Positions 1 to 64,000 of a stretch of DNA of 64,000 nucleotides are shown piece by piece. Made by a program: the position numbers and the translations under genes. The notes beneath the pieces were generated by a model, which saw only the letters and a list, made by a program, of their open reading frames with translations, searched no databases and was not told the origin of the DNA. The DNA comes from Octopus vulgaris (taxonomy: Eukaryota), in assembly GCA_951406725.2 (NCBI GenBank), contig OX597814.1:40548001-40612000 (forward strand), in the 5' to 3' direction. Each line of letters opens with the position of its first letter. Within the stretch, counting starts at the first letter, position 1.

Positions 1-3570
<3,570 letters not shown>

Positions 3571-3615
3571 ATTATTATTATTATTATTATTATTATAATT
3601 ATCATCATCATCATT

Positions 3616-4110
3616 CAGTAGTTTTATTTTTATAACGTGCTTTCACTTCACTACCGAGCGCACCTCTGTGTGCCTTGGGTATGTGCTGTGCTTTGTTGTG
3701 ATGCTCTGATGGTTACTGTATTGAAAGTGTTCTGCGTAGGATGTGTGCAGTGCCTAGTAGTGCAATTTTCTGTGTGTTATATGTGTTTGTATGTCCTGGT
3801 GTTTTTGTTATGTATGTGTCTGCATATTTTTTTATCATGCCTAATGCACCTACTATGATAGGAATTGTTTCTGTTTTTAGATTTCACTTTCTAATTACCT
3901 CTATTTGCAGAGTTTTGTATTTTGAAAATTTCTCCATTTCTTTTAGAGACACGTTGTCATCTGCTGGTATTGATACATCAATTAGAAAGCTTTTTTTCCT
4001 GGTCTCTGACAACTATATCTGGTCTGTTGGCCTTAATTTCTCTATCTGTGTGTATCGGCATATCCCAGAGTATGATTGCTTTCTCGTTTTCTGTGACCTT
4101 TTCTGGTCTC
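3616..4110 (-). mobile_element. Second R4/Dong subfamily 3' fragment (decayed REL domain plus 3' UTR)
   Basis: PEKVTENEKAIILWDMPIHTDREIKANRPDIVV; frameshifted; related to 5345-5830. Confidence 0.88.
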
Positions 4111-4157
<47 letters not shown>

Positions 4158-4179
4158 TAATAATAATAACAATAAAAAC

Positions 4180-4211
<32 letters not shown>

Positions 4212-4286
4212 CAATAATAATAACAATAACAATAACAATAACAATAATAATAATAATAATAATAATATAATAATAATAATAAAAAC

Positions 4287-4327
<41 letters not shown>

Positions 4328-4415
4328 CAATAATAATAACAATAACAATAATAATAATAATAATAATAATATAATAATAATAATAATAAAAACAATAATA
4401 ATAATAATAATAATG

Positions 4416-4453
<38 letters not shown>

Positions 4454-4454
4454 C

Positions 4455-4512
<58 letters not shown>

Positions 4513-4660
4513 TAACAACTACAACAACATCGAAAAATACCTTAGGAGTGAGATCCTAGATTCGAAATTTTCCCAACGATGAAGCCTGGAAAGTTTATCA
4601 GCACAAAAATTGTGTTAACAACACGATGAGGACAAAGATCTGTCAAATGTAAATAATGAA
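4111..4660 (+). mobile_element. Headless copy of the (AAT)n plus hammerhead-tail SINE, with expanded (AAT/AAC)n at 4111-4530
   Basis: 4530-4660 is similar to the reverse complement of 57995-58135 (catcgaaaaataccttagga...ttcgaaattt...tgtgttaaca...ggacaaa...aatgtaaataat). Confidence 0.75.
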
Positions 4661-4735
4661 AATAATATGCACATACGTATATGATTAGTTACACGCATAT
4701 ACAAAATAGACGGATATTCCCATCTCATGTTTGTG

Positions 4736-4797
<62 letters not shown>

Positions 4798-5344
4798 TAG
4801 ATAAATATATAAATTTGCAATAATTCATACTACATCATTACAAGCATGTTCATGCTTTATAACAATTCTTAAAAGTAAATATTGACGTTATCACTACACA
4901 GTTAATGTGTTTTCCGATTGACCGCTGGAGTGAAATATCTGGATTCTTCCATTAAATATATTCTGACTTGTTCCAGCAGGCTGAAAGTGACGAACACTTT
5001 CTTATTCGATCAGTTTCTGGTTTAGACATCATGATGTGATGGAACAACGACACAGTCGACATTGTCATCGCTTACTCATAGAAATATTTTGACTAACCAT
5101 ATTTATGACAGAGGATATCACGATGCAGGCTGCAATCAGTTAGTGAGAAATATGTGATACCACGCATATTTCATATTTAAATGAAATGCTACACATATTT
5201 TTAAATGTGATACTGCACATATTTCATTTTTAAAGGAAATCGCATCTCATTACGATATGAAATTTCTTTGTATATTATTTTTTTTATAAAATTTCATCAT
5301 CATCATCATCATATTTCATCATCATCATTATTAATATTTTTAAT

Positions 5345-6010
5345 ATTCAGTAGTTTTGTTTTTAATCACGTGATTTCACTGCACTACCGAGCGCAGCCCT
5401 GTGTGCCTTGGGTGTGTGCTATGGTTTGTTGTAGTGCTACGTTTCTTCACTGGATTAAAAGTGATTTACGTAGGATGTGCGCGGTGCCTAGTAATGCTGT
5501 TTTGTGTTTGTTTTATTTACATGTAACTTTGGGTGATTTTGTTATGTATTTGTCTTAATATTTTTTTTCATATCTAATGCGCCTACTATGCTAGGTATTG
5601 TTTCTACTTTTAGCTTCCACATTCGAGTTACATTTATTTCTAAATTTTTGTATTTTGACAGATTGTCCGTTTCTTTTAGGGGAATATTATCATCTGTTGA
5701 CATTGATCTATCTATTAGAAAGCATTTTCTTTCTCGATGATTTCTGACAACTATATCCGGCCTATTCTTTGTGTGCATCGGCATATCCCAGAGTATGGTC
5801 GCTTTCTTATAATCTGTGACCTTTTTGATTTTAATTTCTTATTTCTGGTTTGATTTAAATTTCTTATTTCATTTGCATTATCTCGGGCGATTTAGTTACT
5901 CTTAACCAGTGTTCCTCTTTTTAAAGTTGCTTTTGTACATTCTTCTTAGCCAAATTTCATGTTTATTTCTTTGGTAAATCCATATAATATCTGTAATAAT
6001 CTTTCCAGTT
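5345..6010 (-). mobile_element. Decayed, internally deleted R4/Dong fragment (REL end plus short RT piece)
   Basis: ORF 5542-5784 NRPDIVV..FLID..LSKYKNLEI..IVGAL; FTKEINMKFG near 5950-6000. Confidence 0.85.
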
Positions 6011-6027
6011 CATCATCATCATCATCA

Positions 6028-6115
<88 letters not shown>

Positions 6116-6712
6116 CAGCAGTAGTAGTATTAGTAGCAGTAGTAGTAGTAGCAGTTGTAGTAGTAGTCGTAGCAGTAGTAGCAGTAGCAGTAGTAGTAGT
6201 AGTAGTAGTAGTAGTATAATTGTTGTTGTTGTTGGTGGTGGTGGTGGTGGTGGTACTGGTGGTAATGGTGGTGGTGTTATTATTAATATTATTATTATTA
6301 TTGTTAACCATTAAACATTTTTCAGTAAACTGATTTTCTGTTACTCTTCTTGACTCAGTTGAGTCGGAAATGAAAATATTAAAATCATTCTCTTTGTGTT
6401 TCTGAATGGTAGCTACAAGGAATTAAATGAATATTCGGTTTCCCAATTCGTTGCTTGCATGTTCGTGGGCTTTCGAGGAGAAGTGGTTTGTCTGTGCAAT
6501 ATATATTTCTTCAAAATAAGGGTACTGATTGTATTTTACCTTTGCAGTTCTTATTTCCATTTAGAAATATGGTACTCCGGGTTTTACGTTGATATGCCAA
6601 CACACTCACATACACATTTATACATACATACTTACATATATATATATATATATATATATATAACAAAGTGGAGTTGTAGGGTACCGCACGAGTGGAATTA
6701 TATACGAAAGAA

Positions 6713-6772
<60 letters not shown>

Positions 6773-7092
6773 TTATACTAGCGTATATCACCCCGACTGT
6801 CATTGCAATTGTAATCCATAAACATTTTATCATTGTTCCCTAGGACATACTGCGAATTCAATGACGATTTCTTTTACTTAACCTGAAACTTATTTATTTT
6901 TTTACCTCATAAAATCGTCCACGTAAATATAACAACACCTATGTCCTCAAGCGTTCATAGAGAGGACATTAAATAGTTGGATCGCCGGACAAAATCTCTT
7001 AAACATTGAAATATCATTATGTTGGTGCATAATTATTGCGGCTTTTATCAAAACATTTTATTCAACAAAAACAAAATTTACCTGAAACAAAG
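5777..7092 (+). repeat. Source of a ~1.3-kb local duplication
   Basis: Near-identical to 9674-11012 apart from microsatellite lengths and a few substitutions. Confidence 0.95.
6010..6310. repeat. Compound trinucleotide microsatellite (CAT)(TAT)(TAG/CAG)(TTG)(GTG); second copy at 9907-10228
   Basis: Directly visible. Confidence 0.95.
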
Positions 7093-7330
7093 ACACCTTC
7101 AATGATTATTCGGGAGCATACTGCTTCTCATATGTTTGGCAGATGGTCAGGCCGTCATATCAGGCTCTGCTATTCTCGAGTTAGCGTGCCAACACTCGTA
7201 AAAGTTTTCTAATAACATTCTAACTTCACATTTGAGAGCTGGAATTTATTTCTTCAAAGCGACGTTTTCAAAATTGTGCGGACAGCATACACCATGCTCG
7301 AGTTCTTGAGAAATACATCTACGATTTCCG
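7017..7330 (-). mobile_element. Mariner-like terminal fragment
   Basis: TIR-like attatgttggtgcataattattgcgg; related ends at ~9060 and ~10937; no clear ORF. Confidence 0.55.
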
Positions 7331-7543
7331 TGTGTTTATTAACAAGTAATATTAGGATAAATATTATAATAATCAATAATGATACCTCACATATTATTAT
7401 TATTTGTCATGTAATGTGTGTCGTTACGCTTCAGCATATTTAATTTCTGTATTTAAAAAAAAAATTGCTGAACTGTTTTTAAATAGAAATGAATAATTTG
7501 ATAGGAAAAGTTGTAGCGATGAATCTACGAGATTAAAATATGC

Positions 7544-7612
<69 letters not shown>

Positions 7613-7765
7613 AGCTTAGAGAAGAAGAAAAAACGAAACGAAAGCAAACGAATAGAATCGAATCGACGCGAAGGCGCTCAGTCATACAATAGTGTAATAA
7701 ATAAAATATATGCATACATACAAACATATATGTACGTACCTACATCTACATGTATATATACATGC

Positions 7766-7878
<113 letters not shown>

Positions 7879-8855
7879 GGAATTGACGAGCGCTAAGCAT
7901 CGTTCAACTACGTAACGTATGAATTTTTAACAATTATGATCGACATAATCAACTCGGTATTTAGTAAACTGAACTCTTGTGAAAAATCGAAAACTACACA
8001 TGTGTTTTAACAATATGTCTGAAAATGAATTTCTTGCACCTGTGTTTAGACATAGCAATGAAAATTATTGAACATTTGAAAAGATATTCAAATGATACAA
8101 ATCTAAATCTTAAGATACACAAAGTTTCTACGCAAAGCAATTAGATGTAATTATTAATACAAATATAATGATTGCTATTATACTCTCTCTATATATATAT
8201 TATCTACTGTGTTTTGGTTTTGTTCATTGTAGATTAGAGTTGGTCCCCCGGCCAAAATTAGATCGTATCACTTCTGAATTTATGCACTTATTTCATATAC
8301 TTCAGTTTGTTAAATTGTCTGTGTTTCTCAACAAAAAGCAAATTGGTATTTGCCGTAAGATTCAATCGATAATGTAAATGTCATTAGTATTATTTCAATA
8401 TAAATTCCAACGTAAAATGACAGGAAATAGCGTGGGCTCTGAATAACAAAGTAACCGAAAATCAGTAAGAAATTAACAACAATAAGAAAATATAGTGATG
8501 GCCCTGGACACATTAAAGAATGCGTAAGACAATTGAGTTCAATATGAACAAAATGTGCCGAATTTAGGAGCAGTATTAATTTCTTTCAATTAGCCAAGAA
8601 AACAAATCGTATGACAATCGCTACATTGTAGAAGCATTTAAATATTCTATGGGAAATTAATTCATATTGATCATGACTTTCGTCTTCCTGCTAATGATTT
8701 CTAAGTCTGGAAATAATGAAACTAAGACACAGTAATTTCCTTTCTCCATTTTGAGATGTTTGAGTGATTGAGGTAGTTATCTGTTTGAAAGATTTTGTTG
8801 GCGGTGGTATTATTTTTAACACTCGAAAAGTAAGCCCTAATATCGCTAGCTTACA

Positions 8856-8976
<121 letters not shown>

Positions 8977-9149
8977 TGTGTTTGTGTGTTTTTGTCCTCA
9001 ATCGTTCGTGGAGAGAACAGTTGGATCAGCGGACAAAATCTCTTAAACATTGAAATATTATTATGTTGGTACGTAATTATTGCGGCGTTTTTCCAACAAA
9101 TTTTATTCAACAGAAACAATAACAATATATATCTTGTCAGTAGGTAGGT

Positions 9150-11500
<2,351 letters not shown>

Positions 11501-11724
11501 ACTGAAACACGAATTCAGAATTCGATTATCAGAGAATAGATAAGCGATTTTAAAGTTATATTTTAAAATCCAGCCGTGAACGACAGTGATGTTCTTACTT
11601 CTAGGGTCGATAATCACAAAATACAAATGTTTGCATTAGTGCTGATGGTACACAATAACTCCTCTCCTTCAAACGTTCTAGAAAGCTGGTTCAGTAGGAA
11701 GAAAGTTGATCAATCTGTGATTTT

Positions 11725-11840
11725 CATAATATTGGTTTCCAAATTTTGATACAAGTCAAGCAAGTCCGACAAAGGGAATAAGTCGATTATATCGACCGCA
11801 GTGCTCCACTGGTACTTACTTTAGTTACCCCGAAAAGACA
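11725..11840 (-). mobile_element. SINE 3' fragment (same family as 14160-14390, 43590-43800, 56510-56720, 56820-57040, 59630-59850)
   Basis: Shared motif gtcgattatatcgacc..cagtg...actggtactta..tt.atcgaccc. Confidence 0.7.
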
Positions 11841-12817
11841 TTATGGTGTTGATTGCTTAACTGTATGCACATGTCAGAAATGGCTCTAAAAACTTCCGTT
11901 GCCCACCTTTTCACACAAAGGTGGGCAACGCTTGGGTCGGCCTACTGAAGTTGATGATGACCGAATGAAAGCTATAATTGAATCTGAGTGTCATATAACT
12001 GTGCGAGAGATTGCAAAGAGATTAAGAATTGCAAATCACTTAAAATGTCATGGACTCAATAAAAAGCTCGATATTGTGTTTCCAAATTAATTGAAAGAGA
12101 TTCATTAAAGACGACGAGTCAATATTTGTGATATGCAACTCAAACGCAATGAAATTGATCTTGTTTTAAAATTAACCATCAATTGTGTAAAATAGCATCA
12201 ATCGAAAACGATCATGGTCCAAGCGTTATGAACCAGCACAAACTGCATCGAAAGCTGAATTGCATGAAAAAAGAGCATGCTGTCAATTTGATTGGATTAC
12301 AAACGCTTTGTGTATCTTGAGTTGCTTCCATGGAACCAAACGATCAATTCATGTTTACTTTCAATAACTACTGAAACTGGAGGAAGTAATCAAGAAAAAA
12401 CGACCAGAAGTGGTAAATCATAGAAGAATCGTGTTCCATCATGACAACACTTGACCACACACGATTTGCTAACACCTGAAAATTTATTGGAGCTTGTTTG
12501 GGAAGTGTTGCCATATCCACCATATAGCCCTGACCTTGCACCTTCAGATTAGCAATTATTTCGAAATTTGCTAAATTCATAGAATGGTAAAACTTTCAAT
12601 GAATATGATGGTTTGATATCGCCATTGTCTCAGTTATTGTCTAAGGACCAAAAGTTCTATGAGCACGGGATCATATATTTGCTAGAGAGATGGCAAACAG
12701 TCATCGAACAAAGTGGAGAATATGCACAATTGAGTAAAGTTCATTCTTTGTATGAAAAACAACACTAATTGTATTTCACGTCAAAATCCGAAATTACTTT
12801 CATGCCGACCCAGTTTA
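11840..12817 (+). mobile_element. Mariner transposase pseudogene with right TIR
   Basis: GRPTEVDDD..ITVREIA, VFHHDNT, LPYPPYSPDLAPSD, ERWQTVIEQSGEY; many stops and frameshifts; TIR-like end at ~12785-12817. Confidence 0.88.
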
Positions 12818-12879
12818 TATGGCACGAACTAAAATGTGAGATCCCGAAGTTGATAAAGCTCTCACAAAAATCATTTCAA

Positions 12880-13560
12880 ACCAACAAATCAACATTCCCG
12901 TAAAGGGACTGAAGTTCACTCGAAATCCACAAAAGTCGAAGCTCAATGATATACAAAAGGTGTTCTACAGAAAGCTTCGAATCACTGAAGAACAGTTGGG
13001 TAAAGACAATCATGATCACTTAATACATCGCAGTAAAAGTAACTACTGTCCGGCAAAAGAAAGAAATCAAACTCTGCATAAGTAATGCGATTTGGTTTCC
13101 AATTATCCATACAGTTTACTCCCACTCGAAAATTTAAAACAAATATAAGTCGAGAAGAATGGAAGATAATTAAAAATCTCATATAGGATCACAATATAAG
13201 TATAAAGGAAGTCGACAAAGTGAGTGTTGTAAGTGAGAAAGTGAGAAATACATAAACACTACCTTAATCCTCCTTGAAGACAATATCTACTATGAAAAAA
13301 ATAACAACTACTGTCAATCCAAGATAATGAATAAACGTTTTACTCTTGTTCCAACAAGTTTTAATGGAAAAGTAGAGAGATTACTTGACTAGATAAACTT
13401 CCCATATCTCTTTGTGAACCGCAGCAGCTTGCTTGTCTTCCCGAAAATAGATTTAGAAATATGACGAAATATGCACCCCGAGTTAAAATTGACACTCAAT
13501 TAACAACTATAAACAAAATTATACAAGATTTGCTTCTAAAGTACGCTAAATGTAACGGCT
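12880..13560 (+). mobile_element. Penelope-like element N-terminal/RT-proximal relic
   Basis: KGLKFT (~12903) and IKEVDKVSVV (~13200) resemble the PLE KGLxF and IKxADKGxxV motifs; heavily decayed. Confidence 0.5.
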
Positions 13561-14159
13561 TTCAAATGTCAAAATAGAATAAATCATAGCAGTAACAAAA
13601 GTCAGTAAAATGTCGTAACTCTATCTCTCTATCCATTTGAGAATAACGAAATTACTTTTTTGCCAACCCAATATATATATGTATACGTATATTGCATTAT
13701 CACAGAATTACGTGAACTCGACTTGTCAACTGTTATATTTCCATCGTTGCACAGTGCAGATATCATAGAATAAATCAATGTGAAATCTGATTACTGAAAA
13801 TATAGTTGAATATATCAAGTCGCAACCAAAGTGATATTCTTGGCTCTCTTTTTAATGTGCTCTAGAACATGGCTGATGATCCGAGTTAGAACACAATGAC
13901 TGACATCTTCACTGTTTGTCTTATTCTATGTGACGGGAAATTTCGTGACTGAAAATGTAACAGGGCATTAATGTGTGCTTCTGTGTATAAAAATTAACGT
14001 TCTTTTCTTCGTTGGATGCATCGCATTCAAGAACGCTTTATTCTTAAGTGCAGACACACAAAATTCGAGAAACTTCAAATCGTATTCCTATATCTTACAT
14101 TTCACGTTGCCACTTAAAGGAATGTTTCCAAGTTGTCATTGTCATTCTTGAAACTATTG

Positions 14160-14390
14160 TATTCAAATTGGCACAAAGTGAGCAGGTTTGGTCGATTACA
14201 CCGTCCCACATGATCAATTAATACTTATATCATCGATGCATATAATCAACATGTACTTATTTCATCGACAATGAATGGATAAAACGTAAAGTTGACCTCG
14301 GCGAAATTTGTACTAAGAATATGAAGACTGACATATTGCCACTAAACATTTTGTTTGCATACTAACGTTTCTGCTTCCTCGCGGACCTTC
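14160..14390 (-). mobile_element. Decayed SINE
   Basis: aaagttgacctcggcgaaatttg motif shared with 56930-56960 and 59750-59770. Confidence 0.7.
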
Positions 14391-15264
14391 CACTGTTGTA
14401 AATATTAAAATGCAGATAAGCAAATGCGATACATACAGAAGGATGTATATACATAAATAGCACGGATGATATAGAGATTGATAAGTAGAAAAGAGCAGGA
14501 ATGAAATTAATTAGTTCATAGAAAAAAGAAAAGAGAATATACTATAGCATTCTACCATACTTTCACAGCATGACAGGAAATATTTATCAAATCGTCTATT
14601 ATCGAAATGAAATATCCTATCAGAAAAGAATATATGAATGCAATATAATTAAGACGATGTGTTGGACGTAAATAATATGCAATAATTGGACGTTTAATGC
14701 ATTGAAGCGAATAAACAGCGACAATTTTACCGGAAATATATAACTCATAATTCTTTTGAAACATCATCATGCTTTACACCCCCACCCAAACATATACGGT
14801 CAAATATATTAGAGCGTCTGCATTTATCGACTCTTACAAATACATAAACCAATACTAGCAACGACTTATGATTACAATCACCGGATGTGCCTGGTCGAAT
14901 CTTAGTCGCGCGGAAATAGTCATTTGTTTGAAGAATGTAGTGAGGAGGTGGATTTTTTTCTTCTGTTCCCTTTAATAGAAGAGAGAGTATGGGCTAATTG
15001 ATAATACACCTAATCGGATATCATAATTTGAATACAAAACTTAATCCATGTAACACACATGAAAACAACTGGAACAAAATTGTAAAGAGTGACATCAACT
15101 ACAAGATTATCTCTCCCCAATTAAGAGTTGCAAGCACTTGTACATATAGACAAATGATTGTTGATAACACGAATATAATAACTGTAGGGTAAATTTATGG
15201 ACGGACCGTGATGGATTGATTCACAATGGGTTTAAGGCAACGGAATAGTAGTAGAAGAAGGACG

Positions 15265-15329
<65 letters not shown>

Positions 15330-15954
15330 ATGTAATATATAGGGGAGCGAAAGGTTGTTTAGCTAGCTACCTTAGATCAGAATGTGTATACAAACATACG
15401 CACACACAATTTCGCTCGTGCATGGATTGTGTTTTGAAGTGCACCGTAAATACTAGAGGAGTTCCATACATACATATCGGTGAATCGGCCTATAATTTCG
15501 AAAGCTTTTGAAAAACCTTCAAACGGCATGCAAAATCGTAGACCTTTTTCGACTCGTGACTCATGGAAGTGAAAGTAAAATATGACATGGCCAGCTCAAT
15601 ATTTAGATACGTGAGACCCGACAAGACGCTATACCGGAAATGCCGGTTGTTCACATATACTCAGATAGGTAACCTTACAATTTAGCCGTATAATAATATT
15701 TATTAACAAATAGAATATGTTTGAATATGTAACGAGGCAGTAGAGATCATAGCTCCAATCAAGATACAGGAATGTGTTTGTGTGGAAGCATAATTGTGCG
15801 TGTGTGCGTGTTTAGATATACGTATACATATAGGTCTGTGTGCCTAGGTAAGGCGGGGCGGGCTATGTGTGCGTATAGGTTTACACACAAGTATGTTCAT
15901 GTACTTGCATTGCACATGCACGTGAGTATTCATACATGTTTATCTCTCTCTCTC

Positions 15955-16004
<50 letters not shown>

Positions 16005-16117
16005 TATTTTGGCACGTGTAACTGTATGTATATGAGTGTTTGTGTATGTGTGTATATATGTATTTATACGATTGAGTATATGCCTACAGCAGTTGGTGTG
16101 TTCTTGTGTGTGCGCGA

Positions 16118-16163
<46 letters not shown>

Positions 16164-16259
16164 GTACTATGTTGGGCGTACGTTTATGTATGCGTAGATA
16201 CATACATATGGATATATGGACGTATCTATGCACATGTATGTGTGAGTGTATGTATGCAC

Positions 16260-16289
<30 letters not shown>

Positions 16290-16295
<6 letters not shown>

Positions 16296-16511
16296 CGAAG
16301 CAATCTAGTACCAATACAGGAACAAGATTTACTCCATGCAAAAGATGGGCTACTGGAAGAGGCTAAAGGAACTGAGTCTCTATTTCCTGGAGAGAAGACG
16401 AGAGAGATATAGGGTGACATATATCTAGAAGATCCTGGAGGGTTTAGCTCCTAATTATGGAATAGACATATATATCAATCCTTCAACGAACTGGACGGCA
16501 CTGCATCATAC

Positions 16512-16560
<49 letters not shown>

Positions 16561-16910
16561 TTTTACTCAGTCCAGTTCTGAGGTGATGCTAATGCACCAC
16601 CTGTCGTTACTCGGTGCTTTTTTCCCATGTAAAATAAGGACCCAATACTGCAATAGTCTGCGTCTCAAGGTACCGCAGTTGCTCAACATAGGAAACCTTA
16701 AACATCTGCATGCTGTTGACATGGAGATTTTCAAGGAACATTTGGACATGTTTGTGTCTGAGATACCACATGAATACAGATCGCATCAGGAGAAGCAGAG
16801 AAGAGCAGCTACGTCAAAATTGCTATTTCACCAAAAACAATACCGGAAAAAAAGCACCGAGTAACGACAGGTGGTGCATCAGCATCACCTCAGAACTGGA
16901 CTGAGTTAAA

Positions 16911-16912
<2 letters not shown>
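16290..16912 (+). mobile_element. CR1/L2-group LINE 3' fragment containing an inserted (TA)n plus inverted copy of its own 3' end
   Basis: YWKRLKELSLYFLERR and IRTQYCNSL..KVPQL match the C-terminus of 33322-35592; ~70-bp inverted repeat at 16552-16625 / 16845-16915. Confidence 0.85.
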
Positions 16913-17006
<94 letters not shown>

Positions 17007-17086
17007 TATATGTGTGTGTGTGTGTGTACGTATGTATATATAATTATATGTATATATGTATATATATATATATATATATAAATATA

Positions 17087-17595
17087 CTAGCAGTATCGCC
17101 CGGCGTTGCTCGGGTTTGTAAGGGAAATAACTATATAAGCATTTTTAGAGAGTTACTTCCCTTATAGATGCCAATTCGGGCTTTCTTAGCCATTTCTGTT
17201 TTGGTGTCTTCAAGCCATGAAGTCGTTGTTCTAAAAGAACGCTGGTCTCCTTGACAACGCATTACGACGTTGATTTCCTTAAACTCCCTTCCCCACAGCT
17301 TCGCGAGGGAGGGAAGAAGGGGGAGAAGCAAACACAGGTGCAGGTGTTTGAGCGTGGACGTCAACAACGCCGCCATCGACACACGAAAAATTATGCATTA
17401 AAATGGAATAAAAAATGATGTTAAATTATATTTAAAATCGTAGACTCATCGTAGACGCGCGCCAGACGGGCTCGATATTAATCACGACTATAAGATACCC
17501 GAATTTGGTTAAACTGCACCGCAAAATGTGGGAGTAGTTAGGAATCTAAATCGAAGGGGACAGACACTCACACAACTACAGTTTTATATATATAG

Positions 17596-17596
<1 letters not shown>
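17087..17596 (-). mobile_element. Complete non-autonomous Helitron (~510 bp)
   Basis: Minus strand begins A|TC at 17596 and ends with hairpin CCCGAGCAACGCCGGG, 8 nt, then CTAG|T at 17087; no TSD; inserted in (TA)n. Confidence 0.85.
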
Positions 17597-17691
<95 letters not shown>

Positions 17692-18052
17692 ATATATGTA
17701 TATATACATAGGTATATATATAGAGAGGTAATAGTAGTGGTAATGGTAACAGTAGAAGTAGTAATGATGGTAGTTATGGTGGTAATAGTAATAATAGTCG
17801 TAGTGGTAATGGTGGTAATAATAATAGGGAGGCTGATGATGGAAACAGTAACGATAATGAAGATAACCCTAGAATGACCATTGACATGTATACCCACCCC
17901 TTTGACACTCAATTCTTCAACGTATACATAGATACACGAATACATATATGTGTTTAGTGGGGTAGTCTATTGTGACCTTAATACTCTGGTGGATGGAGTT
18001 AGCTATTTGCTGGATGCTCTCCATAGTATTAGTTTCTATTACTATATCAACA

Positions 18053-18345
18053 TTACTCTCTTGAGTAGCGAGAGTACATATTTACGAGTATGGAGTTCTG
18101 TGTTAGGCGTTCTTTAAGCCTTCTGTCCCACCATACCATGAAAAGGTTGGCCACATCACCAGCGATACTAACGCCGATGGCTGCCCCCTCGTCCTGGGCA
18201 TATATTTTATTATTAAACTTAAACGTGTGGCCTTTTAGGGTAATTCTTATACTAGCTCCTAGTGCATGTGCGATCATTTTCTTTATCTGATGGACATTTG
18301 CGGGGCTCCGTATGACTCTGGTCCATCCGCGCCATCTTTCTAGAC
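18053..18345 (-). mobile_element. Penelope-like RT fragment
   Basis: FKFNNKIYAQDEGAAIGVSIAGDVANLFM...MYSRY matches the PLE RT motif FxFxxxxYxQxxGxxMG...ANxFM...RY(VDD); truncated before the DD. Confidence 0.85.
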
Positions 18346-18424
18346 ATAATATATATATATACACATATATATCTACAATTATATGTATTTGTGTATCTAT
18401 GTATATTTTATAGTTCAAATTTGT

Positions 18425-19265
18425 GGCCATGCTCAGTCACAGCAGATTTGCTATACTGTTATTACTGAGGGCACCTCCTCTGAGATGTGTATTTCGGTGA
18501 ATAAGTTAGTTTCATGTCGCTACTCTCATTTGCACCGCCTGTCATGAGGTAGGTTCTTCTGGGACTCTCGAAAAGAAAGAGGCCCAGTTTTGATTTGAAA
18601 ACAAGTACATCCACTTTGCATCGCTCACTCTTTGGGAGAGGATTAAAAACCTGTGGACCGCCAATATCTATGGTGTTGCAGTACCTGCTCTTGAAGCGTG
18701 ACAGTATTTCTGAGATATTTAACACTGTACAGTATGGACCCGTTCAGGCATTTGTGTAGCTCTTAATGCCAAAATTTGTCACAATATTTTCGAGAAAGCT
18801 CCAGATGTATAGTACTGGATACCCTTCCCGCGTCCAGACATTCCCAGTAGCTGAGCTGTTGCAATGAGACGATCTTCTTTGTGAAGCGTCGCCGAAATGC
18901 TTCAAGGTCCGCTGTTAATTTTCCATTGTTGGGTCACTATAGCTGTGAACAGTAATCCAGGCTTTTGAGGAAGAATATCCTATAGAGGACAATTATGGCT
19001 TCTTTCTCCCTGGATTTGAATATTCTCAGGATACATCCAGCCATACGTCTGCTCTTTGTAACCATCCTCGTAACATACACTTGAAAAAATACCCAGATCC
19101 CTCTCTGATTTAGGCCTGGGATTATAATCTCCTGTGGCCCAGTGTACCCTGTAATGTTCATATTCAGCTTTGGACTCTGGTAGCGCAGGTCTTTGGATTT
19201 TTCAGCATGAAACTGCATATCTGTAAATTGTTTCCTCAGCCTATCTTTAAATTGTTTCTCCATTT
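18425..19265 (-). mobile_element. Decayed CR1/L2-group LINE 3' part
   Basis: MQFHAEK, RMAGCILRIFKSRE, LDYCSQL, RYCNTIDIGGPQVFN; homologous to 34700-35500. Confidence 0.85.
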
Positions 19266-20849
19266 GCGCTTTCTCCTCGATATTGATATATAATTTCAAT
19301 AATCCCTAACATACTGACATACACCAGTGGCTTTCGAATTATATGATAGGGATTATCCAGTGGAATACATTGGATTGTATATTTTGCAGTGAAGATATAA
19401 CTTTCTTGAATTAAATATACTTACATATATTCGAACATACATACATACACAAACACACACACATATAATCAAAATAATCAACAGGATATCAAGTAGTGAT
19501 GCAGTGCCACCATTTCAAGGGGCTCCATTTAATTGAACAATGCAATCATTACAGGAATTTGAATGCACTGCAAATTTCAGCAGCAAATTTCAGCTGCACA
19601 AATAAATAAATAGAATTTTAAACAGTAGAAAATATCAATTTAATTTTTCTCAATCATTTTAATAGAGCAAGAACATGGAAGAAATTCGTGTTGTCTCTAT
19701 TGTAGCTAAGAATAGATTACACTTCCAAGAATCGCATGAAGCCAATTGTGGTCATTGTATTGTAAAGGATTGTAGTTGATTTCTAATACATTTATCTATT
19801 TATCAACTACTAAACTTAAGAATATTTTGAACAGAGAACAAGAGAGAGTTGTCAGCACATAGCTAGGTATGGTCATAAATATTATCATATGTATCTCTTT
19901 CCTCAGGGAGGAAAAGAAGACTTTGGGAGTAGTCAGTTGGATATAAGTAACTGTCTATAGAAAAAGGCTGGGTACGGGAAAACTTTAAATTATGACATTA
20001 ATTCCAGTCAAACAGGCAAAACGCTAAAAAACCCGAGAGGAAATTTTATTTCGGGGACAATGTTTGGTTGTTTGTAAACAATATTCTTATATTGTGTAAA
20101 ATTAAAATTTAAGATTTTACAAAACTATCACAACGAAAATAGGTAAAATCTGTGTATATATCAATTATAAATATTAAGAAAGAAAGATTACATAGAATTA
20201 GTTTAAATTTCACCCTGGTACTTAATTAATTACTTATTAGGTGGTTACTAAAAATCGCTCAGGTTATTTATATATGGATTAAGCCGAAAGATAAACATGC
20301 TATCTATTACTTTTAAGCCATGAATCAGAAAGATGTAAAGATGCATAAAGATACAAAAAATGTTTATATATATATATATGGGTGTGAATGAAGCTATTTC
20401 TATATATGTTTGTGTGTGCGTGTGATCGTATACGTGTGTATGTATGCGAGGGTTGACTCTTAAAGATCAGCTAAGGACAATCGTATGTGTAACCAGCCAT
20501 GATGAACATATCACCAGTACAAATAAATAAAATACCACGAATCACCATCCCACTACATCAACACTTTTAATGCAGTTAACCAACGGTCTTTCAGGAACAA
20601 CACACCTTGATAAGCTCAGTGACTACTACTAAATTTAGAGAGGATATGTTTGAAGCCGAGGATTTTTAACTTATGGAGACAATATTTATATATCGACTGT
20701 GGAAACACATCATAATGCAGGGGAACAGTTACATAGACATGTTTCCGAGCACATCAAAATCTACGGTGCGTGGAAACAGTTGTAATGGTTAAAAGTAAAT
20801 GTCCAACCTTCTCTTCTTCCAACCTTTCTCGTTAACTCCAATATTTCCA

Positions 20850-21540
20850 AATAGGACAAGAAAAAATCCAGATAGATGATACAAAGAAAACATGGTGGAT
20901 GGGTCATTCAGATGTTTTCTTTCCTCAGTCGAGTTCCAGATTATCTTTGCAACTTCGACTGGTTATACACGAGATTGCTTCAATCTGGCCAGCCCCAAGG
21001 AAAATCAAAGCTAAGAGCATTAGACTCATTGGAAGAAATAAGAAAGCAGCGAATGTATACGAAAACAAGGATGGTAAAAAACGGAGAATTTTACAAAAAT
21101 ACAGGACATTATCAACGAGTTTCTTTCGACTAAGGACGAATTAAATTAAGCTGGCGTGTGTGGATATAAATCCTTACGGCAGGGATACAAGTTTTCACAG
21201 GCAAAGGAAGGAATATACGTGTTGTACGGATGACGGCCGAACCAAAAAAACTCAGGCTTGGCCAAACACAGGTCACGTGGGGAGAGAAGTGAGATAGGTA
21301 GAGGCAGAGGTACAGGAGAATTAAAGGAGGGGCGAGAAATATGACAGGGACGCAGTGAAGTCCAAAGAGGAGTGAGCAAGAAGAGAAGGCAAGGAAATAT
21401 GAGAGGTGTAACGAAAGAACGAAGAGTGGAATGAACGAATAAAAGTGAAAGGGCTGAGAGAAAGAACGAATAGAATCGTACAAGATTTATAAAACATATA
21501 TACTTACATATAAGAGACCGAAGTGTACTCCATATATATG

Positions 21541-21618
<78 letters not shown>

Positions 21619-21720
21619 ATATATATACATAAATATACACAAATGAGGCAAGAACGCAAAACATCCAGACAATTAGGTGATACAAAAATGGGACATACAT
21701 ACATATACATATGCGTAAAA
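20850..21720 (-). mobile_element. Non-coding interspersed repeat, same family as 45262-46140 (probably PLE-derived)
   Basis: Reverse complement of 20920-21040 aligns by eye to 45930-46045, and 21115-21155 to 45740-45787. Confidence 0.7.
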
Positions 21721-22261
21721 CCAGACTTCTTAAAAGAGTGTGATGAAGTTTAAATTCACTCCATATGAACTAACATGCAATTTATGTTGAAGTGAGATTT
21801 CAAAATGAAAATTTATTGAAACGAAATGAGATTATAAAAGAAAATAAACATTTAAAATTACAGGCAGTTGCAAATAATTATTTCACTTAATTATAGGCTT
21901 TTTATTATCAGACATAATATACATTAGTCGAATAATAGGTCAGCAGTGCATACATAATATTCAAGCACATGATCTTAAATCCTGTTATTTTCGGTGTTTT
22001 GCACAACACTACGTACTTTCTTCATTGAATATCAGTACCAAATGTAAATGATTTGTACAATGAGACTCTAGCATCTGTAGCATTTTCTAGTTAGGTTTAG
22101 GTTCAATCAATCTGCTCATTATTTTCATGTTATTATACATTAAATATAACATGTCCACTATAAAATCATTTTTAAAGTTGATACGTTATCGAATATAATC
22201 AACGATATTATCACTAAACTGTTCTTACCATACATACACCATATATATATATATATTTATA

Positions 22262-22480
22262 TATAAATTTAATCCAAACAAGAAAACACAAAAAAACACA
22301 ACAACGCGAGGACGTGGAACTAATATAGTATTATTGGACGCTCAGGAAAGAAGGAAAGAAGGAGGGTACAATGTTTCGAGCGGAGCTCTTCGTCGGAAAC
22401 ATAGGAGAAGGAAAGATCCAGAGAAGGGTAGACAGAGGGGAAAAAATCGCCAACGGTACAGTGACAGATAAACATATACA
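22262..22480 (-). mobile_element. Short PLE pLTR-like repeat with degenerate hammerhead-like motif
   Basis: Minus: CCGACGA-A-gagc-tcc-gctc-GAAAC-att-GTA (~22366-22398); U4 is mutated and there is no stem I; lies between (TA)n tracts. Confidence 0.5.
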
Positions 22481-22484
22481 CAGA

Positions 22485-23306
<822 letters not shown>

Positions 23307-24855
23307 GAGTGTTGGCACGCGTGTGAGTGTGTTTTTGTGAATCAGTGTGTGACAGAGAGACAGACCGCCCGAGACGCTGATCGATTGATTGATAAATAAA
23401 TTCCGATATAGTGAGCTATGCTAGCTTGCAAACAATCGATATTACCTTACCTGTTGCTCGTCGTTCACAGGAAAGATATTCTGTGGTGTGTTTTAGATGA
23501 TTTAGTTACAGTGATTATATTATATAAGTGTTAGTGACCTCAATCTGAAGGAAATATTTACATAACAAAAATGTGATAGAAGCTAAATCACAGTATATAA
23601 TGTTATTTGATGCTGTTAACCAATATACATAGAGAAATACTATCGTTAGATAGTGATAGTTATATGAGAAATTAAGTTATTGATAGCGAGGCTTCCAGAA
23701 AAACATCTTAAAATGAGATATTCAATGGAGGATGATTTAAGAATTAAATCATATATCATTAACACCACGAACAAATGTATAAAGTAGATATACAGAAAAG
23801 AAAGCAACGAAGTTAATGGCTAAATATAGGAAATAGCCAACGAAATAAAATATTAAGCAATCGAATGTATTGACAAGTAATGTAATGATCAGATATTTAA
23901 GCTGGTTGTGTAAAAGTAATAATCATTTAACAGTTTATTATGAAATGAGTTAAAAAATAAGGTTAGAATATAAGAAAAATCAAAAGGCGAAGTTGAGAAA
24001 AAATTATGGATTTAATGTGTGAAATAAAGTCGGCGTGAAGCAATATGGCGGCGTATGGTATATGTTACATAAAACTATAAAATAATTTAATTTTTTTCTT
24101 TTGTCTGTGGTTAGTAAATGATATTTCCTATTTGCTTCTATGGAGATATCAGAGGAAATTATCACTATTCTCTTCAAACTTTACTTTTGTTAATTGTACA
24201 TCAGTGTTTTGAAACTGAACTATTTTCCACTACATTTTATATAGAGTCATCACTGAGATGCTGAAGCAGATATATCTTTATAGCAACTATTGTGCTTAGT
24301 GCAGCAGATTTGCTTGTCACATGCTTGAGCTTAACAACTTGATACTTAACAGCTGACAATAAGTTGATCTCTGATCATGAGCTGGAGAAGTGAGGGGACG
24401 TCAAATCTTAGGAGTTAAAAAAAATGAAACAAAAGGAAATTTTAGAAGTAATAGGCATCTTCATACTTTCAAGGGGTAAAGAAATGGGAAATGAGAGTGG
24501 CTACCGAAGAACAAAAATTATGATCCGCTGTGTAATTGATGACGTTTCACTTTTACATCATTGGATATACGAAACAAGCTGATAACAATCGCTGATATAA
24601 AACAATTATTAAAAATTACATCCCAGTAAGGCTTCATCATCATAGGCGATTCAAATAATATTGGTTTTTAAAGTCTAGCTTTAGAGATATCAAGTATGCA
24701 ATAAATGCATCAAATTATATTTTATGATGCGTCCGCAATCTGAAATTGAAAGATCAGTATTCTTCAGTACTGGATCTATGGTAGCTCATGATTTAAGCGT
24801 GTGTAATATGTGCACAGGATCAAAAACTTGTCTATTGCAAAACATTATGAATTAT

Positions 24856-24939
<84 letters not shown>

Positions 24940-24947
<8 letters not shown>

Positions 24948-25440
24948 ATATTTTGGAATGGTCATTTTGCCAGTTTAGCCAATAAAAACACACGCACTAT
25001 ATATTTGGTGTTATTTTGCTTCAGTGTTATTTATTTTTATCTTTGTGTTATTTATTTTTTACATTAATCTTAATCTTATTTCGGCCAGAGTTCTTTTGTC
25101 ACACTCCTGTGACCGCATCAGTGGTCCTTTGTTTTCTTCTTTCTTATTTATGTCTCTCCTTACTAACCGTCAGCCATTTTGTATTTCTATTGTATGTCTT
25201 CATTTGCGCATGCTTATATCTCTATGTGCATTTATGTTTATTTAGTGTGTGTATGTAGGGGGATGCCTGTAATATTTACATCTTCTGTTTATATATGTTC
25301 AATTCGTGTTTTGTTTTTGTTGTCTTAGTTTATTCTTATTTTGTTGGCTAAACTGGCAAAATGACAATTCCGAAATATAACAATATCTGTTTCAACACAC
25401 GACTTCACATAAAAAATCTTGCACAACAAATATTTAAAGG
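24940..25440 (-). mobile_element. (TA)n-flanked element with ~48-bp inverted repeats and a degenerate hammerhead
   Basis: IR at 24940-24988 / 25340-25387; minus CTGATGC-ggtca...tggcc-GAAA at ~25079-25121. Confidence 0.65.
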
Positions 25441-25491
25441 TATATATATGTATATATATACATATATATACACACATATACATATATACAC

Positions 25492-25560
<69 letters not shown>

Positions 25561-26207
25561 TATACATATATACATACATATCTAATAAATATATATATCT
25601 ATACATATAAATTTGACATGAACGAATCTTTCTCGTTTTGAAATTCATTGTCAAACGGGTGAGTGGAATTGCGCGAAAATCTATACATATATGTATAATG
25701 ATCTGGTGGTGATGCTGGGCTTTTTATCTTCTTCATAGCTGCCATGGTTACTGAGATTATCTTCTATTACCACAATCTTGTGTTTATGAATGAGAAAGGA
25801 AGGGGTGATACATGAATAAGGAAACATGGCGTGATGTCATACTTGATAGTGTGATGATGAAAATTGTACGCCCCAAAAAATTAAATCAAACAGCGTTTCA
25901 ACTCTGTGGATTTGGTATGTTTGACTTTACTAAAATCTCTTCTCTATAAAGGTACGTGTCTGATTTTTGTTGATATAAAATAATGTATTCGGTATTTCTC
26001 GACTATGTAAGAATCGGGAGAGAGTAAAAAGAATGAGGGAGAGAGAGAGACAGATAGAAGACTGTGAAGGGGAGAGAAAGAGAATTAGATGTGCGTGCAG
26101 CTCTGAGGGGAAATTGTTGGATCACCATCCGTTAGTTATCAGAGGATTTGTAGATTAGTGAAGGCTTACTTACTATCCAATTAATTAATGTTATATGTGT
26201 GAGTGTC

Positions 26208-26268
<61 letters not shown>

Positions 26269-26460
26269 AAGTAATGCAATACAAAGTATCGCCTTCCATA
26301 ATATATATATTAATAGTATTAATGTGGTAACATCGTAGATTTCGTCATGGTATATGCTTGGCTGATGAAGATAGAATAATATATGGGTGAGTGACATATC
26401 TTTTAAAATCTGAAACCTGCAGGTCCCATATTATCCTTTTCCGGGTATTTCATCTTTCAG

Positions 26461-26475
26461 ATGTTCTCCCTGGAG
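26461..26475 (+). other. Candidate 15-nt microexon
   Basis: tttcatctttcag|ATGTTCTCCCTGGAG|gtaaga; consensus acceptor and donor; length is a multiple of 3. Confidence 0.35.
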
Positions 26476-27435
26476 GTAAGACGTTTTTCTCTAGTTTGTT
26501 GCACACGCGCATTTTACTAATACATACGCGGTGAAGCTATACATTAGCGTCGTATTTTTACGGTCGCTATTTCCAGTAAATATCGGTACTTAGTTGTGCC
26601 ATTTATTTACTACTTTGTATATATATATATATATATATATAAATATATATGAATGTATATATATATATATATATACATATATCTCTTTGTATGTGAGGGG
26701 ATGCGTGTGTATGGGTGCGTGTATGTGTTTGTGTATGTGGGTCTCGGTGCGTACATCTGTGTTATTGCAATTATTATTTAAGACAACTCTAATAGCTTCA
26801 ATAGGTTTGTTGTGTTATAATTCTATTAATCCACATTTTTATTTCCAGTGTTACCCTGTATACATTAATGTTTATTAGGTTACGTCATATCTAGATTCAA
26901 ATGTATATATAATCCAAATATATAAACTCTGGATACTAATCGCAAAATATCACCAAAAATTACAAAATGAAACTCCTCCATGAAACTAAAACAAGCCCAG
27001 TCACTATATTAAAGAGAGCGAAAAATACAGTAGCAATAATAAATATCATTGACAAAGTCAAAATAAGCTTAAAGTACCATACTACATCCTGTGAAACAAA
27101 TCAATAACTATACGATAAATTCAATAACACAGTCTGGCAATATATTGAGAAATCCGATTTTTTTTTTTTTGCGCTTTAATTCACACCTCCCTTCCTTTGT
27201 CAGGTTATCATCACTCTGAATTGAGATACGTTCAGATAACCTTTGATACGATGGTTTTTCAATAATTTCGTGAATGGCAAATGTTTCTTCTTTTGTGGCT
27301 TTTTTTTTTCGTATGACATATGTTTACGTTTATTACATTTCCGTTTGATTTGAAAATGATTATATTCTGGCTGATTACTTGTATATATACGTGTATAAAG
27401 AACCGTAAATACATATTTGTATATATCTGAGCTTT

Positions 27436-27489
<54 letters not shown>

Positions 27490-27599
27490 TATACATACAT
27501 AATATATATATATATATATGTGTGTGTGTATATATATATATATAAATGTATGTATGTATATATATAAATATATATATGTATATGTAAATATATATGTCT

Positions 27600-27645
<46 letters not shown>

Positions 27646-27666
27646 CATATATGCGTGTCTACACGC

Positions 27667-27724
<58 letters not shown>

Positions 27725-28499
27725 TATGTGAGAGAAAGAGGGGAGGAGATAGGAAGACGTCTGGTAGATACGTATGGATGTTTGTATACCTGTGTATGAA
27801 TATCAACGTATTATCTGTTGATTTTCCAGGTCTTATTTCGTTAAAATTGATTTCTAATTTAGTTACGTAACTATATGAGTTAATTTTGCCTTCATATGTC
27901 TATGCATATTGAAAATTATTATTTCCATTTTTAAAATTTCTTGGTGGGGTAGATACTTGGCTACATTAGATTCCTTCTCATGCGAATGGTAAATTGATTG
28001 TTGATGTTCCAACTTGAAAATGTCCTTCATAAAAGCTCTCTGACAATCTTTATAGATTATCGAGTCTTGTACGAATTGATATATTTTTTATTCCATGTGT
28101 TTATCTTTACCAATATTTCACACAGACAACTCCATTTATCTACTACCTTGGACACTACCATATGCATTCACATGTCCCTTTGTTAGCTGAAACCTTTGTG
28201 TTCGCAGAAACAGTATTCTATGAAACAATACTAATACTACCGTCATTCAGAACAGAATAATTATAAATTTAGTAGCGGATTATGCAACAAATTATTTGGT
28301 GCCTAATCTCATACACTAATACTGTATTTGAAATGAAGTATATTAATATCTACAATATGTTAAATATTATTTGGAAAACATGTATTCTGTAAAAAGTCGT
28401 TTGAAATAAACAGTATCACAAAGACATTTTATAAAATTATATATTTATATATATACTGAATATTGTTGTGTTCACATACTTATATCTATATATCTCTCT

Positions 28500-28608
<109 letters not shown>

Positions 28609-29239
28609 GTTCACATATTTTTATTTAGATTGTAACCATGGGAAAACAAGATATGTTTTTATGGTAATGCAATGCTCCAACCTTTCTGTTACGGTTCTGG
28701 TTCCTTGGCTGTTTGTGTTTAGCTTATAAAGAAATAACATAATTAGCTGCTTAATATTATTACTGATTTCACAACCTTTTCAGATATGCCATGATCCTTT
28801 TTCTCGATGCTTTCAAAACTTATTATTTTTATGAAGATGTAACATATTTACTTCTGGATTCCTATAAACATACTCAACTGAAGTGTTTTGTGATATGCTG
28901 AAATTTTAAACAAAAGCCTTCATTGATTTATGCGCTGGTGAAGCAGCTATATTTCTATAAATAATCAACTACGATTCTGCTTATAAAGTGTTCGAATGTA
29001 TTCATTCAAAGCAGAGATATATCTAAAAGGAGAGTCATAACTGCGATGACTGTATGACATGTTTGTGAATTTTGTCGCTACGAGACATGTCTTTTTTCCA
29101 CTGACGAAATAATGAAGAGGTTTTATTTTTAAAGTTGAAAGCTAGAATGATAGGAAATATTTTGACCCCTTCTCATTTGTATATGTACTTTCCTATTCAT
29201 ATTGAGTGAGTTACGTATAAGTGAGAGAAAATTAAGAAT

Positions 29240-30590
29240 GAGAATATTCTTAGAGTTGCATGTCTCGTTTCTCTGTTTATTTCTTTTTTGTTCGAAAAAG
29301 AGCTCGTTTTCTATGTTTTTATTTTTATGCTTTCGTTTCTCATTGTGTTGAACGTTTCTTTGATGTTCTGTACCAATATATGCATGTATATATGCATATA
29401 TATGTAGGTATGTTCATACGTGTATGAATATATGCTTATATTTATCTATTAGTTATATTATTATATGATCGAACACCACGCATCCTTTTCCAAGTAAGTT
29501 TTATCTTAATAATTTTTTCTATCGTCTCGGCTTAACAACATTTATCGTTTGTTTCTACTGTCTTGTTCTCTCACAATCCTGTTCTTGTTACCACTTTCAC
29601 TCCCCGCAAAAAATCCAAAATTTTGTTTAATTTCCTTTGCGGGAAAGACTGTTTCAACGAAATCGCGTATTATTCTTGCCTTCGTACGAGGAGTAAATGA
29701 AATACAGACAACTGATGAAAGGGAATATTCTTAATTTTGCATGTCTCGTTTCTCTGTTTTTGTTTCTTTGTTCGAAAAAAAGTTCGTTTTCTATGTGTTT
29801 GTTTTTATATTTTCGTTTCTCATTGTGTTCAACCTTATTTGATGTTGTGTAGCCGTATATGCATGTATATATACAAATATATGTAGCTATGTACATATAT
29901 ATATATATGTATATATGCATATATTTATATATTTTTTAAATTATTATATGCTCGAATGCCATGCGTCGTTTTCCAAGTAAGTTTTACGTTAATAATTACG
30001 ATGCACACTCTTCTATCTCTACTATCTCTTGCCTCTCTTCTCCTTCATCATTTCTGGTTTTCTCTCCTGCCCTTCCTTCTTCTTCTCCACTCATTTTCAC
30101 CGTTCCCTTTCTCTCACACTTCCTCCTTGACTCCACGCTAACAAGTAACGAATGGGAATCTATCTTTTTGCCCATTTCCTTCCTAAAGACAACACGTGGT
30201 TATATATGCCTCCTCTCATAAGCTCTTTTTCCTGGCGTTCATAATAATTTTCCTATCGTCTTGACTTAACAACCCTCACAGTTTGTTTTTACTGTCTTGT
30301 TCTCACTGTCCTGTTCGTGTTACCACTTTCACCCTCCACAAAAAATTCCAAATTTTCTTTAATTTACTTTGCGAGAAAGACTGTTTCAACGAAGTCGCGT
30401 ACTAGCGTTGCTTTCGTACGTGGAGTAGAAGAAATAGAGACAACTGATGAAGGGGAATATTCTTTATACTGCATGACTCGTTTCTCTGGGGGTTTTTTCG
30501 TTGTTCGAAAAAAAGTCTGTTTCCTATGTGTTTGTTTTTATGTTTTCATTTCTCAATATGTTCAAAGTTTTTTTTTATGTCGTGAACACA
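29240..30590 (+). repeat. Three diverged direct repeats (starts ~29242, ~29723, ~30454), pLTR-like tandem
   Basis: gaatattctt...gcatgtctcgtttctctg...gttcgaaaaa occurs three times; 29505-29730 resembles 30243-30460. Confidence 0.8.
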
Positions 30591-30597
30591 TAAATGC

Positions 30598-30713
<116 letters not shown>

Positions 30714-30824
30714 AAGTATGTACATATATGTACGTATATATGCACATATTTATACTATGTATATAATATATATTCTTATATACATACATATATATAAATA
30801 TATATTTATATATATATACATACA

Positions 30825-30885
<61 letters not shown>

Positions 30886-31004
30886 CATTCACACACAGAT
30901 ATATTTATATATATATACTTATATATATATAAATTCTTAATTATATTAGTGGGTACACGAGGCACGAGTTTGCAAGAGAGTAGAGGTAAAAGAACCAGAA
31001 GTAA

Positions 31005-31200
31005 TTACAAGGTGAATCAGCGTGACATTGTGGGAGTAGGCTGGCCATTTGAAATACAGGTATTACCCATGTTTGCTATCTGAAAGGACTCGAACAACGT
31101 GAAACTAAACTGTCTTGATCCAGGACACAAACCATGGCCGGGAATTGAACTCATGACCTAAAGTTTGTGAGCCGAATATCCCAAACAATAAGTCAGACGC
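31005..31200 (-). mobile_element. Partial tRNA-derived SINE (family of 40870-41195)
   Basis: gctggccatttgaaatacagg...caggacacaa..ccgggaattgaactcatgacc. Confidence 0.7.
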
Positions 31201-31206
31201 TTTCAC

Positions 31207-31250
<44 letters not shown>

Positions 31251-31269
31251 TACATATTTATATACATGC

Positions 31270-31317
<48 letters not shown>

Positions 31318-32829
31318 CTGTGTGTATGTGTGTGTATATACGAATATCTGTTTGTATGCATGTGTATGTGCATATATTTCTTCATATATATCTGCATGTA
31401 TATGTTCATGAATGTAAGTATGCACAGACACATATATATACATATACATTTATTTTCCTATATATATATTACGTATAAAACATATACAGATATGTATTTA
31501 TGTATATGTAAATGTACATGTATTTGATCATTTATTTTGTACATATGTTTATTACATAATGGTTAAATATGTTAATGAATGTATTTATCAATATATCAAA
31601 TGATATTACCTTCGCCAAATTATTAATTAATTAATTTATTTATTTTTTCAATGAATATTATGAAGAACCGTTTATAAGTTCATTATTCTAACTGAATGTT
31701 ATCGCTTGAGGAAAAATAATTTTTTCTTTGTTGACTTTGTATCTTTATTTTCTTTTCATTTTTATACTGAATCGTTCATACGTTTCTGTATTGAAACTTA
31801 AGTTTTGTTATTTTAAGTTATAAAATACGGTGGATATTTTGAAAAAAAAATTTATTTCAGCGGATTCAATCATACTACTTGTTTTAGTTAATGTGAAAAT
31901 ATTCATATTTACTGTAAAATACAGAATTTTATTCATAGTGAACCATCAATTATATATTGCAAATTAGTTATCTTCATATACTAAATGATTATTCTTTATG
32001 AATACGTTCATTTGATCTATTAGTTAATCTTAATAACAATAATGATAATAATGAAATATGAATAATTTTACATAATACCATATTGTGATCAAAAGCATTT
32101 ATTTCTATGTACGTATTTCTGTTGTTTTAATTTTTTTTTTTGCATTTTCTTTATAAATGTATAATTTTGTACCTTCAAGCTAAGTAATTTCATATTTATT
32201 CTAGAAATTGTCTGTGTATGAATAAGTAGATGACAACAAATATCATATACCATCATATATTTTTGAATACTTGTAATACAAATTTAACTTAATAATTTTA
32301 ATAAAGTTTTTATGATATTGAAAATGTATATCTTTATTCTTATTGCAACACTAATTTCTTTACTTTTGTTAGACATAGGAAAATTTTGAAATAGGTTATT
32401 TATAGTTTTTGATCTCTTTATCTAATATATAATAGAGCTTTTCTTTATCGTAGGTCTATATTCTATGATTTTGTATTTGTTTGTTTACGGAATTATCCTA
32501 TCGACAATTTACGTAAATATGGACACTTATTTGTTAGATATTTGAATAATCTTTATTCCAGTAACTTCTAATTTAGTTACTTTTGAAAGATCTTGTAAAC
32601 TTTCGATATTATTTATACTTATGGTTTATTATCTCTTTATCTAAGAAACAATAACGCTTATAGTAATTATCGTAGATGAAAGTATCCGTTTCTCTATTGG
32701 GTTCTCCATTCGTTAAAATACATAAAGAAGGAACATTATTTGCAGCTAATTTGAATAATATTTACATCAGTAATAAATGAGAAGTGTTATTATTTCATCG
32801 TTACATACGATGATTATGTCGTTAGTCAG

Positions 32830-33100
32830 AGGAAAATGCGGAGGAAATTTATTTCATTTTGCTCTTGGTGGCACAGGTAAAGCATGTATAACAACTTTAA
32901 TTCTCTCCAAGGTAGGGCAACAAAGAGATTTGGAGTTGCTCTAGCATCGTCTGGCTTGGCAACCGCCATAAGTAACGGTTCAGTTTGCGACAATGCCACC
33001 TGATCAAGTGGGATGAATACATCATATCACATAGAGATGCAATGGAAGCTTTTGGTAAGACCTTACAGGGCATAAGAGGCAGCAATAATTCTGTGTGGAG
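32830..33100 (+). pseudogene. Helitron-type Pif1 helicase fragment, internally deleted
   Basis: ALGGTGK (Walker A), ALASSG and [21 protein letters not shown] (Walker B region) match Pif1 motifs. Confidence 0.75.
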
Positions 33101-33123
33101 TTACATTAACTGTGTATGTATGT

Positions 33124-33241
<118 letters not shown>

Positions 33242-33246
33242 ATATG

Positions 33247-33301
<55 letters not shown>

Positions 33302-33321
33302 GTATGTATGTATATATATAT

Positions 33322-35592
33322 GTAAGAGATCCTCAAACAAAACTGGCCTGAATGTCTCTCCTCGCCGGACATCGACATGAAACTTCAACAATTCATGTCT
33401 GTAATGCAAGCCATATGCTACAAATGAGTCCCAGAGAGAAAGGCCACTATACACAAGAACACAATCCCCAGAGAGAGGAAAATTCTAATGAGACGGCGCA
33501 CAAATATCTCAAATCGCCTAAACAAACAAATTGAAAGCAGTGAAAAGTCCCGCCTGAAAATGAAACTGTTGGAAATTGAAAACTGTCTGCAACTCTCCCA
33601 TGAAAAGGAAAGAGCAGACAAAGAAGCCTGGACTATATACAACATAAAATATAACCCCAGATCTTTCTACAGGTATGCCAAAGAAACAGCTACGGTGCAC
33701 TGTAGGATAGGGCCACTCCTTGAAAGGGATGGCACACTCACAGGAAATCCAATGAGGGTAAGTGAAATACTAAATGAGCAATTCAAGAGTGTTTTCACCC
33801 CACCCCTTGGGCATTTCCAAATCAGCAATCCAACTGACTTCTTCACCACTGCAGATATGGGGTCAGAAGCGGCGATGATTGATTACGTCAATATAAAGGA
33901 AGACGATGTAATAAAGGCTATAGATGAGATGGAAACAAACTCAGCCACTGGCCCCGATGGATTCCCAGCAATCCTTCTAAAAGTATGTAAGAGGGTCCTA
34001 GCAAGGCCACTGCGGTCTCTCTTTCAGAGCTTCCTTGCAACTGGCAAACTTCCAAGTAAACTGAAGGAAGGTAAAATATGCCCTATTCATAAAGGAGGTA
34101 GCAGAGCGGAGGCCAAGTAGTACAGACCTATCTCCCTAACCTCACACATCAGCAAGGTCATGGAACGAATAGTCAGAAGGAAACTAATCACCTTCCTTGA
34201 AGAAAATGACTTGCTGCCTGACACCCAACATGGTTTCCGACCAGGAAGAAGCTGCTTAACTCAGCTCCTACAACACTATGACTTGGTGCTGAAACAACTG
34301 CTCAACCACTCAAATGTGGAAGTCATATATCTCGACTTTGCAAAGGCCTTTGATAAAGTCGATCATGGAATGATATGTCACAAACTGTGTGATCTTGGCA
34401 TAGTTGGAAAATTGGGAGAGTGGCTTCATGACTTTCTGAAGAATAGAAGTCAGGTGGTAACAGCCAATGGGGCCACTTCCATTAACACGCAAATAGTGAG
34501 CGGTGTTCCGCAGGGCACTGCTTTGGGACCACTACTGTTCATAATGGCCCTCTCAGACTTGCCCTCAGCCACGCAGAGAGCCACGATCACAAGTTATGAA
34601 GATGATAGAAAAGTCTCACAGGCAATACAGAACCCTGAAGACACTAAGCACCTGCAATGTGAGCTGGACGAAGTATACAAGTGGGCTGAACAGAATAGCA
34701 TGCAGTTCAATGCTGAAAAGTTTCAAGCTTTATACTATTAGCATGCAAAACTGAATGCAATACCCAATGAATACACTGGGATTGCTATCCCAGAGGCACA
34801 ATCAGTGCGTGACTTGGGTATTCACATGAGTGATGACGCGACCTTTCATGTACATGTTGCTAAACTGGCAATGAAATGTAGACGGCTGGATGGATGGATT
34901 CTTAGAACCTTTAGAACAAGAGAACAAGAAACCATGATGGTCCTCTGGAAGACACTTGTCCTAAGCCACTTTGACTATTGCTCTCAGCTATGGTCACCAT
35001 CCAGTGTCAAGTTGATCACAGAACTTGAGGCGATCCAACGAAGCTACACGAAGAAGATAGCCTCTGTGCAGCATATGAGCTACTGGGAAAGACTCAAGAG
35101 ATTAGAGCTCTATTCCCTGGAGCGTAGGCGAGAAAGATATGCCATAATATATATCTGGAAGATCCTGGAAGGACTTGTCCCAAACTTTGGCATCGCGAGT
35201 CACACACATGCCAGAACCGGGCGCCACTATGTAGTACCAAGGACTCCAAATTTGCCATCAAGATGTAGGACAAGATATTGTGATAGCCTGGGCTTCAGAG
35301 GCCCACAGCTCTTCAATATCCTCCCAAAGAACCTGAGGGACCTGCATGGTGTAGATGCGGATGTCTTTAAAGTAGGACTGGACCTCTTCCTGTCAGGTGT
35401 CCCGGATGAACCAACTTCACGGCAGTAGGTGCAGATGAGGGCAGCTGCATCGAACTCTCTCATGCATCAGATGGCATTTGCTAAAAAGCATCCGTGAGGT
35501 AAAATCGTGTAGCAAACCAAATGGCGGTGCCCCAGCATGGCCACAGCTCATTAGCCGAAACTGGAAAAAATCAAAAATCAAAATCAAAATCA
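33322..35592 (+). mobile_element. 5'-truncated CR1/L2-group LINE; RT pseudogene with in-frame stops and (AAAATC)n tail
   Basis: ORFs 33488, 34160 and 34805 share one frame; GPDG, YRPISLTS, QHGFRPGRSC, YLDFAKAFDKVDH, SGVPQG, YEDD (YADD mutated), RDLG; stops at ~33425, 34118, 34739 and 35426. Confidence 0.95.
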
Positions 35593-37056
35593 TAGGAAAC
35601 TTCTTCTTCACAGCTACTCACCCAAAATTTGTTATTTCCAACTCTATACGAAAATTCTTTTGTAAGAGTCTGCGAATGTTGGACACATTTAGTGTCTATT
35701 AAGATTCGATTGAGGTAATGTAAATTTATAATAACAATAATTATATAATCAAGAATTTCTTAACAGTGATGGTGAATATTTATAACATTATGAAAACATA
35801 ATATGATCAAGGTTAATATTTTAATAAACATAAAGATATATCAGAAATTATAATGAAAGTATGAAGTCTGTAACAAATTTTAAAGTCCATACAACGAACC
35901 GCATGTCCTTACCTTTGAGCGCAGGCACATGCATTAACGTGTGAGATAATATATTGAACATAATATGATAATACGTAAGTGTTTGAAATAAAAAAGTTAC
36001 TTGGGAGAGAGAATTAAAATATATTACATTTGGTGTATACAACTGATTATTGGATCGTAAACTTTATGTATACAATCATAATATTAGTTTGCTACAGGAA
36101 TTGAATTAATGAAAAACAATATTATAAATGTAAACCACGAAGCAGATCTGCTTAAATTGGAGAGTTAATTGCCTAAGTTATTCTGGTATATAAAACGAAG
36201 TAAGCTAGCCTTTTCTTTCCAGTCTAAATTATCACGAGAATAGAATAGTTTAGAACTCATTTACACAAGAAAATAAAATATTCTATGCCCAGAAGTGCAA
36301 AAATATTGCAGGATGTAACGATGATAATGTACACACACATACACATACACACGTGCGCATGCACACACTCACAAACACATGCGCATGCATACGCACACAT
36401 GCACGCCCGTGAGCACACTCCGACACGTAAGAGAAGAGAAGGTATACATATATGAAAGTTTCATTCTTCATTTTATACATACATGTGTGTGTGAGTGTCT
36501 GTGTCTTTGTGAATATTTCTGACTGTAACTTTACATCACTAAGTCTAGGTACATCATAAATATTTCTATATAATGAATATATAGTTAATGTTTATATTCC
36601 CATTATTCAGATACAAAGCTACTCTAAAGTAGTTGATTGATCCAAGAAACAGACCAGTACATCGTTCAATGTCACATTTAAGATATTCAAAATCTTGGAG
36701 AATTATCATTGAAATAATATAGTTCATTCAAATCTATATTGATCTAATATGTTGATAAGTCCATCAATTACATTTGATCGACTATAAATCACCTTCATAA
36801 CTCTATCAACATATGCAAATGTAAACTGAAACTGTCTTTAATTACTAATGACTTACCACGTTTCTGAGACATGAAATAAAATGATGAAAATAGGTAAATG
36901 TAGATTATGGCAGTGATAAATGAGCTGGCTATATGAAATTTCCTCTTGTAAATACCAGTCTGTATCCTAGAAAGTGACGCAGAAAAATGTTACAATCGGA
37001 GGAATACGTGGATTTGATTTGTGTACAAATAATTTCTATGAAATCTTTTCTATATA

Positions 37057-37223
37057 TAGGTGCAGGAGTGACTGTGTGGTGAGTAACTGGCTTACCTACC
37101 ACATGGATCGGAGTTCATTCCCACTGCGTGACACCTTGGGCATGTGTCTTCTACTATAGCCTCGGGCCGATCAAAGCCTTTTGAGCGGAATTGGTAGACG
37201 GAACCTGAAAGGATACCGTCATA

Positions 37224-37294
<71 letters not shown>

Positions 37295-37512
37295 ATATGT
37301 TTCTATGTCAGCGTTTATCCCCTCAACATCGCTTGAAGTCCGAAACCGATGGTGGTGTGTTTACGTCCCCGTAACCTTAGCGGGTCGGCAAAATAGACCG
37401 ACAGAATAAATAATAGTTTCTAAAGTCCTGGGGTCGATTTTCTCGACTAAAAGCGGTGCTCCTGCATGGCCGCAGTCAAATGACTGAAACAGGTAAAACA
37501 GTAAAAAAGTAA
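37057..37512 (+). mobile_element. tRNA-derived SINE with internal (TA)n; related copy at 61450-62020
   Basis: A/B-box-like head, CORE-like ccttgggca.gt, tail atggccgcagtcaaatgactgaaac. Confidence 0.8.
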
Positions 37513-37531
37513 ATGATATATATAAATATAT

Positions 37532-37586
<55 letters not shown>

Positions 37587-37666
37587 TTATGATAAAATCA
37601 TTATTTAATGATGTATCAGTGGCCAGCAAACTAAAAGTACCATATTGGTTACTTTAAATTAAAAGA

Positions 37667-37833
37667 GTGCTGAATGATTTCAATACCAGTCCGCTAGAAA
37701 TAGACCCCTGGTTTCCATGAACTACTTAGATTATTACTACAGTAAGTTGTAAGCGAGGAACACAGAAAGCGAGGATTTGTGAAATCCGAGGACTATCCAT
37801 TTCTAGCGGACTGGTATTGAAATCATTCAGCAC
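37667..37833. repeat. ~35-bp inverted repeat with ~95-bp spacer
   Basis: gtgctgaatgatttcaataccagtccgctagaaat / atttctagcggactggtattgaaatcattcagcac. Confidence 0.85.
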
Positions 37834-37874
37834 ACTTATAACATTTCTCTCTTTCTCTCTATCTATCTCTCTCC

Positions 37875-37930
<56 letters not shown>

Positions 37931-38100
37931 TAATATAGTTATCGCCATACTAATATGGCATTCTTATAAAAATAAGAAAAAAGCTGTCCGCTTGTTAGCT
38001 CCATGAGGCCATCGCCTTAAGTTAGCTAATTGATACACAAACTGTATCCATATAACCTTGGAACAAGGGAGGTCAGTCGCTCCACACTACTTGACCGGCA

Positions 38101-38142
38101 GCTACAGACGCGTTTCGGGGTATTGCCCCTTTTCAATGCAGC
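38101..38142 (-). ncRNA. Minimal hammerhead ribozyme, U3:A8 covariant, copy 1
   Basis: Minus: gctgca-TTGAAAA-gggg-caata-cccc-GAAAC-gc-GTC^-tgtagc; 6-bp stem I, 4-bp stem II, palindromic ACGCGU. Confidence 0.8.
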
Positions 38143-38462
38143 GTAGCCAGCCAGTAGGTGTCGCTTCCGACAATCTCTGTTCGATGGTTTTATTTACCTA
38201 ACTTCGGTGGAATACATCCACTTGTTTTCAATAATAGAAATATTAAAGTAACTAAGTCTCTTTAAAAGAGAACAGCGGCAGCGTTCCCGGAAAATAATAG
38301 TTATCGCCATACTAATATGGCATTCTTATAAAAATAAGAAAAAAGCTGTCCGCTTGTTAGCTCCATGAGGCCATCGCCTTAAGTTAGCTATTTGATACAC
38401 AAACTGTATCCATATAACCTTGGAACAAGTGAGGTCAGTCGCTCCACACTACTTGACCGGCA

Positions 38463-38504
38463 GCTACAGACGCGTTTCGGGGTATTGCCCCTTTTCAATG
38501 CAGC
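38463..38504 (-). ncRNA. Minimal hammerhead ribozyme, U3:A8 covariant, copy 2
   Basis: Identical to 38101-38142, 362 bp away. Confidence 0.8.
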
Positions 38505-38676
38505 GTAGCCAGCCAGTAGGTGTCGCTTCCGACAATCTCTGTTCGATGGTTTTATTTACCTAGCTTCGGACAGCTTTTTTCTTATTTTTATAAGAATGCC
38601 ATATTAGTATGGCGATAACTATTATTTTCCGGGAACGCTGCCGCTGTTCTCTTTTAAAGAGACTTAGTTATTATAA

Positions 38677-38736
<60 letters not shown>

Positions 38737-38755
38737 CATATATACACACATATAT

Positions 38756-38802
<47 letters not shown>

Positions 38803-38879
38803 TATTTATATATATACACAGATATGCAGGAAGTAAATAGACAACTGCAATTTTCAAAATTTCAGATCTAAGCGTCTGA

Positions 38880-39820
38880 ATATATATTCAGCGGTGTAGA
38901 ATTTACAATGTAATTATTCTTTTTCATTCCAGGTGCTATTATATTAATCCTTTGCGAAGAGTAACCATGCCCCGCACAAAAAATTCAGCAGAACTGTCAG
39001 ATTTGCAAAGAGGTCGTATTGTTGGGAAATCTGAGCCTGGACTTGGCCAGCAAAAAATTGCCAAAAATCTCCAAATTCATCTTGCTCCTGTTAAGAGAAT
39101 TATAGTACATTTCAAGAGCTAAGTAATAAACAGATTCTCGTCCTGGCCGACCTAGGCCCTCGGCAAGGAGGCTTCGCTGTTTAAAGAGATTTGTTGAAAA
39201 CGAACCCCTTTCGAAGAATTCTGACATTGCAAAACAGCTAGAAATTAGTCCAAGAACGTCTGTTACATATCTGCATAAGCTCGTATATTATGGACGAACC
39301 GCTGGAAGAAAACTTCTCCTTCAATCAACTAATATCACGAAAAGAAATAAATGGGCTAAGGAAATGTCAGAAAAACCCAGTTCATTTGGGGATAAAGTGA
39401 TTTTCTCATATGAATTCAGATTTGCATTATTTTCAGACAGTGGACGTGTTTGGATCTGGAGGCTTCCCAATCAAGAATTTGATTTGAAATGACTCCATCC
39501 GCCGTGAAACATGGCGGTATCCCTGTAATGGTATGGGGACCTGTCATCAGCAGTGGTCGTTCTGAGCTGATCGAATGTGTTGAAACCATAAACTCTGAAA
39601 AATACATCGAAATATTTTAGCAAGGACTACTTCCGATGTACTCCCACGATAACATAACGAAAAACGAGTATTTATTCATGGAAGATGGGGTTCCATGACA
39701 CAGCGAAAAGGAATCAACAATGGTTGATTGAAAATGGGATCAAAAAGTTTCAGTGGCCGAGCCAATCTCCTAACATGTACCCAATTGAAAATCTTTGGAG
39801 CATACTGGATAGAAGCCTTC
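38880..39820 (+). mobile_element. Tc1-family transposase pseudogene
   Basis: MPRTKNSAELSDLQRGRIVG from 38967, RPGRPR, VIFSYE.RF, FMEDG, WPSQSPNMYPIENLW; truncated by a SINE. Confidence 0.88.
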
Positions 39821-39837
39821 ATCTGATATATATATAT

Positions 39838-40143
39838 ATCACGTAATCACGTGACCGACCAGTCCATCAGATGTAGTTACACATCGCTGGTCACAATGCG
39901 TTCGCATTGTTTTAGCCTTCGAATGACGCCACCCTGCTGGATAAGTGAGCAGGCCAACAGAAGAAAGACTGGGAGAAAGAGTGGTGAAAGAGTACAGCAG
40001 GGATCACCACCCCGTGCCGGAGCCTCGTGGAGCTTGTAAGTGTTTTTGCTCAATAAACACTCACAACGCCCGTCCTGGGAATCGAAACCTCGATCCTACG
40101 ACCGCGAGTCTGCTGCCCTAACTACTGGGCCATTGCGCCTCCA
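39838..40143 (-). mobile_element. tRNA-derived SINE (second copy 55453-55748)
   Basis: Minus head ggaggcgcaatggcccagtagttag...ggtttcgattccc (A and B boxes). Confidence 0.85.
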
Positions 40144-40502
40144 CTGCTGACACTACGCTAGCTATTATTATGTTATCGAGAGAAAAGGAAATTGGAGTCG
40201 TACGTTCTGAGAAGCAGACATCATATCGTAAGGGGAAGTGTGTGGAGAAGACTCAAACCCCTCTTACAGCACATCAAAAAGATAAAATGAACTTTTTTAC
40301 ATTCTTATGCAAAATTTGATCAGTCTTTTTGATATCTATTTTTCAATTAATGATAAGACATTTGATGTGCACCTACAATATCAGTCGGAAACCCATAACC
40401 TTAATACCGAAAATTCTTAAGCGTTTTGTGCACAACACAGCTTGAATCAAAAGTAATTAAAAGAATTTATGTGTTAGAAAGACATTAGTTGCGATAAACA
40501 AC
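40143..40502. repeat. Composite local duplication of 43956-44220 (direct) and 43224-43325 (inverted)
   Basis: High identity by eye, with a ~20-bp linker between the two parts. Confidence 0.88.
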
Positions 40503-40518
40503 AATATCATACAGTAAA

Positions 40519-40586
<68 letters not shown>

Positions 40587-40869
40587 TTGCGTTTAAATAG
40601 ATAAATGTTTTGCATTTCATTACATTCCATGATATTTAACGAAGAGTTCCTCAAGAAATATTAAAAAAACTATATATCTGTTTCTATTATTAATATAATT
40701 TTCATGTAGCACATTCATATTTTATTCTTCGTTTTCTTTAAAATTGTAAATAATCGTGTACTTGTTTAATGTATGATGCTCAAGAAATTTCCTCTGTCAT
40801 ATCTATCTAAATCTGGTGATACATTGCCTTATTGATGTCATTATTTTATTTCATGTTTCAGAACTATGC

Positions 40870-41195
40870 AAGGCTTAGTGGCTTACTTGTTAGGACATTC
40901 GGCTCACGATAGTAAGGGCATGAGTTCAATTCCCGGCGATGCATTGTGTCCTTGAGCAAGACATTTTATTTCACGTTGCTCCAGTCCACTGAACTGGCAA
41001 AAACGTGTAATACCTGTATTTCAAAGGGCTAGCATTGTCACACTCTGTGTTATGCTGAATCTCTCTGAGAACTACGTTAAGGATACACGTGTCTGTGTGG
41101 TGTTCAGTCACTTGCACGCTAATTTCACGTGCAAGCTGTTCCGTTGATCATATCAGCAGGCACCCTCCTCGTTGTAACCAACGGTGTACTCCTGT
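40870..41195 (+). mobile_element. tRNA-derived SINE (family also at 62085-62400 minus)
   Basis: gagttcaattccc B box, tgtgtccttgagcaagac core, shared body. Confidence 0.85.
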
Positions 41196-43589
41196 TCCTA
41201 AAGTCAATAGTATTTAACTTATTAAATAATCTATGAATATTTTAGTTAGAAATTAATTGCCTTACTTAGCATTAACAGAAACAAAATCTAAGCCTTTTAA
41301 ATAATACTCATCCATAAACAATTATGCTCTTTTTTAAATGATGTAACGTACCATTTCTTTTACAGTATTATTGAGCGTCATATGATCTATTTAAATGTTA
41401 AAGCTTATATAAATTTCCATCAATGTTCTAGTTGTTGGATGTTTCTCTATTATGTACAGAATTCTCAGACTATAATCATCGCACTGTGGCATACTATCAA
41501 ACGCTGGTGGGGACGGGAAGATATCCATTCTCAGAAGTTACATTTAGTTCGAATACTTGACAGTGTGTGGATTCGGCTAAACGCAGCAAATTGCGAAGTG
41601 ATCTAATCAAAGGCAGTTAGTGATTAATTATTTACTACACATTTACGTCAAGGAGAGTTTTAAAATCCGTTCTCTAAATCCATAAACGAATAGCGCAAGA
41701 CATCTCACTGAGATTGTAAAGTGTCTAGCAGTGTACTGCGCGTTGGTTCGAACTCAGAAAGCATGTTGCAGGAATACATAATTCAAATAATTTCCTTCGG
41801 CGCAGAGTTACTGCATCAAGTTGGTGCTTTTGAAATATGTTATTGGTGCTAACTGGACATTTTAAGTGATTCGAATGCCTTCATTTTAATGTAGATTTCA
41901 CTCAGATTGTGTGAACTGATATCATTTGTGCAACTCAATTTATATTCTATTTCCAGACCGTTAGAATCTGAAATAGTTTTCGGCTGGCAGGATGGGATGA
42001 AACACTTGGGGTATAATGATTCTAATGTTGGATGACAGAGATCATTTGAGCGGATATCAGCGGGAGTGTGTGAAGTCTAAATGTTTCCATAACTAATGTA
42101 TTTCCGCTTATTCCGGATGATGGGATACAAATTTGATCTAGTGTATTAATAGTTCTCTTAATATTTAAAATTGCCTGTTACAAATATTTTCTGATGGTTG
42201 GTTTGTAGTAACAGAACAGGTTTTTTCCTGAGTCCTTGAAGGGCTCTGTATGATGTCTATAGTTTATTAAAATGTTTAGTGTGATATGAAATTCATCAAA
42301 TCCGATATAATTCAGATGATATGATATAGGCTACTGATATATATGAGTAAGAGTGGTGTGGACATAAGGGAAAACTGGTCCAGAGATATTAGTTCAAAAT
42401 TATATTTTCAGCACACAAAATAGTGATGTTCTCAATCAATTCCAGAAAATTATGTTATACACATATCTGCAGAAGCAAGAAATAAGTTGTTCTGTTACTG
42501 GATTTTATACAGAATATGCACAAATGTATTTCTTATATAAAATCCGTTGATACAGTTTCGTTAAATAAGAAATGAGAGAAAATAAATTGAAGACAAGCCA
42601 GAGATATAAAAGAGATACACGCATACAACCAACGAAACCATGTATATGAAGGGCATCTGCTAGAGAAATATCCCTTTCCTCACTAAGATATCTTGCAGCA
42701 ATTTCTAAATTCTGCTATCTGTAGGCGTCAGTAAGTATTAATCACCAATTTCATTTAACATTTCTTCCAGTAACGCTATGAGACTCGCCTGCATTGGTTA
42801 AACTATGGTTCCTATGGCTTTGTCACATTCTAAGACACTCATTTTTTTATAACACATTTCGTTATTATTATTAACTCAATGTTGTAATGTTTGGAACACT
42901 TATTATAGACATGTGAATTTTATACATTTGTTAGTGTATAGATGTAGGATTTCTGAAATATATTATGCTATTAGAAAGGCATAAATCATAATAACTATAT
43001 ACATGGAAAAGCAATCACTTTTAATCAATGCTTTCAATGTCTGGAACGAAAGGAATAATCTCTTGGTGGAACGTTTCATTCATGAAATCCGTGCGCCTAT
43101 ATCTTCTTTAAAAAGCGTGTTCAAGAAATTGTTTAATTATCTTCCGAAAGACACCACCCTTTCTGTTCTCCGTTTCTACTGGACATCGAATTTTTAAGAG
43201 GAATGCGTTTACTGTATTATATCTTTGTTTATCGCAACTAATGTCTTTCTAACATTTAATTCTTTTAATTACTCTTGATTCAAGCTGTGTTGTGCACAAA
43301 ATGCTTAAGAATTTTCGGTATTAAGTAGTTTACTTAATGGCAAAACCTCTTAAGCATAAATGAGCAAATTGATGCCAACTATGGAAAGCTGCTGTGTCAG
43401 TTATGGCTTAGCAAGAGTGATTAGCTATATTTTCACCAAGGAGTGTCAAACAATCGTAAAATCATTGCGGCGGAAATTCTCCCACATCACATTTTGCGCA
43501 TTAACTGTATGATAATAATGTGTTTACACACATATGTACTTGCTTCTCGCAAATTATAGCTTTCTAATACTTAAAATGATATGCGGCGA

Positions 43590-43800
43590 TCATTCAGAAT
43601 CATTAGCACACCCGGCGAAATGTTTATCAGCATTTCATCCGTCTTTGCATTCTGAGTTCAACCTACTCCGCGACTGACTTTACCTTTTATCCTTCCTGGG
43701 TCGATAAAACTAAGTGCCAACTGAGCACTGGGATCGATGTAATCGACGTAATACCTTTCAAAGCTGCTGGCCTTGTGATAACCTTTTTAACTAATATTTA
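43590..43800 (+). mobile_element. Decayed SINE
   Basis: cagaatcattagcac...tctgagttcaa...gggtcgataaa...gggatcgatgtaatcgac. Confidence 0.7.
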
Positions 43801-45224
43801 CACGGATTCCATATTTCTGATTTATGATATGTTGTACGTATAATACAAAATTTAAGTAAGGAGAACTCTTATAAACCACAAATATGTAAATGAAGTATAA
43901 ATATGGCTTGAAAGAATCCAACAAAATAACTACGAGGCGTTAGTGCAAGATTGTTACTGTTGACACTACGCTAGCTATCATTATATTATCGAGAGAAAAG
44001 GAAATTGGAGTCGCACGTCCTGAGAAGCAGACATCATATCGTAAGGGGAAGTGTGTGGAGAAGACTCAAACCCCTCTTACAGCACATCAAAAGGACAAAA
44101 AGAACGTTTTTACATTCTTATGTAAATGTTATACTTTCTTGTGTAATTCCTTTGAAACTTTGATCAGTCTTTTTGATATCTATTTTTCAATTAATGACAA
44201 GACATTTGATGTGCACCTACATTAAGAAAGCTATCATTCTTGGTAGCATGGAAGTAGGTACGTTGCCCACTAAAACAGAATACTTTACGACTAAGGCTAT
44301 GGATTTCTAACAAATATTGAATCCTTCTCTGCAGAGAAATGTGAAAAAAATATAGAATCTGTCCATCGGGAGTCATTCATATATTTCTGCATGTTAGAGG
44401 AATGAGTGAAAGTTGATTAGATTTTCACTTGATACTTTATAAACTTAAATTTCTAATAGTTCATGGTAATTTAGACGTTATTTTCGCAATGTTTTGCGCC
44501 TATAATATATATCATTTAATGATATCATGCTAAATAAAAAATATTTAAATGAAGATATATAAAATCATCAGAGTTTAGCAGCTTGTATACGGATATTCAT
44601 GCATACGCACATACATATTTAAATTGCAACACACACAAACACATGTATATATAGAATTAAAATAAATAGCAGACTGCATTGTTTTAACAAAACTAAAAAC
44701 TGTAATTGTCGCTAAATGGGAATAGGGTATCAGACACACCTACGCATCGCTATAAATAAAAGCTAAAATGATTTAATGCTATGTAAAAGCACATAACTGT
44801 ATACATACATCCATACAGACAGACACAATGATCGTTGGAACGCAACGTTCGAGAATTATTTTTGCTGACGCCTATAATTGTCATTAAATGTGCATATTCT
44901 GACGATTATAGTCCCTGTCTGTATATATGTAAATAATCATCTGCCTATACTACATCATTGGAGCAGTTTCGCTCTTGTTTCTTTGAAGTTAGTTGTTTTT
45001 AACACTCTCGTCATATTTAGTGACAATTTTAGTTTACAGTTTTGGTAAAATAGTGCAAACTGCTGTCTATTTTAATTTTATATATACCCATTAACGATTG
45101 CTAAATCATCCATAGATTTGTATGATGAAATCATATATACAGAATGAGAAATTGCAATGCACGTGTTTTTTATCACCCTAATCACATTTAGTGACAATCA
45201 TATCTATCTATCTACCTGCCTATG

Positions 45225-45261
<37 letters not shown>

Positions 45262-46140
45262 GTTTCACGTTCTTGTCCCAGTTTGTGTATTTTTTTTACA
45301 TTAACATATATACATGGCGGCTACGTACCCACTTTTTGACCCTATACGTAAGTATATTACTCTCTAACATTGGTACGACTCTACTACACTGTCTCTTTTT
45401 CCCCCTTCTCCAAATTTCTCTGCCTTAACCCTTTGCACTCTCCTTGATCTGTCTCTTTCCCTCTCTTTCTTCTCCTTCCTTGTTCCCTTTCTTTCTTTCT
45501 CTCTTCCGCCGTCCCCCCTCTCCCACATTTCTCTGCCTCTCACACCTTACACCCCACTTGACCTGTCATTCCCTCTCTTTCTTCTCCTCCCTTGTTCCCC
45601 TTCTTTCTCTCTTCATCTGTCCCTTTCTCCTCTCTTTTGTGCTACGTGAGCAGCCAGCGACTACTGCCTTTTCGCATCCAGTAGTCAGTGTGGCAACACG
45701 TATTTCTTTGTGCTCCGTTGCCTTAAGGCACTTTTCCTTAGCCAGCCTTAAACTAAACTTAACTCGTCTTGTCGAAAAGACGCTTGTCCTGACGTCCTGG
45801 TTTTGTTATTATTGTTTTTACGTATTTGTATTCTTATTCGTGCTATCATTATTGTTTTTACGTATTTTTGTATTTTTATTCGTGTAACATCATCCGTTTT
45901 CCGTCCCTGTGTTGTATACTTTCGAGGCTTTCTTCCAAGGAATCTAATGCGCTTGGCTTAGATTTCCCTTGCAGGCTGCCCAGATCGGAGCAATCTCAAG
46001 ATTAATCAGCCGAAATTGCGAAGATGATCCGGTTCTTGACTGATGACTGAGAGCTTCGAAAGTCCCGTCCGTGTTTTTTGTGTCTCTTCTAAATGTTTCA
46101 CGTTCTTGTCCCAGTTTGTGTATTTTTTTAAAATTTACAC
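45262..46140 (+). mobile_element. Non-coding PLE-like repeat with short terminal direct repeat, between (TA)n tracts
   Basis: tgtttcacgttcttgtcccagtttgtgtattttttt at ~45262 and ~46094; CTGATGA..GAAA remnant at ~46040-46061. Confidence 0.65.
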
Positions 46141-46141
46141 A

Positions 46142-46199
<58 letters not shown>

Positions 46200-46275
46200 T
46201 TCAAAGGAATATGGTACTTAATTTAGATACACCAGAATTCTGTATGGTGTTATCCATATAAATCTGTGGGGTGAT

Positions 46276-46667
46276 TATAATCAAAATAAGCAAGAAGAAT
46301 AACTCCGGTAATTTGGTACGATCGTTTGGCAGTTCATCATTTTATTAAATGTTGTAAGTACTACAACAGTTTTAAGATGGTGAGCACTCATCAGCCATTT
46401 CTAGAGGTTTTCCCTTAATACAAAATTTTCATATCAAGTGGTAACATTATAGAGAAGGTAGATATATAGACAAAGATGTGAATTTAAATTTTAAGAACAT
46501 AGTATTACCACTTGATATGAAAATTTTGTATTAATGGAAAACCTCTATAAATGGCTGATGAGTGCTCACCATTTTAAAACTGTTGTAATACTTACAACAT
46601 TTAATAAAATGCTGTAGTGCGAAACGATCGTACCAAATTACCGGAGTTATTATTCTTGCTTATTTTG

Positions 46668-46673
<6 letters not shown>
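46276..46673 (+). mobile_element. Fold-back element: ~168-bp inverted arms (46276-46444 / 46505-46673), abutting (TA)n
   Basis: Arms are diverged reverse complements with a 60-bp spacer. Confidence 0.88.
46552..46635 (+). ncRNA. Minimal type-I hammerhead ribozyme (long stem II)
   Basis: tgg-CTGATGA-gtgct..catttt..tgttgtaa-tac-ttacaaca..aaaatg..agtgc-GAAAC-gatc-GTA^-cca; palindromic ACGAUCGU. Confidence 0.82.
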
Positions 46674-46743
<70 letters not shown>

Positions 46744-47850
46744 AGAGAGAGATACAGAGATGATATTTTAGAATCATCCTCTCGTCGGCGAAGCGAGGTT
46801 TGCACGGTGGGATTCATCTATGAAGCAGGGAGTTCTGGTAGTCTCCATGTGATATTATATGACATCCATTCACCAGTTAATCGACAAATCTAGCCGACTA
46901 ATGACGATATGTTGGCCTCTTTTGAATCCTACAAGAGGATCTGTTATTACTTAACATCATGCTATGCAATAGTGTGTGGAAAGACATTTGATACGCCTTC
47001 TCATAGCGACAAATATAAAACACGTAATGAGAGTCCATCCCAAATTTTCAATACAACAGTGTCGTTGAAATATGTTCGTACATTCGTCTCTAATTCTTCA
47101 TCAAAGCTAATGTCCTAATATTTAAATCTACGCCAATACTTCTGATTTACGTAATTTTGCTCAGGTAATGAAAACAGAAATAAGCCTACACCGTGTCCAC
47201 TATAAAAATCAATAATTAATTTTGAGCTCTGTTTAGTAGGTGCCAGACAATTGCGTGCAGTTGTACATGCACATGCACATACATATACGTAACACACAGA
47301 AGCGCGAGCACACACACACACACACACACTAAATGTATGGTGTAAATATCTTTTTATAGATGTGAAAAAATCTCCGTTCTGATTATCTTTACTGTATATG
47401 TGTGTGTGCATGTTTGAGTGTGTGTGTGTGTGTGTATACATACATACATAAATATGGTGGGGATATATACGTATATTTTATTCTGTTGTATGCAAAATAT
47501 TAATTTAATACTCTAATTATGTTTACAAAAAATCGCGCCGAATAACTTTTGCCTGGAAGATTATGTTATGCACATTAATCATGAGTCAAAAACTAGAGAA
47601 TATATATACACATTGTTTTACGGTAGACAAATCTAATCGCAACTGTAATACTTATTATATGCCTATCGTTCCATGACGAAAACAAAATGTAATCTGTGAA
47701 TTTCAAATGGAATTTTCGTCTAGATTAACGGAAGATAAAACAGCATAACACGTCACGTATAACGGAGTACATATGTGGAGGCTTAGAAATGTTTTAAATA
47801 TGCAATGAAATGAAGGAATTAATTTGTGTGCGACGCATTGATGACTAGTT

Positions 47851-47852
<2 letters not shown>

Positions 47853-47910
<58 letters not shown>

Positions 47911-48069
47911 CATACATGTATATATGTATATATGTATATATGTATATATATATATATGCATATATATGTATATATATATATGTATATATATGTATATGCA
48001 TATATATGTATATGCATATATATGTATATATATATATATGTATATATGTATATATATATATATATGTAT

Positions 48070-48119
<50 letters not shown>

Positions 48120-48145
48120 GTATATATATGTATATATATGTATAT

Positions 48146-48223
<78 letters not shown>
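47853..48223. repeat. Long imperfect (TA)n/(TATG)n microsatellite
   Basis: Directly visible; representative of dozens of (TA)n tracts in the window. Confidence 0.95.
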
Positions 48224-48226
<3 letters not shown>

Positions 48227-49394
48227 TATAACAATGAAAATTCCTTTTCGTATTGGTTATGGTATTTTTGCAGGATCAATCGCTAGTATTTTTATTAAAA
48301 TTGCTAATGATTTTTGGGACAGAATAAATAAGACGGAATAATTAAGACATTTAGTGAAACAAGGTTAGACACATGGTAAATTGGTTAAAACTTTTAATCG
48401 CATATTACGTGGGAAACTTGAAATTTTAAATAAATATGGAGGTATATCTAGACTTCAGCTTAGCAAATATTTCCAACTATTTGAAAGTTTACGATTCCAG
48501 TTATTTGCTTACTACCTCACCAGTATTGAAACACATGAGAAAGTGGTAATGACGCACCTGGTCATCAATATTTTGTCACCGTTTAAATTCTTCGTTGGGG
48601 TGTGGCGTGTCTGATTAAATATATAAGTGTTAATACTTATAGTTATCTTGTCTTGTAGTTTATTAGCTTTAAACTTAGCAAAGTTTATAATATTAGTTTA
48701 TTAAAAGTATTTTTATTAGTTCCTAGTTAATGAAATTTATTTGCATATTAGTCACTGCTAATTTAATAGTATAACTTGTAGCAGTGAAATATTAATGAGT
48801 ACATAGTGTTCTATTATTAACTTTTGAATGATGAACTAATGTATTTCACACATAAAAATATTAGTTACTTAATTTCAATCGTGTTCTGTTTATAGTAGTA
48901 TCTATGAAAGACCGGTGAGATTATTATTTATAAGGATTATAATTTATAAGGATCGCTAATTAGCATATAATTTAGTTATTGCAGGTTACTATTAATAACG
49001 ATACAATATACATTGGTTTAAATGTCTCTTGCAGTTTTAGTAAAGTTTATATTTAACCCTGCCTATATATTGATTAATTGAAATAATGTCATTATTAAGC
49101 TTGTACATTTATATTACGCTAGGGATTATAATTTTGTATGACTTAATAGAGCTGTCCCTGTTTAGTTACTATTTAGGAGTGGTTGTAATTTACTTATGGA
49201 ATTTAATTATCGACACGGTTGTACATTGGGTAAATGTGTTTGAAAGTTGTGGTTTCTTTGGTTTGTTTGTTCCCAAACCACACTTATTTTAGTGATATTG
49301 ACACCTACGGATTGAATGATATTACCCAGGTGTCGAAACCAAAATGATGATGGAGGTATATTGGATTGTTGGTATGGCTGTGGAATATTATTAT

Positions 49395-49436
<42 letters not shown>

Positions 49437-49444
49437 CAATTGCG

Positions 49445-49690
49445 GCGTGGTAGATTTTTTATAAGCCATTTAAGAAACTTACACAGAAAAAAAAACATTA
49501 CATTCACTTCAACATTTAAATTCAATTTATATCTATATATATTCGTCCATTTCAGACCGTGACCTGTTTACTGACAAAATTAGGTGCTGCATGTGTTTTA
49601 CATGGCTTATAAATACCTTCCACGCTGCGATTGTTTTTGTTTCAGCAAACGATCACAAAGTAAGACAATTCATACTCTATTAGATCTCCG
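49445..49690. mobile_element. Small (TA)n-flanked element with ~25-bp imperfect inverted repeat
   Basis: gcgtggtagattttttataagccat / atggcttataaataccttccacgc. Confidence 0.55.
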
Positions 49691-49719
49691 TAATATATAT
49701 ATATATATATATATATATA

Positions 49720-50280
49720 AAGAATTTTGGAATATCAATGAATTCCAAGATTCCTTGAAAGAGAAAGAAGGAGATTGTATATCTCCTGTAATCGAAGATA
49801 GCAATTTCCAGAAATTACGCAAAATCCACAAAGGCTTCGAATTACAAAGTACCATAAATAAACAGAACTAGTACGTAAAAATACTAACGTCTGCTGACTT
49901 CAAACTAAGACCAATAGTTATTGGTCCTCAAGCGCCAACACAACAAGTAAGTCATTTTTTTAGATATACCCCTAAAACATTTGTTCCTTTTAATACCCAT
50001 TTATGTAAAGGATGGCATAGATTTTATCCAACACACCCATCCCACTATTGCACAAGGTACTATACACGCAAGTTTTGATGTTCTTAGTAAAAGCATGTGG
50101 AGATATATGTGGGAGATGCAACAATATCAACAACTTCAAATACTTGGAATATGGTTTACACATAAAATTCATGAGCGCTTCAAATTTAACTTGGATTGCA
50201 AAGATGAATGTTTTCACATATTTCGCATTTTTATTTCCGTAAAGACAAGAAAGTGGCTCCGGCTCAAAAAAAAGATGTAA
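49720..50280 (+). mobile_element. Penelope-like RT relic
   Basis: KIHK, LRPIVIGPQAPT, YVKDGIDF and ASFDV resemble PLE RT PKIHK..RPIV..S.DV motifs. Confidence 0.7.
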
Positions 50281-50299
50281 CAAGTTTATCATGTTGAAT

Positions 50300-50900
50300 G
50301 CTTATCGGAATGCACATGCCAGAAATTCGTTAAAACATTCCATTCTGGAGATATTTCAGAATAAGATGACCAATGTTCTCGTCGACCCACTGAAGTTTAC
50401 GATGCCGGAATCAAAACGATAATTGGATCTGAGAGTCATATAAAAGTGGAAGAGATTTCAGACAGGTTAAATATATCACACACGAACTAGTTAAGCAGTT
50501 CGACACTGGGATTCCATATCAATTGAAAGAGATTCACTTAAAACAACGAATCAATATTTGCGATATGCATCGCAATCGTAACGAAATCGACCTTCTTTTG
50601 AAATGAATCAACACTGGTCATGAAAAATCGATTGTCTACAATAATATCAATCGAAACATTTCGTTGTCCAAGCGTAAGAAAAAGTACAAAACTCAACACA
50701 ATCTGAATTGCATGAAAAAATTGTCAGGCTGTCAATTTCCTTTGATAACAATGGTGTTGTGTATTTTGAGCCACTTCCAGGCAGCCAAACCATCAATTCA
50801 GATGCTAACTGTCAACAACTGATGAAACGGTAATGAAGCAATCAAGGAAAAACGGCCAGAATTGGACATATTTAAAGGACTCGAGTTCTACCATGACATC
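50300..50900 (+). mobile_element. Mariner transposase relic (same family as 11840-12817)
   Basis: RRPTEV, ITGDEK-like tggtcatgaaaaa, NQTINSD-like segment; DNA similarity to 12085-12445. Confidence 0.8.
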
Positions 50901-51379
50901 CAGGGCTGGCCTTAAGCCGATTGAATCGATTGCTCCCAAACGTGCCCAGCGTTGAAGGAAGCCCCGCACTCAAGAGGGTTACATTATATACAGTGACATT
51001 GCTTACAGATGGTCGCCTTGAAGTCTTTTAAAATATTTACATGGTATTTCAAAAAAGAAAAAAGAAAAAGAAAGAAAAAAACATACTTTCTACACTTTAG
51101 CGACAAACGATATCAAAAAATAAACACATTCATGAAACACTGCCTGGGTTAGCCCCGTAAGTTGGAGTAAGTTATTGTATTTTTTGTGTAAGTGTAAATA
51201 AGTATGTTTGTATGTGAATGTTTAGGAGTGTTTATGGGGATATTTGTTTAAACTATTTGTGTATCGGTGAGAGTTTGTATGTGGGTGAATTGTATGTATA
51301 TATGTGCGCGTATGCTTTGTCTGTGTCAGTTTCTATAAATATATTTAATTTTGGAGAAACATTTTATTTATTCCTATTG

Positions 51380-52260
51380 AAATATATATTAATATATATA
51401 AGGATGCCATGTATGAAATTTACGGAAAAAATAAGAAGTTTGCTTATGTTTTATAAACAAAAGGAATAGTTTTATTCATCAAAGTATATACACATATTGT
51501 CAATGCAATTTTGCCATTTCAACGGTAGCTTGTTCAGCACGAACTGTAAAAGCTGGATAATCTAGTGTCGATAAAATCTTGGAAGGCCCGTTTTACTGCA
51601 TTGTCGGAATTACATTTTCTTTCTATCAAAAAGTAATCCAATTTCTGGAAGAAGTAGTAATCAGTGGGGGCGAAATCACGTGAATATGGTGGATGATGGA
51701 AAACTTCCAACTCCAAATCCTGCAGTTTCACCAATGTCGTTTTTACGATGTGGTTTTGCGTTGTCTTGCAATAACATAGGAATGGATCTGTTGACTAATC
51801 TAGCTTATATTTTCTTCTTTTTTATGCTTGTACAACATTTGGTCCACTTGGCTGCAGTATACTTCGGCCGTGATTGATGAGACAGGTTTAATGATATCAT
51901 ACTTGATCACACCTCCAGACCACTAAACACACACCATCAGCTTCTTTTGATGATTGTTTGCTTTTTGAACTGTGTTTTGGTGACTCGACTTTGTCCAGCC
52001 ATTGTGCATTTATGGTTGTATTGTATCCATTTCTCATCACGTTACCATCCGATTTTAAAATGATTCATTTTTGTGAGGAGAAATTAGTATAATGCAGGCT
52101 TCCATACATTCCTCGTTTTGATTTTCATTGAGTTCATGTGGAACGCACTTACCGAATGTTTTCGGTTTACCGATATGGACATAGTGAGTCAATATTTTTG
52201 TGCTTGCTAACACCAAACAACAACAACTTCTATCAACACACATTTTAATCAAAATACATC
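51380..52260 (-). mobile_element. Mariner transposase pseudogene
   Basis: GKCVPHELNE and HHPPYSRDFAPTDYYFF. Confidence 0.85.
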
Positions 52261-52843
52261 TATATTACTACTCATTAACACTACCACGCCAGATACATAC
52301 CTAAAACATAGAAATGACAAAAGAAAGAATTTGAAAAAGCATCTGTTGATTACATTCCTAAGGAAATGTCAACTATTTAAATGGCTTCACAAAAATTTCT
52401 AAAACAACCCATCAACTCCGAACTCCGCCCCCAATCAAGTATCTTGTTTAACGTTCATTACTTTCGTTAATCCATCACTCAACAACAGTCTTTCGCTTCC
52501 ACACTGATTAACAAACCCCAACCCAAACGTACACTAATCCCATATAGGGAATCACAAAATCCTCAGACCTGCTTGACAACGAATTTGAGAATGTTCTCCC
52601 AAAAAGTTAACATTTTTTTTTTTAATTCGTCACACGTAAGTTAACAAAGAACTTACTAGGTCTATGAATTAACACTTATATTATTAAAAAAATTTTAAAT
52701 AATAAATCAAACTGATTAGAAGTAACAGTGACATCATTTGTTTTTCAAATATACCTAACTGTACCAATGATGCCACACATATTCCAACTTATTTATTTCT
52801 ATGTCTCTATGTATATATGTATGTATGTATATATATATGTGTG

Positions 52844-52938
<95 letters not shown>

Positions 52939-52942
52939 GCAC

Positions 52943-53022
<80 letters not shown>

Positions 53023-53024
53023 CT

Positions 53025-53725
53025 CACGTTGGTTTTGGCTATTATCAGTCCGGGCCATGACTAACTCAATAGCTACATCTGGAAAAGTACCACTTAATGG
53101 AGCACTTAAGCAGAACGTTGTTGTTCGTTGAAACGTATACAGGTGTAGGTGTTATTCAAGTATATCCTGGAGGAATTTGTCCAACTATCGTTTGAATGTT
53201 GTGGGGTTTTTCTACGTAAATTTCTTTCGGGATAACTTTGAATAGGGCAGGACCATTTGAAGTGAAGAATTTTTGTCTTAAAGGTTTTATGTAATGTGAA
53301 CTCTACCTTTATAGGGGACGCATTGCGTGGGTGCCTAGCCCTGGGTGAATTCTAAACATAATACCGATATAATTTGGATATTATTGGTGAAATAGTTTCC
53401 ACATGGTGCAAATATAGTATCGCTCACGGCGGCGTTGCAAAGAATAGAGATTCAATTGTTTAAGTCGAGCCCAATAATCAAGTCACATCACAGCATTTAT
53501 TATGTTTTTAGTGGTTGATCTTTTTGGCGTTTCGATCCTCATTATGTCTTGTTTTTGTGTATAGGGGTACCACATTGGGCAGTAGTATTCGAGCACAGGC
53601 CTAGCGAACGTGGAGGAGAAAAGGATGATGGTATCATGATCCCTAGATTGAATAGTTCTGAGGATCCATGAGCACATTCTGCGGGCAACAGCGACTTTTT
53701 TGTTGATGTGCACACTCCAGCTAAT
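53025..53725 (-). mobile_element. CR1/L2-group LINE 3' relic
   Basis: RMCSWILRT, RPVLEYYCPMWYP, LYSLQRRRERY, GPALFK. Confidence 0.82.
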
Positions 53726-53849
53726 TATATGTGAGGTGAGCGAGACTGGAGGGTAGAGATGTGGGACTTTTTTCTCAGCTGTCTGGACTACGGAACGTGA
53801 GGTGATCTAACGAAATTACACAAAGAAATCGATACAGTGTGACATATCA

Positions 53850-54960
53850 GCTACTAGGAGAAACTGAAAGAGTGACGGCTTTATTACCTAAAGCGAAAGC
53901 GGGAAAGATATGACGTAATACATATCTGGAAAAACCCAGAGAAGCTTTTTCCAAACTTTGGCATTGTCACTCAAACAACTCTGCAGCAGATGCTCTACGG
54001 GATATCAAGCGGAGGATTTTGGTACGGTTTTGCTGACATCTGAACTGATCAAAGATGGTTCCAAAGCTCCTGTTCAGGAGATGATAAACTTGAAAGCAAA
54101 CCAAGGGGTACACCAAAATCAGTTATTCGGCATGACGTTTGAAATGCTTTGATTGAACAAAATCCGAGAACAAATATTCGAAAACTTTCATTAGAACTCC
54201 CTCAAAATATTTGGCACAACTGATTTTGGACACCTGTAAAATTTGGAAAAATCAAGACAACGTATAGGTTTGTTCTACATCAACTGAACGAAATCAAGCA
54301 CCACGAAGTGTGCTCCTTATTGCTTTCTCGACTGGAATAGATCACTTTTGCAACAAATCATTACTTGTGATGAGAAATGGTTACGCTTTGACAACAGCAG
54401 GAGAAGAGGGCAGTGATAGGATGCAGGAGAGAACACCTAAACACTACCCAAACCCACCATTGTACCTAAAAATGTTAATGGTGAATGTATGATGCCTGCC
54501 AAGGGGGTTATTCATTATTCATTTTTGCAACAAGGAAAAACGGTAACAGCAACATAGTATTACCAGGAAATAAAAAAAGAAGCAGCCCAGACTAGTGAGT
54601 AGAGTTGGCCCATTTTTGCTCCACGGTAATTCACGTATTCACACTCCTCAAGCTACGGTCCGAAAGTTGCAAAGCCCGAATTATGAGATTCTGCAACATA
54701 TTCCCTATTCTCCTGATATTTCTCCTACTGATCATCACTTATTGAAGCATTTTGAGCTTTTCATAAGCAATAAAACATTCCTAAGTAGAAAAATGGTAAT
54801 TGAAGCATTCGGACAGTTTATCATAGCAAAAAGTGAATTTTGGTAAAATGGAATATATGACATAGACTAAACGTTGGGTAAACCACATTTCATTTGAAAC
54901 AACCTAGTATCTAATATTTTTCTGTTTTATATTAAAAATTCTTATTGTGCTTTACCTTAT
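53850..54960 (+). mobile_element. Mariner transposase pseudogene
   Basis: ITCDEKW, LLHGNSRIH and HIPYSPDISPTDHHL. Confidence 0.85.
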
Positions 54961-55452
54961 TAATTACATTTATATATGTATATGTGTACTTATGCATGTT
55001 TACTTGCATATTATATCATGGTACAAATTCACTGAGACGTTTAGTAACAACGTCTTCTTATAATGTTAAATAATAGCTTTTGGAATAGGAAAACAAGTGC
55101 CGAGTGAATTGCTGTTCTACAGACAATAACGAATTATCTAACGCACATAGGGTGTGATAACAGCTCAAAATATCGGATGAATAACCTTACAAGACGGAAG
55201 AGAGTAAGCCTTTATACAGATAAAGGACTGACCCTCTACCCCTCAAATTCCGGCTGAATGCTCAGCCGGATTTCAGAGGTATGAGGTTCGATTATCTGTA
55301 AAGATTTGCAGGACACATCTTTCCGTCTCCTCGGGGAAATTACCCCAGTTCCTAATCTCTTGTGAGAATCTACCGGCGTTCGGCAATTCCTTTATTTTCT
55401 GTAGGATAAAGTCCCATGTTAAGTTTCTGATATATATATATATATATATATA

Positions 55453-55748
55453 TCACCGTGACCGACTAGGCTATCTGATGTTGCTACACATCGCTGGTCA
55501 CAATGCGCTTCGCATTGGTTTAGACTTCAAATGACGTCACTCCGCTGGCTAAACGAGCATGCCAACAGAAGAGTGAGAGAAATTTATGGCGAAAGAGTAC
55601 ATCAGGGATCGCCACCCCCCCCCTGCCGCGGCCTCGTGTAGCTTTAGGTGTTTTTGCTAAATAAACACTCACAACACCTGGTCTGGAATCGAAACCGCGA
55701 TCCTACATCGCGAATACACTGCTCTAACCACTGGGCCATTGCGCCTCA
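55453..55748 (-). mobile_element. tRNA-derived SINE
   Basis: Homologous to 39838-40143. Confidence 0.85.
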
Positions 55749-55899
55749 CACACACACACACATACACCGATCTATCAATCTATCTATCTATATATCTATC
55801 TATCTATCTACCTATCTATCTATCTATCTATCTATCTGTCTGTCTTTCTGTATGTATGTATGCCTGACTTCTCTCTCTCTCTCTCACTCTATCATATAT

Positions 55900-55941
<42 letters not shown>

Positions 55942-56509
55942 GTGTGTGTTTGCGTGTGCGTGTGTGCATGCGTGCGCGTGTAGGTGTTTGTGCGTGTGTG
56001 CTTCTGTGTATCGTTACAGCGCTTGAAACAAATGATATATATAGGAATAACGAAAACGACTTCACTGTTGTAATGTGGTTTGATGTAAGTTTAAAGAATC
56101 ATATGTCTTCATGGCTAATTACATATTCTCCATATCATGGTAGACGATGCGCTAGCATACGCGTGATAGATGTGGGTATACTTATGTATGATTGGCTGAT
56201 TCGTCTACCATTGTAATAAAACAAAATTCTATGCCACTAAGTCTAAGTGAATACAAATGCACTATTTGCATGTGCTGAATGATAAACAGTTTTGCATAAC
56301 TAAAATTCTAACCAGGTAATCACGGAATTCCTCAATCTATTTTAAAATATAAATACATGGATAACGTTATAATCTTTAGAAGAATATACGGTTGTAATTG
56401 TGACATATAAAGCAGTAACTTTACGAACATAAAATGCGTAAAAATTATCGATAAGTAGAACTCAATGCATTGATAAAATAGCTCGTTTTAGAAACTTTCT
56501 GTTAAATCA

Positions 56510-57040
56510 TGAGGTGGCGAGCTGGCAGAATCGTTTCCGAATAAGAGAAAATGCTTTGTTGCATCTCGTCCGATTTTACGATCTGAGTGCAAATGCCGCC
56601 AAGGTCGACTTTCCGTTTCATAGTCATTAAAATAGATAAGAATTGAATACTGGTATCAATTTAATGAACTTAACCTCTCCCCCAAATTTGCTGGCATTGT
56701 GTCTATTATAAGAAGTCAACTTTTCTGCAAAATCATATATTTTACCTCACACCGGAATCACAAACACATGTAACTTACTGAAATGAATGAATTTCACTCA
56801 ACACCTGTTTTACTAATAATAATATTTTCTACTATAGGCACTACTCCTGAAATTTGAGGGGAGAGACCAGTTGATTATATTGACCCCCAGTGTTTCACTG
56901 TTCCTTAATTTATCGACCACGAAAGAATAAATGGCAAAATCGACCTCGTCGGAATTTGAATTCAGAACGAAGCGACGGGTGAAACTCCGCCAACCTGTTC
57001 GTCTAGCGTGGTAACGACCCTGCTAGCTCACCACCTTCTA
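56510..57040. mobile_element. Two decayed SINEs of one family in opposite orientation (56510-56720 plus; 56820-57040 minus)
   Basis: ggcgagctggcagaatcg head, and its reverse complement ctgctagctcacc near 57020. Confidence 0.7.
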
Positions 57041-57801
57041 CTCGCCTTTTAATGAAAATAATAGATGTATCTCAAACACACTCTATGTATGTAACACTAT
57101 TAAGTGTGAAAATGTTTGTTTGCCGCTAACAGCTCTACAAATCTGTGATTTTCTGTCCTAAAGTTTAGAAGCATATAAGAAATGCCCCCGTATATACACT
57201 GAGATGGAAATTCCTCTGATAATGCGTAGAGACTCTGTATTAACACTTCGAATAATTATTGAGATGGATGACCAACATTTCTGAACTACGTGGGCCAGTC
57301 AATGGTATTAAGCACCATAAAAACAAGACAGCATCAAATGCGTTCACCCGAGCAAGCTATGATTTAATGTATGACTCCTTTCCAAGCAACAAATTATGAG
57401 ACTATTAAAATTAAGGTCAAAGTTATAACATTCTCTTAATCCCGCCCCAAATTGATTTTATCCGACAGCATAAAAAAGTATTCGATTAAGCTGACTTTTA
57501 AAAAATACATAATGAAAATGCACTATCATATCGATATGAACTACACTACGTTCTAGAAAGCATTTGTCCATTCCCTTGACGTCTTTCTTTCTTTCAAAAA
57601 TATTATCTCTCCATATTATTTTAAATTTCTTTTAATAGAATATCAGTACAATTTGTTCCCATTGTATTCATCTTACCCGGATATATATATGAATATTTGG
57701 CACAATTTGCTTTCAGCAATTTTAATTAAGTTCAAAATTATAATTTTACCAGATTGTTTTTCCTATTTGTGTGAAACTACGGGCGCGCGCACATGTACTA
57801 A

Positions 57802-57859
<58 letters not shown>

Positions 57860-57977
57860 GAGGCACAAGCGCGCGCACAAACACAGTGAAGAGACGAGAT
57901 CCAATAGTTCAAATAGCGCTCGAATTGTTCAAACTTAGATTCTGGTAACTTTAAATTGAAACAGTTCTATATTTAGG

Positions 57978-58257
57978 AGATGAGGAATTACGTACATTAT
58001 TTACATTCAACGGATATTTGTCCTTATCTTGTTTGTATGTTAACACAACGCTTCAGCAGATATACCTTCCAGCCTTCTTCGGGTGTCTTGGAGAAATTTC
58101 GAACCTGGGTTCCCATTCCTAAGTTATTTTCGATGTTGTTGTTGTTGTTATTATTTTTATTATTATTATCCTTATCATTATTATTGTTAAGCTCACTGCT
58201 TGGAATCGAACTCGGAATCTTGGCGTTAGTAGCCCGCACTCTTTACCACTACGCCAT
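57978..58257 (-). mobile_element. SINE: tRNA-like head, (AAT/AAC)n, hammerhead-like tail
   Basis: Minus: atggcgtagtggtaaagagtgcgggctactaac...ccgagttcgattcc; microsatellite; gacac-CCGAAGA-A-ggctgg..ctgct-GAAGC-GTT-gtgtt. Confidence 0.75.
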
Positions 58258-58272
58258 ATACCAACAGGCTTA

Positions 58273-58370
58273 ATGCGTAGTGGTTAACAGCGCGGGCTAC
58301 TAACCCCTTGACTCCGAGTTCGATTCCAATCAGTGAGCTGAACAATAATAATAATAATATGCATAATAAT
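58273..58370 (+). mobile_element. Inverted second tRNA-like head plus (AAT)n of the same SINE
   Basis: gcgtagtggttaacagcgcgggctactaac...gagttcgattccaatcagtgagct is the diverged reverse complement of 58190-58257. Confidence 0.8.
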
Positions 58371-58379
58371 ATGATGGAG

Positions 58380-59530
58380 TATAGTTTCTGTACATTTGTG
58401 GTGTTTATTATACCTGACCACCTTCCACATACAAAATTTATTTTCCCCGTTAATCTTCCTCTGATTTTGCTGCACTTCCTATATGTCCATAGCTTACACT
58501 GGGTACAACTTATGGAGTCTCTAATTACTATTAGTCTACGGATCAATCAGGGTTTTATCCATGACAACAAAAACCAAGTACAAAGGTTTATATTTGTTTA
58601 GGTACTCCTCCTACAATTTTCTTACCAGAAGAATAGCATCACTTGTGCTTCTCTCTGGCTCAAAACCAAACTGCAACTCATCTAGACTACCTCTCGTCCC
58701 ATTTAGTTGGGCTATGATCCTCTCTAAAACGTTTATCACCTTATCTAACATTATGATAGCTCTGTAATTTTTTTCTGTCTCAGGCACCAATTTTACCTTT
58801 GTGCCAGTTGACTATGCTGCTGCTACATAGGTATGACGCCTTCATGTAGAACCTGGTTTTCTATTAGGGTAAGTAGATCATACCACCACCACCAATTTTT
58901 TTTATGAATCTCTGAAATGATTCCTGATGGACCAAGGGATTTCCTGATCTTCATATCCTTCATGGCTTTATCTGCCATTCTACTGCGTATTGGGATCGCT
59001 GGTCCATAGGTCGGATCAACTTTAGTCAGACTCTCCTTCCCCCATGCATTCTCTACATTTAGTAGCCTTTCATAGAGACACTTCCAAGCGTCTTTTTCTT
59101 TGCAGTGTCAGTAACTGCAAGTGGACCATCATCCATGCGAACATATTTCTCTCCCACAACACAATATTCCCTGGCACTGCCTTGCAAGCCTAAACACTTC
59201 AAGCCTTTAGTCCCAACGCTTTAAGGCATTGGCAACCTCCTTCCTTTTTTTATTTCACCCTTAGCTAAGTATAATTGCTTCCTACTTTCCTTCTAGCTGC
59301 CTGATATAACTCCATTCTACCACCGCATTTCCATTTCTTCCAAGGTGTTTTCTTTCCTCTAATGTCACTGTCAAATATCCTGTTCCACCACCACGTCACC
59401 CTAGACCGGGTTGTGACTTGTACCAGCCACAAATTTGGTCTGCGGCTCTCAGCAAATTGTACCATAGATACTTCCACTTATCTTCTGTACCTCTTCCTCC
59501 TTCAACTAACTCATCTAATATTCTAGAAGT
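58380..59530 (-). mobile_element. RTE-clade LINE relic
   Basis: Minus QFGFEPERSTSDAI..VRKL, TWWWN, NAWGR and a C-terminal CTQCKLWT..CS...FVCGR zinc-binding segment. Confidence 0.8.
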
Positions 59531-59629
59531 TATGTCAATGGAAATTAAGTGACGAAAGTTAAAGCTACTGAATATTACCATAAACAACATCTATTGCACT
59601 TAGTAATACAAAGATTTCAGTAATAATCC

Positions 59630-59850
59630 TTTCTTCTATAGGCACTTATCCTGTAGCATATATATATACTTTTGTTGAAGGTTAGTCGATTATATCGACC
59701 ATACTGCTAAGCTGTTAGTCATTTTATCGACCAAGGAATCCTGAATGTCAAATTGACCTCGGCGAATTTAAACTCACGATGTAAAGACAGAAGAAATGCT
59801 GCTAAGCATTCTGCCCGCTATAAATGAGTGCATCAACTAGTTGCTTTATA
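59630..59850 (-). mobile_element. Decayed SINE
   Basis: Same family as 56820-57040. Confidence 0.65.
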
Positions 59851-61449
59851 TTATATCTCAATAATTGTTTTAAATTTAGGCACAGGGCGAAGAAAAATTA
59901 CACGATATTAATGTAGTTGTATATGTGCAGAAGATAATTTTTTTATCTATATAAAAAATATTGTCCCAAAAGTAATGCAAGATATCCTTTAAAACGGAGA
60001 AATGCAATAAATATATGAACATTACAAACTACACCGTATTTCGTCAATCATACTAACGCGATAATAATCTGCTTCACGGAAATATATACTAACATATATG
60101 TAAACACACGTTGATGCATACACACATTCGCACATGAATATGTGTGTGTGTGTGTGTTTGTGTGCATGCACATTATATATAGATATATACACATATAACA
60201 GATAGCTATACTGATAGGAAGAAATACAATAAAAGCTGACAGATATACAAACAAATATACGTTAGATAGATATGCATCTTTAAGCAGATGCTATTCCTGC
60301 AAGTGATCATATCCCTAGCAAAAAATTTCTTCTTTGCTCGAGTGTGAACGAAAATATGTATCTACTGTTTCCGATGAAGGAGATATTCTTGAGGATGTTC
60401 ATCTTTGAACGAATGATCGATTTATCACAAATGCCCAGTTCTGAGAAGCATATAAAAGGACAGAACCTATTTGAAACGGAATAAAACTGCACCCTGTACA
60501 GATGTGCAACTCCCAAGAAATTGCAATGTTCGGGGAGGCAAGCAAGTCTATTTACATGTGTTTTCTTCATTAGAAATCGATGTTCTTTTTATACTGATGT
60601 CAAAAATAAGCACTAAACGATGTATAAGACACATCGAATAACTCAAGTGATTCCAATATCAAGGACTTGGATAAGTAAACATGTGATACAAAAAGATGAG
60701 ATATTTCAATTAATAGCAGGAAGAAGAATAAATTGAACAGGTGTAATATTATGAGGCTAAATAAGTGGAGAATATTATAAGTAGTATAATTTTCTAATAA
60801 ACGAAATAAATGTAAAATGCAAGGAGAAAAATATTTTCACTACAGAGATGTCAGTTTTTAGAAATGCTTCGTATTATTAGGCCTCATGAGTAAAGCATAC
60901 ACAATATCATTTTTTTTCTAGTACTGAATAGTGACGTATCTCATTTTTCATGTTTAAGAAACGACTTAGGCGAAAAGTAGGTCAATATACTTCCATAATT
61001 GAAACAAGAAAATGTGCAAAGTGAAACAGACTTATCTTTTCACCAATGTCATTAATTTAAATAAGCTTAAGTAGTGGGGTGAATTGATGTCTCATTCAAA
61101 TAATCTTTTTTTTTTTCTCCTCACTGTAATAATTACATCTATGAAATTTTCATCTTTCTTCTGCTAAGAGAGAAACTGTAATTGATTGTGAAATTTTAAA
61201 TAATTCAGTAATCTCGCGCACGTCATTCATCAAATTACCACTTAACATATACGTTTCAATTTGTGTGTTTATCCGATAAATATATTTATTACAGCTCACA
61301 AAGAGAAAGCAGTCAAGATGTTTTCGTCTGCTGTTGAAAATCACTTCACATAGATGCCTATCAACTGTTGTAACTCCTTCACTGCACACACACGCACACA
61401 TACACTGACACAGACAGACACACACACATACATACACGCACACATATTT

Positions 61450-61700
61450 TAGATGCAGGGGTGAGTGTGTGGTAAGAAGCTTGCTTCTCAACCACATCGT
61501 TCCGTGTTGAGTTACACTGCATGGCATCTTCCACAATGTATGTGTGTGTGCGTGTGTGAGTGTGTGTCCAGCACCACCGGTGGACAACTGGTTGTGACAT
61601 TTACGTCCCCGTAAGCTATCGGTGCGGCAGAAAAAACACAAAGAATAAGTACTAGCCTTGAGAAACTTTCTGGTCTTCATTCATTCGGCTAAAATTGTTT

Positions 61701-61764
<64 letters not shown>

Positions 61765-62020
61765 ATGTGTGTGTGTGTGTGTGTATGTGTGTGTGTTTGT
61801 GTGAATGTGTTTTTATCTGTGTCACCACACCATCGCTTGACAATCGATTCTTGTGTGTTTATATCCCCGTAAGTTAGCGGTCCATCAAAAAAGCCCGATA
61901 GAATAAGTATTAGGCTTACAAAGAATAAGTACTGGGGACAATTTATTTTACTAAAGGCTGTGCTCCAGAATGGTCGCATTCACATGACTGAAACAAGTAA
62001 AATATTTAAAGAATAAAAGA
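61450..62020 (+). mobile_element. SINE with internal TA/GT microsatellites and duplicated tail
   Basis: Homologous to 37057-37512. Confidence 0.75.
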
Positions 62021-62084
62021 ATATATATATATATATGTGTGTGTGTGTCTGTCTGTCTGTCTGTTTGTATGCATATAGCAACAC

Positions 62085-62400
62085 CCTGTCTGTTACAAGG
62101 ACGAAGGACCTAGCTGTTACGATCAACAGAACAGCTTGCTCGTGAAATTAACGTGCAAGTGACTGAGCATTCCCCAGACACGTGTACCATTAACGTAGTT
62201 CTCACGGAGATTCAGCGTGACACAGGAGATGACAAGGCTGGCCCTTTGAAATACTGGTACTATTCATTTTTACCAGCTGAGCGGACTTGAGCAACATGAA
62301 ATAAAGTGTCTTGTTCAAGGACACAATGCGTCGCCGGGAATTGAACTCACGACCTCACCATCGTGAACCGAATGCTCTAACTACTGAGTCACGCGTCTCC
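62085..62400 (-). mobile_element. tRNA-derived SINE
   Basis: Reverse complement of the 40870-41195 family. Confidence 0.85.
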
Positions 62401-62514
62401 GCAATGCATATAAATATGTATGTATGCAGGCATGCATGCATGTGTGTATGTATGTATGTATCTGTGTATGTGTGTATGTATGTATGTATGTATGTATGTA
62501 TGTATGTATGTATG

Positions 62515-62942
62515 GTCACTTTCGAGTGTTCCTGGTAACATGTAACCCAGTACAACCTGTTGCATGTTCGGGTCGTCCGCAACTAAACCGGCAACCCCAC
62601 CAAGCTTACTTGGTGAGGAGGGTGTTTATTGGACACCCTGCGGGAGGAAAAACAAAACCCGTCAAAGGGCGGAGGAACTCTTGATAGTCAACGGCCATCC
62701 AATAAATGTATTAAGGCTGTATCATGCGCGGGAACATAGAAATACCCGATCGCGCGGTTAAAACATTGGGGCTGAATGACTCCTTTTCGGATTATGGCTG
62801 CTGTTGCTTAGTGAGTGTGATTGACTCAGTGCACAGCCTTTCCTCACTTTAAAAAAAAATCTTCTTGCACAGGCATTGCACGATAACAACATTGATTAAG
62901 TTTCGTGCAATGCCCATACTCGATAACGAGGGGACAGCCACC
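62515..62942. mobile_element. GC-richer ~430-bp insertion inside a (TATG)n tract, unclassified
   Basis: Sharp composition change with (TATG)n on both sides; no ORF homology recognised. Confidence 0.45.
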
Positions 62943-63031
62943 ATGTATGTATGTATGTATGTATGTATGTATGTATGTATGTATGTATGTATGTATGTAT
63001 GTATATATGTGTGCATGTATGTATGTATGAA

Positions 63032-63118
<87 letters not shown>

Positions 63119-63413
63119 AATGTCGGTTTGTATGCATATTTGTATATGTATATGTATGTATTTATGCATGCATGTATTATATATGTAAATATGTATGTAT
63201 GCGGGGTTACATTATGAAAACAATGCACAGAACAAGACAGATATCACCTTCGGTGAGGAGATATGCATTCAGAGATTTGAATGCGATTAACATTTACATA
63301 GAAGGGAATGATCCTTCAGATTTTGAATTCTACTCTTTCATAACAAGAAAGATATAAGAAAATATATATAGGACAAAAGTGATTCAGAAAATACCTACAC
63401 ATACTCACTCTTG

Positions 63414-63461
<48 letters not shown>

Positions 63462-64000
63462 AGTCTTATCATAGCATTGTCAGAGCATTTCAAATAATGT
63501 AATGTGAGAAAATTTTGTAAACAAGTGCCGAATAGATTGGTGTTCTACAGAAAATAAATGTATTCTCTGACGTACATGGCTTGTGACAACAGCTCAAAAA
63601 TCAGAAAATTTTTGGGAGGAAAGAGAAAATAAAACGGTCGCGTGTTTAATGATCTAGTGAGAAGGCAGTTCTATTGGTATAGTTAGGAATTATTGCTGTT
63701 AATATTATTGTGAATAATATTAATTTGGTGAAATTGGCATGAGCTCCTGCCGTATTTCTTTTGTCTTTTCATTGTGAGTTCTTGTTTCATCGCAGTCAAA
63801 TTTGTTTTTCATAGTTCGGAGTTTATGAAATAAGCACCAGTTGAACTCTGAAGTCAATGCAATAAACTTGTTTCCTCGTACGAACTTTTTGCCTGCCGTG
63901 GTTGACTTGCTTACTAATATAGGTAGGCAACGAGATAGTAAAATCTTTCTAGTGCAGAGCAAAATGCGTTAGGACTAATAAACACATCAAGAAATACAAA

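What the first reader, a model, noticed from the sequence alone, without database searches (positions are those of the whole stretch)
37932..38684. Tandem pair of U3:A8 variant hammerheads 362 nt apart: a candidate retrozyme-like monomer/circular RNA
Seen: on the minus strand there are two identical motifs gctgca-UUGAAAA-gggg(caata)cccc-GAAAC-gc-GUC-uguagc. The canonical CUGANGA is replaced by UUGAAAA, changing both partners of the 3:8 pair. Known: the C3-G8 tertiary pair tolerates compensatory swaps, so standard CUGANGA searches would miss this motif. Inference: the palindromic stems III of the two copies could pair as a dimeric ribozyme, and cleavage at both GUC sites would release a 362-nt unit that could circularise. 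Near identity of the repeats suggests a young insertion.
Basis: partly seen in the sequence, partly recalled or inferred. Interest (0 to 1): 0.82.

Follow-up and report, generated by a model that had tools for sequence, protein, structure and literature searches.

The report
Penelope-mobilised hammerhead retrozyme family in octopus
This is one young copy of a 362-base repeat with hundreds of copies in an octopus genome, each carrying a predicted self-cleaving RNA with a rare but already published core, and its insertion ends match those of Penelope-like retrotransposons, which likely move it.

Summary
In detail: two identical type I hammerhead motifs with a U3-A8 core lie 362 nt apart on the minus strand. 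It belongs to a non-coding family with 845 exact core matches genome-wide, plus older sister subfamilies (about 72-85% identical). The sisters keep U3-A8, show compensatory stem changes and keep helix III palindromic in three versions. In 39 of 56 loci the copies are head-to-head, with one end at unit position ~276 and the other at ~339; none has two like ends. This is the published 'tail' signature of Penelope-like elements (PLEs). Two active autonomous PLE families in this genome show it too, and one carries the same U3-A8 core. Best reading: a non-LTR retrozyme, i.e. a non-autonomous PLE. Cleavage, circles and the partner are not shown; no DNA homology to either PLE was found. U3-A8 is already published (PMC3088659, PMC4209133). 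New member of a known kind, with a useful mechanistic handle.

The parts
37935..38685 (-). Whole insertion: one full unit plus 273 nt in tandem, preceded by a head-to-head inverted arm
38208..38569 (-). 362-nt non-coding unit, 42% G+C; no tRNA gene, no ORF of 110 aa or more
37935..38207 (-). Second, partial unit (positions 1-273), stopping at the family's 'short' 3' end
38567..38685 (+). Inverted arm (unit positions 218-336), stopping at the family's 'long' 3' end; 3-nt overlap at the inversion junction
38463..38504 (-). Type I hammerhead 1: stem I 6 bp, U3-A8 core, stem II 4 bp, palindromic helix III; predicted cut between 38469 and 38468
38101..38142 (-). Type I hammerhead 2, identical; predicted cut between 38107 and 38106
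38445..38522 (-). Predicted long hairpin extending stem I and enclosing hammerhead 1; one compensatory pair between subfamilies
38107..38468 (-). Predicted 362-nt cut-to-cut monomer (circle inferred, not observed)
   Evidence: circular fold -112.4 kcal/mol, z -4.8, 0 of 100 shuffles as stable
38231..38293 (-). 'Tail': about 60-63 nt between the two fixed 3' end points (unit ~276 and ~339)
37876..37929 (.). (TA)n target tract, left flank
38686..38790 (.). (TA)n-rich target tract, right flank

Best explanation
It is a young insertion of a 362-nt non-coding, hammerhead-bearing repeat family (a non-LTR retrozyme) that is likely copied through RNA and inserted into (TA)n tracts in trans by the reverse transcriptase-endonuclease of a Penelope-like element. 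Shown: the family, its copy number, the (TA)n targets, the tandem plus head-to-head layout, the two fixed 3' end points about 60 nt apart, and two intact PLE families in the same genome with the same insertion signature. Inferred: a multi-unit transcript is made; two hammerheads pair through their palindromic helix III and cut after GUC; the 362-nt monomer may be circularised by a host ligase; a PLE protein nicks both strands of a TA tract and primes cDNA twice, once at each fixed internal site, on a circular or uncut multimeric RNA; the two cDNAs run through one or more units and join in the middle, giving the inverted insertion with a tail at one end only. The likeliest partner is the PLE lineage that carries the same U3-A8 core.
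For: Family: 201 matches among 40 scored of 1145 candidates; 845 exact core matches; 730 more to a sister-type pattern, about a fifth of the first 100 listed being variants of this family. Ends: 39 of 56 loci have one short and one long end, 0 of 56 have two like ends, and 83 of 93 classified ends run into TA repeats (binomial p 4e-12 for 39 of 39). PLE papers describe inverted 5' copies, a tail at one end only and (TA)n targets, and two internal reverse-transcription start sites flanking the tail. PLE family 1 (1312-aa ORF): 14 of 35 loci had both ends called, all long plus short; tail 57 nt. PLE family 2 (479-aa ORF1, 781-aa RT plus GIY-YIG): U3-A8 core with the ACATGT palindrome, 1331 matches; long plus short in the 3 two-ended loci seen. 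Structure: four pairs change on both sides between subfamilies, against 0-1 in slid controls. RNA template: 16 of 92 5' junctions fall at unit 140-149, the 3' side of the predicted ribozyme hairpin; 0 of 1000 uniform simulations reach 16. Copies within a locus differ by 0.50%, between loci by 1.50%.
Against: No DNA homology between the unit and either PLE's terminal repeat; local alignment scores were matched by 85-195 of 200 shuffles. The tail length (60-63) fits PLE family 1 (57) better than the U3-A8 family 2 (38), so the partner is unsettled. This family's palindrome (ACGCGT) differs from family 2's (ACATGT). One sister locus, L128, has two long ends (1 of 39). The four compensatory pairs are mostly one subfamily split, and that count does not beat the shuffle control (247 of 500). 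Arms read through many uncut ribozyme sites (up to 4145 nt), and L049 is mixed at one site across its units, which a pure monomer circle would not give. Published PLE hammerheads cleave weakly or only with protein, and 8 of 9 Xenopus retrozyme dimers did not cleave.
Confidence: 0.85

Rival explanations
1. Same PLE-driven mobility, but the hammerhead is a passenger. The template is an uncut linear multimeric transcript, and no circle is needed or made.
For: In the anole PLE, ribozyme mutants did not affect insertion in vitro and no reads began or ended at the cut site. L030 and L106 carry a variant only in the outermost unit of both arms, as a heterogeneous linear multimer would give; L049 and L005 are mixed across units.
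Against: Core, stems and palindrome are kept across subfamilies about 20-25% apart. Eight locus-private variants are shared by all covering copies of their locus, five of them in L103, which suggests a monomer bottleneck. In-register and out-of-register arm comparisons do not differ (0.63% vs 0.51%, p 0.22). Nine of 92 5' junctions lie at 97-107, around the cut site at 101/102 (window chosen after seeing the data).
Confidence: 0.35
2. A minisatellite born from a PLE terminal repeat and amplified locally by DNA mechanisms (unequal crossover), as the 2026 preprint suggests for some retrozyme arrays.
For: Within-locus homogeneity and mixed arrays such as L049; the model is stated.
Against: Copies are dispersed over many chromosomes. 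Both outer ends are fixed and complementary in type, and 5' junctions vary from locus to locus. Local duplication does not produce this.
Confidence: 0.05
3. A fold-back or MITE-like DNA transposon, or a SINE moved by a LINE, with a chance hammerhead look-alike.
For: Insertions have terminal inverted repeats and sit in TA tracts; LINE and Tc1-like remnants are nearby.
Against: The two termini are always different points of one unit, the inside is tandem, and there is no tRNA gene and no poly(A) end. Two PLE families show the same end rule.
Confidence: 0.04

Closest known systems
Metazoan non-LTR retrozymes (Cervera and de la Pena 2020, PMC7229834; mussel units of about 350-390 nt)
   Same: Short tandem non-coding unit under 50% G+C with a type I hammerhead and a short palindromic helix III; dispersed multicopy; PLEs proposed as mobilisers.
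   Different: U3-A8 core; head-to-head inversion and two fixed ends were not found in the passages read ('inverted' 0 times, 'octopus' 0 times in the main text). Circles were shown there, not here.
Non-LTR retrozymes as non-autonomous PLE derivatives (bioRxiv 10.64898/2026.07.22.740005)
   Same: Same conclusion: retrozymes depend on PLEs.
   Different: Their evidence is co-occurrence and pLTR homology in Xenopus; here it is the insertion signature, with no pLTR homology found. They favour local amplification for arrays; here each array looks like one insertion event.
U3-A8 hammerheads: natural covariation (Perreault 2011, PMC3088659) and about 1,300 U3-A8 minimal hammerheads of Schistosoma Cercyon PLEs (PMC4209133)
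   Same: Same 3:8 swap, and also tied to PLEs.
   Different: Those of Schistosoma are heterogeneous, mostly single, minimal motifs. Here the motif has a canonical 6-bp stem I and 4-bp stem II, in a homogeneous tandem unit.
EN+ Penelope-like element insertions (PMC8557442, PMC3846280) and anole Poseidon internal priming (PMC11167929)
   Same: Partial tandems, inverted 5'-truncated copy, tail at one end, AT-rich or (TA)n targets, two internal start sites.
   Different: No ORF; tail about 60 nt rather than 30-40; arms of many units.
Non-autonomous Chlamys elements such as MRC1 (PMC8557442)
   Same: Non-autonomous PLE derivatives with multicopy head-to-tail insertions.
   Different: Those generally resemble their autonomous partners at the 3' end, and most Chlamys elements lack canonical hammerheads; here there is a hammerhead and no detectable DNA similarity.

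Membership tests
Type I hammerhead ribozyme | Three helices around the core, open at stem I | tested here: met
   Stems I and II predicted at 0.94 or more; 93.5% of cells paired across 16 sequences; helix III is 2 bp with a palindromic 2-nt loop
Type I hammerhead ribozyme | Conserved core with a Watson-Crick 3:8 pair and a UH cleavage site | tested here: met
   U3-U4-G5-A6-N7-A8-A9, GAAA, GUC; U3 and A8 in 38 of 38 sister motifs while N7 differs; U3-A8 is a known active swap
Type I hammerhead ribozyme | Site-specific self-cleavage | not testable with these tools
   Needs in vitro transcription; only contigs were available, which cannot show RNA ends
Type I hammerhead ribozyme | Dimeric active fold through inter-copy helix III | tested here: inconclusive
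   Palindrome kept in 37 of 38 sister motifs; 6-bp duplex -7.5 kcal/mol; the nested folding model gave 0 for the inter-copy helix, which it cannot represent together with both stems I
Non-LTR retrozyme | 150-450 bp tandem unit, one type I hammerhead per unit, under 50% G+C | tested here: met
   362 nt, 42% G+C, arrays of up to about 11 units
Non-LTR retrozyme | Non-coding, dispersed multicopy | tested here: met
   No ORF of 110 aa or more; a 43-aa frame has no homologue among longer proteins; 845 matches
Non-LTR retrozyme | Expressed as linear and circular monomer RNA | tested here: inconclusive
   Four runs guessed to be RNA hold contigs over the unit, but none is on record as RNA and no silent control was laid
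Non-LTR retrozyme | Target-site duplication | not testable with these tools
   Flanks are (TA)n, so a duplication cannot be discerned
Non-autonomous Penelope-like element | Partial tandem plus inverted 5'-truncated copy | tested here: met
   44 of 56 loci have both orientations
Non-autonomous Penelope-like element | Tail at one end only (two 3' end points) | tested here: met
   39 of 56 long plus short, 0 like-ended; sisters 11 of 39 long plus short, 1 long plus long
Non-autonomous Penelope-like element | Sequence homology to the terminal repeat of an autonomous PLE | tested here: not met
   Two PLE families plus one further ORF-bearing locus tested; only the short hammerhead core is shared with family 2; other PLE families of the genome were not examined
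Non-autonomous Penelope-like element | Mobilised in trans by a PLE protein | not testable with these tools
   Needs an in vitro priming or cell-based transposition assay

The most novel reading that the evidence does not exclude
Each insertion is made by a dimeric Penelope-type enzyme that primes twice, about 60 nt apart, on one retrozyme RNA (a ribozyme-made circle or multimer), one primer per target strand, and the retrozyme is served by the octopus PLE lineage that shares its U3-A8 hammerhead. That would be a defined animal retrozyme-PLE pair and a twin-priming rule that explains the tandem, inverted, one-tailed layout of all PLE insertions.
Probability: 0.3. Interest if true: 0.7.

Novelty: new member of a known kind. 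Interest (0 to 1): 0.42.

Why it matters
Animal retrozymes are thought to be moved by Penelope-like elements, but the papers read argue from co-occurrence and homology, and state that the mechanism is open. This family leaves the PLE insertion signature at most loci sampled, is very young, and has two intact, about 99% homogeneous candidate partners in the same genome. A 362-nt RNA with two mapped start sites is a ready substrate for the published in vitro PLE assay (PMC11167929). It also shows that searches fixed on CUGANGA can miss whole retrozyme and PLE families (about 2,900 exact U3-A8-type matches over three patterns). The U3-A8 core itself is not a surprise.

Tried and rejected
Rfam scan: only microsatellite-driven miRNA-like hits, no hammerhead. 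RNA evidence: no RNA holder listed. Contigs of four runs guessed to be RNA cover the unit, but cannot show strand, ends or level, and two of their loose ends trace to a sister copy just downstream of a host gene. A 392-nt contig (362+30, a closed loop) occurs in run X17 of unknown kind; tandem DNA gives the same, so it is not counted as a circle. No contig spanned the locus, so an empty allele could not be tested. Zero non-U3 and non-A8 matches are not counted as selection: N7 and other A/U core positions were also invariant in 142-147 aligned copies. The pattern search does report such variants when present (1 C3 and 1 G8 in the first 100 rows). A 43-aa frame across the tail as a remnant PLE N-terminus: no homologue, and the frame is broken in the sisters. 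Loose ends and 40 sister-subfamily loci followed in search of an ORF-linked copy: none. In-register versus out-of-register test of circle against linear template: no difference. Pfam gave no hit on the 1312-aa ORF; it is called a PLE from 21-28% matches to the 781-aa RT-GIY-YIG ORF in RT and C-terminal regions and from its insertion layout. Earlier scan findings: none. Lunse et al. on dimeric PLE hammerheads is not held; only its title was seen in a reference list.

Full report
Observation. Each reads as a type I hammerhead: a 6-bp stem I, core U3-U4-G5-A6-A7-A8-A9, a 4-bp stem II, GAAA, a 2-bp helix III inside the palindrome ACGCGU, and GUC at the cut. The pattern occurs twice in the window and never in 100 shuffles. 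The motif lies in a longer hairpin (z -3.4). Rfam does not report it. The whole element is 37935-38685.

Family. The genome is 2.8 Gb and is an octopus, judged by a protein 98% identical to one labelled Octopus vulgaris. The unit gave 201 matches among 40 scored of 1145 candidates and the core 845 exact matches. Divergence from the majority base is 0.39% in 23 best-hit loci and 0.82% in 56 loci, so the family is young. Loose ends of run contigs led to older sister subfamilies, about 72-85% identical to this unit, with the same unit size and end points. None of 40 sister loci examined is joined to a PLE ORF.

Is the ribozyme fold conserved? In 16 aligned sequences 93.5% of cells pair. One pair each in the outer stem, stem I and stem II, and the centre of the helix III palindrome, change on both sides; slid controls give 0-1 such pairs. 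These changes are mostly one split between subfamilies, and the count of such pairs does not beat the shuffle (247 of 500), so this is support, not proof. In 38 sister motifs U3 and A8 are constant while position 7 is U or C rather than A, and the palindrome is ACATGT (33), ACTAGT (4) or broken (1). Some old sister copies have decayed elsewhere in the core (U4 changed in 3 of 12). No copy with another base at 3 or 8 was found for this family, but other A/U positions are equally invariant, so the pair is fixed, not shown to covary. U3-A8 is published: natural covariation and in vitro activity in PMC3088659 (passages), and about 1,300 motifs in Schistosoma Cercyon PLEs in PMC4209133 (parts 1-2 of 4 read).

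Insertion anatomy. I examined 56 loci: 22 from the best hits (8 overlapping duplicates dropped), 3 picked from the same list, and 31 taken from the chromosome 1 rows of the pattern list. Of these, 39 are head-to-head with one outer end near unit position 276 and the other near 339; 12 have one orientation only; 5 have one irregular end; none has two like ends. In the 31 pattern-list loci the figure is 18. Of 93 classified ends, 83 run into TA repeats. The window's copy follows the rule (273 and 336). Sisters gave 11 of 39 long plus short and one exception with two long ends. Inner junctions vary, mostly with 1-10 nt overlaps or short inserts. They cluster at 140-149, on the 3' side of the predicted ribozyme hairpin (16 of 92; 0 of 1000 uniform simulations reach 16), and more weakly at 97-107, around the cut site (9 of 92; window chosen after seeing the data). 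The first cluster is what a reverse transcriptase stalling at a folded RNA would leave (inference).

Comparison with PLEs. Partial tandems, an inverted 5'-truncated copy, a 30-40 bp tail often at one end only and (TA)n targeting are described for PLEs (passages of PMC8557442 and PMC3846280). In the anole PLE the tail lies between two internal reverse-transcription start sites, both target strands are cut and extended, the protein is predicted to be a dimer, and the hammerhead cleaves only with protein and is not needed for insertion in vitro (PMC11167929, parts 1-2 of 4). Two intact PLE families occur in this genome. Family 1 has a 1312-aa ORF, copies 99% alike, a minimal hammerhead-like motif with C3-G8 and C at 9, and a 57-nt tail; of 35 loci, 14 had both ends called and all were long plus short. 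Family 2 has a 479-aa ORF1 and a 781-aa ORF with RT (28.9 bits, just under Pfam's cut-off) and GIY-YIG domains, copies 97-99.7% alike, and a 38-nt tail; the 3 two-ended loci seen were long plus short. Its terminal repeat carries a U3-A8, U7 core with the ACATGT palindrome, as in the sister subfamilies; 1331 matches, 98 of the first 100 listed being U3-A8. Neither family shows DNA homology to the unit beyond that core. The core favours family 2 and the tail length favours family 1; other PLE families were not catalogued.

Template. Copies within a locus differ by 0.50% (0.54% between opposite arms) against 1.50% between loci; 90 variants are shared by all covering copies of a locus, 50 of them across both arms, while 155 are not shared by all. 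Both arms therefore come from one template or one source locus. Eight private variants shared by all units (five in L103) suggest a monomer bottleneck, as a circle would give, though 'private' is relative to 56 loci only. Against a pure monomer circle: L049 is mixed at one site over its units, and L030 and L106 carry a variant only in the outermost unit of both arms. The register test was null. The predicted circle is more stable than 100 of 100 shuffles and leaves the hammerhead folded. RNA data did not decide anything.

Literature position. Non-LTR retrozymes, their circles and the PLE hypothesis are in PMC7229834 (passages and Discussion) and bioRxiv 10.64898/2026.07.22.740005 (parts 1 and 3 of 5 and passages; its supplements are closed and could list relevant families). 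Searches for octopus with hammerhead and ribozyme and with Penelope listed no paper on this family by title or abstract start. The 2026 O. vulgaris repeat annotation has no 'ribozyme' or 'hammerhead' in its main text; its repeat library and supplements were not checked and may hold the unit as an unclassified repeat. Searches listed no paper applying twin priming to PLEs or retrozymes by title or abstract start. Subscription papers, including Lunse et al., were not seen. The labels twin priming and Neptune-like are recalled, not tested.

Verdict. A real and well-conserved hammerhead-like motif in a young non-LTR retrozyme family that inserts like a Penelope element. The U3-A8 core, the retrozyme class and the one-ended tail are each known. 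What is added is a cephalopod family, a near-strict one-short-one-long rule at dozens of loci, and two named candidate partners. New member of a known kind; interest 0.42.

Noticed in passing
L168:2581-6281 and L163-L179 (G000, many places): An active 4.8-kb Penelope-like family with a separate 479-aa upstream ORF overlapping the 781-aa RT-GIY-YIG ORF in another frame; the papers read describe PLEs with a single ORF. Its terminal repeat has a U3-A8 hammerhead core.
   Followed up: partly
L041:2442-7111 (G000, many places): An active 4.7-kb Penelope-like family with a 1312-aa ORF containing a long Asn-rich insert, and a minimal hammerhead-like motif with C in place of A9 in all 15 motifs printed.
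   Followed up: partly
window 18053-18436 (-): Fragment of the RT of the 1312-aa Penelope-like family; used as the query that found it.
   Followed up: yes
L081:1527-1852 and L082 (G000:C30): A sister-subfamily copy lies about 700 nt past the stop codon of two duplicated genes that look like alpha-1,3-fucosyltransferases (recalled likeness, not searched); contigs of runs guessed to be RNA join it to the upstream sequence.
   Followed up: partly
window 38343-38564, run X14 contig: A low-depth contig with about eight A-to-G differences on the plus strand; possibly A-to-I editing of an antisense or fold-back transcript, or a diverged copy.
   Followed up: no
window 33428-35428 (+): A LINE-type RT region split by stop codons into three in-frame pieces of 206-230 aa.
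   Followed up: no
window 38827-39492: A high-copy Tc1/mariner-like transposase remnant right beside the element.
   Followed up: no
window 5946-6821 and 9843-10763: Two near-identical blocks about 3.9 kb apart, seen as duplicated ORF translations; a local duplication or an assembly artefact.
   Followed up: no
window 37692-37719 and 37782-37825: A short inverted repeat pair just left of the element, seen in the printed sequence; unrelated to the unit.
   Followed up: no
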